Part shown: piece after piece, positions 1 through 64,000 of the stretch
Layout: every line of letters begins with the position of its first letter
Position numbering within the stretch: position 1 is the first letter of the stretch
NCBI GenBank assembly: GCA_963813715.1
Contig: CAWFAK010000007.1
Coordinates: 384,001 to 448,000 of the forward strand
DNA length: 64,000 nucleotides
Reading direction: 5' to 3'
DNA from: an uncultured Planctomycetaceae bacterium
GTDB lineage: Bacteria; Planctomycetota; Planctomycetia; Planctomycetales; Planctomycetaceae
Program-made: the position numbers and the translations under genes
The notes under the pieces: model-generated
What the model was told of the DNA's origin: nothing
What the model saw: the letters and a program-made list of their open reading frames with translations, nothing else
The model's database searches: none

Positions 1-947
1 GCCGCTTTCTCGAGATACGTCAAGTAAACGCAGACGGCGTTCTGGCAGCGCACCGAGAAGGGATAAGTCGCAATCGCGCCGCCCGTCGACTGAGCGAAGA
101 ACGCGATCGACGAGAACGCCGCCGCAGCCGCGAGAAATGGGATCTTTTCGACCAGCCGCCTGAAAAACGTTGCGCGACTGAACCCCTGCGGTGGCGCTTC
201 GCGTGGCGTTTCCTGGCTACCGCGGGACCTGCGTTTGCGGTCCGGCGCACGCGTCTTCGCCGTCGTGGGCTCGCCAGACTTTGGTCCTAACCGACGCAAC
301 GGCCAGTAATCGAGCAGCAAGAAGACGAACGGCAGCGTCACCAACGTCGGCTTGGAGAGAAGGCTGCAGAGGAAGAGCAAGAGCGATCCCAAAAACCACC
401 GCGCCATGCCGACCCGCGTGTACCGCACGTAGGTCCAAAGCGACAGGAGACCAAAGAAAATACTCAGGACGTCCTTGCGTTCGGCCACCCACGCCACCGA
501 TTCCACATGCAGCGGGTGCAGCGCGAACAGCGCCGCAACAAAGGCGCTCCGCGCCGTGTATCCTGTAGCGCTCGCCAGGGCCAGGAACAGGATCAGCGCG
601 TTGGCCGCATGGAGAACCACGTTGGTGGCGTGATAGCCGGCCGGACCGATGCCGAAGAGCGTGCTGTCGAGCATCAGCGACAGCCAGGTCAGCGGAATCC
701 AGTTGCAGTCATGGACGCTCAGACTCCACCGCAATCCCGCGAGCGACAGACCCGCCTGAACCTGCGGGTTTTGTGAGGCATACGTCGGATCGTCAATGTT
801 AATGAACGAGAAGCCCACAGCCTGCGAATAGACTGCGAGCGTGCCGACAACCAGGAGCACGCAAAACAAGATCCGCGCACGCCGATCCGCGGAAGGCGAA
901 GCGGGTGAATGCGACACGGGTAAAGAAGACGCTGGTAAAGAAGACAC
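1..947 (-). CDS. TMTC-like membrane glycosyltransferase (protein O-mannosyltransferase/TPR family), N-terminal part; runs off the window start
   Basis: Manual minus-strand translation (absent from the ORF track because there is no stop in the window): ...GFSFINIDDPTYASQNPQV...NWIPLTWLSLMLD...GYHATNVVLH...FALHPLHVESVAWVAERKDVLS...LLSKPTLVTLP. These are GT-C/TMTC motifs. The start codon is uncertain. Confidence 0.8.
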   Translation of the reverse strand, partial: MSSLPASSLPVSHSPASPSADRRARILFCVLLVVGTLAVYSQAVGFSFINIDDPTYASQNPQVQAGLSLAGLRWSLSVHDCNWIPLTWLSLMLDSTLFGIGPAGYHATNVVLHAANALILFLALASATGYTARSAFVAALFALHPLHVESVAWVAERKDVLSIFFGLLSLWTYVRYTRVGMARWFLGSLLLFLCSLLSKPTLVTLPFVFLLLDYWPLRRLGPKSGEPTTAKTRAPDRKRRSRGSQETPREAPPQGFSRATFFRRLVEKIPFLAAAAAFSSIAFFAQSTGGAIATYPFSVRCQNAVCVYLTYLEKA

Positions 948-1267
948 GGGGCCAGTTCCGCGGCGGCGAGAATGCTGGCGGCCGTTCTCATGCCTCGCGA
1001 TTCCCACGCAGACAAGCACGCGCCAGGCGACCCAAGGTCGCATCAACAAACGTTAACGCATCGGCCCACCGGCCACAAACAGATGCGAACTGACATCGCC
1101 TTCTCGCCGCGTTTCACTCGGTCCCAAACTGCGTTTTCGACCCGGAACCACCCGCCCGCGGAACCTTGTGCTCCGGCATCGTGTCCTCTCCTACCTCGGC
1201 CGGTATGCACGACTCAACCCGCCTTGCTGAGTCGTGGTAGAATGGGCAGCAAGCGGAGGAGTGGTCC

Positions 1268-1678
1268 ATGCCCACATTAGACGAGGTGTACCGCAAATTC
1301 GGAAAAGTCTCGGAAGCCGCTCAACTACTTGAGACAGAGTTGGGCACAATGCTGCTCAGCGTTCAGGCCACGGAACATGATCTGTTTGCAAGCGACAAGG
1401 GGGAATTAGCGACTGAAATCCTCGAAAAGATCAACAAGAGCACATTTGGCGAGCTTATCAGGAAACTGGCCAAGGCTGCCCGTTTCTCGGGGGACTCGGA
1501 GTTGCTCTTGGCGAACGCCCTTGCTGAGCGAAATCGGCTCTTCCATTCCTTCTATCGGAAACACAACTTCAGACGGAACTCCGACGAGGGCCGTGCGAAG
1601 ATGCTCGAAGACCTGCAGGCGCAAGCACAAGGTAATTATCGCAGCCTATACGGCGGTCATGCGACTTTCGGGTATTGA
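1268..1678 (+). CDS. hypothetical protein with HEPN-like RNxxxH motif; 3' end probably frameshifted
   Basis: GGAGG RBS upstream; predicted helical; contains ERNRLFH; visibly more AT-rich than its neighbours. A plausible C-terminus (KHKVIIAAYTAVMRLSGIDLD...) continues in another frame after ~1620. Confidence 0.6.
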   Translation: MPTLDEVYRKFGKVSEAAQLLETELGTMLLSVQATEHDLFASDKGELATEILEKINKSTFGELIRKLAKAARFSGDSELLLANALAERNRLFHSFYRKHNFRRNSDEGRAKMLEDLQAQAQGNYRSLYGGHATFGY

Positions 1679-1858
1679 CCTAGATAACGCGAACGTGCCG
1701 ATGCCAACGACACACGTGAAGATTCAGAGGTGTGGGCCGCCGAGCGGCCCATCCAGCCGCAATTGTGGCGATGTTGAGGCCACTATGGCGCGACTCGGCA
1801 GCGTCGGCAAACTGGTTGCGGGAGCCCGAGAAGTGGAACAGAACAATGGGCGTGCTCT

Positions 1859-2512
1859 ATGGCCGACAAACACTATCCGCCAGGCTTCATGATTAGCAAA
1901 TTTCATTGTCCACACTGCCGAGTGTTCGCTGCGCAGGAATGGGGATACGGCGCACAGGCGCACGAACTCGACGAGTTTGGCGATCTCAATGGAGCACGGG
2001 CAGTCCCCAAGTTGAATGTCTCCACTTGCGCTCATTGCAATGATTTCTCGCTTTGGCGGGCGCAGAAGATGATTTATCCGAAGACAGGGTCCGCAGTCCT
2101 GCCGCACGACGATATGCCGCCTGATGTAAAAGCAGACTTTGATGAAGCGAGAGAGGTTGCGGCTATTTCGCCCCGGTCGGCCGGCGCACTGCTTCGATTA
2201 GCGATGGAACGGTTAACTGCGGGCCTTGTCGAGGGCAGCGGGAAAGACCTCAACGACAACATCCGAATCCTTGTTGAAAGAGGACTGTCGCCGCGAATTC
2301 AAAAGGGATGCGACATTGTGCGCCTCACCGGTAATAGTCTTGTCCATCCGGGGCAGATTGATCCTTCCGACACTCCTGAAATCGTCAACTCGTTGTTTGA
2401 ATTAGTCAACTTGGTCGTAGACTTCGAGACTTCCCAGCCGAAGAAAGTCGACCATATGTACGGCTCATTGCCACAACCCAAGCTGGACGCAATCGAAAAG
2501 CGGGACGGGTAA
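1859..2512 (+). CDS. DUF4145 (HEPN-like) domain protein with N-terminal Zn ribbon
   Basis: CPHC...CAHC, followed by DFDEAREV..ISPRSAGALLRLAMERL...LNDNIRILV...VRLTGNSLVHPG, which is typical of DUF4145. Confidence 0.8.
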   Translation: MADKHYPPGFMISKFHCPHCRVFAAQEWGYGAQAHELDEFGDLNGARAVPKLNVSTCAHCNDFSLWRAQKMIYPKTGSAVLPHDDMPPDVKADFDEAREVAAISPRSAGALLRLAMERLTAGLVEGSGKDLNDNIRILVERGLSPRIQKGCDIVRLTGNSLVHPGQIDPSDTPEIVNSLFELVNLVVDFETSQPKKVDHMYGSLPQPKLDAIEKRDG

Positions 2513-2614
2513 ACTGAGTGCTGCGAGACGGGGTAGATTCGCCTCGGAAACAGCACCGGGTGGGCCGGCGTTGACGAAGGGTAGGCCGGTAGCGTAGAGG
2601 CCGGGAGACAATCG

Positions 2615-2932
2615 ATGCAAACGCCCGAAACGCCGCCGGAGCTGATCGACAAACCGAAAAAGCGGCGGCGGAAGTGGGTCCGGTGGGTCGTCGTTCTGCT
2701 TGTGCTCTACCCGCTGTCGTACGGCCCGGTGACCGGATTCTTAGACCGGACAGATCCGTGGCCCACAATGGCCTACGACGCCTTCTATACGCCGCTCTGG
2801 TGGGTCTGCGAGCGAGTCCCGCTATGCGATCGCGCACTGGACTGGTATCTCAACATTTGTTGGCGGATTGGCTGGAAGGAGGATGCTCCGCTGAATTTTA
2901 GCGGTCAGCACTGGTCCGACCCGCGCCGGTAA
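2615..2932 (+). CDS. small membrane protein (LYPLSxGP...YxPLxW...WY family)
   Basis: GGAGA RBS; basic patch plus one TM helix; a paralogue lies at 53126-53349. Confidence 0.65.
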   Translation: MQTPETPPELIDKPKKRRRKWVRWVVVLLVLYPLSYGPVTGFLDRTDPWPTMAYDAFYTPLWWVCERVPLCDRALDWYLNICWRIGWKEDAPLNFSGQHWSDPRR

Positions 2933-2960
2933 GAATCCGACCGGAACCCCGCCGCCTCGC

Positions 2961-4722
2961 TTACAGCGTCGGACCGGTGTCGCCCGGCAACAGAATGCGG
3001 CGGACCATTTTGATGGGGATGCCGCCCTGGCGGACGAATTCGTTGTGGAAGGTTTCGAGCTTGTAGTTTGAGCCCTTCGCTTTGCGGTAGTCGTCGCGGA
3101 GCTTGTAGATCTGCAGCTTGCCGAGCGTGTAGTAGAGGTAGGTCGGGTTGTAGGCGCCGCGGCGGGCCTCCTCGAAGGCGTTGGCCGGCTCCTGGAAGCC
3201 CTCCTTCACGAAGACGTCGGTCCCCTGCTCCACCGTCATGCCCTGAGTGTGCAACTTGATGCCAACCACATAACGGCAGTCGCGTAACAGGGCCTCGGAG
3301 AGCTGGGCGAGCTGAATCTTCGGATCGCCGTCGCCGTAACCCTCTTCGAGCGCCATTTGCTCGCAGTAGTGGGCCCAGCCCTCGGCGTTGGTGCCGCAGA
3401 AGGTCAGCTTGCGCGTCTTGGTCGGGTACTCTTTGCTGTAGAGGAACTGGATGTAGTGGCCGGGGAACGCCTCGTGAATGGTGATGACCTGCATCACCGG
3501 GGCGTTGAACAGCCGCAGATGCTCCTCGATGTGATTGGGAGCCCAGTTCTTTTCGGGCGGCGTGACGTAGTAGAACGCTTCGGTGGCGCGGGTTTCGTAA
3601 GCGCCCGGCGTGTCCATCGAGGCGAAGCTGCCGCCGCGAGCGTACGGGGGCGTCTCCAGGATCGTGGGCCGCACTTCGGACGGGACGGTGACGATGTGCC
3701 GGTCGATCAGGAACTGCCGCGTCTTTTCGATCGTCCGCTCGGCCGAAGGGATCAGGTCGACCGCAGCCGGGTGGTCGTCGGAAATTGCCTTCATCACGTC
3801 CGCCGGCGTCTTGTGCGGGTCGATCTTGGCGGCGACGGCCGTGAACGCGTCGTGATCGCGGCGAAGATTCGCCTCGCCGATAGCCAGCACGCGATCGAGC
3901 GGGATGTCGACCATTTCGTCATAAAGCAACTTTTTGGAGAAGGCGTCGGCACCCAGCGCGTACTTCCCGTGTGACTGGGGCAGCAGGTCGTGCTTCATCC
4001 AGGCGACGGTCTCGGTGATCTCCTTCACCACCCGGTTGTTGGCGGCCTCGAATTCCGCGAAGAGCGCGGCGTCATTTCCGGCGGCATCGCGGGCCCAGTC
4101 GCGGACCGTCTTTTGAAAGAAGCCGATCGAGCCGGAGCCCATGCGGATCGCCAGGTCGGTGAACTCCTTGGGGGGATTGTCGACGTTCGCCCGCAGCGCC
4201 TCGAACGTTGCCGGAGCGGCCTTGAGCCGAGCGATCACCGAGTGCAACCGAGTCACGGGCGGAGCGAAGCTGCGCTTCATCAGGCCGTCGATCGATCCGG
4301 CAGGCCCGCGGATGTAGCTCATCGGGTTGTGCCGCCAGGTCTGCAGGGTCTCGAGGTTGAGCAGCTGGCCTTTGATCTGGCCGTCGAGGATCTCGGCATC
4401 GATCGACTCGTCCTCGGTGAGCGCTCCGGCACGAAGCTTGTCGAGCCGGGTCTGGAAGGTCTTGGCGGCTTCGATCCGTTTCGCGACGGCGGCGGCAGAG
4501 CCATCTTCCAGCCGGTCATCGTATTGATGGAACCCTTCGGCGGTGCCCATCGACGGCCGGGCCTCGAAGGCCGCATTGAAATAATCGTCGACGAAGACGG
4601 CAAAGGGCCGCGGAGCCTCCGCGCCCAGCGCCTTTGAACGGCACACCGGTCCGAGCGTCAGGACTGGGGTCAATCAGAACCACACCAAGCAGAACCGGCA
4701 GGAGACGGGACACGCGCGACAT
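2961..4722 (-). CDS. DUF885 family secreted protein (metallopeptidase-like), frameshift near the N-terminus
   Basis: HEAFPGHY, NAEGWAHYCEQ and YYTLGKLQI motifs. The signal-peptide-like start MSRVSRLLPVLLGVVL at 4722 is in another frame. Confidence 0.85.
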
Positions 4723-5008
4723 GGCAGGCTTCTCCAGGTTGTTCGTTCCGACCACCTTATCCCAGCGCGATTTGATTCGCCACTGCCGCCCTGGACTGCC
4801 GGGCATTGAAGACGGGCTGCCAGACGCCGAAACGCGGGCCCCGCCGCTCCCGTCGGACTACTTGCAGGAATCCGGATCCATCTTGGTCGAAGTCTCTCGA
4901 ATCGCCGGGCGCGACCCGTTACGATCCGGCGCCAACCAGTCGGTTTCTTCCATCAATGGAAACGCGATTTTAACCGGTTCGAGCTGCCCGTAGCCGCGGA
5001 GACTCGCA

Positions 5009-5176
5009 ATGTTGCGCTGGACTGTCGTGTTTCTGATCATCGCTTTGATCGCCGGCGTGTTGGGCTTTTACTCGCTCGAGGGCATGGCGATGTGGATCGC
5101 TAAGGTCCTCTTCCTCATCTTCGTGGTCTTGTTCATTGTCTCGCTGGTGATGGGGCGGCGCGGGCCGATGGCCTGA
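5009..5176 (+). CDS. DUF1328 (YtjA-like) small membrane protein
   Basis: Manual translation: [63 protein letters not shown]. It is below the ORF-track length cutoff. Confidence 0.9.
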
Positions 5177-5252
5177 TTGTCTGCCGTGAGGTCGCCGCAG
5201 TCCGACTGCGTGAGAGGCGTGCCGGAAGTGCGCGCCCAGCCACGGAATCGCA

Positions 5253-7064
5253 ATGACTGAGTCCGATCGACTCTTGACGGTTCTGGCGGGCGTCCTGGTC
5301 CTGGGGGTGGGGGCTCAGTGGATTGCCTGGCGGATCCGGGCCCCGGCCATCTTGGCACTCCTGGGGGCAGGATTCTTGGCCGGCCCCGTGACTGGCTTAA
5401 TCGAGCCCGACGCATTATTCGGCCCGTTGCTGTTGCCGGTCGTCTCGTTGTCGGTGAGCTTGATCCTCTTCGAGGGGGGACTCAGTCTCGAATTTCGCGA
5501 GCTTCGCGAAGTCGGCCGACCGGTCGTCGGACTGCTGACCGTCGGCGCGGCCACCACCTGGCTCCTGACGACTATGTCGGCCCACTGGGTCCTGGGCCTG
5601 CCCCAATCTGCTGCGTTGCTCCTCGGCGCCATCCTGGTTGTGACCGGGCCCACGGTCATCGGGCCGCTGTTGCGTGACATCCGTCCGATCGGTCGCGTCA
5701 GCTCGATTGCGCGATGGGAAGGAATCGTGATCGATCCCATCGGCGCCTGTCTGGCCGTGCTTGTGTTTCAAGCCACAGAGACGGGCGACGGCGGCGGACT
5801 GCGTCACGCGTTCCTCGCCCTGGCGACCGGACTCGCCACGACCGGTTTGATCGGCACGGCGATCGGGATGGTGGCCGCCCTCATTCTGACGTTTGTGTTG
5901 CACCGCTTCTGGCTGCCGGATCATCTGCAAAACCCCGTGACGTTGATGCTGGCGATCGCCGCATTCACAGCCGCCGAAATTGTGCACCCTCAGGCCGGAC
6001 TGGTCGCGGCGACGGTGATGGGGATCGGCATGGCGAATCAGCGCCGGGTGGACATTCGTCGCATCGTCGAGTTCAAGGAAAGCCTGACGGTGCTGTTGGT
6101 CACCTGCCTGTTCATCGTGCTGGCCGCGCGGGTCTCCGCGAAATCTTTGACGGCCTTGGGTTGGCGGGGAGCGCTGTTCGTCGCCGTGCTGATCCTGGTC
6201 ATTCGCCCCTTGAGCGTGTGGCTGGCGACGATCGGCTCGACGTTGAAGTGGCGCGAAAAGATGTTCCTGTCGTGGTTTGCTCCGCGGGGAATCGTCGCGG
6301 CGTCGGTGGCCTCGGTGTTCGCCATCCAAATGGGCTCCTCCGGAGAAGCCCTCGCGTCGGCAACCCTGCTCGTCGTCTTCGCCACGGTTGCGATCTACGG
6401 CATGACGGCCGGCACGCTCGCGCGCCGCCTGGGCCTTGCTGTCGCCCGCCCCGAAGGATTGCTGATTGCCGGTGCCAACCCCGTGGCCCGCGCCGTCGCG
6501 GCCGCACTCGGCAGCGCCGGCTTTGCGACCACGCTCGTCGACTCGCGTTACGCCGGAATTCGCGAAGCGCATGCGGCCGGATTGACCGCAGTTTACGGCG
6601 ACATCCTCTCCGATCGCACGCTGGATCGCATCGATCTGAGCGGGCTCGGCCGCTTTCTCGCCTTGACGTCAAACGACGACGTCAACACCCTCGCCGCCAC
6701 GATCCTGCGCGACGTCTTTGGACGACAGCACGTCTACCAGCTCGCGCGTTCGCTGCGCCAGGAACCCATGAAGAACAGCGAAGTCCCGCATCTGGGCGGT
6801 CGCACTTTGTTTGGCGCCGAGTGTCTTTACGAGCGGCTGGACGAGGCCATTGACCGCGGCGCAGTCATCAAAGCGACGCCGTTGACGGCCGAATTCGGAC
6901 TGCAGGCGTTCCTCGACCATTATGGGCAGGACGCCGTACCGCTGTTCGTCGTCGACGGTCCGCGTCTCTTGGTCGTCACGCTCGACGCGCCGTGCCACGC
7001 CGTTGCGGGCCAGTCGGTGATCAGCCTGGTGTCGAGCCCGCGGCCTGCGACACCGGATGGCTGA
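5253..7064 (+). CDS. CPA1/NhaP-type cation:proton antiporter with C-terminal TrkA-N-like domain
   Basis: [24 protein letters not shown] and APRGIVAAS motifs; many TM helices; GxNxxAR nucleotide-binding-like tail. Confidence 0.9.
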
Positions 7065-7196
7065 CCCGATTCGGGGCCGCAATCTGCGATCGAACGGGGC
7101 TGCGGAACCGGACTGCGGCCTCCGCTTCCAGTCTCCAAAAGGCGGCGGCCATCCCGCCCGCGCCGGCGACTTTGCAAGAATTCCGGATCCTTGTAA

Positions 7197-9482
<2,286 letters not shown>

Positions 9483-9498
9483 TGACGAAGTCGAGCGA

Positions 9499-9669
9499 CC
9501 CGGCGAGCCCCCAGCGTGAGCTGGGGGTGCTTTGATTCGTTTTCGCCCTTCTCTCCGACCCCTGTTCAAACTGAGAGACAAAGCACCATCGGGCTAACGC
9601 CCGACGCTCGCCGAGCTGTTTGCGCGCATAGCGACCGGCGAGCCCCCAGCGTAAGCTGGGGGGTGCTTT
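9499..9669. repeat. REP cluster (inverted REP pair plus a third REP), same family as the repeats flanking the Y1 transposase at 14.3 kb
   Basis: Units CCGGCGAGC-stem-C(GTNA)G-stem-GGTGCTT at 9499-9533 (+), 9580-9613 (-) and 9635-9669 (+). Confidence 0.9.
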
Positions 9670-9714
9670 AATTAGCCCGTAATTCGCGCGGAAAAGCGTG
9701 TCACTGATGGTCAT

Positions 9715-12700
9715 TTGCGGGAGCTCGATCGCGTGAGAATTTTCCTCCCTCCGATTGTCGCGATCCTGGTCGTTGTCGGCGCGTGTGCATTATCCGCGGC
9801 GGCAGAGCCAGCGGCCAACGACCAAACGCCGGTGAACATGAGCTGGGGCGTGAAGGTCCCGATGCGCGACGGCGTGAAGCTCAACGCCACGGTCTACCAG
9901 CCGGACGCCAAAGACGCGCTGCCGGTGATCTTCACGATGACTCCCTACATCAGCGACACCTATCACGACCGCGCGATGTACTTCGCGCGGAATGGGTACG
10001 TCTTTGCTCTGGTCGACGTTCGTGGACGCGGCAATTCCGGCGGTGAATTCGAGCCGTTCGCCAATGACCCGCGCGACGGTCACGACGTCGTGGAATGGTT
10101 CGCCAGGCAACCGTGGTGCAACGGCAAGGTGGCGATGTGGGGCGGATCGTACGCCGGGTTCAACCAGTGGGCGACGCTCAAAGAGTTCCCGCCGCACCTG
10201 GCGACGATTGTCCCGGCCGCCGCGGCGCATCCCGGAGTCGATTTCCCCGCGCCGCACAATGTCTTTGTTTCCTACGACGTTCAATGGCTCACCTTCACCA
10301 GCGGCGCGACGCCGAACGTGAAGCTCTTCGGCGAGTCCGGCTTCTGGATCGACAAGTTTCGCGAGCGGTACCTGAATCACATCCCGTTCCACAGGCTGGA
10401 CACCCTGGTGGGCAATCCGTCGCCCCACTTTCAAAAATGGCTCGTTCACCGCACGCCGGACGAGTATCTCGACACGATGGCCCCGGACCGCGAGGCCTAC
10501 GCCCGAATTGGGATCCCAATCCTCACGATCACCGGCAATTACGATGACGACCAGGCCGGCGCGATGACGTTCTATCGGCGGCACATGCAATACGGCTCCG
10601 AGAAGGGCCGCGAGCGTCACTATCTGTTGATCGGGCCGTGGGACCACGCCGGCACGCGGACTCCGACCCAGGAGGTGGGCGGACTGAAGTTCGGTTCGGC
10701 CTGTCTCGTCGACCTCAACAAATTGCACCGCGAGTGGTACGACTGGACGATGAAAGGGGGCGCGAAGCCCAAGTTCCTCGAAAAACGCGTCACTTACTAC
10801 GTGCCGGGCGCGGAGGCGTGGAAATCTGCCGACAGCCTCGAAGCGATCCCGACGAAATCGGAGAGGTTTTTCCTCTCGAGCACGCACGGCTCGCCATCGG
10901 ACGCGTTCCACTCCGGCACGCTCACCCGCACGAAGCCCGGTCAATCGCCGCCGGCGAGCTACGTCTACGATCCGCTCGACGTTCGTCCGGCTGAGCTGGA
11001 GCGCGAGCCGATCAAGAATGAAGTGACGGATCAGCGCTTTGCGCTCAACCTCTTCGGCAGCGGCCTGGTTTTTCACAGCGATCCGTTCCCGGAATCCGTC
11101 GAAATCACCGGCTATTTGAAGCTCGTCGCCTGGATCGCGCTGGACGTGCCCGACACGGATTTCGCGGTCAAGGTCTACGAGATCAAGCCCGATGGAACCA
11201 GCATCGCGCTGGCGGACGATCTGAAACGAGCGCGTTACCGCAAGTCGTTGCGTCAGGAAAAGCTGGTCAAGCCCGGGGCGATCGAGCGCTACGTGTTCGA
11301 CTCGTTCAACTTCTTCTCTCGTCGCCTGGAGAAAGGGAGTCGCCTGCGGCTCGTCTTCTCCTCGCCGAACTCGATCTACCTCGAAAAGAACTACAACAGC
11401 GGCGGCGAAGTGGCTGCCGAGTCGCGCGCCGATGCGCGGACCGCCCACGTCGCGCTCTACCAGGACGCTGAGCACGCGAGCTACTTGGAAGTTCCCATCG
11501 TCCGCGCATCGCCCGGCAAACACTTCGATTCGTTGATTCGCGGAGGCACCGTGTACGACGGGTCGGGCGGCCCGCCGCGCCGAGCCGACGTGGGAATTAC
11601 CGGCGATCGCATCGCAGCCGTCGGAGACCTGGCCGGTGCGACCGCAAAAGACGTGGTGGACGCCAAGGGCCTCGCGGTGGCGCCGGGCTTCATCAACATG
11701 CTGAGCTGGTCCACCGATTCTCTGCTGGCGGACGGTCGGGGCCAGAGCGAAATCCGACAGGGCGTCACCACGCAGATCATGGGAGAGGGGAACTCGTGGG
11801 GCCCCGTCAATCCCGCCATCAAGAAGCGGATGCAGAATGAGCAATTCGACATCAAATACCCGATCGAGTGGACAACGCTGAGCGACTACCTCTATTTCCT
11901 CGAGCGCAAGGGGATTTCCCAGAACGTGGCCTCGTTCCTCGGTGCCACGACCGTGCGCGAATACGTGCTCGGGCTGGGGAACAAGAAGCCGACCCAAGAC
12001 GAGCTGGAACGCATGTGCGAGCTCGTCGATCGCGAGATGCGCGAGGGCGCGCTGGGCATCGCGTCGGCCCTCGAGTACGCGCCCGCCTACTACGCCGACA
12101 CCGACGAACTGATCGCCCTGTGCAAGGCAGCCGCCCGGCACAAGGGGAAGTACATCTCTCACATGCGCAGCGAAGGCGAGCGGCTGCTGGAGGGGATCGA
12201 CGAGGTGATCCGCATCAGCCGCGAGGCGCACATTCCCGCCGAAATCTACCACTTCAAGGCGGCCGGCAAGAACAATTGGAAGAAGATGGTTCCGGCGATC
12301 GCCCGCGTCGAGGCGGCTCGGCGTTCCGGATTGCCGATTACCGCGGATATGTACTGTTACACAGCCGGTGCCGCACCGCTGACAGCCTGCATTCCGCCGT
12401 GGGCGATGGAAGGCGGGGAGATCGCCATGCGGCGCCGGCTTGCCGACCCCGCCAGCCGCCAACGAATCATCCACGACATCAAGGACAAGACCGACTGGCC
12501 CAACTTCTACCACAACGCGGGCTCGCCCGAGAACGTCCTGCTCATCAGCTTTAAGCACAATGCGCTCAAGCCCCTGCAGGGTAAGAACCTCGCCCAGATC
12601 GCTCGCGAACAGGGCAAAGACCCCGTCGAGATGCTCGCTCGACCTGCTTTTGGAGGATCAATCGAGCATCGGCACGGCGTACTTCATCACGGCCGAGGAG

Positions 12701-13132
12701 AACATCCGCAAGCTGGTTCCGCTCCCCTGGATCAGCTTCGGCAGCGACGAGGCGTCGCAGTCGCCGGAGGGCGTCTTCCTCAAGTCGCTGCCGCACCCGC
12801 GGGCCTACGGCAACTTCGCCCGGTTACTCGGCAAATATGTCCGCGAAGAAAAACTGCTGACACTCGAAGCGGCGATCCGCAAGCTCAGCCTCCTGCCCGC
12901 GACAAATTTGGGGCTCGACCGTCGAGGCCTGTTGCAGGAAGGCTATTTCGCCGACGTCGTCGTCTTCGATCCCGCCACCATCGGCGACCGGGCCACCTAC
13001 GAGAAGCCCCATCAGTACGCCGTCGGCATGCGGCACGTCTTCGTCAACGGCGTCGGCGTGCTCAAGGACGGCGAGCACACCGGCGCGAAACCGGGCAAGG
13101 CGCTCTGGGGCCCCGGCAAGGTCGATCGCTGA
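9715..13132 (+). CDS. secreted CocE/NonD-family hydrolase fused to an N-acyl-D-amino-acid deacylase (amidohydrolase); frameshift at ~12640
   Basis: N-half: PMRDGVKL, DVRGRGNS, GGSYAG, IGPWDH. C-half: IRGGTVYDGSG, APGFINM, SHMRSEG, HPRAYGNFARLLG, ADVVVFDP. The start is approximate. Confidence 0.85.
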
Positions 13133-13154
13133 GTCAGGTCGGTGATCGCGGCAA

Positions 13155-13961
13155 TCAGTTCGCGTCCGTGAAGTCGTCGACCTTCTTGGCGTCCTTCGGT
13201 GGCGAGAACGTAAACGCGTCTTTGCCGGCCGCCGCGTCGATCGTCCAGTTCTTGTAGATTTCGTTGGTGTTCAACTTGCCGCCGCCCGGAATCTCGGCAC
13301 TGCGCGTCATTCGCACAATAAACGGTTTCCCCTCGACCGCGACCCACATTTCCCAGTCGAACTGATCCTGGCTGAATTTCATGTGGTGAGCCGGCGTCCC
13401 GTCGACTTTTTCGACGCCGACATACGAGCACGAGTTGACGCCGTGCAGGAGGGATTCACCCGGGTCGGCGTTGAGCACATTGGGCAAGAGAATTCCGGGC
13501 GTGCGCGGGCCGAGTTTGATCAACGCCATGCCGAGGCTGCCCACGTCTTTCGGGGCGTCCTCTTGAACGTACTGCTGGATTTTCTTGCGATAGGTCGTCA
13601 GCTTTTTCCCGTCGCTGATGAATTCCAACCCTTCGTCGGGGTCGCTTTTCACACGCACTTTAATGTCGAGCCGGTTCGGCCGCTCGAAGTCAAACACCAT
13701 CGTCGCGTTGATCTCCAACTTTTGGCCGTTGCCCTCGATCTTGGCGTCGATCGTCCCGTCGGCATGAAAGGTTTTCGCACCCTTGTAAAGGTCGCCAGCC
13801 TTCTTGCAAATCTCGACGGCTTTCTTGTCGAGCTTGTCGTCTTTCTTCTTATCCTCGCCCCGCACCGGGCCGGCCCAGGCGGCACAAACCAGCGACAAAG
13901 ACACGGCCGGGATCAACTTCCACACGTTCGCACGGCTCAACAGGCTCAGACGGTGAGTCAT
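13155..13961 (-). CDS. DUF2092 / LolA-like secreted protein
   Basis: Signal peptide; ERPNRL, ISDGKKLT, YVGVEKVDGTPAHH and FTFSPPKDAKKV motifs; GGGGA RBS before the ATG at 13961. Confidence 0.75.
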   Translation of the reverse strand: MTHRLSLLSRANVWKLIPAVSLSLVCAAWAGPVRGEDKKKDDKLDKKAVEICKKAGDLYKGAKTFHADGTIDAKIEGNGQKLEINATMVFDFERPNRLDIKVRVKSDPDEGLEFISDGKKLTTYRKKIQQYVQEDAPKDVGSLGMALIKLGPRTPGILLPNVLNADPGESLLHGVNSCSYVGVEKVDGTPAHHMKFSQDQFDWEMWVAVEGKPFIVRMTRSAEIPGGGKLNTNEIYKNWTIDAAAGKDAFTFSPPKDAKKVDDFTDAN

Positions 13962-14129
13962 GGTTTCCCCCTTTTTGTGATAATTCAGTTCTCGCCGGGA
14001 TAATTCCCGCGTTGACCGTGACAAACGAATTTCGGCTGCCGCCGGATCTCGAAAATGCCCCCCCGTTAACGGTCATGATCCAGAAATTCGCCAGCCGTGC
14101 AAGATTCTTGGCAATTGCCCGCGAGAAAA

Positions 14130-14299
14130 CCCGGCGAGCCCCCAGTGTCAGCTGGGGGGTGCTTCAATTCGTTTTCTTCCGCGTTTCCGACGGCGGTTCG
14201 ATTCAAAGGCGAAGCACCATCGGGCTGACGCCCGACGCTCGCCAGGCTGTTAGGCGCATGGCAACCGGCGAGTTGCCAGCGTAAGCTGGCGGGTGCTTC
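14130..14299. repeat. REP cluster upstream of the Y1 transposase
   Basis: Units at 14130-14165 (+), 14211-14246 (-) and 14265-14299 (+). Confidence 0.9.
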
Positions 14300-14324
14300 G
14301 ATCTCTGGCGCGCGCTCTTCACTT

Positions 14325-14888
14325 ATGCCTCCGCGACGAGGACTGCATCCCGTGGACCGCTGCTGGCTCCTCACTTGGACCACGTACGGCAACTGGTTGC
14401 CGGGCGACGAACGAGGCTTCGTCAGCGCAGTCCGCGATCAAACCGGCACACAAACCACGCACAACCGACCCCGCACGGAATACGACCGCGACCATCCCCA
14501 TCTGGAGCGCTACTCGAAGGCCGCTCAAAAGCTTGGATCGGTCAAACTCAATCGTGAGCAAGCCGCCGCAGTCTGCCGCCAGATTCAAACAACCGCCGAG
14601 CACCGTCACTGGAAGCTGTTTGCCGTAGCGGTCATGGCAAACCACGTGCACGTCGTTGTCGGCGTTCCAGGCGATCCGGATCCCAGCACGCTGCTTCGCG
14701 ACCTCAAGAGCTATGGTGCGCGAGAGCTCAACCGCATTTCGCCGGCGCACGATCGTCAACGTTGGTGGACGAAATCCGGCTCGACACGAATTTTGCCGGA
14801 CGCGACGGCAATCCTCGCGGCCATCCGTTACGTCGAGAACCAGGAATGGCCCCTGGCCCTCTGGATCGGCGGCGAACTCACAGCGTAA
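14325..14888 (+). mobile_element. HUH/Y1 (IS200-like) REP-associated tyrosine transposase (RAYT/TnpA-REP-like)
   Basis: LTWTTYGNWLPGDERG, HUH motif MANHVHVVV, LKSY, WW and catalytic-Tyr motif AIRYVENQ; REP hairpins on both sides. Confidence 0.85.
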
Positions 14889-14903
14889 CCTTGCGATCAA
14901 GCG

Positions 14904-15024
14904 CCCGGCGAGCCCCCAGCGTCAGCTGGGGGGTGCTTCAACTCGTTTTCCTCAGTATCTCCAACCGCATGTTCGCAAACCGAAAGATGAAGCACCATCG
15001 GGCTTACGCCCGACGCTCGCCGGG
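14904..15024. repeat. inverted REP pair (REPIN-like) downstream of the Y1 transposase
   Basis: Units at 14904-14939 (+) and 14989-15024 (-). Confidence 0.9.
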
Positions 15025-15211
15025 CGGATCAACTTCCACGATTGTTTCTGAGCCCGTAGAAACTTGGGGTCGGCGGGCGGGGTTCGGCGTGGTAGGGTCG
15101 AGAATATCGTTCTCAGGCGGAGCGCTCGGGGTGCGTCCGGATTCAGCGGCTGCGGAATCATGGCGTGCTGCGACTGGGAATGGGACGGGACGTGCGCCGG
15201 TGCGGAGGCGA

Positions 15212-15242
15212 GTCCAAGGTCCCGGGTCCAAAGTCCAAGGTC
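15212..15242. repeat. short heptamer tandem repeat
   Basis: GTCCAAG GTCCCGG GTCCAAA GTCCAAG GTC. Confidence 0.6.
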
Positions 15243-15259
15243 GGGATCGCCGGGAGAGT

Positions 15260-15850
15260 GGTCCGGTGCCAGGGTCCCGTCGGAACGAATGTCGGGACGA
15301 AGTGCCGAGCCGTAGTCTTTGGAGGGCAGCGGACTTACGGCGGACCAAAGATCCGGTCCGGACACTTTCTCTTGAAAGGGACCAAGGCGGGACGGGACTG
15401 GTCGGTGCCGGTCCCGCTACAATTTCAAACGGTCGGCAGGTTTGGTGGGCAGTGACTACGGCGGACGAAGTCCGTCCGGACACTGTCCAAGGGGCCCGGA
15501 GATGGGACCGGACTCGACATTGGGACGGGATCGACAAAGTGGGACGGGACTCGAACGGATTGTAGCACCAAGTCACCAAGGACACCAAGGAAATTTCCGA
15601 TCTGCGACTGCTGCTAAACTTGGTGTCTTGGTGACTTGGTGGTTAAGAACTCCGGCAGGACTCGGTCCCGGTCCTGGGTCCGGTCCCGTCTTAACAATCC
15701 GAATGAGTCCGGCCGTAGTCTTTGCCCGGCACTGACTTACGGCGGACCAATGTCCGGTCCGGACACTTTCAGTGGAAAGGGACCGCAGGCGGGACCGGAC
15801 TCGGACATTGGAACAGGATTGGGACCGACACGGCTCGGAACAAGAATCGA
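15260..15850 (-). repeat. three copies of a ~150-190 bp non-coding repeat, homologous to the 51-54 kb repeats
   Basis: CCGTAGTC-N13/14-GACTTACGG at 15310-15340 and 15713-15742 (decayed near 15435-15461); TCCGGTCCGGACACTTTC at 15352-15369 and 15753-15770; GGTCCCG / CGGGAC arms. Confidence 0.8.
15566..15646. repeat. inverted triplet repeat (CACCAAG)x3 ... (CTTGGTG)x3
   Basis: CACCAAG at 15566, 15574 and 15583; CTTGGTG at 15619, 15627 and 15635, then GTTAA. Confidence 0.85.
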
Positions 15851-15853
15851 TGG

Positions 15854-15949
15854 TTACCACCCAGACACCAAGAGCACCAAGGAAATCACCGGCCAGTGTG
15901 AGCCCAAGTTTCTCTTTTTTCTTGGTGTCCTTGGTGCCTTCGTGGTTAA
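15854..15949. repeat. second inverted triplet repeat of the CACCAAG type
   Basis: ACCACCCAG, then CACCAAG at 15866 and 15875; CTTGGTG at 15921 and 15930, CTTCGTG at 15938, then GTTAA. Confidence 0.85.
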
Positions 15950-16054
15950 GTCATCCGACGGGACCGGGCTGACGCGTGTGTCGGCGGCTACTGAAAACTA
16001 CAATCTCAGCCGGATTGGCCGTCGCACAGGACGCAAAAAGTTCCGGAGATTGAG

Positions 16055-16948
16055 ATGAGCAACTTCGACCAGCAGATGCAGAAGATGAAGTCGCAGCCCG
16101 GGTTTGTGGCGGCCCTGGATCAGAGCGGGGGCAGCACGCCGCACGCGCTGGAGCTTTACGGCATCAAGAAGGGGAGCTGGTCCAACGACGAGGAGATGTA
16201 CGGGCTCGTGCATCAGATGCGGACGCGGCTCATCACCAGTCCCAGCTTCACCGGGGACCACATCCTGGCCGCCATCTTGTTCGAGAACACGATGGACCGG
16301 GACATCGAAGGCAAGCCGACGGCCGACTACCTGTGGGACGTGAAGCGGATCGTCCCGATTCTCAAGGTCGACAAGGGACTCGATCCGGAGAAGGACGGCG
16401 TGCAGTTGATGAAGGCCTTTCCGCAGCTGGGGGCCCTGCTCGACAAGGGGCGGTCGAAACGCATCTTCGGCACCAAGATGCGGTCGGTGATCAAGCAGGC
16501 GAATCCCGCCGGCGTGAAGAACATCGTCGCCCAGCAGTTCGAGTGGGCGGCCCAGATCATTGCCGCGGGGATGGTGCCGATCATCGAGCCCGAGGTCGAC
16601 ATTCATTGCCCGCAGAAGGCGCAGGCCGAAGAGCTGCTGAAGTCGGAGATCAAGGCGAAGCTCCGCGACTTGCCGGCCGCTCAGCGCGTGATGCTCAAGC
16701 TGACGCTGCCGACGCAGGCCGACCTTTATGCCGACTTCGTCAAGGATCCGAAGGTCGTCCGGGTGCTGGCTCTGTCGGGCGGTTACTCGCGGGACGAAGC
16801 CGACGTGCTCTTGCGGAAGAATCACGGCGTGGTGGCGAGCTTTTCCCGCGCCCTCGTCGAAGGCCTGACCGCACAGCAAACCGACGCCCAGTTCAACGCC
16901 GAACTCGGCTCGGCGATCAAGAGCATCTACGAAGCGTCGATCACCTGA
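16055..16948 (+). CDS. fda: fructose-bisphosphate aldolase class I
   Basis: GFVAALDQSGGSTP, LKVDKGL, FGTKMRSVI, PIIEPEV, ALSGGYSR and ASFSRAL motifs. Confidence 0.95.
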   Translation: MSNFDQQMQKMKSQPGFVAALDQSGGSTPHALELYGIKKGSWSNDEEMYGLVHQMRTRLITSPSFTGDHILAAILFENTMDRDIEGKPTADYLWDVKRIVPILKVDKGLDPEKDGVQLMKAFPQLGALLDKGRSKRIFGTKMRSVIKQANPAGVKNIVAQQFEWAAQIIAAGMVPIIEPEVDIHCPQKAQAEELLKSEIKAKLRDLPAAQRVMLKLTLPTQADLYADFVKDPKVVRVLALSGGYSRDEADVLLRKNHGVVASFSRALVEGLTAQQTDAQFNAELGSAIKSIYEASIT

Positions 16949-17006
16949 GGGACGCGCAGCGCGACGTCATCGTGTCCGCGACGACAGAGAGTTCGCTTTC
17001 GCGATC

Positions 17007-19403
17007 TCAATGCGGCTGCAGGATGCGGCGGACGGCCGAGCTGCCGCGGCGGTTGGCTTTGTGGCCTTCAGCCTCGGCGACGAGTTGATCGATCGCCTGA
17101 TCGAGCGTGTCGGGATCGAAGGCGCCTCGGAGGCGGATCGTTCCCTTGTGGTCGATCAGATAAATCGTGGGGTACGAGTCGACTCCCCACTGCTTGGTGA
17201 TGGGGCCCTTTTGTGAGCCGTCCGACCACGAGCGCCAGTTGACCTTCTTGGCTTTTTCGACGGCGTCGAGCCGTTCCGGCGCGTCGGTGTTGACGCCCAG
17301 CATCACGAACTTGTGCCCTTTGTATTTGCTCACGAGGATTCGCTCGTAGGGATACATCCGCACGCAATACGCCGACCAGTCGCCCCAGAAGGTGAGCAGC
17401 ACAACCTTGCCGCGCGATTCGCTGAGCTTGAACTCGTTGCCCGCGGCGTCCGGCCCTTCGATGTCGATGGCTTTCTTGCCGACGGCCAGGCGTTCCTTCG
17501 CGAACAACATCGGTTTGACCATGTCCGACAGCGGGTGGCCGTCGAGCTTGACGTCGGAGAATTCATCGGTGACGCGCTGCAAGAGCGCGACGATTTCCTT
17601 GTCCGTGGCCGGGCTGGCGGAGGCTTCGGGCTTTTCGTCGGCCTCGTGCTGGAGCGTTTTCGCCAGTGACAGGCAGGCGTAGGCTCGCGTTTCCTTTTGA
17701 GCCGTCTTCTGAATCACCGCTCGCAAGAAAGCCTTGGTGCCGGCTTGAGGCACCGCCGGCATCAAGAGGGCGACCTTGCCCAGCTCCGGGATCGTCGACG
17801 TGGTCCTGCAGCAGCATGTCGCTGGCCTGCTGCAGCACGCCGCCCGTCAGCTTCGGGTCGGCTCCGCGGAGGAGGTAGCAGGCCACGAAATACGATTGGA
17901 GTGCCGTCTTCGTTTTGCGATTCGCCTTACCCAGTGCGACGAACTTTCCCGCGTAGCGATTGGCCGGATTCTTTTTGAAAACGGCATCGATTTCCGAGCG
18001 GCTGAAGGCGCCGCCGCGGAGCTTATCGACCTCGGCCATGAAGTCCTCGGCCGCCCGCTGGTACTCCTCGTAGAGGGCGCCGACCTTCTCGTCGAGTTCG
18101 CTCGGCTCGTCGTCCGAATCCTTCTTCTGCACGGTGGACGACAGCGGTTTGGCGCTGGCGAACAGGTTCTCCCGCAATTCTCCCAGATGCTTCACGTGCA
18201 CGGCGAAGGCGAAGCGGGTTTGCGTCGAGACCCACGAATTGATTCCCACCACCTCGCCGCGGCGATTCATGAGCGGGCCGCCGCTGTTGCCGGGCGAGAT
18301 CACGGCATCGGTCTGCACCCACTGTTCGTCCTTGGAGGCTTTGCGCAGCGAGAGGAATTCGCGGGCGTCGCGGGGCAGTTCGGAGGTCTTGTGCAAGCCG
18401 TTGATGATGCCGCGCGTCGGCGTGAAGGTGAGGCCGCTCGGGTGTCCGATGGCGATCACTTCCTGGCCCAGTCGCAGCTCGTCGTCCACGGCCAGCTGCA
18501 GGGGCGTCAGATGCTTCGGCTTTTTGGCGAGCGCAAGGATAGCCAGGTCCGCCTGCGAACTGAGCTGCAGGCTGCCTTTCACTTCCGTGGTAAATCCGTC
18601 GCGAAACTGGACGACGGCCCGTGCGGCGTTGCGGACCACGTGGAAGCACGTGGCGATCGAGCCGTTCTCGTCGATGACGAAGCCCGTGCCCAGTCCTTTC
18701 GGCGTTCCCGAATGGTCGAGCACTGTGATCAACACCACGCCATCGCCGACCTTGGCGATCAACTCTTCCAGCGGCAGAGACTCGAGATCACCGGCGGCGG
18801 CCGGGCCGGTTTTCTTAATGGTTGTCTTCTTCGGGACACCCGGGCGGCTGGCGTCGCTGAGGAGAGAGGACGACGACGGCAGACTCGCGGCAACTGCATT
18901 GTTCTGATCGTTGCCATTTTCGTTTTGTCGAGGGGCGCCAGTCCGGCCATTGCCCCTTCGTCGCCGGGCAGCTTCGACGCCACCGCCGGGGGAATGCCGC
19001 CCGGGCCTGGGGTTCGGCTGGCGTCGTTCGGCGCGACGTTGGCGACCGTCGTGAACGGCGGTATCTCCGGATGCGTGTAGGGCTGAGCGGCCGGCTTGAG
19101 GAACAGGTTCCATCCCGCCAGGCACAGGATCAGGCTGCCCACCACGCTGCCTCCCGCAACGTAGGCCCAGTGCGGCCCCGACTTCTTCTTGGAGGTGGTG
19201 CGACTTGCGGTCGGTTTCCGCGAACCGCTTGCCGAGGCCGTGCGGACGACCGGCGGCCGCGAGGGTCGCCGTTCGACTTCGTCCTCATCCCGCGTGGCGC
19301 GGAAGCGACACTGGCATTCGCCGCAAACAACCGTGCGACCGGCATTCTTGTCGTCGACTTTGTGAACGGCGTCGCATTCCGGACAAGTCACTCGAAACGA
19401 CAT
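17007..19403 (-). CDS. Zn-ribbon / TM / trypsin-like serine protease / TlpA-like thioredoxin fusion (frameshifts at ~18910 and ~17770)
   Basis: CPEC..CGEC, then a TM segment, then the protease triad ATCFHVV / DLAIL / ISPGNSGGP, then GKVVLLTFWGDWSAYC...YPTIYLIDHKG, spread over three overlapping ORFs. Confidence 0.75.
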
Positions 19404-19595
19404 CTCGCGTGCTCCGCTCGGCGTATGGGTTTGCAACCAGTCTGGCCTACACCGAGCGCAATTTCCAGATCTTGTTACCGGACGTAAATTATCCAGGGTG
19501 CGTTGGGAACGACTTTATGCACTCTAGCACCTGTGCGGGGTCGTGCCGGTCGCGGTCGGGCGGTCCGCCCGATTTCCTGGTCATTTTCCTGGTCA

Positions 19596-20132
19596 TTACT
19601 CCTTGGTCAGCCGCTGCTCCAGGAAGGTGCGCAACAAGCGAAGCGATTTGCGGAGCTCGATATTCACGGAAACGCCGTTCGCTTCTTCGGAGAATGCGGT
19701 CATCGTGATCTCGACCTGCGACCTGCCTCCCTCCAATGCGGTCACCTGGATGTGGTACGTGTAGTCCGTGAGGGTGCCCGCCGATCGGTCGACGAACGTG
19801 GCGCGGTAATCGCCGCGGCGGCTGGAGCGGCGGATCCGAAAAGTCTGCATGCCGTACTTGGTATCGAACTGCACGGTGACGACGTCGCCATGCGTCTTGA
19901 GGATTTTCGCCCCGGCGTTCTCTTGAATCGCGTCGACGTTCTGCTCGATCCAACGGCAGACGGCGGGATAGCTGTAATCGGCCTCGACCGTCAGCGCTTG
20001 GCGGCCGAAGCCGGCGCAGCAGGGCGCGGTGAGCGTGCCGCCGATCGCCAGAGCCAGCAAGATGGCGCAAATGTGTGGGAGGCTGGCGTGCACTCGGGCG
20101 AAAAGCAAAGTCACACCCCGGTTGGCGTCCAA
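19596..20132 (-). CDS. secreted hypothetical protein, possible START/SRPBCC-like fold
   Basis: Hydrophobic leader, beta-rich core and C-terminal amphipathic helix; a paralogue lies at 61560-62108. Confidence 0.6.
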   Translation of the reverse strand: MDANRGVTLLFARVHASLPHICAILLALAIGGTLTAPCCAGFGRQALTVEADYSYPAVCRWIEQNVDAIQENAGAKILKTHGDVVTVQFDTKYGMQTFRIRRSSRRGDYRATFVDRSAGTLTDYTYHIQVTALEGGRSQVEITMTAFSEEANGVSVNIELRKSLRLLRTFLEQRLTKE

Positions 20133-20272
20133 ATCAGGCCCGCGCTGCTCGCTCTGTGTCCGCGCTCAGAGTACGCTGATCGTGTCGGCGAAGCAACGTT
20201 CTCGCACAAGCGACGGCACAAGACGACTCTGCCGCAGCGCCGCAAACAGACGGACTCAACGAGGTGAATTCC

Positions 20273-21595
20273 ATGTCAGAGCGACGTCCCACCGTTGTGA
20301 TCGTGGGTGGCGGCTTTGGTGGTCTGGCCGCGGCCAAAGCGCTGCGCCGTTCGCCCGTGAGGGTGATGCTGGTCGACCGCACCAATCACCATCTGTTTCA
20401 GCCCCTGCTTTATCAGGTCGCCACTTCGACCCTGTCGCCGGCACAGATTGGCTCTCCGCTCCGCTCGATCCTCGGGCGCTATAGCAACATCACCATCCTG
20501 ATGGGCGAAGTCACGGGCATCGACCTCGAACGACGGTGCGTGGTCGGCAACAACGCGGACCGGCAGCAGGTCCCCCTGCCCTTCGACTATCTGATCCTGG
20601 CGACCGGCGCGCGTCACAGCTACTTCGGTCACGATGAGTTTGCCCCGCACGCGCCCGGTTTGAAGAGCCTGGCCGACGCCGCTGCCATTCGCAACAAGAT
20701 CCTGGGCGCCTTCGAGCAGGCCGAAGCAGAGGACGATCCGAGCAAGCACCAGGACCTGTTGACGTTCGTGATCGTCGGCGGCGGCCCGACCGGCGTGGAA
20801 TTGGCCGGCGCGATCGCCGTGCTGGTGGGCAAGACGTTGCGGTCCGAGTTTCGGCGGATCAATCCGGCTTCCGCACGGATCCTGCTGATCGACCGGGGAC
20901 CTCGAGTGTTGGCATCGTTCTCCGAGAGCCTCTCGGCCGCCGCGAAGGCGCGATTGGAGCGGCTGGGGGTCGAAGTTCGCTTGGGAAGCAGCGTGGAACA
21001 TGTGGACGAAATGGGTGCCGTGGTGAACGGCGAGCGGATTACGACGAAGACGGTGATCTGGGCGGCCGGCGTGGCGGCGTCCCCCGCCGGCAAATGGCTG
21101 CAGGCACCGACGGACCACTCCGGTCGCGTTCGCGTGGCCAACGATCTCTCCGTCCCAGGGCAGCCGAACATTTTTGTGGTCGGCGATACGGCGTCGCTCG
21201 ACGAGGATGGGCACCCGCTGCCCGGCGTGGCCCAAGTGGCCATGCAGCAGGGTCGCTATGTGGCCAAGCTCATCCTTCGACGCCTCGCGGGGCAGCCCGC
21301 CCCGCCTCCCTTTCGCTATTTCGACAAAGGCAGTCTGGCCGTGGTCGGCAAAGGCTTTGCCGTGTTGCAGTCACGGAAGGTGCGGTTGTCCGGATTTGTC
21401 GCCTGGCTGGCTTGGGCAGCCGTGCACTTGGAATTCCTCGGACAATCCAACCTGCGCGTGAGCGTGTTTGTGCAGTGGGTTTGGACTTATCTGACCGGCA
21501 CCCGCGGCTCGCGGGTCATCATCGAGTCCTCCGCGCCGCCGACATGCCCTGTGCCGACGCCGGCGGAGGCCGCTTCGCCCAAGTCGGGTCCCTGA
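20273..21595 (+). CDS. ndh: type II NADH dehydrogenase-like FAD oxidoreductase
   Basis: VIVGGGFGGL, FQPLLYQVAT, VGGGPTGVELAG, FVVGD and AQVAMQQG motifs. Confidence 0.9.
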   Translation: MSERRPTVVIVGGGFGGLAAAKALRRSPVRVMLVDRTNHHLFQPLLYQVATSTLSPAQIGSPLRSILGRYSNITILMGEVTGIDLERRCVVGNNADRQQVPLPFDYLILATGARHSYFGHDEFAPHAPGLKSLADAAAIRNKILGAFEQAEAEDDPSKHQDLLTFVIVGGGPTGVELAGAIAVLVGKTLRSEFRRINPASARILLIDRGPRVLASFSESLSAAAKARLERLGVEVRLGSSVEHVDEMGAVVNGERITTKTVIWAAGVAASPAGKWLQAPTDHSGRVRVANDLSVPGQPNIFVVGDTASLDEDGHPLPGVAQVAMQQGRYVAKLILRRLAGQPAPPPFRYFDKGSLAVVGKGFAVLQSRKVRLSGFVAWLAWAAVHLEFLGQSNLRVSVFVQWVWTYLTGTRGSRVIIESSAPPTCPVPTPAEAASPKSGP

Positions 21596-21627
21596 CCCTC
21601 ACCAGCCGGGAGGTGTCAAACGAACAA

Positions 21628-21649
21628 GGGGGACCAACCCTGGTCCCCC
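21628..21649. terminator. GC-rich hairpin between convergent genes (possible terminator)
   Basis: GGGGGACCA-ACCC-TGGTCCCCC, a 9-bp perfect stem. There is no clear U-tract. Confidence 0.4.
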
Positions 21650-21699
21650 CTGCTCGACTGAGTCTGATCGTTTGACGACGGACAATCAGGCTTTCTTCA

Positions 21700-22966
21700 C
21701 TACTTTGTCTTTCGCAATCGGAGCGGCCGGCTTCGCGTCGCGCTTGGTCGTATTCCCCTTGGTGCCGGCGCGGTTTTGACCTTATCGGTCGGAGCGATCG
21801 TGCGTTTGGTTTCAACCTTGGGCGACGACATCTTGGGCTGGCTGTCGGTCTTCGCCTTGGCGAGCTGGGTCGTCTGCGGCTTGAGCAAGGCAGACAGTTC
21901 CTTCTCGCGGCTGGCCTGCATGTCTGCGAGCTGCTTCTGCAGGTTCTGAATTTGAACGTCGTACTTTTTCGCGATGACCGTGGCCTTTTCGCGCTGTTCC
22001 TTCGTCATATTGATCTTGTCGTTTCCGACCGGAATTTTCGGGGCGACAACCGGTTGCTTCTGGACCGGCTTGGTCGACGTCGTTTTCACAGGGGCGGTGG
22101 CGACTGGCTTGGTCATCGTCGACTTGGTCTCGACCGCCTTGGTCGCCATCGGCTTGGCCGCGATCGACTTCGCCGCCGACGCCTGCATCTTGTTCGGAGT
22201 GGCCGTGAACCTGGTCGCCTGCTTGACGAACCCGACCGGCTTGGCGTTCGGCATCGATTTGCCGTTGGAAGCGACCTTGGTCACCGGCGCCGACTGAGGC
22301 TTGGTGACCGGCTTGGCCGCAGTCATGACCTTGCCGTTCGACTTAACAGTCGACTTGGGGGTGGACGGAGCGACCTTCGCGGTTACGACCGGCTTGACGG
22401 GCGTTTTCGGCGTGACAATCGGCTGCGGCTTGACTGGCTGCGACTTGACGACCGGGGCCGGCTTGGAGACGACGGGCTTTTTCTCCAGCGATTTGGCAAC
22501 GGGCATCGGTTTGACAACGGGAGCGGGTTTAACCACCGGCATCGGCTTGGCGATGGTCGCCGGTTTCGCGTTCACAATCGGAATGGTCTTCGGCGCGGGC
22601 TTGACGTTAACGACCGGCTTGCTGACCGGCATCGGTTTGGCGGCCGGCATCGGCTTCGCGACCGGAGCGGTTTTGACGGTTGCGGCGGGCGCCGGCTTCA
22701 CCATCGGCTTCACGTCGGTCTTCGGTTTGGAGGTCACTGGGGTGGTGGTGATCGTCTCTGGGTGGCATGGTTTTGGGAATCTGTCGGTCCTTGTCTTTTG
22801 ATGATTTTCCAGAGTCGATTGCCGGCTTTACGACAGTCACCGTCTTTTTCGTGTCTGTGGGCGGTTTCTTGGCGTTGGTGGTAGTGCCGTCACCCAGGCC
22901 TGGTGTTGCCGCCAGCAACGCCATGCCGGCAGCGACAGCCAGTGCCGGGATCCCTTGAAATTTCAT
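21700..22966 (-). CDS. secreted Lys/Pro/Ala/Val-rich low-complexity protein with a C-terminal coiled coil (frameshift at ~22770)
   Basis: Signal peptide MKFQGIPALAVAAGMALLAATPGLG with GAAGG RBS; many (A/V)KP(M/V/A)P repeats; MTKEQREKA...REKELSALL helical hairpin. Confidence 0.7.
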
Positions 22967-23227
22967 GACCGACTGACCTTCCTACTTCGAAATGAGCGCG
23001 GCCGAACCCGAGCCGGGCAACATTCCCGGCGCACTCCGTTTCCCCTATAAAAAGTTCGCACCTCAAGCTTCAATTAGCATCGGCAAGACATCGCACTCTG
23101 TCCGCGAGAGAGCGCGTGCGGCGAAAACCTCCGAACATCCCGCGGGCTTTGCCCAGCGAGCATCATGCGCGACACCGAGCGCGACGAGCACGACCGCTGC
23201 GGCGAGCGCGGACAGCAAGGAGCCCTG

Positions 23228-23617
23228 ATGAGCACTCCCTCCCCTCCCAAGCCGCCCGCCGATCTGCGCGACTACCTCGCGGAGGAGCGCACGTTTCTGG
23301 CGTGGATTCGCACGGGGCTGACTTTGATGGGCTTTGGCTTCGTGGTCGCGCGGTTCGGCCTGTTCCTGGAGGTCATGCAGATCAACCGGGGCGTCACGGT
23401 CGTCCAATCGCACGGCTTCTCCCGCTGGGTGGGAACCGCGTTTGTCGCGGCCGGAGTCGCCACAAACCTGTTTTCCGTCCGGCGGCATTTTCGCATGGTC
23501 GGCGAGCTGAACCGCGGCCAACTGTCCGCCCGCCCCACCTCGACTCTGGCGATCGTTCTGGCCGTGTTCCTGGCGCTGGCCGGCGTGGCGATGGCACTGT
23601 ACGTCAGTCTGGCGTGA
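23228..23617 (+). CDS. DUF202 (YidH-like) membrane protein
   Basis: RDYLAEERTFLAWIRTGL motif; AAGGAG RBS. Confidence 0.9.
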   Translation: MSTPSPPKPPADLRDYLAEERTFLAWIRTGLTLMGFGFVVARFGLFLEVMQINRGVTVVQSHGFSRWVGTAFVAAGVATNLFSVRRHFRMVGELNRGQLSARPTSTLAIVLAVFLALAGVAMALYVSLA

Positions 23618-23737
23618 CGAGGCTGCCGCCGACGAATGATCTCTGATACCCTCACGCCAAGGCCTCCACGAACGGCTTGGCTTCCAGCGGGCAGCGACAT
23701 AGGGAACAATCAACGCCACCAGTGAGGAGCCGACCTG

Positions 23738-24658
23738 ATGGAGACGCAGGAACGAGACCTCCGCAGCACGGGCATCGCACACACCTCGATTCACCGAGTC
23801 GAAGCAGACGGTGTGAACGTCTTCTATCGCGAAGCCGGCCCGCAAAATGCCCCGGTGCTGCTGCTGTTGCACGGCTTCCCCACGTCGTCGTTCCAATACC
23901 GCGAACTCATTCCGCGCTTGGCCGGCCCCTATCGGGTCATCGCGCCTGACCTGCCGGGCTTCGGCTTCACCGAAGTGCCCGAGTCGCGGCAGTATCGCTA
24001 CACGTTCGACGCGCTGGCCCAGACCATTCTCGCCTTCACCGACGCGCTCGACCTGCGGCACTACGGCCTCTATGTCTTCGACTACGGGGCACCGACCGGT
24101 TTTCGCCTGGCGATGGCGCGGCCCGCTTCGGTGACGGCCATCGTGTCGCAGAACGGCAACGCTTATGAGGAGGGCCTGGGCGATGCCTGGGCTCCCATTC
24201 GCCGGTACTGGAACGAACCGACGTCCGAGAATCGCGAACGGATCCGCAAGGCCCTGACCCCAGCCGGCATTCAACGCGAGTATTCGGTGGGCATTCCCGA
24301 TCCCGACCTCATCGCGCCGGAGGGCTACACGCTCGATGCCGCTCTGATCGGACGGCCCGGCAACGCCGACATTCAACTCGACTTGTTTCTGGACTACGCG
24401 AACAACGTGAAACTCTACCCGGCGTTCCAAAACTATTTTCGCGTGTCCCAGCCCCCACTCTTAGCAATCTGGGGACAGCGAGACCTGTATTTCGTTCCGG
24501 CCGGTGCGGAGGCGTTCAAACGCGACATTCCCAAAGCCCTTGTGCAGTTTTTGGACACCGGGCACTTCGCTCTGGAAACGCACGTCGAGGAGGTCGCCGT
24601 GGCGGTGCGGCGATTTTTGGCCCAGGCCCTGGCGGCAAGCATGCCCTGTTGTCACTAA
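23738..24658 (+). CDS. alpha/beta hydrolase (epoxide hydrolase/dehalogenase-like)
   Basis: LLHGFPTSS, APDLPGFG, VFDYGAP and DTGHFALE motifs. Confidence 0.9.
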   Translation: METQERDLRSTGIAHTSIHRVEADGVNVFYREAGPQNAPVLLLLHGFPTSSFQYRELIPRLAGPYRVIAPDLPGFGFTEVPESRQYRYTFDALAQTILAFTDALDLRHYGLYVFDYGAPTGFRLAMARPASVTAIVSQNGNAYEEGLGDAWAPIRRYWNEPTSENRERIRKALTPAGIQREYSVGIPDPDLIAPEGYTLDAALIGRPGNADIQLDLFLDYANNVKLYPAFQNYFRVSQPPLLAIWGQRDLYFVPAGAEAFKRDIPKALVQFLDTGHFALETHVEEVAVAVRRFLAQALAASMPCCH

Positions 24659-24735
24659 TAGGCCGCACGTGGACGCAGTCGGCAATCGCAGGTTTTTGAT
24701 CCCGCAATCGTCTATCACGCTGAAGGAAAGCACCG

Positions 24736-25906
24736 ATGAGTTCCGTTGATCGACGCCAGTCCCTGGGAGCGACTTTTGCCGCCTCGGCGGCCGGGCTGGT
24801 CGCGACATCGACTGCCACGGCCGGCGACACGAGCTTTTCCAACAACGTCCCCGACCCGCTCTTGTCGGGACACGAGCTGCCGACGTTCAAATTCGCCCTG
24901 GAAAAATCCGAGGGCAAAGTCATCGGCAACAGCTATCGGCAAGGAAGCCACGGTCGTGCAGTTGCCAATCTCGAAGGGCATTGCCGGCGTGTCGATGAAG
25001 CTCGAGCCGGGGGCCATGCGCGAGCTGCACTGGCATGCGACGGCCGCCGAATGGGCGTTCGTGCTCAGTGGTCGCGTGCGGACGACCGTGATCGAACCCG
25101 AAGGCTTCGCGGAAACGAACGACTTCGAGCCGGGCGACGTCTGGTACTTTCCCCGCGGCCACGGGCACATGCTGGAGTGCTTGGGCACCGAGCCGTGCCA
25201 TTTCATCCTGATCTTCGACAACGGCTATTTTTCGGAGTTCGGCACGTTCAGCATCAGCGATTGGGTGGGCCACACGCCCAAGCCGCTCTTGGCCAAGAAT
25301 TTTGGCCTCCCCGAAACGTCGTTCGACGGCTTTCCGAAGGAAGAAGTCTACTTCGCCCGCGGCGAGGTGCCCCCGGCGACTCCCCAGCCGCCGCTGCAGG
25401 GCTGGAAGCTGCCGCCGCTCACGCACAAGTATCAGCTCCTGTCGCAACCGCCGCACCGCGTCTTCAAAGGCGGACGCGAGTGGCGCGTCGACTCGTCGTC
25501 GTTTCCCATCTCGAAAACCGTCACCGGCGTGGTTCTGGAGCTGGAGCCGGGTGGTCTCCGCGAACTGCATTGGCATCCGACCGCGGACGAATGGGATTAC
25601 GTCATCGAGGGGAACCTGAGCATCACCCTGTTCGGCTCACACGGCCGATTCCGGACCGAAGTTTTGGAAAAGGGCGACGTCAGCTACATCCCGCAGGGGT
25701 ACGGGCATTCCCTCGAGAACGTGGGCAACAAGCCGTGCCGCGTGCTGATCGGGTTCAACACGGGCGTTTACGCCACGATCGATTTGTCGCAGTGGATCGC
25801 GGGCAATCCGCTCGACGTGCTGGCGACCAACTTCAGCAAGCCGGCCTCGCTCTTCGAGAAGTTTCCGCACAAGGACGTCTTTATCGCCGACAAGGACGGA
25901 CACTGA
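24736..25906 (+). CDS. oxalate decarboxylase-family bicupin with Tat-like leader (frameshift at ~24935)
   Basis: Two RELHWH...EW cupin motifs with downstream His; lid sequence GYFSEFGTF; N-terminal VDRRQSL. Confidence 0.85.
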
Positions 25907-25976
25907 GCCGGCAGGCACTCAGTTTGCTCCAATCGCGGGCGTCGAACGACGGGGGAATTGCAAGGAGGAGTCAGTC

Positions 25977-26951
25977 GTGTCCGAACAGATCCCATCGAGA
26001 ACGCTCGGGCGCACTGGGGTGAAAGTTTCGGCCCTCGGCCTGGGCGGCCATCACCTGGGCGACGTGGCAACGATCGACGACGCCGTCGAACTTGTGCACG
26101 AGGCGCTCGACGCCGGCATCACCTTCTTCGACAACTGCTGGGAGTATTACGACGGCCGCTCGGAAGACTGGCTGGGACGCGGCCTCAAGGGGCGACGCGA
26201 CCAGGCCTTCGTGATGACCAAGGTCTGCACGCACGGCCGCAGCGCCGCTTTGGCGATGACCATGCTCGAACAGTCGCTCCGCCGGCTGCAGACCGATCAT
26301 CTCGACCTCTGGCAAATCCATGACATGGCCTTCGACAACGACCCCGAGCTGGCCTACGCGCCCGGCGGCGTGATCGAGGCGCTCGACAAGGCCAAGCAGC
26401 AAGGCAAGACCCGCTTCGTCGGCTTCACCGGGCACAAGAACCCGGCCGTTCATCTCAAGATGCTCGAGCTGGGCTACGCGTTCGACACGGTGCAGATGCC
26501 GCTCAATGCCTTCGACGCCAATTTTCACAGCTTCGAGCAGCACGTACTGCCGGAAGTGAATCGGCGGGGAATGGGCGCGCTCGGCATGAAGAGCTTCGGC
26601 GGGACGGCCTGGTCGATCAAGCGCGGCGTGGTCAAACCGGAGGAATTGCTCCGCTACGCGATGAGCCTGCCGGTCACCGTCACCATCAGCGGCATGGACT
26701 CGCTGGCCGTGCTGCGGCAAAACCTGAAAGTGGCCCGCGGCTTCACGCCCCTGTCACCTCAGGAGATGCAGGCGCTTCGCGATCGGTGTGCGCCGTTTGC
26801 GGCGGACGGCCGCTTCGAGCCCTACAAGGTTTCGCTGATGTTCGACAATCCCGAGGCCCGCCAGGCGCACGGCTTCCCCCTCGACCCCAATAATAAAGAA
26901 GTCAAAGAGATGTTTCGCCTGGTCGCGGGAGGCACGCCTTCGCAGAAGTGA
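25977..26951 (+). CDS. aldo/keto reductase
   Basis: RTLGRTG..VSALGLG, FFDNCWEY, MTK, SLRRLQTDHLDLWQIH and VGFTGH motifs. Confidence 0.9.
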   Translation: MSEQIPSRTLGRTGVKVSALGLGGHHLGDVATIDDAVELVHEALDAGITFFDNCWEYYDGRSEDWLGRGLKGRRDQAFVMTKVCTHGRSAALAMTMLEQSLRRLQTDHLDLWQIHDMAFDNDPELAYAPGGVIEALDKAKQQGKTRFVGFTGHKNPAVHLKMLELGYAFDTVQMPLNAFDANFHSFEQHVLPEVNRRGMGALGMKSFGGTAWSIKRGVVKPEELLRYAMSLPVTVTISGMDSLAVLRQNLKVARGFTPLSPQEMQALRDRCAPFAADGRFEPYKVSLMFDNPEARQAHGFPLDPNNKEVKEMFRLVAGGTPSQK

Positions 26952-26965
26952 CACGGAAGGACCAA

Positions 26966-28045
26966 ATGGACCAGCCACAACAAGAGTCGCAGCGAGAATC
27001 GTCCGGGACGTGGGTCACCGATCGGCGAGAATTCCTGGCACACGCCGCGGCGGCTGCCGGGGGAACCGTGTTGGCAGGAGCCGCTGCATCTCGCTCGACG
27101 GCCGGGCCCAACGACGCCGTGCCGGATCGCATCCCGCAGCGCGCCTTCGGCAAATCGAGCGACAAAGTTTCGATCCTCGGCCTGGGCGGCTACACGCTCG
27201 GACAGGCGGCTTCCTACGACGTCGCTGAGCAAATCGTGCGCGAGGCGCTCGAGGCCGGCGTGACGTTCTTCGACAACGCCTGGGAGTATCACCAAGGCAA
27301 GAGCGAAGAATGGATGGGCAAGGCGCTCAAAGGTCGCCGCGACGGCGTCTTCTTGATGACCAAAGTCTGCACGCACGGTCGGGACAAGAAAACCGCCCTG
27401 CGGCAGCTCGACGATTCGCTGCGACGGCTGCAGACCGACCATCTCGATCTGTGGCAAGTGCACGAAGTCATTTACCACAACGACCCCGAAATGATTTACG
27501 CCCGCGACGGCGTGCTCGAGGCGCTGACCGAGGCCAAGCAGCAGGGCAAGACCCGCTACGTCGGCTTCACCGGCCACAAGGATCCGATCATCCATCTCGA
27601 CATGCTCGCGCGGGGTTACCCGTTCGACGCGGTGCAAATGCCCCTCAACTGCTTCGACGCCACGTTTCGCAGCTTCGAAAAGCACGTTCTGCCCGAGGTC
27701 AACCGCCGGGGAATGGCGGCGCTCGGCATGAAGAGCATGGGGGGCGGCGGCGAGCCGTTGCTGCAGGGAGCGGTGACGCCCGAAGAAGCGCTCCGCTATG
27801 CGCTGAGCCTGCCGGTCACCGTCACGATCAGCGGCATCGACGCGGTCTCGGTGCTGCGACAGAACGTCGCGATTGCCCGCGGCTTCACGCCGCTCCGCGA
27901 GCCCGAGCTGCAGGCGCTCCGCGATCGGTGTGCCGCGGTGGCCGCCGACGGGCACCTGGAACTCTACAAAACGACCCTGAAGTACGACGGGGACGTGGGC
28001 CGCGAACAGCACGGTTATCCCACGCCCAAAGAATTGCCTCTCTAG
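26966..28045 (+). CDS. aldo/keto reductase with Tat signal peptide
   Basis: TDRREFL leader; the same AKR motifs as the upstream gene, of which it is a clear paralogue. Confidence 0.9.
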   Translation: MDQPQQESQRESSGTWVTDRREFLAHAAAAAGGTVLAGAAASRSTAGPNDAVPDRIPQRAFGKSSDKVSILGLGGYTLGQAASYDVAEQIVREALEAGVTFFDNAWEYHQGKSEEWMGKALKGRRDGVFLMTKVCTHGRDKKTALRQLDDSLRRLQTDHLDLWQVHEVIYHNDPEMIYARDGVLEALTEAKQQGKTRYVGFTGHKDPIIHLDMLARGYPFDAVQMPLNCFDATFRSFEKHVLPEVNRRGMAALGMKSMGGGGEPLLQGAVTPEEALRYALSLPVTVTISGIDAVSVLRQNVAIARGFTPLREPELQALRDRCAAVAADGHLELYKTTLKYDGDVGREQHGYPTPKELPL

Positions 28046-28115
28046 CTGTGCCGCGTCGTTTCAATATTTAAGAGAAGTATCCAGGGCCAAAACTCTTCAA
28101 TTGGGAGCCTCTGCC

Positions 28116-28559
28116 ATGAAACGCACCCTCTGGTCATTGATCCCGATTCTGATCCTGGCCGTCCTGAGTAGCGGCGACCGGACCACTCCGGCCGCGCAGA
28201 CTCCGCACGAGCACGGCGGCGCCTTTGCCAACTGCGCGAAGGCCTGCGCGGAGTGCATGAATTCGTGTGCCTCGTGTTATCACCACTGTGCGAGCCTGGT
28301 GACCGAAGGCCACAAAGACCACGCCAAGACGATGACATTGTGCAACGATTGCGCGGAGGTTTGCGCGACGGCCGCCAAACTCACGTCCCGGCACAGCCCG
28401 TTTGCCGGCGTCATTTGCGAAGCGTGCGCGAAGACCTGCGATGACTGCGCGGCCGCCTGCGGCGCCTTCCCCGACGACCAGCACATGGCCGCCTGCGCCA
28501 AAGCTTGCCGCGAATGCGCCGCGGCCTGCCGCGAGATGATTCATCACACCTCCGGCTGA
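28116..28559 (+). CDS. four-helix-bundle copper storage protein (Csp/DUF326-like) with signal peptide
   Basis: 18 Cys in CxxxC/CxxC arrays; His-rich; hydrophobic N-terminus. Confidence 0.9.
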   Translation: MKRTLWSLIPILILAVLSSGDRTTPAAQTPHEHGGAFANCAKACAECMNSCASCYHHCASLVTEGHKDHAKTMTLCNDCAEVCATAAKLTSRHSPFAGVICEACAKTCDDCAAACGAFPDDQHMAACAKACRECAAACREMIHHTSG

Positions 28560-28686
28560 CCCGACGCCCTTCGCTCGCAAGTTCCTTTCGTAGCCGACGT
28601 CAGATCGGCTGCTACACTGTCTGCGCCCGCTCGGGCGATCCAAAACGCTCTCGATCGCAGGCTCACTCCGCCAAAGGAAAAAACGC

Positions 28687-30411
28687 ATGTCCTATACCGT
28701 GGCCCAGCAGCTCGTCGACACGCTGATCAAGGCCGGCGTCCAGCGGATCTATGGCATCGTCGGAGACAGCCTCAACCCGGTGACGGACGCGCTCCGCCGC
28801 AGCAAGAAAATCCAGTGGGTGCACGTGCGACATGAAGAGACGGCGGCCTTCGCGGCCGGAGCCGAAGCCCAGCTCACCGGCCGACTGGCGGTTTGCGCGG
28901 GGAGCTGCGGCCCCGGCAACTTGCATCTCATCAACGGCCTGTTCGACGCCCACCGGAGCCTGGCCCCAGTGCTCGCGCTGGCCGCGCACATTCCCAGCTC
29001 GGAGGTCGGCACCGGCTACTTCCAGGAGACGCACCCGGACCAGCTGTTCCGCGAATGCAGCCACTATTGCGAACTCATCGCCAACCCCAAGCAAATGCCC
29101 CGCGTGCTGCAATCGGCCATGCAACATGCCGTGAGCAAACAGGGAGTGTCGCTGGTCGCGCTCTCGGGCGACGTGGCCGGAATGGAAGCCTCGTCCCACG
29201 TCGTGCCCGGCATCGCGACCGAAGAGCCCGTCATCCGGCCGGCCGACGGCGACCTGTCGCGTCTGGCCGACCTGCTTAATAAGGGCCGGGTGACCATCTT
29301 CTGCGGGGCCGGCTGCGCGGGCGCCCATGCCGAAGTCGTGGCCCTGGCGGAGAAACTCAAGGCACCGGTCGGCTACAGCTTCCGTGGCAAGGAATGGGTC
29401 GAGTACGACAATCCCTACGCCGTCGGCATGACCGGCCTTTTGGGCTGGGGCTCGGCCTACCAGGCGATGCACGGCTGCGAAGTCCTGCTGCTGTTGGGCA
29501 CGGACTTTCCCTACGAAGCGTTCATGCCCACCGCGCCGACCATCGTTCAGGTCGACATACGCCCCGAGCGGCTCGGCCGCCGCTCCAAGCTCGATCTGGG
29601 TCTCTGCGGCGACGTGGGCGATACGATCCGCGCCTTGCTGCCGCTGCTCAAGGGAAAGTCCGATCGCACGTTTCTCGACACGATGCTCGAACATCGCAAG
29701 ACGGCCGAGCACAAGCTCCGCGCCTACGTCGACCAGGTCAGCACCCGCCGGCCAATTCACCCCGAGTCCGTGGCCGCGACCGTGGACGAGTTCGCCGGCG
29801 AAGACGCCGTGTTCACCGTCGACACGGGGATGTGCGCCGTCTGGGGCGCCCGGTATCTGCACGCCGCCAAGGCCCGTCGTATTCTGGGTTCGTTCAATCA
29901 TGGCTCGATGGCGAATGCCCTGCCCCAGGCGATCGGCGCTCAAGCGGCGTTTCCCCAGCGGCCGGTGATCTCTTTTTCCGGCGACGGCGGACTGGCGATG
30001 ATGATGGGCGAACTGCTCACGGTCGCCCAATACAAGTTGCCAGTGAAGATCGTCGTCTTCAACAACGGCCGGCTGGGGATGGTGCAGCTCGAAATGGAGG
30101 CCGCGGGGCTGCCTCATTACGGCTGCGACTTGGTGAATCCGAACTTCGCGGCACTCGCTCAGGCGATCGGACTTACGGGGATTCGGGTCGAGGATCCGCA
30201 GGAGGTCCGCCCGGCCATCGAAAAAGCCATGGCGGCCAGCGGGCCGGTGGTCGTCGACGTGGTGACCGACCCGGACGTCCTCAGCATGCCCCCCAAGGCG
30301 ACGATCCAGCAGGCCGAGGGGTTCGCTTTGGCCATGACCCGCATGACCTTCGCGGGCGAAGCGAAAGATGTTCTCGAAACCGTCATGGCAAACTGGAAGG
30401 CGATCACTTGA
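28687..30411 (+). CDS. poxB: pyruvate dehydrogenase/oxidase, ThDP- and FAD-dependent
   Basis: GIVGDSLN, VRHEETAAFAA, GSCGPGNLHLING, GSFNHGSMANA and GDGG...NN ThDP motif. Confidence 0.9.
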   Translation: MSYTVAQQLVDTLIKAGVQRIYGIVGDSLNPVTDALRRSKKIQWVHVRHEETAAFAAGAEAQLTGRLAVCAGSCGPGNLHLINGLFDAHRSLAPVLALAAHIPSSEVGTGYFQETHPDQLFRECSHYCELIANPKQMPRVLQSAMQHAVSKQGVSLVALSGDVAGMEASSHVVPGIATEEPVIRPADGDLSRLADLLNKGRVTIFCGAGCAGAHAEVVALAEKLKAPVGYSFRGKEWVEYDNPYAVGMTGLLGWGSAYQAMHGCEVLLLLGTDFPYEAFMPTAPTIVQVDIRPERLGRRSKLDLGLCGDVGDTIRALLPLLKGKSDRTFLDTMLEHRKTAEHKLRAYVDQVSTRRPIHPESVAATVDEFAGEDAVFTVDTGMCAVWGARYLHAAKARRILGSFNHGSMANALPQAIGAQAAFPQRPVISFSGDGGLAMMMGELLTVAQYKLPVKIVVFNNGRLGMVQLEMEAAGLPHYGCDLVNPNFAALAQAIGLTGIRVEDPQEVRPAIEKAMAASGPVVVDVVTDPDVLSMPPKATIQQAEGFALAMTRMTFAGEAKDVLETVMANWKAIT

Positions 30412-30540
30412 GCAAACGTGACGACTTGGCAGTCGCACCCTCCCCAGAATTTGACTTTGGGCGAGCATGGCGCATGTTGCTGGAAGAAACTGCGCCAGCG
30501 ATCGCCGCGCGTCGGCGGCCCGTTGCTTGGGGGGAGTTCG

Positions 30541-31234
30541 ATGCCTGGAGTCGGCACGAAGGTCGGAAGCCAGACAGGCCGCAGAAGCCAAACAGCTGGA
30601 ACGGCGGGAATTATTTTGTTCTCCGTCGCGGTCGGTGTGATGGCTCTTTTCACATTGTTGTTGGCGGTTTCCGACGCCCGCTCGCGTGCCGAGCGACAGG
30701 CCGAGACGCAGACGGCAGCGAACGCAGCTGCGGCGGGCGCGGTGGCCGATCTCCCCAAAGGAACAGCCGCGGTGCTCCGCTCGGCGGGTCGAATCCTGGG
30801 ATCGCAAAAGGTCGAGGGCCTGCCGGGGCGATTCGGAGCCCAGGCCATCCAGGTCGGCCATTGGGATGCGGGCCGGCCAGTCGTTCGCGACCGGCGCGGG
30901 AGCGCCGAATGCCGTGCGAGTCACGGTCCGATTGAGCGACGAGCGGACTCTGTGCGCCCTGTTCCTGGGGAGCCGAACCGAATCGCCGATCGAAGCCAGC
31001 GCCCGTCGCCCTGCTGGATACCGCGGGTCATCCGGTCGTCGCCGCAGTCTCCGCGAAGACTACCGCCACTCGCTGACCGCCCCTTTTGCCCAGCCCGCCG
31101 CAAATCTCGCCGGCGTCTTCACACTCGGACCTAAAACGAGTGGCAACCAACGCTTGGCAACTTCGTTTGCCCACGCGGCGAATCCGTTCACTCCCCCACT
31201 CAGTTGGCGCACTGCCGCGGCGCGGATCAAATAA
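30541..31234 (+). CDS. divergent TadG-like (pilus assembly) protein, frameshifted
   Basis: TM segment, then QTAANAAAAGA, IQVGHWD and PNAVRVTV (second frame), which resemble TadG family motifs. The 3' end is uncertain. Confidence 0.4.
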
Positions 31235-31282
31235 CTGCCGGAAGCCATTCTTGGGGGCCTTCAACAACAGGAGATTTCGACC

Positions 31283-31801
31283 ATGGTCAAGAACGCTGCA
31301 CCACCCGCCAAAATCGCCAAGGCCTTGGCAACGCCCACCGATCTGAGCCGTGACGGCGTCGAAGAGATCTGCGAGGAGTTGCGCAAGCTCCTGGCCGACG
31401 TGTTCGCCCTCTATCTGAAGACCAAGAATTTTCACTGGCATATGACGGGCCCGCATTTTCGCGATTATCACCTCCTGCTCGACGAGCATTCCGAGCAGAT
31501 CTTCGCCATGACCGACGACATCGCCGAACGGGCCCGCAAGATCGGCGGGACCACGCTGCATTCGATCGGCGAAATCGCCCGCGAACAGCGGATCGAGGAC
31601 AACAACAAAGACTTCGTCCCGCCGCTGGACATGCTGGCCGAGCTGTCGGACGACAATCAGCAACTGACCCGCGCGATGCGGGCCACCCACGAAGTCTGCG
31701 ACCGTCACAACGACATCGCCACAGCCAGCCTGCTGGAAAACTGGATCGACGAAACCGAACGACGGACTTGGTTCCTGTCCGAGACCGTGAACGCCCGCTA
31801 G
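31283..31801 (+). CDS. dps: Dps family DNA protection protein
   Basis: KTKNFHWHMTGPHFRDYHLLLDE, DDIAERAR and ERRTWFL motifs; AGGAG RBS. Confidence 0.95.
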   Translation: MVKNAAPPAKIAKALATPTDLSRDGVEEICEELRKLLADVFALYLKTKNFHWHMTGPHFRDYHLLLDEHSEQIFAMTDDIAERARKIGGTTLHSIGEIAREQRIEDNNKDFVPPLDMLAELSDDNQQLTRAMRATHEVCDRHNDIATASLLENWIDETERRTWFLSETVNAR

Positions 31802-32025
31802 CCGGCTCGAAAACGGACATACGCTGCCGCCGGACGGTTGCCGTGCGCCCGCATCGGTCCCTCGCGACGTTCCACGATGACTGCGCGGTCACGCTGATCG
31901 AGCGGGTGGATCGCCACCGGCGTCCGGCCAGTGTTTGCGCCATCGCTTGGGCTGCTCACGTTCGCGGCGTGACGGATCGGGGTCAACCGGGACTCGAATG
32001 CACCCGCGTTAGAAAGGCGCCCCAC

Positions 32026-33434
32026 ATGACTGTCGAGCTTTATCAAAACATGGTCATCGGCAGCGGCGAAGGCGGGAAGATCCTGGCCTGGAATCTCGCG
32101 AAGAAGAGCCAAAAGACCATCGTCGTCGAGCGGTCGATGATTGGCGGATCGTGTCCCAACGTGGCCTGCCTGCCGAGCAAGAACGTGATCTATAGCGCAA
32201 AGGCGGTTTCGCTGGTCGATCCGCAGCACGGCCTGGGCGTGGTGACCGGCAGCACGACAGTCGATATGGCGGCCGTGGCCCGGCGCAAGCGAAAGATGGT
32301 CGAGGGGCTGATCGAAATGCACCTGGCCAACTTCAAGGCCAGCGGCGCCGAGCTCTTGATGGGCGAGGCCCGTTTCACCGAACCAAAAACCTTTGAGGTA
32401 AAACTGAACGCGGGCGGCACGCGGCAACTGAAGGGCGAGCGGGTCTTCCTCAATCTGGGCTCGCGGGCGTCTATCCCCAATGTCCCCGGCCTGGCCGACG
32501 CCCGGCCGCTGACGCATGTCGAAGCGCTCGACCTCGAACGGCTGCCCGAGCATCTGGTCGTCATCGGCGGCGGATACGTCGGTCTGGAGTTCGCCCAGGC
32601 GATGCGTCGCTTTGGTAGCCGCGTCACCGTCGTGCAGCGGGCCAAACAGCTGCTCGATCGGGAAGATGCCGACGTCGCCGACGCGCTGGCCGAGCTGATG
32701 CGCGACGAAGGAATCGACGTGCTGCTCGAGGCTGACATGATCGACGTCACCGGCCGCTCGGGTAGCGGCGTGAAGATCCGGCTCGCGCGGGAATCGGGGA
32801 GCGAACGCTCGAAGCCAGCGACATCCTCGTGGCGACCGGACGCACAGCCAACACCGACCGCATCGATGTCGACAAAGGCGGCGTGCGGCTCGACGCGCAT
32901 GGGTACATTCAAGTCAACGAACGGCTGCAGACGAGCGCTGCCGACGTTTGGGCCATGGGCGACTGCGCCGGCAGTCCCAAGTTCACGCACGTCGGCTTCG
33001 ACGATTTTCGGGTCGTTCTGGACAACCTGAATGGCGGCACTCGCACCACGCGCGACCGTTTGATTCCCTATTGCCTATTCACCGACCCGGAGCTGGCACA
33101 CGTCGGCGCCAGCGAAGCGGAGCTGAAGGCCAAGAACGTGTCGTACCGGATCGCCCGGCTGCCAATGGCGTTTGTGCTGCGGTCGCGGACGCTCTCGCAA
33201 ACGCGCGGGTTCGTCAAAGCGATGATCGGCGCCGACGATCGCATTCTGGGCTTCACGGCCTTTGGTGCCGAGGCGAGCGAGATGATGGCAGTGGTGCAGA
33301 CCGCCATGCTGGGAAAGATGCCCTACACGGCGCTACGCGACGCGATCTTCACGCATCCCACGATGGCCGAGGGGCTGAACTCGCTCTTTTCCAGTCCTCT
33401 CCAAGATCCAGTCAAAGATTCGATCGCAAAATAA
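32026..33434 (+). CDS. pyridine nucleotide-disulfide oxidoreductase (MerA/RclA-like), frameshift at ~32800
   Basis: IGSGEGG, GGSCPNVACLPSK, IGGGYVGLE, AMGD and FTHPTMAE motifs. It lacks the C-terminal CC pair of true MerA. Confidence 0.9.
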
Positions 33435-33507
33435 CGGCCACGGTCGCGCTGCCGCGGCCAGCTTGGCAGATTGTGGGTTTTGATCCCTTTTCAGCAGGAG
33501 ACGCGAG

Positions 33508-33939
33508 ATGAAGATCAAGAGAAAAGGTTCGGCGGCGTGGCAAGGCGGCATCAAGGACGGCAAAGGCTCGATCTCGACGGAGAGCGGCGCGCTCAACGCC
33601 TATCCCTACGGCTTTGCCAGCCGCTTCGAAGGTCAGAAGGGAAGTAACCCCGAAGAGCTGATCGCAGCCGCCCACGCCAGCTGCTTTACCATGGCCCTCT
33701 CGAAGATTCTCGGCGAAGCCAACTTGACGGCCGAGCGGATGGAGACCTCGGCGGAAGTGACGCTCGAGCAAGTTGACGGCGGCTGGGCGGTGACTTCGTC
33801 GCACCTCACGCTCAAGGCGAAAGTGCCCGGCGCCGACGAGGCGACCTTTCAGAGTCTCGCCGCCAAGGCGAAGGCCGGCTGCCCGATCTCCAAGCTGCTG
33901 AAGGCCGAGATCTCCCTCGACGCGAGCCTAACCAACTGA
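33508..33939 (+). CDS. osmC: OsmC family peroxiredoxin
   Basis: NPEELIAAAHASCFTMAL and AKAGCPISK motifs. Confidence 0.95.
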   Translation: MKIKRKGSAAWQGGIKDGKGSISTESGALNAYPYGFASRFEGQKGSNPEELIAAAHASCFTMALSKILGEANLTAERMETSAEVTLEQVDGGWAVTSSHLTLKAKVPGADEATFQSLAAKAKAGCPISKLLKAEISLDASLTN

Positions 33940-34010
33940 CTGCGCTGGCGTGCTCGTAGCGGCAGGCCGCCCTGCCCCTGCGAGCCAAACGCCGGGAGGC
34001 AATCGCTCGC

Positions 34011-34415
34011 TCAAATGCCGCTCGGCGAGCTCGACGTCGGGGCACGCTGCACGAAAATCCCAGCGAACGCCGAGCGCACTCCCCAATAGACCAGGAGCCA
34101 CAGCACGGCCGTGATGATCGCGATGGGCAACCCCTGCGGCTCCATCAGAATGTGGAAGAGCAGGATGTTGACGAGGACCGGCCCCAACAGCGTGAGCGCC
34201 AGCGGCACATAGCGGTTGACCAAAAGCAACACGCCGCCCACGAGCTCAAGCACGGCGATGGCATAGACGTACTTCGACACAAACATCGCCCCCAGGAACT
34301 GCCCGGCCACGCCTTCGGGCAGCGTCATCGGGATGAAGTGCAAAAAGCCGTTCAGGCCGAACACGGTGAACTCCAGCCCCATCAGCAAGCGGGCGATCAG
34401 TCTCACGATCTTCAT
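34011..34415 (-). CDS. DoxX-like membrane protein
   Basis: ARLLMGL.FTVFGLNGF, ELVGGVLLL and PVLVNILLFH motifs; GGAGG RBS. Confidence 0.8.
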   Translation of the reverse strand: MKIVRLIARLLMGLEFTVFGLNGFLHFIPMTLPEGVAGQFLGAMFVSKYVYAIAVLELVGGVLLLVNRYVPLALTLLGPVLVNILLFHILMEPQGLPIAIITAVLWLLVYWGVRSAFAGIFVQRAPTSSSPSGI

Positions 34416-34639
34416 CGTCGAGGTGCCTCCGCGAAAGATTGAACAGTCGGGCAGGCCGGCGATCGCGCTCGAACGAACGGCGTCGAGCTCCCCTCGGATC
34501 GGCCGACGGTGCCGCAACTATTCTAAGTGTTGGGGGCGGGCACGGCGCGGCGACCCGGCCCGTCCTGGGGTGACGGGCCAGATCGACCGCGAATCGCTTT
34601 GGGCTTAATCCAGCCCCAACTTAAGCCTGCCGGGTTTTC

Positions 34640-35566
34640 TCAAGCCGGACGCGGTTGGGCACCCGCCAGTACGCTGCCATGCACGAGCGCATCGTGAAAG
34701 GCCAAGGCCGAGGCTTGGTCGCCATTGGCGAATTCGGCCCGATACTCCTCGCCATCGCCGATGGGCGCGGCGGCCTGCCAGTCCGCCCGACTCGTGGTTT
34801 CAATCAGCCGATCGACGTCGGCCGCGTTGGCCGGTTCGTCTCCCTCTTTCCGGGCGATCGTCTCCAGGCTGACGCCGGACAGCAGCCGATCCCAGACCTT
34901 CCGGCACGTGGACGGCTTGTCGAAGAGATCGCAGCCGACGACCCGCTTGCCGATGACGACGGCCAGCCCGGCGGCTCCTTCGACATATTTGAGGTGTTCC
35001 CGAAACTCGTCCAATGCTTGCTTGTGGACCTCGAACGCGGCCGACATCGCGTCCGTCGGGGACGCGGATTCGCAATACATATTCATCGCGCTCACGCCGG
35101 CCCAAACCTCGCCCTGATCCGAGTAATGGGAGTCATCGGCTTTGAGCGACCGCGTCACCGAACTTTTCACCGCGTAGCGCACGCTGGACGGCGAATGCGA
35201 GCCGCTCAGCGCGAACATCGGCGAATGGTAGCGCCAACGACCCCGTTCGACGCAACTGACCGGAATCTTCGTTTTGCTTTTGGCGGGAACCAGGATCGAC
35301 GTGTTCAGAATCCGGTTCTGTTTCGCGCCGACCAGTTCTTCCCCCTCGATGAACAGCACCCGCATGTCGCCCTTGTTCTCCACCATCAACTCGGGCACCG
35401 AACCTCCTTCCGAAATCTCGTGGACGGTGATCAGCTGATCGCGCAGCGCCTCGTCGGCGAGCGCATACTCCACCGCCGACTTCGTCTGCGTGAACAACGG
35501 AAACACGGACAAGGCTTTGTAACGCAGCGGCTCGCCCACTCGAATCTGCGGAAAAGCAACAGCCAT
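34640..35566 (-). CDS. ARPP-1 / DUF6569-like domain protein
   Basis: EISEGGSVPELMVEN, EGEELVGAKQNRILNTS, IPVSCVERGRW and DQGEVW motifs; GAGGAGG RBS. Confidence 0.75.
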   Translation of the reverse strand: MAVAFPQIRVGEPLRYKALSVFPLFTQTKSAVEYALADEALRDQLITVHEISEGGSVPELMVENKGDMRVLFIEGEELVGAKQNRILNTSILVPAKSKTKIPVSCVERGRWRYHSPMFALSGSHSPSSVRYAVKSSVTRSLKADDSHYSDQGEVWAGVSAMNMYCESASPTDAMSAAFEVHKQALDEFREHLKYVEGAAGLAVVIGKRVVGCDLFDKPSTCRKVWDRLLSGVSLETIARKEGDEPANAADVDRLIETTSRADWQAAAPIGDGEEYRAEFANGDQASALAFHDALVHGSVLAGAQPRPA

Positions 35567-35923
35567 GTCAGAACCTCCTCGAAATAGGGTCGATCACCAA
35601 GAAGGACGCACCCGATCTCCACGCGGTTCGCGAACGTCAATTCTTCGCCTGGGTCGGCGAGAAGTCGAGAACCGCCCGGATCGCGCTCGTGCATCGCTCG
35701 TTAGCGAACAACCGGTTCGAATTCCCGTCACCTCGACGGGGTGCGGAGTGTAACGGAGATTTTGGCCAACTCCGCAAACGGCACGCTGCAAATGAGTTAG
35801 TCGCGGCGTGGGCGGTCGCTCGTCCGCAACTTCGTCGGCTGCTCGATCGAAGCGGGGGCAGTGCGACGGCGCGGGCGACCCGTTCGTCCGCGGATCGGGC
35901 CAGACTGATGGGAGGGAACACCT

Positions 35924-37015
35924 CTACGACTTGGGCGGAGCCGCCGGTGGGGGTCCTTCGTGCGTCCCCTTCCGATCGATGATTAGCTTGGCCCGTTTGG
36001 GCCAGTCGGGTTTGAAGGCCCAATGAGCCTGAAATCGCTGCCGAGCGACCATGTTGAGGGCCAGCACCTCCGGTGCGTAGTTCTCGATTGGAATCTTTGC
36101 GGGGTCGGCGCCATTGAGCACGCGGGCCGCGAGCAGGCCGCCCGCGTGGCCCACCTCGAAGTAGTCAGCCCCGAGCGACAGCAGAGCTCCCTTCTTGACG
36201 TCGCTGGGGTTGTTGCTGACAACGGGGACGCCCGCCTCCGCTGCCGTGCGAATCAGCGTCTCGATCGCCGGGGCCACAGTCGCGTCGCCCCCCGCCCAAA
36301 TCGCCTGCACTTCGCGGGCGAGCAGCGCCTTGACGGCGTCGAGCACGGCGGAGGACGAATCGATCGTCATCTCGACCAGCTCAATGTTGAGTTGCTTGCA
36401 GACCTCGCGGGCCATCATCGTCGAGGCCTCGGAATTCGACTCGGCCGGATTCCAGACGACGCCGACTTTCGCCAGCTTCGGGTTGGCCTCGCGGGCCAGT
36501 TGAAACACGCCGGCCACAGGCTGCAGCGTCCCCTGCCCCGTCATGTAGGGAGGATGCTGCGCGGGGTTGTCGCGGCTGATGCCGACGCTGGCCCCCCAGG
36601 GATCGGTCGATAGTGTGAAAACGTGCGTCCGGTGCACGTCGACATTCACACCGGCCACCGCTTGCAGCACGGGAGTCGACAGCGTGAGCACGGCGTCGTA
36701 ATCGCCATTGAGCACTTCCTTGGCGATCATGATGGCCGTGGACCGGTCGCCGTCGGCAATATAGCGAGTGAGCGAGAGTTTTTGGCCGTCGGCAAAACCG
36801 CCGTCCTTGAGCCCGGCGATCATGCCCGCTTCCCCCTCCTCCAGCACGGGCACCGTGACGTAGTTGATCAGGGCCACTCTTTTCGGATCGTTCGGCGAAC
36901 GCCGTTCGTGATGCCACCGCGAATCGGAAAAGAGCAGCACGGCCGACGCAGCCGCGATCAGGCCGATGCCCGGTCCGAAATGCCGGATCAGCTGACCGCC
37001 GATAGACCTATGCAC
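35924..37015 (-). CDS. ABC transporter substrate-binding protein (putative aromatic amino acid type)
   Basis: TLSTP, VVWNPAESNS, GADYFEVG..GG.LAARVLNG and P.KIPI motifs. Confidence 0.8.
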   Translation of the reverse strand: MHRSIGGQLIRHFGPGIGLIAAASAVLLFSDSRWHHERRSPNDPKRVALINYVTVPVLEEGEAGMIAGLKDGGFADGQKLSLTRYIADGDRSTAIMIAKEVLNGDYDAVLTLSTPVLQAVAGVNVDVHRTHVFTLSTDPWGASVGISRDNPAQHPPYMTGQGTLQPVAGVFQLAREANPKLAKVGVVWNPAESNSEASTMMAREVCKQLNIELVEMTIDSSSAVLDAVKALLAREVQAIWAGGDATVAPAIETLIRTAAEAGVPVVSNNPSDVKKGALLSLGADYFEVGHAGGLLAARVLNGADPAKIPIENYAPEVLALNMVARQRFQAHWAFKPDWPKRAKLIIDRKGTHEGPPPAAPPKS

Positions 37016-37060
37016 GGGTCGAGTCCTGTTTCTTGCAGGCGAGACGGTCGAACGAATCTT

Positions 37061-37873
37061 TCAGACATACTGTGCGCGGAGCATTTCGGCGGCGGACTCG
37101 TCCAGTTGGTTGGCCCGCCGCAATTCTTCGAAGCGCGACAACAAATCCTCGGGGCGTAGCCGGCGTTTCGCCTGCCCGGAGATGTCGAATGCGATTTGCC
37201 CGCGATCCATCATGATCAGCCGATCGCCCAGGAAGGCAGCCTGCTGCATCGAATGCGTGACCATCAGCGTCGTCAGCCGGTCGCGATTGACCAGCTCCTG
37301 CGTCAGGCGAATCACCTGGTCGGCACTTTTGGGATCGAGGGCCGCCGTGTGCTCGTCGAGCAGCAGCAACGACGGCTTCAGCAGTCCCGCCATCAACAGC
37401 GTGAGCGACTGCCGCTGGCCGCCGGAGAGCGTGCCGATCGGATTATTGAGCCGATCTTCGAGGTTGAGGCCCATGCTGGCCACGCGACCGCGGAGGGTGC
37501 CGCGATGGTGGGGGGTGAGGGCCCAGCCGAGCCCGCGCCGCTGGCCGCGCCGCATGGCCAGCGCCAGATTTTCGGCGATGGTCATCGACGGAGCGGTGCC
37601 GCTGAACGGATCCTGGAAGACGCGGCCGATCAGCTTGGCCCGGCGATGTTCGGGCCAGCGCGTGATTTCGATGCCGTCGAGCTCGATGCGGCCCGAATCA
37701 GGCAGGAAGGCGCCGGCAATGGCGTTCAAGAGCGTCGACTTGCCTGAGCCGTTGGTGCCGATCACGCACACGAAGGACCCCCGCTCGAGCGACAGGCTCA
37801 CGCCGCGGAGGGCGCGGACCTCGTTGGGCGTGCCCGGATGAAACGTCTTGCGAACGTCGGAGATCTCAAGCAT
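37061..37873 (-). CDS. ABC transporter ATP-binding protein
   Basis: GTNGSGKST, LSGGQRQ, LLDEHTAALDP and VTH motifs. Confidence 0.95.
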   Translation of the reverse strand: MLEISDVRKTFHPGTPNEVRALRGVSLSLERGSFVCVIGTNGSGKSTLLNAIAGAFLPDSGRIELDGIEITRWPEHRRAKLIGRVFQDPFSGTAPSMTIAENLALAMRRGQRRGLGWALTPHHRGTLRGRVASMGLNLEDRLNNPIGTLSGGQRQSLTLLMAGLLKPSLLLLDEHTAALDPKSADQVIRLTQELVNRDRLTTLMVTHSMQQAAFLGDRLIMMDRGQIAFDISGQAKRRLRPEDLLSRFEELRRANQLDESAAEMLRAQYV

Positions 37874-38804
37874 GCCGCTCTCTCCGCACCAGTCGCGAGC
37901 CGCGCGTGACCCAGCGCGGCAGCACGAGGGCCGCGAAGACAAAGGCCGCGGTGATCAGCTTGAGGTCGTTCGGATTGAGCCCCCAGCGCAGAGCGAGTGC
38001 CACCAAGAGGCGAAACAGCACCGAGCCCATCACGGCCCCCGTGATTAGAAAGCCGATTTTTCGCGTGCCCACCATCGATTCACCCAGAATCACGCTGGCC
38101 ACGCCCCACACCAGCATGCCGATGCCCATCTGCACGTCGGCGAATCCCTGGTACTGAGCCAGCAAAGCGCCGGCCAGGCCGATCAGAAAGTTGCTGAGGA
38201 ACAGCGCGACGATCATCATCCACTCGACGTTCACACCCAGGGCGCGGATCATGCGGCTGTTGTCGCCGATGGCCTGCATCGCCAGGCCGACGTTCGTGCG
38301 GAAGAACGCAAACAGCACCAGCCCGAAGCCAACCGCCAGCAGCGTCACCAAGAGCAGGCCGCACACGTCGCGGGGGGCGGCCTCCCAACCGCCGAAGTGC
38401 AACACCGTGCGACTGCCGAAGAGAATTTCGTTCAGGCGATCGGTCCAGCGCATGAGCGTGTGTGGCGAATCGAGGGGAATATTGCTCTTGCCCATCACGC
38501 GGAGGTTGACCGAGTAGAGCGCCGTCATCACCAAAATTCCCGCCAGCAGGCGGTTGATCCCAAAACGCGTGTGCAGCGTGGCAGTCACGGCACCTGCCGT
38601 CGCACCGGCGAGGGCGCCGCAGAGCGTGGCCAAGAGCGGGTGGGCTCCGCTCGCAATCAGCATCGCGGCCGTCGCGCCGCCCAATGTGAACGAGCCGTCG
38701 ACGGTCAGATCGTCGAACGCCACGACGCGAAAGCTGATCAGAATGCCGAAGGCCAAGAGCGAGAGAATCAGCCCGATCGTCAACGATCCGATGAGCAGCG
38801 TCAT
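37866..38804 (-). CDS. ABC transporter permease
   Basis: DLTVDGSFTLGGA, LAGILVMTALYSVNLRVMG and QYQGFADVQMGIG motifs. Confidence 0.9.
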   Translation of the reverse strand: MTLLIGSLTIGLILSLLAFGILISFRVVAFDDLTVDGSFTLGGATAAMLIASGAHPLLATLCGALAGATAGAVTATLHTRFGINRLLAGILVMTALYSVNLRVMGKSNIPLDSPHTLMRWTDRLNEILFGSRTVLHFGGWEAAPRDVCGLLLVTLLAVGFGLVLFAFFRTNVGLAMQAIGDNSRMIRALGVNVEWMMIVALFLSNFLIGLAGALLAQYQGFADVQMGIGMLVWGVASVILGESMVGTRKIGFLITGAVMGSVLFRLLVALALRWGLNPNDLKLITAAFVFAALVLPRWVTRGSRLVRRERHA

Positions 38805-40145
38805 GCCCGCTCCTCCATGAGCACGGGCTTGCCGATCGGGCCGAGCCAGCACGCCCCACCGAAAAGTTCCGACTCGCCCAGCCCCGTGATCGGGCGATCG
38901 TCCCGCAACAGGTGCAGCACATCTTCGATCGAGCCGGAGTCGAACAGCTCGTTCACCGAAGGCGCGAGCGGCAACACCCGCTTTTTGAGCGGCCGATAGG
39001 GGAAGACCGCCGCGTGAAAGTGTCCGTGCAGCGAGCCGCCAGCGTCCATCGGCCGCAACAGAGACGACAGCGGCGAATCGTCGAGCGGCCCCAGCGCCGC
39101 GATGCCGACGATCAGCACCAGGTTGTGCCGATGAATTTGCTCGGCACTAAATGACAGCCACTGTCGCAGGCCGGGCAAGCTGAAGCGATCGCTGCCATCC
39201 TGCGGTAAGCCAGCCGGTGACTGTCGCAACTGGGCGCCGACCAGCCCGGCACAGTCGGCCAGAATCACGAATCCCGCGAGACGAGCGTTCGTCTGCCGCA
39301 GCCCGCTGGAAATGATTTTCGACGAGGCCGAACTGCCGGTCGGTCTCCTTGGGACTGAATCGGATCAGCACGGGGAATTCGCCCTCGCATTGCGCGCCGT
39401 AGACGACCTCGGCGGCCGGCACGAAGTCCCCCGCCGCCAGCAGGTAGTCGGGCAGACCGTGGCTTTTGTGGGCCGACTGCGCGACGGCCCCGGCCACCGC
39501 CAGGAATTCGCCATAGCGGTTCTCCGCGGCATCGGCGACGGCACCGTCGGCCTTTCGCGTCGCGGCCGTCGCTTGTGTCGCCACTAGATGGCCCGCACCG
39601 CCGAGCGACCCGAGCCCAAAGCCAAACGTGTTGCGACCGAACGAAACACTGCGCGCTCGCGGGCGAGAGCCGTTCGAGTCGAACAGTGACTCCGCGTTGC
39701 CGAAGACGCGGCAAGCCAGCGGCTCGGAGTCGCCGAGGGCGTAGATCGTCAGCTCGAGGCCGTCTTCCTCCACGAATCGCGTCGCCGCCGACAGGGCCAA
39801 CACGGTGCCGCTCATGCCCGGGCCGGAGCGCCGCTTTTTGCGGATCGCAGCGAAGCGTGTCCAACAGCCGCGTCAGCCGCAGGATCTGCTCGACGTGCGG
39901 GCTGGCATTGTGAATCCCGAAGAAACCGGACAGCCGATCCATCCGCTTTTTGGCGTCGACGAGGGCCGCGATCCCGGAGGAGCTGAGATACGTCACCCCG
40001 TTCAAGTCGACCAGGATGCGGTGCCAACCCTCCCGTGCGCGGCGGCCTCGATTTCTTCGCGAAAGTAAACCGACGAGTCGTTGTCGAGCCGTCCCTCAAC
40101 CGTCAGCTCCAACAAGTCTCCCTGCGAACTCTTCTCGATCTGCAT
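38801..40145 (-). CDS. STAS (anti-sigma-factor antagonist) domain protein with long C-terminal extension; several frameshifts
   Basis: MQIEKS...VEGRLD...DLNGVTYLSSSGIAAL, pieced together from ORFs 39265..40005, 39147..39815 and 38801..39268; its stop overlaps the permease start (ATGA). Confidence 0.65.
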
Positions 40146-40483
40146 CCCACCTCTTTCACCATCTGGCCGACCACGACCCGACCCGCCCGCGCATAGCCGG
40201 ACCGTTTGAGAAATTCAATTTTAAAGGGAAACGAGTGGGACGCTACTTGGAGGGGATGGCCGCGCTCGCGATTTCACATTTCCCGCGCCGCGGGATCGGG
40301 CTGGAGTTCGGCCCGAATTGCCGGGGCCGCGATTCGGGCCCCGTGCGGAAAAGGCCGGGAACATGGCGAGACGGCTCACCCCTTCGATACAATCCAGGCC
40401 GCTGAGCCGGGCCATCCGGCCAGGCGTTGATGCTGGTTTTGACAACTAGGGAACGCAATTCACATGGAGCGCGACTGACACCC

Positions 40484-40521
40484 GAATTCGATACCGAATT
40501 CAGCATTCGATTCCGAATTCA
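40484..40521. promoter_or_regulatory. candidate operator (palindrome plus 17-nt direct repeat)
   Basis: GAATTCG-ATAC-CGAATTC at 40484-40501; ATTCGATWCCGAATTCA at 40486 and 40505. Confidence 0.35.
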
Positions 40522-40543
40522 CCTGACAAATGGGGAACGAAGC

Positions 40544-40885
40544 ATGAAGTCCGCACTGTTTGCCGCCTGCCTCACTGGCGTGACATTGTTGAGTGCCGCC
40601 CAAACGCGTGCCCAGGGAATCGCCATCGGCGTTCCCGTCTATCCCGCGCCCGTATACGCGGCTCCGGTTTACGGAGCGCCGGTTTACCCGACGACTGCCT
40701 ACACAACCGCTTATGCGATGCCTGGGTACGCCTACACGGCCGCGCCGGCCTACTACGCCGCTCCCACCGCCGTCTACGCGGCCCCGGCTCCGTACGCAGT
40801 CGCTCCGTCGGTCGTGGTCGGCGGACCCGCCCTGGTTTACGGCCACTGGGGTCGTCACCACGCGCACCTGTATTACCGCTGGTAG
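40544..40885 (+). CDS. small secreted Tyr/Pro/Ala-rich protein
   Basis: Signal peptide ending AQTRA; PVYxA/YAAP repeats; His/Arg-rich C-terminus. Confidence 0.7.
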   Translation: MKSALFAACLTGVTLLSAAQTRAQGIAIGVPVYPAPVYAAPVYGAPVYPTTAYTTAYAMPGYAYTAAPAYYAAPTAVYAAPAPYAVAPSVVVGGPALVYGHWGRHHAHLYYRW

Positions 40886-40960
40886 ATCGTCTTACTCGAT
40901 CTAAATCGAGCGGCTCGGCCACAATCGTGACGACAGCGCTTGTCGTCACGCGGCGGCCGG

Positions 40961-42861
40961 TCAGTCGGACGTGCGCTGTTCGAGGGTTTCCCAGCGCTCG
41001 TAAGCGGTTCGCAACTCCGTTTCGAGCGACTCGAGCCGCGCGGTGACTTTGGCGATTTCGGCCCCGCCTTGGCGGAAGAAGGCGGGCTCAGCCATTCTTT
41101 GGTGCAGCTGCGTCTGCTCGGCTTCGAGCGTTTCGATCCGTCTGGGCAATTCTTCGAGCTCGCGCTGCTCCTTATAGCTCAGCTTGCGCGAGGACTTCGC
41201 CTGCGGACGTTCGCGCTCGGGCTTGGGACGCTCGGCGGCCGCGGGCGCCGGCTCGGCCACTTTTTGCCGCAGCCAGTCGTCGTACCCGCCGACAAATTCT
41301 TTGACGCGTCCCTCGCCTTCGAACACGACCGTGCTAGTCACAACGTTGTTCAAAAAAGCCCGGTCGTGGCTCACAAGTAACAGCGTCCCCGGGAAGTCGA
41401 CCAGCAATTCCTCCAGCAGCTCGAGCGTTTCCGTGTCGAGGTCGTTCGTGGGCTCATCGAGCACCAGCAGGTTGGCCGACCGCGTGAACATCCGCGCAAG
41501 CAGCAGCCGGTTCCGCTCGCCGCCGGAAAGGTAGCGGACCAGGCTGCGGGCCCGGTCGCTGGAGAAGAGGAAGTCGCGGAGATAACCGAGGACGTGGCGG
41601 GATTTGCCGTTGAAGAACACCATCTCTTTGCCGTCGGCGACGTTGTCGACGGCTGACTTTTCCTCGTCGAGTTGGGCCCGCAGTTGATCGAAGTAGGCGA
41701 TCTGCACGTTGGTCCCCCGCCGCACCGTGCCCCGCGCCGGCGACAGCTCGCCGAGTAAGATCCGCAGCAGCGTCGTCTTGCCCGAGCCGTTGGGACCGAG
41801 GATGCCGATCTTGTCGCCGCGGGAAATCGTGACCGAGACGTCGTCGAGGACGGCGCGTCCGCCGAAGGCGTGGCTGATTCCCTCGGCCGCGATCACCAGG
41901 TTCCCGGATCGCTCGATTTCCTGGGCCTGCAGCCGGACATTTCCCACACGCGCGCGGCGATCCCGGCGTTCCTCCCGCATCCGCTCGAGGGCCCGCACGC
42001 GTCCCTCGTTCCGCGTCCGCCGCGCCTTGACCCCTTGCCGAATCCAGACCTCTTCCTCCGCCAGCTTCTTGTCGAAAAGTGCGTCCTGCTGGGCCTCGCC
42101 CGCCAATAGCGACTCCTTGCGGACCAAGAAGGTCGCGTAGTCGCAAGTCCAGTCGAACAACCGAGCCCGCTCGACTTCGACGATTCGCGTGGCAATCCGT
42201 TGCAGAAAGACGCGATCGTGGGTGACGAAGACCAGCGTCGGCGCCTCGCGCAGCAGAAAATCTTCGATCCAGCGGATCGAGTCGAGGTCGAGATGGTTGG
42301 TCGGCTCGTCCAGCAGCAACAGGTCGGGTTCAGAGACCAGGGCCTGCGCGAGCAGTACGCGGCGCTTCATTCCGGACGAAAGCGTGTCGAACATCAGCGA
42401 CGGGTCGAGGCCCATCCGCGACAGCACCTCGTCGATCCGTCGCTGGATTTGCCAGCCGGACTCGGTATCGAGCTCGAGACCGTTGAGCTGGGCGTTTGCG
42501 TGCGGAGCAATCTCGTGCGAAGCGGGTGCGGCGGAATGCGATCGCTGCGATGCCTTCAGCATGTGGGCCACCAGCAGGCCCTGCTCGCCGAAACCGAGGG
42601 CCACCTCTTCCAGCACCGTGTGGTTGGAGCCCGCCGGGACTTCCTGTGCCAGCTGGGCGACGCGGAGGGCCGGCGCCGCTCGATCGTGCCGTCGTCGGGC
42701 TGGATTACTCCCTGCAACAGCTTGAGCAGGGTCGACTTGCCCGCCCCGTTGCGGCCCATCAGGCCAATCCGTTCGCCCGGCCGAATCTCCAGGCTCACGT
42801 CCTCGAGCAGGTTCGCGCCACCGTAACTAAACGTGACGTTTCGCAGTCGCAGCAGCGCCAT
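40961..42861 (-). CDS. uup: ABC-F family ATPase Uup (frameshift at ~42670)
   Basis: GRNGAGKST and GPNGSGKTT Walker A motifs; two DEPTN motifs; [21 protein letters not shown]-terminal [10 protein letters not shown]. Confidence 0.9.
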
Positions 42862-43136
42862 ACCGGTGGACAGGCCTCTCCAGAGACGATCGCCAAAACC
42901 CACGGCCAAGTCGGCAACAAGTTGGGAGATTGTAGACCGGCGCTCGCGCCGCGGCGAGTTACCGCCGGATTCGCCGAAACTGTCGTGCTCTCCCTGCTGT
43001 GGTCGAACTCGTGCCTAATCGAACCGGGCCGGGTCCGAATTCTCGCCCAAAAGTTCTCGCCCGGTCAGAATTCGACCGTCACGCGGGAGCCACTCCGCTG
43101 CAGTCCCGCTTGCGTCGCCCGCGCCAGATCGAAAAG

Positions 43137-45571
<2,435 letters not shown>

Positions 45572-45790
45572 ACGGCTCGGGGCGAAGCCGTCCGCGCAGC
45601 CCGTGCCTCGACGAAAGCTCTCAAACTCCGCGCGACTGGACTTAGAGACTCATCCCGCTTCTCGGCCAGCCGTCACAATCGGTAAAACCGTTAAATTTTG
45701 ACTCGTCCGGTAGTCGATCCCAGGATAAGCGGCGGTGCCGCACGAGGGTTCGCTCGTGCGCGCGGCCGCGGGGGAGGTTCCGCGACCGTC

Positions 45791-47464
45791 ATGCGAGGCA
45801 AGGGGGCATACACCGGCGTTTCGCGGCTGGCCCGAGCGATTTTGCTCTCGGCTGGACTCTGCGGAATGTTGCCAACGGCCCGCGCTTGGGCGCAGGGCTA
45901 TTCGCCGGCGCCCCCGCCACCGTCGTACCTGCCACCGTCCCAGTCGTCGTCACCGCCCAGCACTTCGCGCCCGAACGATCCGATGAATAGCGCGCCCAGC
46001 GGTGGGGCTCCGGTCATCTCGCAGCAGACGCCTGTCGGACCGTCCGCTCCCATTCCGCAGGCGAGCGTCGCCCCAGAAGGGCAGACCATCGATCTCTCGT
46101 CGGCCTTGCGGCTGGCCGGCGTCCAAAACCTGGCGCTGGTCGTCGCGCAGCAGCGAGTCGAATTTGCCGTGGCTCTGCAGCAGTTCGCCGCCGCCCAAAT
46201 CCTGCCGACGCTGAACCTTGGCGGCAACTACGACAGCCATACGGGCACGCTGCAGCAGGACCCGGGGAACATCCTGACGCTCAATCGCAGCGCGATGTAC
46301 GTCGGCGCCGGTGCCAACGCGGTCGGCTCCGGCACCGTGCAGATCCCCGGCCTGGTCTACAGCCTCAATCTTTCGGAGGCAATCTTCGGCTATCTGGTCT
46401 CGCGGCAAAACACACGTCAGGCCCAATTCGATCGCCGAGCCGTCGACAACAACGTGCTCCGCGACGTGGCGCAGGCCTACACCGATCTGTTGCGGGCCTC
46501 CGGACTGCGTGCCCTAGCCGTGCTGGCGCGGAACGACACGGGAGAAATCGCCCGGCTGACGGCCGACTATGCGAAGACCGGCGAAGGTCGTCCGGCCGAC
46601 GCCAACCGCGCGGGCACCGAGTTTGCCCGCCGCGATCAGGAACTGCAGGAGGCGTTGGCGGCGGAGGCTCAGGCCTCGCACGCGCTGGTCGAACTGCTGA
46701 ATCTCGACCCGCTCTTGCGTCTGGTCCCACTGCAATCGCAGGTCGTTCCGCAGCCCGTCGTCCCCACGCAAATGTCGCTGTCGGAGCTGTTGGCCGTCGC
46801 CGCGCTCAACCGTCCCGAATTGTCGGCCCGCCGCACGGCGATTCGCGGAGCCCTGCTCGAGCTGGACGGAGCCCGCGTCCTGCCGTTTTCTCCAACCGTG
46901 TTGATGGGTTTTAGCGGAGGAGCGTTTGGCGGCGGCAGCGACATCGGCGCCAGCGAGGGGCAGACTCGGTTCGGCGATATCAGCGATCGCACCGATCTCG
47001 ACGTCGCGCTTTATTGGTCGCTGCGAAATTTGGGCGTCGGCAACAAGGCGTTGATCGATGCGGCCCGGGCGCGGCTGCACACGTCGGAGCTGCAGGAATT
47101 GGACGTGCTCGACACGGTGCGAGACGAAGTCGTCACCGCGTACGTGCAAGCGCTCGCCTGGCTGGCCCAGGTAAAATGGCACGCGCAGGCCGTCCGCGCC
47201 GGCGAGCAGGCGGCCAAAGAAGACTTGATTCGAGTGCGCGGGCGACAGGGGCTGCCGATCGAGTTACTCGACAGCGTGCGGCAAGTGATCGAGGCCCGCC
47301 GCGACTATCTCAACGCCATCATCGACTACAACCGGGCCGAGGTGCGGCTGTATGTGGCGATCGGGAACCCGCCGGCCGACATGCTGGCGCGGCCGGTGCC
47401 CGATCCGCTGTTGCATCCGCCCGATCAAACGCTGAGCCCGCAGACTCGGATCAACGCGCGCTAG
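45791..47464 (+). CDS. TolC-family outer membrane protein (paralogue 1)
   Basis: Signal peptide; Pro-rich linker; LPTLNLG, ALNRPEL and YLNAIIDYNRAEVRLYVAIG OEP-type helices. Confidence 0.8.
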   Translation: MRGKGAYTGVSRLARAILLSAGLCGMLPTARAWAQGYSPAPPPPSYLPPSQSSSPPSTSRPNDPMNSAPSGGAPVISQQTPVGPSAPIPQASVAPEGQTIDLSSALRLAGVQNLALVVAQQRVEFAVALQQFAAAQILPTLNLGGNYDSHTGTLQQDPGNILTLNRSAMYVGAGANAVGSGTVQIPGLVYSLNLSEAIFGYLVSRQNTRQAQFDRRAVDNNVLRDVAQAYTDLLRASGLRALAVLARNDTGEIARLTADYAKTGEGRPADANRAGTEFARRDQELQEALAAEAQASHALVELLNLDPLLRLVPLQSQVVPQPVVPTQMSLSELLAVAALNRPELSARRTAIRGALLELDGARVLPFSPTVLMGFSGGAFGGGSDIGASEGQTRFGDISDRTDLDVALYWSLRNLGVGNKALIDAARARLHTSELQELDVLDTVRDEVVTAYVQALAWLAQVKWHAQAVRAGEQAAKEDLIRVRGRQGLPIELLDSVRQVIEARRDYLNAIIDYNRAEVRLYVAIGNPPADMLARPVPDPLLHPPDQTLSPQTRINAR

Positions 47465-47487
47465 AGGACGATTCACCAGGAAGAGGT

Positions 47488-49216
47488 ATGAACGGTCGGG
47501 GGTTGCGGAGGGCCTGTGCGAGCTGTGCCACGGCGGCATGGTTCGCGCTGCTGCTCGCGCCGGCCCGCGCTCAGCAAACTGACCGCGACCGCAGCTGCCG
47601 CCCGATGCCGACGGCGCCGGCCGCTGGGCCGATCGTTGCCGCTCCCCTCAATGCCGGACCGGGCTACCCGCCCTCGTTCGCGGACAGCTCTGCCTCCCGA
47701 GGCCAGCGGCCCGCTTTCGTCGGCCGACGCCGAAGCGTCTCTCAAGCAGTTCTTGGGAGCGAACGTCGCGCCGGTCGACTTGATGACCGCGTTTCGGCTG
47801 GTCGGCGAGCAAAACCCGCAGGTGCTGATTGCCCAGTCGCGGGTGATCGAAGCGTTGGCCCTGCGACAGTTGGCCGCCGTCCAGTTCCTGCCGACGCTCA
47901 ATGCCGGCACGAGTCTCAACTCCCATCAGGGCACGCTGCAGCAATCGACCGGATCGATTCTGCAGGTGAATCGCGACTCGCTCTACGCGGGGGCCGGTGC
48001 GTTCGCGGTCGGCGGCGGCACGGTCAATATTCCGGGCGTCGTCCTTACCGGGAACGTCGCCGTGATGACCTACGACTACCTGGTCGCTCGGCAAGAGGTG
48101 GAGCGACGTCGCTTCGTGGAAAACACCGTTACACAGGACACGCTGTTGGCCGCGGCCGTCGGGTATCTCGAGCTGCTCCGCGCGGAGGAGCTGCAGAAAG
48201 TCGCCGAGCAAACGCGCGACGACGCCCGCGAAGTGGCACGGCTCACCGCCAACTACGCGCAGGCGGGCGAAGGACGCAAGGCCGACGCGGACCGCGCGGC
48301 CACCGAGCTTTACCGACGCGAGGCCCTGGTGATTCAAGCATCGTCCGATATCGGCACGGCGTCGGCCAACCTTGCGCGCGTGCTGCATCTCGATCCGCTC
48401 TCGCGCCTGCATCCGGTCGACGAGCACGTGCTGCCCAAGTCCATCGTCCCGGAGCCGATCACGCTGCCCGAGCTGATCGCCATCGCCCTCGTCACTCGCC
48501 CCGAGCTGAGCGAGCGGCGCGTCGCCATCTGCCAGGCCCTGCTGCGGCTCGAGCAACAACACTGGCTTCCCTTCTCGCCGACGATCTTTCTCGGCGTGAG
48601 CGCCGGGACGTTTGGCGGCGGCAGCAGCCTGGTGAATCAGCCGGTCGGCTCGAGCCCCGACGCGCTGGGCGATCCGCGGTTCGGCCTGTTCGATTCGCGG
48701 GTCGATTTCGATGCGGCCGCCTATTGGACCCTGCTCAACCTGGGCGTCGGCAACAAGGCACTCATCGACGCGGCCCGCAGTCGCCTGCGCAGCGCCAACC
48801 TCGAGCAAGTGGTCGTGCTCGACCGCATTCGGGCCGAGGTGGCCGCCGCCTATGCGCGGACCCATGCGCGCTACGCCCAAATCGCAATCAGTGAGATGGC
48901 CATTCAATCAAGCCTCGAAGGTTTTCAGGAAGACATGCGGCGGATCATCGCGCACGAAGGACTGCCGCTCGAGTTGATCAACAGCCTCCGCTTGCTCGGC
49001 CGGGCGCGAACCCAATACACCAACGCGATCCTCGATTACAACCGGGCCCAGTTCGAGCTCTATGTGGCGATCGGCAAACCGCCGGCGGACGTTTTGATCC
49101 GGCCTATGACCGGCGCACCCGCAGTCCCTGTCGATTTGCCGTCAACGCCGCCGGCGCCGCTGCCGCCCCCGGCACCCGGAGTTTTCAATCTGCAGAACGG
49201 CCTGCCTCGGCGCTGA
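47488..49216 (+). CDS. TolC-family outer membrane protein (paralogue 2; N-terminal frameshift)
   Basis: GAGG RBS plus signal peptide at 47488; FLPTLNAG, LVTRPEL and YTNAILDYNRAQFELYVAIG motifs. Confidence 0.8.
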
Positions 49217-49339
49217 TGGCCGACGCCTTGCGACGCAGCCTTCCAAAAATAACTCCGATAGAAACGATGACACATCCGACCGCTCGATCACGAACGCCCG
49301 AACGCGAAGGTTGCTCACCGGCCTCGTGCGCGGGCACGC

Positions 49340-50983
49340 GTGCGGCGCGCGTCGGGGCGATTCTTGGTGTCAGTCTCAGCTTGGGCGCTGTTCGGCCTGA
49401 TCGGTTGTTTCGCTTTGGTTGGAGCCATGTTGCCGAGCATCGACCTCCGCGCAGCAGGCCGCACCCGCAAACCGCTGAAAGACACGGGCGATGATGAGCC
49501 GCTCGTCGCTGACTTTCAGACCCGCGACTATTCTCCCGCGGAAAAATCCGGTCCGGCCGCAAAGGGCAGCACTCCCGCGGTCACCAATCCGGAGGAAGGG
49601 CTCGCGATTCGAGACGTCGTGCCGGTGACGGGCCAGGAGTATCCCGTCGACCTTTCGACCGTGCTGCAACTCGCCCAGGTCCAGAATCCGACCATCGCGC
49701 TCGGTCGCGAGGCCATTCAAGAAGCGCTGGCGCTGCAGCTGCAGGCCCGCGGCATGCTGCTCCCCTCGCTGAACGCCGGCACGATGTATCACCTGCACCA
49801 GGGGAACTTGCAGGAAGCCGACGGCCAGATCCTCAAAGTCGAGGAACAGTCGATCTACTTCGGCGGCGGCGACTGGACCGTCGGTTCGCAGACGGTGGCC
49901 ATCCCGGCCGTGCACATCTTCGGACACCTGGGCGACGCCTACTTCGCTCCCCTGGTCGCAACGCAGGTCGTCGCGAGCCGAACAGCGTCGTCGCGGGCCA
50001 TCGAGAACAGCAGTTTGCTCGACGTCACGAGCCGATACCTGGCGCTCGTCGGCGCCGAGGGAGAGCTGTACGCGATCCGTAAATCCGAGGAAGGCTTGAT
50101 GCAGGTGGTGCGGGCCACGGCCGCCTTCGCCAAGACCGGTCAGGGACGCGTCGGCGACGCCAACCGCTCGCGCACGCAGGCCCTCTTGCTGCACGCGCAA
50201 GAGATGCAGGCTCAGGAGAACCTGGCCGTCGCCGCGGCCGAACTGGCACGCACGCTCAATCTCGATCCGTCCGTGCGACTGCGGACGCCGGCCGGGATGA
50301 TCGAGGTCGTGCAGCTGGTCGACCCGGGCTATCGAGTCGAACAGCTCGTGCCGATGGCGCTCACCGCTCGCCCGGAGATTTCGGCCGCGGCCGCCGACGT
50401 TTCGGCCGCGGACTATCGCCTTCAGGCCGAATGCCTGCGGCCCTGGTTGCCCGTCATCTCCGTCGGCGTGAGCGCGGGGGGCTTTGGCGGCGGCGGTACC
50501 CAAGGAGGCGACGACGCGCTGTTTCAACACGTCGGCGGACGCGCCGATTTCGACGTCTACGCCTTCTGGACGCTGCAGAACATGGGCGTCGGGAACGCGG
50601 CCCTGCAGAAGGAAGAACGCAGCCACCGCGACGACGCCATCGCGCGACGCGGGCTCGTTGCCAACCGGGTCGGACGCGAGGTGACCGATGCGTTCGTCCT
50701 CTCCGAGCGTCGCCGGCAAGAACTCGATTTCGCCATGCGGCGTCTGAAGACGGCCGCGGACGGCGCCCGCGAGGAAATCGCGCGAACGCGCGGCGGCGAG
50801 GCGCTGCCTCTCGAGGCGATCAACAGCGTCAACCTGCTGACCGACGCCCGGCAGGACCTCGTGCGAGCGATCGTCGCCTACGACCTGGCACAGTTCCAAC
50901 TGTTCGTTGCGATCGGCGAAACACCCCAAGCCGCCCTCCCCGACCCGAAACGCTCCGGTCCGGTGAGTGAGGAAGGTCACTAA
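49340..50983 (+). CDS. TolC-family outer membrane protein (paralogue 3)
   Basis: LLPSLNAG, LTARPEI and AIVAYDLAQFQLFVAIG motifs. The start is uncertain. Confidence 0.8.
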   Translation: MRRASGRFLVSVSAWALFGLIGCFALVGAMLPSIDLRAAGRTRKPLKDTGDDEPLVADFQTRDYSPAEKSGPAAKGSTPAVTNPEEGLAIRDVVPVTGQEYPVDLSTVLQLAQVQNPTIALGREAIQEALALQLQARGMLLPSLNAGTMYHLHQGNLQEADGQILKVEEQSIYFGGGDWTVGSQTVAIPAVHIFGHLGDAYFAPLVATQVVASRTASSRAIENSSLLDVTSRYLALVGAEGELYAIRKSEEGLMQVVRATAAFAKTGQGRVGDANRSRTQALLLHAQEMQAQENLAVAAAELARTLNLDPSVRLRTPAGMIEVVQLVDPGYRVEQLVPMALTARPEISAAAADVSAADYRLQAECLRPWLPVISVGVSAGGFGGGGTQGGDDALFQHVGGRADFDVYAFWTLQNMGVGNAALQKEERSHRDDAIARRGLVANRVGREVTDAFVLSERRRQELDFAMRRLKTAADGAREEIARTRGGEALPLEAINSVNLLTDARQDLVRAIVAYDLAQFQLFVAIGETPQAALPDPKRSGPVSEEGH

Positions 50984-51103
50984 CTCGCCGCCCGAACGGT
51001 TCGCCCACTCGCCGGCACTGTAGTGGAGCTTCCACGGGGTGGCTGCGGTAGAGCCGTCAGGCTCGCCCCAGGTCTGCAATCGCCGGTTTCCTTGTTCAAA
51101 TGA

Positions 51104-51447
51104 CGGAATTATGCACTAAACAAAGCCGACCCTATTGGTTGGGATAGCCGCGGTATTCCAGTTCGCCACGCTGTTGCAGTGCGGGTAGCAGCGTGGCGAC
51201 ACAGCCGGAGAGTAAGGCTAGGCCGATCACGACGCAGATAAAGACGCCGATGAAGGGCGGCCGTTTCCCAAAGCGGCGGAGCACCCACAAGACTGCCAGG
51301 GTAACGAGCCCAGCGACCGCTCCGTCAAAAGCCAAGAGAAGCAACATCCCCATGCCGTCATTCTCGCGGCTTCTTTGGACTCTTGGGCTTCCCGCGGAAC
51401 CATACTCTCGGGCCGCGTCTCTTTGGATGCGCCGCCCACTAATTCCG
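51104..51447. mobile_element. 344-bp non-autonomous gene-carrying element (IS1595-like ends)
   Basis: Terminal inverted repeats CGGAATTA (51104-51111) / TAATTCCG (51440-51447); direct repeat TCAAATGA at 51096-51103 and 51448-51455. Confidence 0.7.
51132..51353 (-). CDS. small two-TM membrane protein (passenger gene)
   Basis: 73 aa with two hydrophobic segments separated by RRFGKRPP; lies inside the 344-bp element. Confidence 0.55.
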   Translation of the reverse strand: MGMLLLLAFDGAVAGLVTLAVLWVLRRFGKRPPFIGVFICVVIGLALLSGCVATLLPALQQRGELEYRGYPNQ

Positions 51448-51702
51448 TCAAATGAAAGTGTCCGGACCGGATTCAGACTTCGTCCTAAACCGTATTCGCT
51501 GCGCCTCTTAACCCCGGTCTAAATCCGCATTGTGAAGATTAGACCGGACCGGACCTGACTCGACGTTTTGTGCTTTACAGTCGAGCCAAGCACGGGGTGA
51601 AGCTATGAGGAGCGGTAAGAGGTAGGCCGAGCCGGTTGGTGGTTGTGCTTGAACGTGGTAAACGGAGTTTGTTGCCAACCGTTTCCACAAAAGGACACCG
51701 CC

Positions 51703-52722
51703 ATGAAATTTGCCGGCTGCGACCTACACAAGCAGACTATCACGATTTGCGTCGTCGACCAATTGCGGCGGGTTTTGGAGCGTCGGACCGTGCGTTGTGG
51801 CGAAGAGCGGAGCATCCTCGCATTTTTCGAGAGGCTCGGGGAGTTCGAGGCTGTCGTGGAAGCGACCGCCAGCTACGAATGGTTCGTGCGATTGATCGAG
51901 CCCGTGGCCCATCGCGTGTTGTTGGCTCACCCCAAGAAGCTGCGTGTGATTGCCGAGAGCACGCGTAAAAGCGATCGGCTCGACGCGCAAATCCTCGCGG
52001 AGTTCCTGGCCTTGGACATGATTCCGACGTCTTACCGGGCGACTCCGCGGCAGCATGAGCATCGACGACTGGTGCGTCAGCGGGGCGGCGTTCAACGGCG
52101 ATTGACCTCCGTCAAGAACCGTCTGCGCCGCATTCTCTGCGACTACAACGCGGATCGTCCCAGTCTGTTCACCGTGGACGGGTTGGCGTATCTCGCCAAG
52201 TGCCTCTCTTGGGAGCGGATCGGTTCGCCGTGGATCAGATGGTCGAAGAGTTGCACTTCGGGCGGCGTCAGCTGCTGGCCGTCAACGCCCGGCTGAAGGA
52301 GTTCGCCGAGGCGGCGCCGCTTTGCGAGCAGGAAAGCGCGGACGCTGTTGCGGACGATCCCCGGAGTGGGCTTCGTGACCACCGAAGTTGTGCTGGCCGA
52401 GTTGGCAGACATTGATCGCTTCGGTTCGCAAAAGCGGGTCGTCGCTTACGCAGGGCTCTCACCGGGTCAACGCGAGAGTGCGGGCAAGAGTCGGGAGCTG
52501 CACCTGGAGAAGAACGGTTCGACGCTGCTGCGCTCGACGCTGGTCGAAGCCGCCTGGCGGCTGGTTCAGCACTCGTTACGTTGGCGTCGGATTTATGAAC
52601 GATTGAAGTTGCGCGTGCGTGCCAAGAAGGCGATCGTCGCCGTGGCCCGCCGGTTGTTGTGCCTGATGACAGCGATCTTGAAGACGGGCCAACCCTACTC
52701 GCTGAGCCAGCAACCGACTTAA
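51703..52722 (+). CDS. IS110-family DEDD recombinase/transposase (frameshifts at ~52205 and ~52345)
   Basis: GCDLHK, VEAT, KSDRLDA, TIPGVG, YAGLSP..RESAGK and KAIVAVARRL motifs; AAGGA RBS. Confidence 0.92.
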
Positions 52723-52779
52723 ATCCCTGACCTTGGCAGGAGAGCACAAAACAAAACATCGATCGAAAGCGCTGCGACG

Positions 52780-52965
52780 ACCCACAGACGACCCCGCCCC
52801 CGGCCATGAAGGCGTTCCCTCAAAGAGCGACCTTCGAAGGGTGAATGGGGCGTCTCTCGAAAGTCGGCTTCCTGGCGACATCGACGGACCTGTTCCAGAC
52901 CGTTGGTGATCCCGAATAGATGGTTGAGCGTACCGCATCGCCCAGATCACCACTTCAAACGCAAA
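52780..52965 (+). ncRNA. predicted bridge/seek RNA of the IS1111-group element
   Basis: Two stem-loops whose unpaired segments match the target (CCCCGGCCA 52798-52806, GGGTG 52839-52843) and the circle junction (ATAGATG 52916-52922, CTTCA 52953-52957). Boundaries are approximate. Confidence 0.75.
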
Positions 52966-53125
52966 AACCAACCCTTGACGCTACCCTTCTCATAGATGGC
53001 TGGGGTCGAGCCATCAGCCTCGCCCTTAGGTCCGCGACCCCACCGGTCTCGTGGTGCAAACGAAAGTGTCCGGACCGGGTAGTGGGGGCGTTTCCCACCT
53101 GAATTTTGGGGATTGGCACCGGAGT

Positions 53126-53349
53126 TCAGTGAACCCAAAAGCTCAGATACCATTCGAGCGCGGACCCAGCCCAAACAGACTGGCTCGCTAGCCAGAAGAT
53201 CGGTGCGTAGATCGCCTAACGGTTTCGTCGCTATCGGGCGACGTGACCAGCCGCATGGCCGGCCCGGCCGAAAGCGGATACAGCACGAAGAGTGCGAGCA
53301 TCGTCCAACAAATCCATGCCCGCTGCCGTCTCTTCGGTTCGTCGCTCAT
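53126..53349 (-). CDS. small membrane protein, paralogue of 2615..2932 (one frameshift)
   Basis: Manual translation: MSDEPKRRQRAWICWTMLALFVLYPLSAGPAMRLV... then, shifted, AIYAPIFWLASQSVWAGSALEWYLSFWVH*; GAGG RBS. Confidence 0.65.
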
Positions 53350-53443
53350 GCTGGCACCTCAGCGATTGGGACGGGACTTGGGTAGTGGGTGCGAGTTGTG
53401 TTGCTGGATGATCAGGCCGCTGGCGCGAGACCGCGTACGGTGA

Positions 53444-53854
53444 TCACAAGGAAAGCTGATTTAGCCATCTCGGGTGATCAGGATATTTCCCATACGGATA
53501 CTCGGGATCGCGAAAGCGTAACACGATTGGAACGGCCAGCTCATGGTCGGATTTCCAACGTGCCAACCACTCGCGCATTTCAAATTGTTTTCTTTCTTCG
53601 ACGACAAACGAAACCTCGACGGCGATGTACTGATGAAGAGTATCACTCACGACCGCCGTACCAACAACAAACCGGGTACCAGGATAAGCTTCCTCGAGTG
53701 CGCTATTCACCTTGGCGGCGGATCTCGCGACCGCAAATGTGATCGTGAAATAGCCGATCGCGACAGCGCCCAGGGCGACACAGGCTGCCGCTATCCAGGG
53801 ATGCCGCTTTAGGCGCGTGAAAAGGCCGCTGCTTGGCCTGGACAACATGTTCAC
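53444..53854 (-). CDS. hypothetical membrane-anchored protein (passenger gene)
   Basis: 136 aa with an N-terminal TM helix; more AT-rich than the host genes. Confidence 0.6.
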   Translation of the reverse strand: MNMLSRPSSGLFTRLKRHPWIAAACVALGAVAIGYFTITFAVARSAAKVNSALEEAYPGTRFVVGTAVVSDTLHQYIAVEVSFVVEERKQFEMREWLARWKSDHELAVPIVLRFRDPEYPYGKYPDHPRWLNQLSL

Positions 53855-54442
53855 AGTACCCCATTACCTCCGGACCGGATTCAGACTTCGCCCTAAACCG
53901 CATCCGCTGCACTTCTTAACCCCGGTCTAAGTCCGAATTGTGAAGATTAGACCGGACCGGACCTGACTCGGCGTTAGCCCAGCACTGAGATGGCTGGGGG
54001 TCAAGCCATCAGGCTCGCCGACCGGTCCGCGATTGCCGGTCTCCTTGTACAAATGAAAGAGTCCGGACCGGACCTGTTGCCATCCGATCACCGAAAGGCT
54101 CGGTGTCCGGCGTCAGCGCAACCCGGTCGGTGCCGACTCAACGCCTTGCGGCCATTTCATCCCCGCGCGCAAGCCGATCTCGCCTGTCACAACACGGCCA
54201 AACTCCATTCTGCCACAAATTGCCAACCAACCAAGATCGGTTTTCTACGCCGCTCAGTTTTCGCGGGCGGGTGGCGGGAATACACACGGATTATTTGCCT
54301 GGCGTGCCACGGTTGAGCTTGCTCAACCGAGCTCTTCACGGTTCAGCAACCGTCAGCACGAAGAGCTGAACGGCAAACCCAACGGAGGGCACCTTTTCGG
54401 AGCCACCGGCACCGCGTGCGATAGAATAGCTCGGGGGGTGAG

Positions 54443-55487
54443 ATGACAAGTTCGCAGCCAGGCGCATTACCAGACGACAATCCCGCCGCACCGCGGTCGA
54501 TCGGGCGTAAGATCGGATCGGTTCTGCTGGGGATGTGCGTTCCGGTTCCGAGAGGTAAGACAACCCGGTCCAAGGCGTGGTGGATCGGGAGACGGATCGC
54601 CTTGTTGTACCTGATCATCTTGTTCATATTCGCTTTTTTTCAACGCGATCTGATCTATCAGCCGTCGCGAGCCGACGCGATTGACCCGCGCCTCAGTGGG
54701 CTCGAACCGCGTCGCATCGAAGAGGTCCGCGTCCCAACCGCCGACGGGCTGCAACTCAACGGATGGCTGGTGCGCGCAGTTCCCAACGCCGCGCAACGCA
54801 CAGCAGAACGGTTCAGTTCATCCCGCCGTCATCTGGTTTCCCGGCAACGCGGGGCATCGTGGATATCGGGCGCTCGAGCTGGATCAGTTGTCGCGGCTCG
54901 GCGCGGACGCCTATCTCGTCGATTACCGCGGCTACGGCGACAATCCCGGCAGGCCGACCGAAGAGAATCTCGAGGCCGACGCTCGGGCCGTCTGGAAATT
55001 TGTCACGACGAGCCAGCACGTCCAGCCGTCGCAGGTCGTCCTGCTCGGCGAATCGCTGGGGGGCGGCGTGGCCACGCGGCTCGCGTCGGAACTCTCGCAG
55101 GCCGACACTCCGCCCGGCGGGCTGATCTTGTGCGCGACCTACTCCGGGCTGGCCGACGTCGCGTCTTATCAGTACCCCTGGCTACCGGTGAAGATGATTC
55201 TGATCGATCGCTTTCCGTCCGCGGAGTGGATCGCGCACGTCACGTGCCCGGTGCTCGTGCTGCACTGCAAAGCCGACGACACCGTGCCGTTCGAATCGGG
55301 GAAACGACTGTTCGACGCGGCTCCCGCGGTCTCAGCCGGTTCCGTCCCTAAGACGTTTGTCGTCCTCCCCGGCGCGCATCATATTCCTCTGTTCGCCGCT
55401 GGGGAGCCCTATCGGGAGGCCGTCAAAGAGTTTCTCGACCGGATGAGGCCGGCATCCGAGCCGGTGCGGTCGGCCGTGGCGCATTGA
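54443..55487 (+). CDS. alpha/beta hydrolase (ABHD13/Bem46-like), frameshift at ~54820
   Basis: FQRDLIYQP, FPGNAG, DYRGYG, GESLGGG, LHCKADDTVP and GAHH motifs. Confidence 0.85.
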
Positions 55488-55851
55488 GCACCTCGACGCT
55501 CGGTGCGTGGACGGGCAGCAATGCGGACGCAACTGGCATCACGGGCAGTGAGGCGACCTACACGTGGGGCGGCGCCGCGAAACGGAGCACCACGGCCGCC
55601 GCCGCCAGAATTGCGGCCGTGTAATTCTGGCCGAAGCTATCTGCCCCAAGTTCGCGGGCTCTCCAGGAATCCCCGGTCGACTCGTGTCCGGCCGGGGTTA
55701 GATTAGTGGAGCTGTTGGCGGGGACAACGTTAAATAGAACGGGGGCGTTCTGCACTCGGTCTCGCTGACCTGCGTGCAGGCGGCTGAAAACCTGTCAGTT
55801 TGAGCCGGTCGACCCTCATCCGCGTTATGGCGGTTGTCTGAGGCGTCTTCC

Positions 55852-57290
55852 ATGATCCCGGAACCTGAATCTGGCCAGCGACCGCGCCCGGTGCGACTCC
55901 CGCCGCGGGCCACACCCGGGGTGCGTCCGTCCCCCCTCCGCGGTGGCTCGTCAATCCGTTCAGCCTGTGCCGGAAGGGTTTGCGCCGAGTCGGCACCTTC
56001 GCCGGGGCTCGGCTGCGATCGTTCGCGGAAAACCCCCAGCCCTGGGTGTTCATCACCGGCGCCTGCGTCTGCGCGATGCTCACGTTCGTGGTGATCATGG
56101 TCAAAAACGCGAACGACGCGCGGCCCCACCCCGAGGTCGTGCAAGCCGACGCCGCGGAAACGCCTGACGACATTCCACGCGGGATCCCCGCTCGACCGCA
56201 AATCGCCATCATGCCGAAGCCGGCGGTGGTCGCCAAAACAGCACCCGCGAAAGAGACGACGCTTGGCGCGTTGGAGCGCCTGGCCAAGCCGGATTCGCAC
56301 AACGCCGAGGAGCCCAAAACACGGCTCAAAACGCTCCCCTCGGCTGAAGTCGAAGCCCTCAATGCCGGGCGGCGACCCGACGAGGCTCCGCGGGACGGTC
56401 GGCCCCAAGCTCACGAGCCTGTCGACGGCAATTCGCCCGGCGGTCCAAATCCCGCGCTGGCCCGCCGCGACCACGCGGGCGCGCAATTCGTGCTCGGAGT
56501 GCAAAACCCCGGTCGCGCCGCGGCAAATCCAAATGCGGCGAATCCCATCGAGAACGGACAGGATGACTTCAGCCAGGATCCACTCACGGGTGTCTGGTTC
56601 ACTCCGAGCGGCCGCTGGCAGATTCGCGGACAAGAGTCGTATCGACTGCCGATCGAAGGAAAAGAAGTCACCCGCGCCCGGTTCAACTTGCGGGCCACCG
56701 GGATCACCCAGATTATCGAGCTGCAGTGGTGGAATCCGCGCAACGTCCACGAGAAGCGTTGGACCGGCAAAGTCGCCAAGCTGCACTTCCTGGCCGTCAT
56801 GCGGGACGCCCAACTGCACCAGGCAGCCGAGCACGTCCGCGTCGTCCAGACGCGGGCCTCGAATTCGGACGGCGCGCTTCTCGTGGAGGTCGATGCCCTG
56901 TTCTATTCGCCGGGCTGGAATCTCGTCGCGAACTCGATCGAGGAAAAGCCGGCCTGGTTTCACGGCAACGAGTTCAGCATCAAGCGGGGCGACGGCGGCC
57001 GATTGCCCGTCGAGGGGCGAGAAATCGAAGTCGTGCGAAAAGCGCTTGCCGCCGAAGAGGACCAGGCCCGCATCCGCGAGGTCAAGTGGTGGCCGCCGCG
57101 CGCGAGTCGCGACAACAACGGCCACCGCGTGAGCAAGCTGCGCTACGAATTGATCCGGGGCGGAGACGTGCAGGTCGACGAAATCGTTTACGATCACAAC
57201 GAGCGGAAGATCAGCTATGCGCCGCGGGCCGTCAATCTCTTCCCCGAATCTGAACGGCGGGCCACCAAGCTCGACCAGGCCCCCAAATAG
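55852..57290 (+). CDS. hypothetical membrane-anchored protein with internal domain duplication (N-terminal frameshift)
   Basis: One TM segment (WVFITGACVCAMLTFVVIMV), a Pro-rich linker and two WWxPR-containing segments. Confidence 0.55.
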
Positions 57291-57346
57291 GCCGACGTTC
57301 TCGCGCCCGGCACTCCTCACGCGGGGTCCGCGCAATCTCGCCCGCA

Positions 57347-58684
57347 GTGTCGCTCACGTCCGCCTCGCTTCGCTCGCGCTGTTCCTGATTTTGTCAGAAT
57401 GGTCGTTGGGGTTCGCGCAGACGAACGGAGTCGGCAACTTCGCGACGGTCGCACTCGACCCGATCCGGCGCAGCGAGTGCCCGGCTGGCGGTCGACGTCG
57501 TGAAACTCAAGTCGGGTCAAACGCTCCGCGGCACCGTCGCCCGTGTAGAGGCCGATGGCTCGATTACGTTGGCGCTCGAGCGCGAATGGCTCCGCAAGGC
57601 GAATCCCGCTCTGTTGGCAACGACCGAAGCGGAGGAAGCGCCGCACGCGGACCGCCGCGCTCGAGCAACTCCGTGATCGCCTCCAGCACGAACTGACCAA
57701 AACTCCCGCCGAGTCGGGGCTGGCGACCTTTTTGCGTGTCGAGCAAAAGCGAATCGCCGGGCTGCTCGCAAATGCCGCAGCCGGCTCGCGCGAATCCGCA
57801 CCGCCTCAATCCGGATCGACCCATTCCACCCGGCCGCAGTTCGTGTTCGTCGAACTGCCGAAAAAGAAAATCGCGCGGATCACTCCTGCCAGCATTGCGC
57901 ACAAACAGATCGCCGGGTGGAGCTGGTACGAACGACTCCCCCATGTCGAATCGCGGGATGCCGAGGAGCTGGCTCGCGAACTGCAGCACCGGCACATCGA
58001 TCCGACGCAGTCGCTGCCCGACATGTCCGATCGCTTGCCCCTGCGGCTGCAGGACGAACGCGAGTGGTCCGCCCGGATCGCGATTGTCTCCTCCGCGCTC
58101 GGCAAGCCGCTCGAATTTCAGGGCACGGGCGACTTGCTGGTCCGGGCCGACCACGCCAAGAACGCCGACGACCTGGCTCCCCTCATCGCCAAGATATTCG
58201 GCGGCCAGGTCGACTCGCTCTTCAAGGACCTGCTCAACGAGGGACACCCCACGGCCGCGACTCCGCAATCCTCCAACGCCTGGCTCGAGCCGGCAATCCG
58301 CGAGGCCGAAAAAGACAAGGCCCGGGCCTTCCGGGCCACGCGGGTCGATCTGAGCCTCGAACGGCACCAGGCGACCGTGAATTCGGTCTTCGTCGTGCAA
58401 CTTGCGAATGGAAAATGGGAAACGATCTGGTCCGACCGCGCCGTCGAAGACGGTTCCCAAGCCCGCCCGCGGCAGAAGCCAACATCACTGCCGATCCCCA
58501 GATCAAGTCGGCCCTCTCGCTGCTCAAATCGCTGGGAGCCGGCGGCGACGACCAGGTCGGCGCAGCCATCCGCATGGGCGCCGCGACCATGGCCGCCCAA
58601 CAAACGGTCAACAACCACTTCGCCACGTTCGAGACGCCGTTCCTCCGCCAACTCGACGGCCCACCCCTCTCGTGGGGACAGTAA
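57347..58684 (+). CDS. secreted hypothetical protein (several frameshifts)
   Basis: Continuous coding-like sequence across ORFs 57217.., 57555.. and 57917..58684; no recognised family; the start is approximate. Confidence 0.5.
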
Positions 58685-58721
58685 CGCGGCTACTCATCGC
58701 AGTGACCCGCTTGCCGCGAGC

Positions 58722-59273
58722 TCAGCCGGCCAAGCGTTTTTTCACGATCGCCAGGTGATGCTCGACGTGGCCCGCCATCACGTAAGCGAGCGCCCGGCAC
58801 GTGGCGGGGTGGTCGATGATGGTGCCGCGCCATTGCCAGGCCGCGGGCGGCAGATGTCGCAACAAAAGGAGATGGCCGCGGCGAACGAAGGTGAACTCTT
58901 CGAGCAACTCGGCCAGCGGACGCGAGTTGAAGTCGGCGGCCTGCATGAACTGGTGCTCGTCGAAGCCGGGAAGCGGAGTCGCATCCTGCCGCGCCAGTCG
59001 CAGCGCGCGATAGCCGAACACGCGTTCGGAATCGGTGAGATGGCCGAGCACCTGCTTCAGGGTCCAGGTGTAAGGAGCATGGAGGGCCATTGCCTGAGAC
59101 TCGTTCACCGGCTGCAGCACGGCCTGCACGCGGGACAGTTGCTCGCCCAGGATCTGGACGATGTCCCCCGCGGGCACCAGGCCGATATAGCGATCGAAGA
59201 CGGGAGCGTATTCGCCGGCAACCGGGCGGGCGGAACCTACGGCGTCGGTAGTCGACGGGGCCGGGTGCGTCAT
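58722..59273 (-). CDS. DinB family protein
   Basis: WTLKQVLGHLTDSERVF, LPGFDE and AGHVEHH motifs. Confidence 0.9.
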   Translation of the reverse strand: MTHPAPSTTDAVGSARPVAGEYAPVFDRYIGLVPAGDIVQILGEQLSRVQAVLQPVNESQAMALHAPYTWTLKQVLGHLTDSERVFGYRALRLARQDATPLPGFDEHQFMQAADFNSRPLAELLEEFTFVRRGHLLLLRHLPPAAWQWRGTIIDHPATCRALAYVMAGHVEHHLAIVKKRLAG

Positions 59274-59363
59274 GTCCTGGGACTCGCTTCAAAGCGCGTG
59301 ACAAGTGTTAAAATGATAGCCGAGGGTACGCCGATCATATCGCCGAGGGAAGCGGATCGCGCC

Positions 59364-60841
59364 ATGCAAAATTTTGTCTGCCGGAGCCTGTGCGCGATGG
59401 CTCTGGTCCTCGCCGCCGGGCTCCTGCCCGATCCGCCGCCCCGCACCGATTTCGACGGTCCCGCTGGCAGGCTGGCTGACGAAGGCGCGGCCGCGCGGGC
59501 CAAACGTCTGCAGGCGCAAGCCTATGCCGATGATTTCAACCAGCTCGTCGTGGGGGACAACGGCCCCGACGCGGCGTTGGCCGCGCGCACCCGGCTCGAG
59601 CGCCTGCTCGCGTCGCGCGTGGCCACGCTGGATCGACATTACCGGCTGAGCCGCCTGCAAAAGCAAAAGCTCAAGCTGGCCGGGCAAGGCGACATTCGAC
59701 GGCTCGAGGACGAGATCGCGCCAGCGCGAAAAGTTCGTGGCCACTCGTCTCGAGGGCGTCGACGCGGACGTCCGCGCGGCCTTCGGTGAAGCAGCCGCAC
59801 TGCGACAGTCCCTGAAAACGGGCCCGTTCGGGAAGGGATCGCTGTTCGCCAAGGCCTTCAACACGCTGCTGGAACCCGACCAGCTGGCCAATTCCGAACG
59901 TCGCCGGCAACTGGCCGCGAAATCGACCGTCAAAATCACCCTCGACAACGCGGCCACGTTGGAAACCGCGGCCAAGTTACAGGAAGAAGCCTTCCGGATC
60001 GGCTGGACGCATCGCGAAAACGAGATCGGCTTGTTGCCCTTCGGCAAAGCCGTTGACATTCGTTCGGCCGACAAACTCGAGCCATTGCGAAAAGTTGGCG
60101 AACAGCACCGGCTGGTGGGCTTTGATTTCAGCCAAGACGGCAACTTCGTCGCGCTCACGGACAATTCGACCAAGGCCTTTCTGCTCAACCTGGCCACCGG
60201 CCACGAAATCACCCTGGACACCAACTCCCAGCAGCCTTGCGGCGAGTTTCAGCCCGGACGGCAAACTGGTCGCCACCGGCGGCTATGGAATCCGGGCCGT
60301 CCTGTGGTCGGCCGACAGCGGCAAGCGGATTCGGGACCTCGACGTCGGCCCGCAAATCGGAGGCTTGACGCCTGTGTTCAGTCCGGACGGCAAAACCCTC
60401 GCCGTTGGCAATCGCAATGGGCGGACCTGCTTGTTCGACGTCGCAACCGGACGGCTGCGACACAAGCTCAGTTTGGAATCCACTCAGGAAGTTAGGTTCG
60501 ATCCGTCCGGCAAGCGGCTGGCAGCGACGTACGTCGACGGCAACCTGGCCGTCTGGAACGTCGAAACGGGCGAGTTGATGCAGCGGACCAAGGCGAGAGC
60601 CGAAGAACTCTACTCGCTCGACTGGTCGCCCGACGGAAAAATCATCGCCACCAGCGGTCGCAACGCACCGGTCACGCTCTGGCGTGCCGCCGACCTGACC
60701 TCGCTGGTCGATATCGACGCGCCCGAGTGGGTCGTCTGCGTGCGGTTCAATCCGGCAGGCACACGGCTGGTCTTCGCCGGAGGGTCGGCGATCATGGGCG
60801 GGCCGCGCTACGTGGAAATGTTAGGCGTGCCGCAGGAATGA
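59364..60841 (+). CDS. WD40/beta-propeller repeat protein with helical N-terminal domain (frameshifts at ~59720 and ~60240)
   Basis: Repeated FSPDGK / FDPSGK / WSPDGK / FNPAG blades; N-terminal QKQKLKLAGQGDIRR domain. Confidence 0.8.
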
Positions 60842-61527
60842 CACGGGTGACTGACTTCGGCGTGCTCGATAATCCGATCTGGTTTTCCGCGCAGACCGCA
60901 CATCGCTCCTTGGTGCGGATCAACGGCCGAGCTTGCCGGTACGCGGACGACGTCTCTCCGTTTGCCGCCGTCGAGACTGCGACGCAGGCCGCCTTCGACG
61001 ACCTGGCCGCTCTCGTCGCTCCCCAAGAACGGAATGGGGTTTTGCACAGCCGACCCGATCAGTGTGCCGCCCGGGTGGCAGGTCGCGCGGTTGATGCCGC
61101 TGACACAGATGGTCTGCACCGAGCAGCGACACGCGGCGGCGGCCTCGTTCCTGACGTTGGGCGAGCGCGATGTCTCCGAGATGCTGGCACTCACCGCGGC
61201 GACCGAGCCGGGACCGTTCCTTCCCGCAACCATCCGCATGGGACGTTATTTCGGCGTGAGGGAAGCTGGGCGATTGATCGCCATGGCCGGCGAGCGACTG
61301 CAGCCGGACGGCCTGACCGAAATCAGCGCCGTCTGCACCGATCCCGATTTTCGAGGCCGCGGATATGCGCGGCGCTCGTCCGCTATCTGCTCCAGCTCAT
61401 CTTCGCGGACAGCCGCACGCCGTTTCTGCACGTTAAGCCTGAGAACGAGGCGGCAATCAAACTCTACGAGGCGCTCGGCTTCACGATCCGCCGCACGATG
61501 CAACTGACGCTCCTCGCCCGCGAGTGA
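60838..61527 (+). CDS. GNAT acetyltransferase (FR47-like), two frameshifts
   Basis: LDNPIW, TEPGPF, MAGERL, EISAVCTDPDFRGRGYA and PFLHV..EN..AIKLYEALGF motifs. Confidence 0.85.
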   Translation: MTRVTDFGVLDNPIWFSAQTAHRSLVRINGRACRYADDVSPFAAVETATQAAFDDLAALVAPQERNGVLHSRPDQCAARVAGRAVDAADTDGLHRAATRGGGLVPDVGRARCLRDAGTHRGDRAGTVPSRNHPHGTLFRREGSWAIDRHGRRATAAGRPDRNQRRLHRSRFSRPRICAALVRYLLQLIFADSRTPFLHVKPENEAAIKLYEALGFTIRRTMQLTLLARE

Positions 61528-61559
61528 CGCCAACGTCGGCGAGTCGTCAGGGCAACTCG

Positions 61560-62108
61560 TCATTGCTCGACCTGGCCGAAGACGCGCTCGAGCAACCCGC
61601 GCACGCCCTTGATCGCGCGGCGGCAGCCGACGGCAATCTTCACATTCGCCAGATCATCCACGGTCGCCGTCATGCGGATCGTCACGTCGCAGCCGCCGGT
61701 GGCGGTGGGTACGACCACAATCTCCGTCTGCTCGGCCGACAATCCGCCGCGGACTGTTTCTACCAGGACTTCGCGATACTTACCCTGCTCAGCAGATCGT
61801 CGGACCCAAAAGACGTACTGTCCGTGCTCGTCGGTCCTCTCGAGCTTGACCAGATCCTCGCGCTGGGAGACCACGTTCACGCCGGCGGCACGCTCCACGT
61901 CTCCGGGATGGTGCTCGATCCATTCGCCGACTTTCGCGGGCGACACTTCCAGGTGAAAGCTGGTCTCCTGCTTGGCATAGCCGGCGACGGCCGATCGCGA
62001 CGCGAGCGCCAGAGCGGCGACGAGCAACCCGGAGCTCGCACGGCGTCCGGCCCTCTCAGCCAACAACCATCCGTGCCGTGAAAACGCGTGCAGCGACAAT
62101 CCGTCCAA
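61560..62108 (-). CDS. secreted hypothetical protein, paralogue of 19596..20132
   Basis: C-terminal part of ORF 61560..62555 aligns by eye with the 19.6 kb protein. The start is approximate. Confidence 0.6.
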   Translation of the reverse strand: MDGLSLHAFSRHGWLLAERAGRRASSGLLVAALALASRSAVAGYAKQETSFHLEVSPAKVGEWIEHHPGDVERAAGVNVVSQREDLVKLERTDEHGQYVFWVRRSAEQGKYREVLVETVRGGLSAEQTEIVVVPTATGGCDVTIRMTATVDDLANVKIAVGCRRAIKGVRGLLERVFGQVEQ

Positions 62109-62227
62109 GAGACACTCCGGTCTTCCGTCCGACTCCGTCAACGCGGCCACAGGGCGACCGGCAATGGAGTCTGCGCTTCCCTCGAAACACTTCAAACGCG
62201 AGAAATCGGACGCAAAATTCGCGCCGA

Positions 62228-63035
62228 CTACGGCGCGGCCGTTCCTTCGCGCGAGATCATGTCGATCAGCGTGCTGGCCGATTCGACCGACCCAGAAACT
62301 GTCGATCTCGGGAACAGAATCTTGGGCAGACTCCCGCTCCCGATGCGTTCGTACAGCTCGACGTGCTTGGCGATGTAATTGCCGGCGTGCGGCAGGGCCA
62401 GTTCTTCCTGCAGGGCCTTCTCGCCGACCAGCTCGGCCGCATGCTGCCGGGCCTCGGCCGCCGTCCGCGCCTGCTCGAAGAGCCAGGAGTGAAACGGCGG
62501 GAATTGCCGGCGGCTGCAACGCCAGACGGCAACGGCGATCTTGGCGATTTCGCACGCCTCCGCATGCTCCGGGGCCGTGTAGCCAACGGTGCGGTTGCAG
62601 GCCGAATCGAGCGGGACCGGCAGCGCGATGATCGCCAGATCGTCGCCGAAGTGCTCAATCGCCCCCCGCACGGCCTGGTGCGTGGCCCGGCAATAGGGGC
62701 ACGTGTAATCGAACATCTCGACGAAGACGTATTTGGCGTCCGGCTTGCCCAACAAAGGCCAGTGCCGAATGTCGAGCGAGATCTGGCCGCCGCCGACGGT
62801 GACGATCCGCCGCTTTTTGGCCGCCGTTTTTGCCTCGGGCGCCTTCTTCACGTCTTTGTCCGCCGCAGCTTTTCGACGCGGTTTTCGCGGCGGGCGTTTT
62901 TGTCGTTGGCGGTTGCCCGGCGCCTCCGCCGGCGTCTTGAGAGTTAGGACCGGCCCAGGCCGCCGTGCCCGCGAAGGCACAGACCGCCAGACCCAGGAGC
63001 GAAAGTGTCGCCAGTCGCGCGATTCGCAGGGGCAT
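62228..63035 (-). CDS. DsbA-family thioredoxin-fold protein (frameshift after the signal peptide)
   Basis: Signal peptide at 63035; LGKPDAK, EMFDYTCPYCR, PLDSACN and SLP cis-Pro motifs. Confidence 0.8.
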
Positions 63036-63063
63036 CAGAATTCTCGAATTTCATTCTCGAATT

Positions 63064-63835
63064 TTACTGATCGCCGGCATCGTTGGGGATGCCGGAGGGA
63101 GGTTCGACAACATCGGGAGTGTGCGCTTTGGCAGGCGTCTTTGCGCCCGGCGCCGGCTTTGCGCCGGCCGTCAGCGGATCCTCGGTGATCGCGGTGTTAG
63201 CCCGGGCGTCGGTCTCAAAGTGCTGGACCGTGTAGGTTGGCGGCGGTGTCGAAAGGGCCTGTGTGCCGATCAACAGACTGACGCCGAGCACGCTAATCGC
63301 GGCCAATCGCACCGTCGCACGGCCGCCCAGCGGTCGCTTCCACAACACGAGCGCACAGAGGACAAGCCCGCACGAGTGAGCGGCCAGGCAATAGACGCAC
63401 AGGTGACCCGAGCGCGAAGACCTGCAGGCCGATGAACCAGATCGCGGCCAGCCCGGCTGCGATCGCGGACACCGTGACAACGCTCCAAGCCGCCCGCAAC
63501 CGGGAGTTGGTCGCCGTCGAGCGGCAGAAGGCCAGTGAGGTCAAAACGAGCGCGTAGAGTACGAAGGCCGGCACGCTCACCGGCGTGTTGAGAACTTTGG
63601 CCCAGCGGCTATGCAGGGCAAGTCCGCAATCCCAAACGTCTCCGCCGCTGCAGCCCGCCACTTCGCCGGCTCGCAGGGCGATGATGGCGAGATAGCCGGT
63701 CACGCCAAGCGCGGCACAGGCGATCAGGCGGAGCGACCAGGTAAACGACCGCGGGAGCCGCGGTCCATTTCCGCCAGCCGGAAAGGCGGTCGCGAGAGGC
63801 GACCGATGCTTAAATGACTCGAACGTCGCGGTCAT
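63064..63835 (-). CDS. vitamin K epoxide reductase (VKOR) family protein (frameshift at ~63405)
   Basis: GCSGGDVWDC...SRWAKV..PVS loop cysteines, TM helices and LCVYC active site. Confidence 0.8.
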
Positions 63836-64000
63836 AACCCACCTGGCAACCAGGTCGGCGTCCAGGCACAGTCCCCGGCAGTCATCCGGCTGCCGCACAG
63901 GTCCCCATTATTATTTTTCGCGCGGGTGGTTAAAGGGAATCCGCTATCTGGAAATCGTTTCCACTTCGAGGATTTTTGTTTGCGACCGTAGCCCCTGCCC

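Follow-up and report, generated by a model that had tools for sequence, protein, structure and literature searches.

Why a short run of tandem repeats in a planctomycete genome should be interrupted by three different mobile elements is the question raised by positions 51033..54076 of the window (the whole 64,000-nucleotide stretch of DNA analysed here). The locus is likely to belong to a lineage-specific family of intergenic mosaic repeats that is BIME-like, has nine copies and acts as an insertion hot spot via three specific target motifs. The term landing pad applies to it only insofar as its modules contain the target sequences of three unrelated elements. The features of the locus are as follows.

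51020..51103, plus strand: unit A, first half up to the insertion (nhmmer match 51020-51104, profile positions 116-202)
51104..51447, no strand: element of 344 bp with TIRs, non-autonomous, "family 2" (8-bp target duplication; no transposase domain)
51132..51353, minus strand: passenger ORF, 73 aa, two hydrophobic stretches (ORF list, Kyte-Doolittle)
51448..51597, plus strand: unit A, remainder (nhmmer match 51461-51600, positions 1-139, E 3e-40)
51598..52996, plus strand: IS110-family IS, IS1111 type, 1399 bp (Pfam domains, read joints, TG on both flanks)
52798..52806, plus strand: CCCCGGCCA, a candidate seekRNA guide with complementarity to TGGCCGGGG in the usual target
52997..53077, plus strand: unit B, first half, GCTGGGGTCGAGCCATCAGCCTCGCCC...CAAACGAAAGTGTCCGGACCG (nhmmer match 52994-53078, positions 134-216)
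53078..53868, no strand: 791-bp non-autonomous IS1-family element, "family 1" (ends and 9-bp duplication, no transposase domain)
53188..53349, minus strand: passenger ORF, 53 aa, MSDEPK small-protein family (ORF list)
53444..53854, minus strand: passenger ORF, 136 aa, N-terminal hydrophobic anchor (ORF list, Kyte-Doolittle)
53869..53987, plus strand: unit B, second half and linker (nhmmer match 53869-54072, repeat comparison)
53988..54076, plus strand: unit C, terminal half unit, first half only (repeat comparison, profile match)
54077..54360, plus strand: conserved tail closing the array (conserved in 9/9 arrays)

The initial annotation proposed that removal of three insertions restores a head-to-tail array. 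After excision in silico, units A, B and C do align, with the pieces at the positions given there. Units A and B are identical at 165 of 188 aligned bases (87.8%), with a score of 278 vs 96.6 +/- 6.5 in 100 shuffles (z ~28), and the corresponding counts are 73/86 for A and C and 70/85 for B and C. A unit profile of 217 positions, built from 8 uninterrupted units and searched with nhmmer, has four matches within the window, one of which (53869-54072) covers positions 1-217 (E 1e-60). Each ~205-bp unit is made of three palindromic modules in series: a REP-like hairpin that starts with GGGTGGCTGGGG, the "P" module, CAAATGAAAGTGTCCGGACCGG, and a second half that is highly conserved and contains the CCGGTCTAA/TTAGACCGG hairpin. 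The imperfect palindromes of the unit (GGCTGGGG..CCCCAG, GTCCGGACCGGAC and CCGGTCTAA..TTAGACCGG) follow one another in a fixed mosaic order. The first half of unit A thus named contains the REP-like hairpin GGGTGGCTGCGG...GGCTCGCCCCAGG, plus CCGGTTTCCTTGTTCAAATGA, and its remainder consists of the P module (TCAAATGAAAGTGTCCGGACCGG), the second half (51461-51567) and a linker with GGGTG at its end. The second half of unit B is 93% identical to 51461-51567. Unit C, described earlier as short of the segment between the direct repeats, is indeed a first half only, and the same is true of the last unit of the other aligned arrays.

The hairpins ascribed to each unit fared less evenly: CCGGTCTAA...TTAGACCGG is present, but variant copies break the pairing without compensation. 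RNAalifold, applied to 21 units and 17 tail cores on both strands, returned the invariant CCGGTCTAA hairpin only and no structure for the tail, and because of this result the idea of a structured RNA in the units or tail was dropped. An Rfam search of 50500-54600 (E <= 1) gave a chance miRNA match only, a promoter scan of 50900-54500 found 0 sigma-70-like sites, and terminator-like sites at the locus are at shuffle level (5 vs 3.9 in shuffles).

The 39 profile matches in the genome (82.6% complete, 63% G+C) correspond to 9 arrays and 2 degenerate loci (C5:383051-384231 and C17:181851). The arrays are spread over 6 contigs and are all intergenic, and the copy number of the unit is in the tens, not hundreds. 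Nine loci follow the grammar P (h2 P)n T, with R84 present or absent, and two more loci have P...T without h2. The tail core, "T" (about 54150-54262), has 17 genomic copies, and the last part of the tail is a REP-type hairpin of 84 bp (54275-54358), which has 49 copies in the genome, two of them flanking a Y1_Tnp gene at C3:72459. Among the array modules, only this hairpin flanks any of the 8 Y1_Tnp matches in the genome. Elsewhere in the window, a RAYT-like gene (14325-14888) is flanked by other hairpins. There are 75 occurrences of the P motif GTGTCCGGACCGG, spread over several repeat families, and 22 unoccupied sites of the hairpin foot GGGTGGCYGGGG. The second half and tail core are conserved very strongly, which hints at some function. 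A scan of 185,579 species genomes for the exact pattern of the second-half core, a strict pattern that would miss diverged copies, found the sister MAG only.

Each of the three insertions is a genuine and unrelated mobile element, as had been proposed: a 344-bp TIR element, an IS1111-type IS and a 791-bp IS1-family derivative. The IS encodes a transposase with the Pfam domains DEDD_Tnp_IS110 (3.8e-15) and Transposase_20 (4e-23), lying in two pieces in the window copy (51703-52296 and 52348-52722) with a 1-bp deletion at 52195. The genome holds 8 copies at 97-99% identity, 4 of which retain the intact 339-aa ORF. The 3' non-coding region (52723-52996) measures 274 bases vs 105 bases at the 5' side, and a subterminal inverted repeat, CTATGAGGAG / CTATGAGAAG, matches at 9 of 10 bp. 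A read joint in 3 runs (51597->52997, 2-base overlap) was used only for the IS length and the overlap, as joints that skip the IS may stem from paralogous units. Two "RNA" runs over the locus have the same depth ratio as the DNA runs (flanks ~3-6, IS ~30-58) and say nothing on transcription.

The left flank of the IS is GGGTG and the right flank GC(C/T)G in all 8 copies, 6 of which lie against a GGCCGGG(G)CGCTC hairpin. The target, GGGTG^GCYGGGG, is the base of REP-like hairpins, and the 7 other copies use the same 12-base motif outside the arrays. The window copy was thought to split unit B, along with the 791-bp element. Both elements are present; the IS, however, is not in the body of B and sits 5 bases into its first hairpin, at GGGTG^GCTGGGG. 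By our own tally of exact motif sites, 4/8 of the GCC type and 1/19 of the GCT type are occupied (Fisher p = 0.017). The candidate guide was assigned by eye, and its 9-nt complementarity, reached by 120 of 2000 shuffles, is not significant alone; GGGTG at 52839-52843 is identical to the left half of the target.

The element that splits unit A is exactly 344 bp long (51104-51447), as first noted. Its TIRs are CGGAATTA / TAATTCCG, and the 8-bp target duplication TCAAATGA is found at 51096-51103 and 51448-51455. The insertion-free allele that had been sought is present in the public run X16, in which a contig runs from 50686 to 51103 and then continues with AAGTGTCCGGA, the empty site of the element. 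A second member of family 2 (G000:C17:726647-728214) occupies the same unit position as the window copy, with a perfect 13-bp TIR, CGGGATTATGCCG, the duplication CCAAATGA and its genes on the strand opposite to those of the window member. Thus both copies of family 2 lie at YCAAATGA, at one shared unit position 5 bases upstream of the IS1-type site, with 8-bp duplications. No family 2 transposase was found in this 82.6% complete genome. The 73-aa ORF within the element is preceded by GAGAATGACGGC; its product has one homologue, at 95% identity, and no match in Pfam, NCBIfam or PADLOC.

The 791-bp size of the other TIR element is likewise exact (53078-53868). Its ends read GGTAGTGGGG... / ...CCCCATTACC, the left end extending as GGTAGTGGGGGCGTTT...GATTGGCAC and the right as ...AGTACCCCATTACC, with a second, inner left-end-like sequence from 53381, and the duplicated 9 bp, TCCGGACCG, occupy 53069-53077 and 53869-53877. 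A partner with a transposase, G000:C8:490741-493662, has the same ends and the same duplication and encodes a 313-aa DDE_Tnp_IS1 protein. All three family 1 transposases exceed the Pfam cut-off for DDE_Tnp_IS1 (38.8, 36.6 and 34.2 bits; cut-off 24.1), and the NCBIfam model transpos_IS1 gives 59.8 bits vs a cut-off of 100. Members of the IS1 family produce 8-9-bp target duplications and have ends of the form GGnnnTG (ISfinder). The family 1 ends are GGTAGTG / GGTAATG, and 9-bp duplications flank 3/3 complete elements (window, C8 and C15:105527-108717). Of the eight canonical left ends, four are in arrays, where each immediately follows GTGTCCGGACCG and all have one orientation. The target is GAAAGTG followed by the 9 duplicated bases, which are TCCGGACCG in the arrays; the same rule holds at a non-array insertion. 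Family 1 occupies 4 of 26 P sites in arrays vs 0 of 49 outside (Fisher p = 0.012), a preference that suggests an influence beyond the 13-base motif.

The passenger genes were described as small membrane proteins on the minus strand. The 73-aa protein has two hydrophobic stretches, the 136-aa protein has one at its N-terminus, and the hydropathy peak of the 53-aa protein, 1.57, is just below the threshold of 1.6 (Kyte-Doolittle, 19-residue windows). The 53-aa ORF has DNA paralogues in other arrays and in the C15 island, and the 136-aa protein has 12 homologues (58-99% identity), all unnamed or "hypothetical." Searches of the cargo proteins against NCBIfam and PADLOC gave nothing above noise. 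The MSDEPK genes, about 45 in number, are small and leaderless, and the small genes share a conserved TAGAAT-N6-ATG start region. In the bins over the 136-aa gene (53417-53818), coverage is zero in three of four runs and 0.6 in the remaining one, which does not imply absence, there being no unambiguous contig join.

When the genomic copies were scored for insertions, 6 of the 9 arrays proved to be interrupted and 3 empty, with recurrent insertion positions. In the sister genome (G002), two arrays were found, each with an IS1-type left end at the site used in the present genome (G000) and with different cargo. The proposal of an insertion hot spot is therefore upheld; the repeat is one probably because each element finds its preferred target in the palindromic modules. 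The "several transposition chemistries" of the initial annotation are two, a DEDD recombinase and DDE transposases. The repeats, element ends, duplications, recurrent insertion sites, transposase families and one empty allele are matters of observation, on which the following mechanism may be built. The IS1111-type IS would insert at GGGTG^GCYGGGG, at the foot of REP-like hairpins, probably guided by RNA from its 3' non-coding region. Its site in the window, a GCT variant of the usual GCC target, could be a tolerated off-target event with pairing via a G-T wobble. The transposase-less IS1-family derivatives, mobile insertion cassettes with small leaderless genes, duplicate 9 bases after GAAAGTG; IS1-type transposases of 313-363 aa, whose genes lie at other places in the genome, presumably mobilize them in trans. 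The second transposase-less TIR family duplicates YCAAATGA. A dedicated capture function is probably absent.

Such a function is at the center of another, unlikely, reading, in which the array and its conserved tail form an integron-like capture platform without an integrase, the tail serving as leader or promoter and the cassettes entering the P site one way and being expressed from the array. All 6 IS1-type inserts (4 in G000, 2 in G002) have one orientation, all MSDEPK-type genes within arrays point away from the tail, and the tail core, conserved better than any other part, is on the same side in every case. Cargo differs at orthologous arrays of the two species, and the limits of one G002 insert are duplicated segments of ~60 bp with the P site at their end, not a right TIR. 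However, the shared orientation arises because the target, GAAAGTG plus the 9 bases that become duplicated, is asymmetric. TIRs and duplications of 8 or 9 bp, which are characteristic of DDE transposition, delimit the inserts, and family 1 also inserts outside arrays after GAAAGTG. The small genes bring their own TAGAAT-N6-ATG start region, 50900-54500 lacks sigma-70-like sites, and the C17 member of family 2 has its genes on the other strand. No integron integrase exceeded the cut-off in the 82.6% complete genome (TIGR02249; best 78 bits vs 265), and no match is near an array. The earlier description of a cassette array built without an integrase is consequently not supported, the inserts being transposons or their derivatives with TIRs and target duplications, each at its own short motif. 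The 7 IS copies at the same 12-base motif outside arrays and the three empty arrays also speak against the gene-capture platform.

Quite unlikely as well is a transposase-serviced cassette system, in which the leader-like tail and identical docking sites (GAAAGTG + TCCGGACCG) would recruit IS1-derived mini-cassettes in one orientation, each with a leaderless small MSDEPK membrane-protein gene, and the host would keep a fast-turnover gene library at a few safe intergenic sites. If true, this would be a functional convergence with integrons, built on DDE transposition.

It is equally doubtful that the units are themselves products of mobile elements, with the second half (~83 bp between two CCGGACCGGA repeats) an old P-site insertion, the arrays grown by repeated insertion and unequal crossing-over, and the "platform" their debris. 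The direct repeat CCGGACCGGA does flank the second half, with a duplication length and position as for IS1-type inserts, and the second half is missing from every terminal unit. Array-bearing segments are also present or absent between species, being absent in G002 at the window locus, C5:657 and C17:726, where a ~50-bp direct repeat flanks a 2.97-kb segment. By eye, however, the second half lacks terminal inverted repeats like those of either TIR family, and it is never alone at the 49 non-array P sites, save at the degenerate C5:383051-384231 and C17:181851. Units are 85-94% alike within the genome and orthologous arrays 74-84% alike between species, with flanks 90-95% identical, and therefore appear to undergo concerted evolution; that one ancestral interrupted array was copied by segmental duplication or gene conversion is nonetheless very improbable, given inserts that differ in size (586, 791 and 2922 bp) and cargo, complete copies with their own intact duplications, the empty allele of the 344-bp element and flanking units that differ.

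As a hot spot of specific target motifs, the locus does not reveal a new recombination principle. It provides a natural example of three transposition systems, one DEDD recombinase with probable RNA guidance and two DDE elements, each with its own address within 150 bases of one unit, and it extends REP-type targeting to an IS1-family element. The near-cognate site of the IS1111-type IS (GCT for GCC) bears on the off-target rules of seekRNA/bridge recombinases. The analysis also brings to light a gene-carrying mini-transposon family and the MSDEPK genes in an uncultured soil planctomycete lineage.

Among known systems, integrons contain attC sites of the form R''-L''...L'-R' with a GTTRRRY core, bounding promoterless cassettes, and IS1111-attC elements target the attC sites of integron cassette arrays. 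The locus resembles integrons and CALINs in its runs of small co-oriented genes between imperfect palindromes, with an IS1111-type IS inside one palindrome. It differs in that no integron integrase was detected (TIGR02249 search) and in that the repeats are not attC-like, judged by the insert boundaries (TIRs and duplications) and the genes' own start regions.

The IS shares with IS1111 elements a 339-aa DEDD transposase with Transposase_20, a long 3' non-coding region, a subterminal inverted repeat, the lack of a long target duplication and one conserved target at all copies. Its non-coding region is predicted to resemble that of a seekRNA, with each target strand matched by a short stretch and the two matches overlapping at the crossover. 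According to the sections of PMC11187229 on these elements, IS1111 guides have the top-strand complement first, as in the candidate here, and IS1111 elements have a longer non-coding region 3' of tnp and subterminal inverted repeats of 11-13 bp. Here, in contrast, the repeat is 10 bp with one mismatch, and the terminal extensions are 3-5 and 1-3 bases vs 7 and 3.

Family 1 resembles IS1 elements with passenger genes in its single-ORF DDE_Tnp_IS1 transposase, GGnnnTG ends and 9-bp duplication. Its full copies carry extra genes, and derivatives retain the ends and cargo without the transposase, as in MICs (MICs and transporter ISs as in the definitions within PMC3129680). In the MIC- or MITE-like elements at 51104-51447 and 53078-53868, TIRs and a target duplication are present and a transposase domain is absent. 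The relationship to IS1 is distant (transpos_IS1, 59.8 vs 100 bits), target choice is strikingly specific, and the cargo is a small leaderless MSDEPK gene family.

REP sequences are described in the discussion of PMC1525189 as hot spots for IS3, IS110, IS4, IS256 and IS5 elements, with examples including IS1397/ISKpn1 in enterobacterial BIMEs and ISPpu9, ISPpu10, ISPa11 and ISRm22 in REPs (Tobes and Pareja 2006). The present locus is another example of this known rule, by which repeats of the REP/BIME type are preferred sites of insertion. The likeness extends to extragenic palindromic repeats in mosaics, several IS families at fixed positions, the prominence of IS110-family members and repeats that mark strain-specific regions. 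In contrast to classical REPs, the unit here is a far longer and rarer 205-bp composite (21-39 copies), repeated in tandem up to a fixed tail that closes the array. Within a single unit, three neighboring sub-sites serve three elements. One of these elements belongs to the IS1 family, which is outside the five families in that discussion, and two of the three inserts are transposase-less and gene-carrying.

The array in the window is best read as a mosaic repeat of BIME-like kind, in which the modules provide addresses for three site-specific elements. Its pieces and their neighbours lie in the window as follows, together with a related transposase gene on contig C8 of the source genome assembly (G000; 7.49 Mb, 18 contigs, 63% G+C), in which the window is C7:384001-448000.

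49340-50983: TolC-like outer-membrane gene, left neighbour of the repeat pieces
51104-51447: 344-bp element; ends CGGAATTA/TAATTCCG; 8-bp duplication TCAAATGA
51598-52996: insertion sequence (IS), 1399 bp; domains DEDD_Tnp_IS110 and Transposase_20
53078-53868: 791-bp element; left end GGTAGTGGGGGCGTTT...GATTGGCAC, right end ...AGTACCCCATTACC; 9-bp duplication TCCGGACCG
54681-55487: alpha/beta-hydrolase gene, right neighbour of the repeat pieces
G000:C8:490786-491724: gene for a 313-aa IS1-type transposase

A 217-position profile, made from eight uninterrupted units of the window and other loci, places four repeat pieces in the window, at 51020-51104, 51461-51600, 52994-53078 and 53869-54072. 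When the inserts are excised in silico, units A and B are identical at 165/188 aligned bases (alignment score 278 versus 96.6 +/- 6.5 for 100 shuffles), A and C at 73/86, and B and C at 70/85. These alignments confirm the tandem pieces where the initial annotation had placed them, and its observation of a repeat array with inserts is right and wider in scope than the window alone could show.

Across G000 the profile gives 39 matches, which form nine arrays and two degenerate loci, and every array is closed by a half unit and then a conserved tail of ~230-300 bp. The module map at nine loci is P (h2 P)n T, with or without R84, where P is a palindromic module, h2 the second half of the unit, T the tail core and R84 an 84-bp tail hairpin; at two further loci P...T occurs without the second half. 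Conservation is striking in both the second half and the tail core. The P motif, GTGTCCGGACCGG (75 copies), is common to at least four repeat families, and the hairpin foot GGGTGGCYGGGG is present at 22 unoccupied sites. No Rfam family, conserved RNA structure or sigma-70-like promoter was found for the repeat locus, the units or the tail cores. The 84-bp hairpin, with 49 copies, is suggestive of a REP with its own RAYT; two copies flank the Y1_Tnp gene C3:72459-72668 (region G000:C3:72305-73065). In the window itself, the region 14130-15026 contains a gene (14325-14888) for a RAYT-like Y1 transposase of 187 aa, with REPIN-like inverted hairpin pairs to either side of it (14130-14302 and 14904-15026); beyond it lie two P-module repeats (15352-15383 and 15753-15784). 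A different unit built on GTGTCCGGACCGG forms a tandem array with a period of ~120-200 bp at G000:C8:291007-291686. Within one array, G000:C15:53434-53607 is a 173-bp non-unit stretch in which the 3′ end of a reading frame (...IIAGNDIYGGAYRLIAKV stop) can be made out by eye, along with a long hairpin distinct from it; the stretch possibly represents a gene fragment that was captured.

The ends and duplication of the 791-bp element are identical to those of C8:490741-493662, which encodes the 313-aa match to DDE_Tnp_IS1 (38.8 bits, cut-off 24.1) and three other genes. By this identity the 791-bp element is a transposase-less, gene-carrying derivative, a mobile insertion cassette as the term is defined in PMC3129680. 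Two further such transposases are found in an island at C15:100-113 kb, where a 3.19-kb IS1-type copy is bounded by the 9-bp duplication CGCCCCGCA. The nine duplicated bases come after GAAAGTG at the C15 site just as they do in the arrays. The 791-bp element also contains an internal sequence resembling a left end, GGTAGTGGGTGCGAGTTGTGTTG (window 53381-53403), which has a single identical 23-base twin elsewhere on the contig (G000:C7:949459-949481), with no recognisable right end near the twin.

The 53-aa gene carried by the 791-bp element (start at window 53349) belongs to a set of genes starting ATGAGCGACGAACCGAAG (MSDEPK), estimated by eye at ~45 among the 98 matches listed genome-wide. CGCTAGAATGACGGC directly precedes these genes and resembles a -10 box positioned for leaderless transcription. 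Many members code for a single hydrophobic helix with a YPLSxGP motif. The C15 island (G000:C15:100000-113100) is made up of IS1-family elements arranged head-to-tail and of ~14 co-oriented MSDEPK-type small genes; besides the two genes for IS1-type transposases, it contains a PIN/HTH pair and a gene for an ECF-type sigma factor. The cargo proteins have no Pfam, NCBIfam or PADLOC match; the 136-aa protein has 12 homologues and the 73-aa protein one, all unnamed, and a 95-aa MSDEPK member has only ten database matches, one being the query protein itself and the rest unnamed homologues.

The 344-bp family, with the terminal sequence CGGGATTATGCCG, has one other member in G000, C17:726647-728214 (1568 bp), which has a perfect 13-bp TIR, the duplication CCAAATGA and a position in the unit identical to that of the window copy. 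Both copies are located within arrays, and neither encodes a transposase. A contig from the public sequencing run X16 extends through the unique left flank, 50686-51103, with 7 differences over its 418 bases, and then reads AAGTGTCCGGA, an uninterrupted unit with a single copy of the duplication, that is, the empty site of the 344-bp element.

The IS is present in eight copies in G000 (identity 97-99%), with an intact 339-aa ORF in four; in the window copy one base is missing at 52195, either a real deletion or an assembly error. All eight are bordered by ...GGGTG on the left and GC(C/T)G... on the right, with TG at each side, and six adjoin the hairpin GGCCGGG(G)CGCTC...GCGGAAGCCCCGG. Without the IS, the window site reads GGGGTGGCTGGGG, which is how the first hairpin of the unit begins in the consensus, and for this element the array is simply one further motif-bearing site. 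The target has a GCC-type and a GCT-type form (GGGTGGCCGGGG versus GGGTGGCTGGGG); by our own tally, exact motif sites are occupied in 4/8 GCC-type versus 1/19 GCT-type cases (Fisher p = 0.017), and the window insertion therefore looks like the use of a second-best target. Read depth over the IS is ~10x that of the flanks in four runs from soil or rhizosphere, as would fit both the eight copies here and recent spread. The 3′ part (window 52486-53005) is 99% identical to G009:C203:1-521, from another species of the genus.

Compared with the IS1111-type features described in PMC11187229, the IS likewise has a longer non-coding region downstream of the transposase gene, and its 339-aa transposase equals the family representative TnpEc11 in length; agreement is partial in the subterminal inverted repeat, here 10 bp. 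The 3′ region contains CCCCGGCCA (52798-52806), complementary to TGGCCGGGG, a 9-nt guide match also reached in 120/2000 shuffles. Further along is GGGTG (52839-52843), the left target half. These candidate guides overlap at TG, and their order is that described for IS1111-type elements (PMC11187229). The candidate guide would pair with the GCT variant of the window with one G-T wobble, and we infer that the IS may be RNA-guided by these predicted guides.

Among the 41 genomes searched, the unit is found in two of one genus, G000 and its sister genome G002; an exact-pattern scan, strict enough to miss diverged copies, gave the sister MAG as the sole genome besides G000 with the repeat. The 84-bp hairpin is more widespread in the genus than the unit. 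At most 11 bases after the outer-membrane gene, G002 continues with the sequence corresponding to window 55599; it thus lacks the whole 4.6 kb comprising the array, its tail and the gene for the hydrolase. This stretch (window 50983-55598) is bordered on each side by short CGCCGCC strings, and copies of the hydrolase at 72-74% identity occur elsewhere in G000 and G002. Arrays C5:657 and C17:726 are also absent from G002, which carries other DNA at C17:329. At C17:726, a 2.97-kb segment (G000:C17:725938-728908; L034:3439-6408 in the extracted locus) is bounded by ~50-bp hairpin direct repeats; it comprises a small gene, the array, the longer 344-bp family member and a tail, and the sister genome has the hairpin in single copy without the segment. 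Arrays C5:557 and C7:791 are common to both genomes, but the inserts at the same P site differ.

Six of the nine arrays are interrupted, with at least eight events falling in the 4.9 kb that the units occupy, out of a genome of 7.49 Mb, and P sites are occupied in 4/26 cases in arrays versus 0/49 elsewhere (Fisher p = 0.012). Of the eight canonical IS1-type left ends, four come after GTGTCCGGACCG in arrays, all in a single orientation. The initial annotation had proposed a gene-capture platform; this interpretation was not supported. The constant orientation of the IS1-type inserts is explained by the asymmetric target, without selection. The mosaic of element addresses resembles BIMEs in its modular, palindromic and extragenic make-up, whereas its copy number is low. 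Repeats of REP type are, as a known rule, hot spots for IS insertion (PMC1525189), and to this rule the window array adds a new variant.

Follow-up and report, generated by a model that had tools for sequence, protein, structure and literature searches.

The window, that is, the whole stretch of 64,000 nucleotides analysed here, contains an insertion sequence of the IS110 family, IS1111 type, on its plus strand (51598-52996; 1399 bp including one of the two TG dinucleotides that flank the element on both sides). The boundary is ambiguous by two bases and can be read as 51598-52996 or 51600-52998; the junction letters are ...GCACGGGG-TG/AAGCTATGAGG on the left and CTTCTCATAGA/TG-GCTGGGGTCGAGCC... 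on the right. The left half of the target with the core, GCACGGGG-TG, lies at 51590-51599 (plus strand), as read from the window itself, the flanks of other copies, and empty-site contigs, and the core, the right target half (TG-GCTGGGG), and the remainder of the interrupted repeat (family R2) lie at 52997-53030 (plus strand). The host assembly (7.49 Mb in 18 contigs, 82.6% complete) carries eight copies of the element with identities of 97.3-100%; all eight share TG as the core dinucleotide at both junctions, with no target duplication. A subterminal inverted repeat, CTATGAGGAG, begins 3 nt inside the left end (51603-51612, plus strand) and pairs with CTTCTCATAG, 1 nt inside the right end (52986-52995, plus strand). 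The two are 10 nt long and 90% complementary, and this length is within the range of 7-17 bp given for the IS1111 group in the passages cited from PMC11208160. The non-coding ends comprise 103 nt upstream (51600-51702) and 274 nt downstream (52723-52996) of the gene, the arrangement by which the IS1111 group is recognized. The subterminal repeats and the long downstream non-coding region are marks published for this group, at least in the cited parts of PMC11187229 and PMC11208160, and the element was assigned to the IS1111 type on their basis.

The DEDD transposase gene (51703-52722, plus strand; located by Pfam matches and copy alignment) is broken in the window copy. Alignment with the intact copies showed that a C is missing after 52195 and that an extra A is present at 52333, and the domains PF01548 (DEDD_Tnp_IS110, E = 3.8e-15) and PF02371 (Transposase_20, E = 4e-23) fall on separate ORF pieces. 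The open frame is retained in four other copies in the genome, the one at C5:643843-645255 among them. The intact product (P0001) has 339 aa counted from its ATG, which fits the IS1111-group size of 330-350 aa, and it scored 217.8 bits against the NCBIfam model NF033542, 'IS110 family RNA-guided transposase', for which the cut-off is 140. All 28 relatives compared share D7, E53, D91, D94, and S259, which are the putative catalytic residues. Among solved structures, the alignment was limited to the C-terminal domain, with the ISCro4 and IS621 transposases (E about 1e-13). In the plasmid collection 1165 records matched the protein, all with less than 60% identity (23-40% among the matches listed), and the matching records are annotated merely as 'IS110 family transposase'. 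The frameshifts leave the window copy without an enzyme of its own; it is thus non-autonomous, yet its RNA and ends appear intact. The analysis supports the proposal of an earlier note on this DNA that the locus holds an IS110/IS1111-type element with a TG core and a guide RNA encoded downstream.

The interiors of the left and right ends contain a second, longer imperfect inverted repeat (51634-51653 and 52954-52973; 20 nt, 80%). Its GGTGGT/ACCACC part is seen again in the relatives, directly upstream of a conserved TTGAC(A/G) box, which corresponds to 52975-52980 in the window, about 18 nt from the right end. This box could be a candidate -35 element of a circle-junction promoter. A promoter and terminator scan of 51500-53100 returned no promoter-like site and one terminator-like site, which is located within the gene. 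The interrupted repeat belongs to a larger composite repeat, with AAATGAAAGTGTCCGGACCGG present on both sides of the element (51450-51475 and 53056-53080), and some RNA-library contigs jump back by 1603 bases, from 53069 to 51467.

Environmental sequences provided an independent view of the empty site. Six metatranscriptome runs contain most of the stretch including the element. In contigs from all four of the runs examined, which come from four studies, 51597 is followed immediately by 52997, so that 1399 bases are absent, with two bases (TG) ambiguous; the matched sides at these joins measure 54-69 nt. The contigs thereby confirm the restored target CACGGGG-TG-GCTGGGG that had been deduced from the window. 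The contigs that carry the element in the four runs agree with the intact-frame version at its three indel differences, and loose contig ends correspond, by eye, to the left flanks of three other copies in the host genome. One run (X4), a soil or rhizosphere RNA library, has a loose end at 51594 at which the element is joined to another left flank; by eye, this flank is one base off a site at C5:1286406 that is empty in the host genome, which suggests that the element has recently moved, or is still moving, within the population. These RNA-library contigs show presence only, carry no information on strand, ends, or level, and possibly include DNA. The circle junction, predicted solely from the element ends, would read CATAGA-TG-AAGCT. 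Among the contigs of the four runs, none spans such a junction, which is no argument against a circle.

The insertion sites of the eight copies define the target. GGGTG is found directly 5' of the element in every copy, and the right flank is TGGCCGGGG in four copies, TGGCCGGGC in two, TGGCCGAGG in one, and TGGCTGGGG in the remaining one, the window copy. A single REP-like hairpin repeat, GGGTGG-CCGGGGCGCTCCGC-nnn-GCGGAAGCCCCGG, holds six of the eight copies at its 5' foot; this main target repeat has 38 copies in the genome at no more than three mismatches, and on three other contigs (L014, L018, and L051) the same element likewise lies inside it. The repeat R2 interrupted in the window has the foot GGGTGGCYGGGG in common with the main target repeat and a different inner hairpin. 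Counting of occupied and empty 12-mers in the host genome showed that site occupancy follows the match to the guide described below: the perfect 12-mer GGGTGGCCGGGG is occupied in four cases and empty in four, the 12-mer ending in GGGC is occupied in two and empty in four, that ending in GCCGAGG is occupied in one and empty in two, and the window type GGGTGGCTGGGG is occupied in one and empty in 18. Other single-mismatch 12-mers, none with more than 15 copies (15, 12, and 10, for instance), are all empty. The main target repeat often occurs in inverted pairs about 100 bp apart, in the manner of BIME-style REP pairs (for example, C5:643750/643848, C12:91870/91978, and C16:212277/212380 in the host genome, G000).

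The RNA that would read these sites begins with a target-binding hairpin at 52786-52855 (plus strand), delineated by the minimum free energy (MFE) fold and by RNAalifold and pair counts on 18 homologues. Its outer stem P1 consists of AGACGACCCC (52786-52795) and GGGGCGTCT (52847-52855), forming nine pairs with one bulged A, and its inner stem P2 (52808-52817 with 52825-52835, including GAAGG at 52808-52812 and CCTTC at 52831-52835) is capped by an apical loop at 52818-52824. The two strands between the stems are the predicted guides. The 5' strand, CCCCGGCCA (52798-52806, plus strand), would read the top strand of the core and right target; it is a perfect 9/9 complement of TG-GCCGGGG, the common right flank TGGCCGGGG with the core included, and it pairs with the TGGCTGGGG of the window at 8/9 positions plus an rG:dT wobble at G52802. 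The 3' strand, GGGTG (52839-52843, plus strand), identified from the flanks of all eight copies and from homologue co-variation, would read the bottom strand of the left target and core. The guides are identical in all eight copies, and the only variable sites within 52786-52936 are 52819-52822, in the apical loop. In dinucleotide shuffles of the 274-nt non-coding tail, the reverse complement of TGGCCGGGG appeared in 64 of 20,000, and the same 9-mer with GGGTG no more than 80 nt downstream in 1 of 20,000. The MFE fold of 52780-52965 has an energy of -63.0 kcal/mol and includes both hairpins proposed in the earlier note. This stability is ordinary for the composition (z = -1.74; 9 of 200 shuffles were equally stable), as is that of the whole 278-nt tail (z = -0.19), and folding of the single sequence is thus no evidence by itself. 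An Rfam scan of 51000-53400 at E up to 1 found no family, only a chance match to mir-223 on the other strand.

The protein has numerous relatives; of the candidates scored, 3538 had E values of 0.001 or lower, and DNA was taken from three sources. GTDB species genomes provided seven loci, all in metagenome-assembled genomes of Planctomycetaceae or Pirellulales; 21 of 398 same-family genomes, the host genome counted, had a match at E up to 1e-60; and the best 80 of 323 relatives on metagenome contigs were kept. In the sources sampled, the element is found in Planctomycetaceae genomes and in soil or water metagenomes. The same landmarks were recognized in 99 of the 124 loci scanned, which yielded 67 distinct combinations of element and site in which both flanks were present, and 50 distinct guide pairs. 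The 5' guide matched its own right flank at an average of 6.68/9 and the flanks of other lineages at 4.37, and the 3' guide matched its own left flank at 6.02/7 and those of other lineages at 4.14, neither difference being reached in 10,000 permutations (0/10,000 each), figures that are generous because the homologues are kin and not independent. The score of the 5' guide was 8 or 9 of 9 in 26 of the 50 lineages and 5 or less in 14. About a dozen of these 14 low scorers are anchoring errors at a look-alike of the upstream stem (L065 and L086, for instance, match well with simpler anchoring), and the self scores are lowered by these misplaced guides; L017, L039, and L084 seem to be genuinely poor matches. 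Guides and flanks change together among relatives whose proteins are 55-81% identical. Examples are GGCGTGCCA with the flank TGGCACGCC (L015), GCCAATACCA with TGGTATTGGC (L056), and, within one genus (L028, L030, and L032), TCGGGCTTA, TCGGGCCTA, and CGGGCCCA with TAAGCCCGA, TAGGCCCGA, and TGGGCCCG, respectively.

The natural guide/flank pairs also provided insight into mismatch tolerance. Among the 39 distinct pairs with at least 7/9 matches, 15 are perfect, and positions 2-4, which are the second core base and the two bases that follow it, are free of mismatches in all 39. The mismatches fall at positions 5-9 and also, in a clade with U at that place in its RNA, at the first core base. Transitions are tolerated at positions 5-9 in this set, and the wobble of the window is at position 5. 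Transition mismatches at guide positions 5-7 include rG:dT in L043, L064, and L061, and rA:dC in L016, L035, and L052. In L016/L023, L035, and L052, the guide CCCCAGCCA is found in TGGCCGGGG sites, and the resulting rA:dC at position 5 is the mirror image of the rG:dT in the window.

These results bear on what had been claimed from the window alone. The assignment of hairpin 1 as the target-binding loop is upheld, with its stems in place to within one base and both its strands co-varying with the flanks over about 50 guide pairs, and the pairing of its loop strand with the window site (8/9 plus a G-T wobble, opposite GGGTG) is present in the sequence as stated. The unoccupied neighbouring copies A (GGGG-TG-GCTGCGG at about 51034) and C (GAGA-TG-GCTGGGG at about 53985) are also as described, and the view that the guide accounts for which nearby repeat copy was hit is supported. 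The claim that the RNA is programmed against the window's own repeat did not survive: the guide matches TG-GCCGGGG at 9/9, and six of the eight copies sit at that other REP-like repeat. Of the predicted insertion site, the GGGTG left side is shared by all eight copies, and the right flank TG-GCTGGGG is found only in the window copy. The window insertion is thus probably a near-cognate event at TG-GCTGGGG, which carries one transition opposite G52802.

RNAalifold analysis of 18 relatives (L053 and L057 were dropped from the 20 chosen on account of a mis-anchored start and a long insertion) revealed three helices, P1, P2, and P3. P3 is a conserved hairpin at 52873-52914 (plus strand; TGGCGAC ... 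GATCCCG with a variable top), supported by compensatory changes. After removal of three predicted pairs between the guide strands, 33 pairs were left, in which 97.1% of the cells were paired, compared with 85.8% in shuffled alignments (reached in 0 of 500) and 32-48% when the partners were slid. Changes on both sides were found in 16 of the 33 pairs (5 of 10 in P1, 7 of 10 in P2, and 4 of 10 in P3), and the 10 pairs of P3 were formed in 100% of the cells. The second hairpin of the earlier note, TGGTGATC (52904-52911) with GATCACCA (52945-52952), forms 8/8 pairs in the window and is mutually exclusive with P3, since 52904-52911 is the 3' strand of P3. In the 18-sequence alignment, in which the 3' arm of hairpin 2 falls in a poorly aligned region, 50.9% of its cells pair, compared with 49.2% in shuffled alignments, and 190 of 500 shuffles reach this value; in an alignment-free test, 8/8 pairs were found in 4 of 60 lineages. 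For the window sequence alone, the fold with hairpin 2 is at -63.0 kcal/mol and that with P3 enforced at -60.6 kcal/mol. Hairpin 2 therefore stands as a feature of the window sequence and its MFE fold and falls as a conserved one, being lineage-specific and lacking co-variation support; it may represent a lineage-specific alternative conformer. The segment comprising its 3' arm GATCACCA and the adjacent CTTCA (52945-52957, plus strand) is likewise lineage-specific and unsupported as a family feature.

P3 separates two segments that would recognize the element ends. Directly 3' of P3, all relatives have GAATAGATG, which equals the right end plus the core, and in the window the corresponding guide ATAGATG (52916-52922, plus strand) has the same sense as the last five element bases and the core. 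In the CG-core lineages L040, L041, and L046, GAATAGATG is changed exactly to GAATAGACG, and the same TG-to-CG change is found in the 3' target guide and in both flanks, so that the proposed role of ATAGATG as the right-end donor guide gains from both its invariance and its following of the core. On the 5' side, the eight nucleotides preceding P3 matched the left end at a mean of 4.81/8 in 48 lineages (0/10,000 permutations). With G, A, or C at left-end base 3, the expected RNA base C, T, or G was found in 12/14, 22/25, and 1/8 cases, respectively, and with C at base 2 the expected G was found in 3/3. This co-variation points to GCTTC (52867-52871, plus strand) as the probable left-end donor guide, complementary to G-AAGC, the second core base and the first four element bases; C52872 faces the core T as a mismatch, and the left-end guide is only 5 nt long. 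The co-varying guide is thus not CTTCA at 52953-52957, which had been put forward for the left end. Downstream of the donor module, a 5-mer complement of the core and left end was found in 4 of 60 lineages, with a shuffled mean of 1.44 (55 of 2000 permutations). For a possible donor-closing helix between CTCGA (52856-52860) and TTGAG (52924-52928), the 18 sequences contained a single compensatory change, in L024, and a single break, in L033.

With the proposed donor guides on either side of P3, the two modules would share one plan, in which a top-strand guide is followed by a hairpin and then by a bottom-strand guide. This plan fits the guide order of IS1111 elements in the cited part of PMC11187229, in which a top-strand match lies 5' of a bottom-strand match in the downstream non-coding region, and the remark in PMC11208160, as far as cited here, that the bridge RNAs of IS1111 elements are in the right end and have their donor guides in a multi-loop. 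Five independent insertions in a sister lineage (L028, L029, L030, L062, and L063 in genus g26; genomes G102, G103, and G087) have TG on the left and TA on the right. The complement of TA stands at the end of the target guide in this lineage, and TG is read by both the donor guide and the 3' target guide. The genomes contain many GGGTAAGCCCGA and GGGTAGGCCCGA sites without an insertion, with 12/12 matches in G087, for example, and GGG-TA-AGCCCGA sites are abundant. The TA/TG junctions suggest that the right-hand partner brings the second core base with it; a base that travels in this way would make the shared core in effect a single base. That the clade combines a donor module of the same design as the target module with strand exchange solely after the first core base, neither of them known to have been described for the IS1111 type, is a tentative reading that we regard as doubtful, and a donor module of such shape may already have been shown for ISPa11 or others.

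Taken together, the best explanation is that the locus is a frameshifted copy of an IS110-family element of the IS1111 type, with TG as its core, which encodes a two-module bridge/seek RNA as its guide and was inserted at a near-cognate site by a recombinase supplied in trans; we assign this reading as a whole a probability of about 0.8. The 3' non-coding region would encode a predicted bridge/seek RNA of about 150 nt, from 52786 to about 52936. In its target module, P1 would close a loop in which CCCCGGCCA pairs with the top strand of the core and right target and GGGTG pairs with the bottom strand of the left target and core, the two jointly specifying GGG-TG-GCCGGGG, the 5' foot of the REP-like hairpin repeat. 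In its donor module, GCTTC would pair with the left end and ATAGATG with the right end and core, with P3 between them. By analogy with published relatives, the element would be excised as a circle joined at TG, and the RNA would be made from the downstream region, processed, and bound by the transposase. The DEDD/serine recombinase would be supplied in trans by the four intact copies. The two modules would then bring circle and target together, and strand exchange at TG would leave no duplication. The near-cognate site in the window would be tolerated because its sole difference is the rG:dT wobble at guide position 5. The steps of RNA production, processing, binding, and recombination chemistry are those of the published relatives, from which we infer them.

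The alternatives differ mainly in what is thought to have selected the window site. On the version of the earlier note, the RNA is programmed for the window repeat (GGGG-TG-GCTGGGG) and its donor loop is hairpin 2, presenting ATAGATG and CTTCA. The pairing with the window site, the 8/8 pairs of hairpin 2 in the MFE fold, the perfect complementarity of the 5-mer CTTCA to TG-AAG, and the slight excess of such 5-mers downstream are all in keeping with this version. Against these stand the six copies and the perfect match at another repeat, the occupancy of 1/19 for window-type 12-mers against 4/8 for perfect ones, and the rarity of the complete hairpin 2, which lacks co-variation and competes with the co-variation-supported P3. 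We consider the programmed target of this version largely refuted and the version as a whole unlikely.

A variant guide, CCCCAGCCA, with A at 52802 and perfect complementarity to TGGCTGGGG, might instead have delivered the window copy, either with later gene conversion to G or as an RNA acting in trans from a copy missing in the incomplete assembly. Relatives with exactly CCCCAGCCA in TGGCTGGGG sites do exist (L024, L083, and L111), and the gap in the assembly leaves room for a further copy; G is nevertheless present in all eight copies and in the same element on the three other contigs, and other lineages repeatedly show transition mismatches at guide positions 5-7, which makes tolerance of the wobble the simpler reading. 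Both routes taken together appear quite improbable. A more radical view would have the protein alone pick the site by reading the repeat, with the non-coding complementarity having no guiding role. The element is known here from its sequence, and to that extent this view is accommodated; the joint change of guides and flanks over about 50 guide pairs, among proteins 55-81% identical, and the experimental finding that relatives need and obey their RNA (as cited from PMC11187229 and PMC11208160) make it highly implausible. We hence retain near-cognate insertion directed by a guide RNA cognate to the main target repeat as the preferred reading.

RNA guidance of the IS1111 type, its downstream RNA, REP targets, and natural retargeting have already been published, and the known mechanism is unchanged by these findings. 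What is new is a well-resolved natural record of a near-cognate insertion and a clade-wide guide table. About 50 differently programmed relatives constitute a natural guide/target table with a picture of mismatch tolerance by position, and a single genome allows the occupancy of perfect, wobble, and mismatched sites to be counted. In Planctomycetes, REP-like repeats act as landing pads for IS1111-type elements. A search of the literature accessible here found no paper linking Planctomycetes, IS110, and bridge RNA. RNA-guided recombinases of the IS110/IS1111 kind are under development for genome writing, and their natural diversity is the raw material. If the repeated-design reading is true, one repeated RNA design would read both DNA partners, and if the one-base core also holds, the window element would belong to a large set of orthologues reprogrammed in nature, from which rules for guide mismatches could be extracted.

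The core of IS621 is CT, and that of the window element is TG. The IS621 protein gave a significant alignment only in the C-terminal domain (E = 2e-13, residues 191-336). Like the window element, IS621 has a two-module RNA that reads both strands, with a 2-nt core, and its natural target is also a REP element, according to the parts of Durrant et al. 2024 cited here (PMC11208160; 8WT6 and others). The IS621 RNA is, in contrast, encoded upstream with the guide order reversed, and its donor guides face each other across a simple internal loop, whereas those proposed for the window element flank a hairpin (PMC11208160, same parts). ISPpu9 and ISPpu10 of Pseudomonas putida likewise belong to the IS110 family and are present in several copies, all of them inserted in repetitive extragenic palindromes, in the cited portions of PMC12288879 and bioRxiv 10.64898/2026.03.19.712850; they differ from the window element in host phylum and target.

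The closest likeness is to the IS1111 elements with seekRNA, namely ISEc11, ISPa11, ISKpn4, and ISPst6, for which the cited sections of Siddiquee et al. 2024 (PMC11187229) describe a downstream non-coding region and subterminal inverted repeats shared with the window element, and likewise a DEDD transposase, guide matches that overlap at the insertion point, and no target duplication. The ISEc11 transposase has 339 aa in the part of a review table cited here, the same length as that of the intact product. The long forms of the seekRNAs (148-172 nt) are similar in size to the span of about 150 nt at 52786-52936, and the short forms (82-96 nt) are near that of the 70-nt target hairpin (PMC11187229, same sections). 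The target sequence is different in the present element, the identity of its protein to the plasmid-borne IS110-family genes found stays below 34%, and its RNA is a prediction from sequence. ISPa11, in the passages cited from PMC11187229 and PMC11208160, also targets REP sequences.
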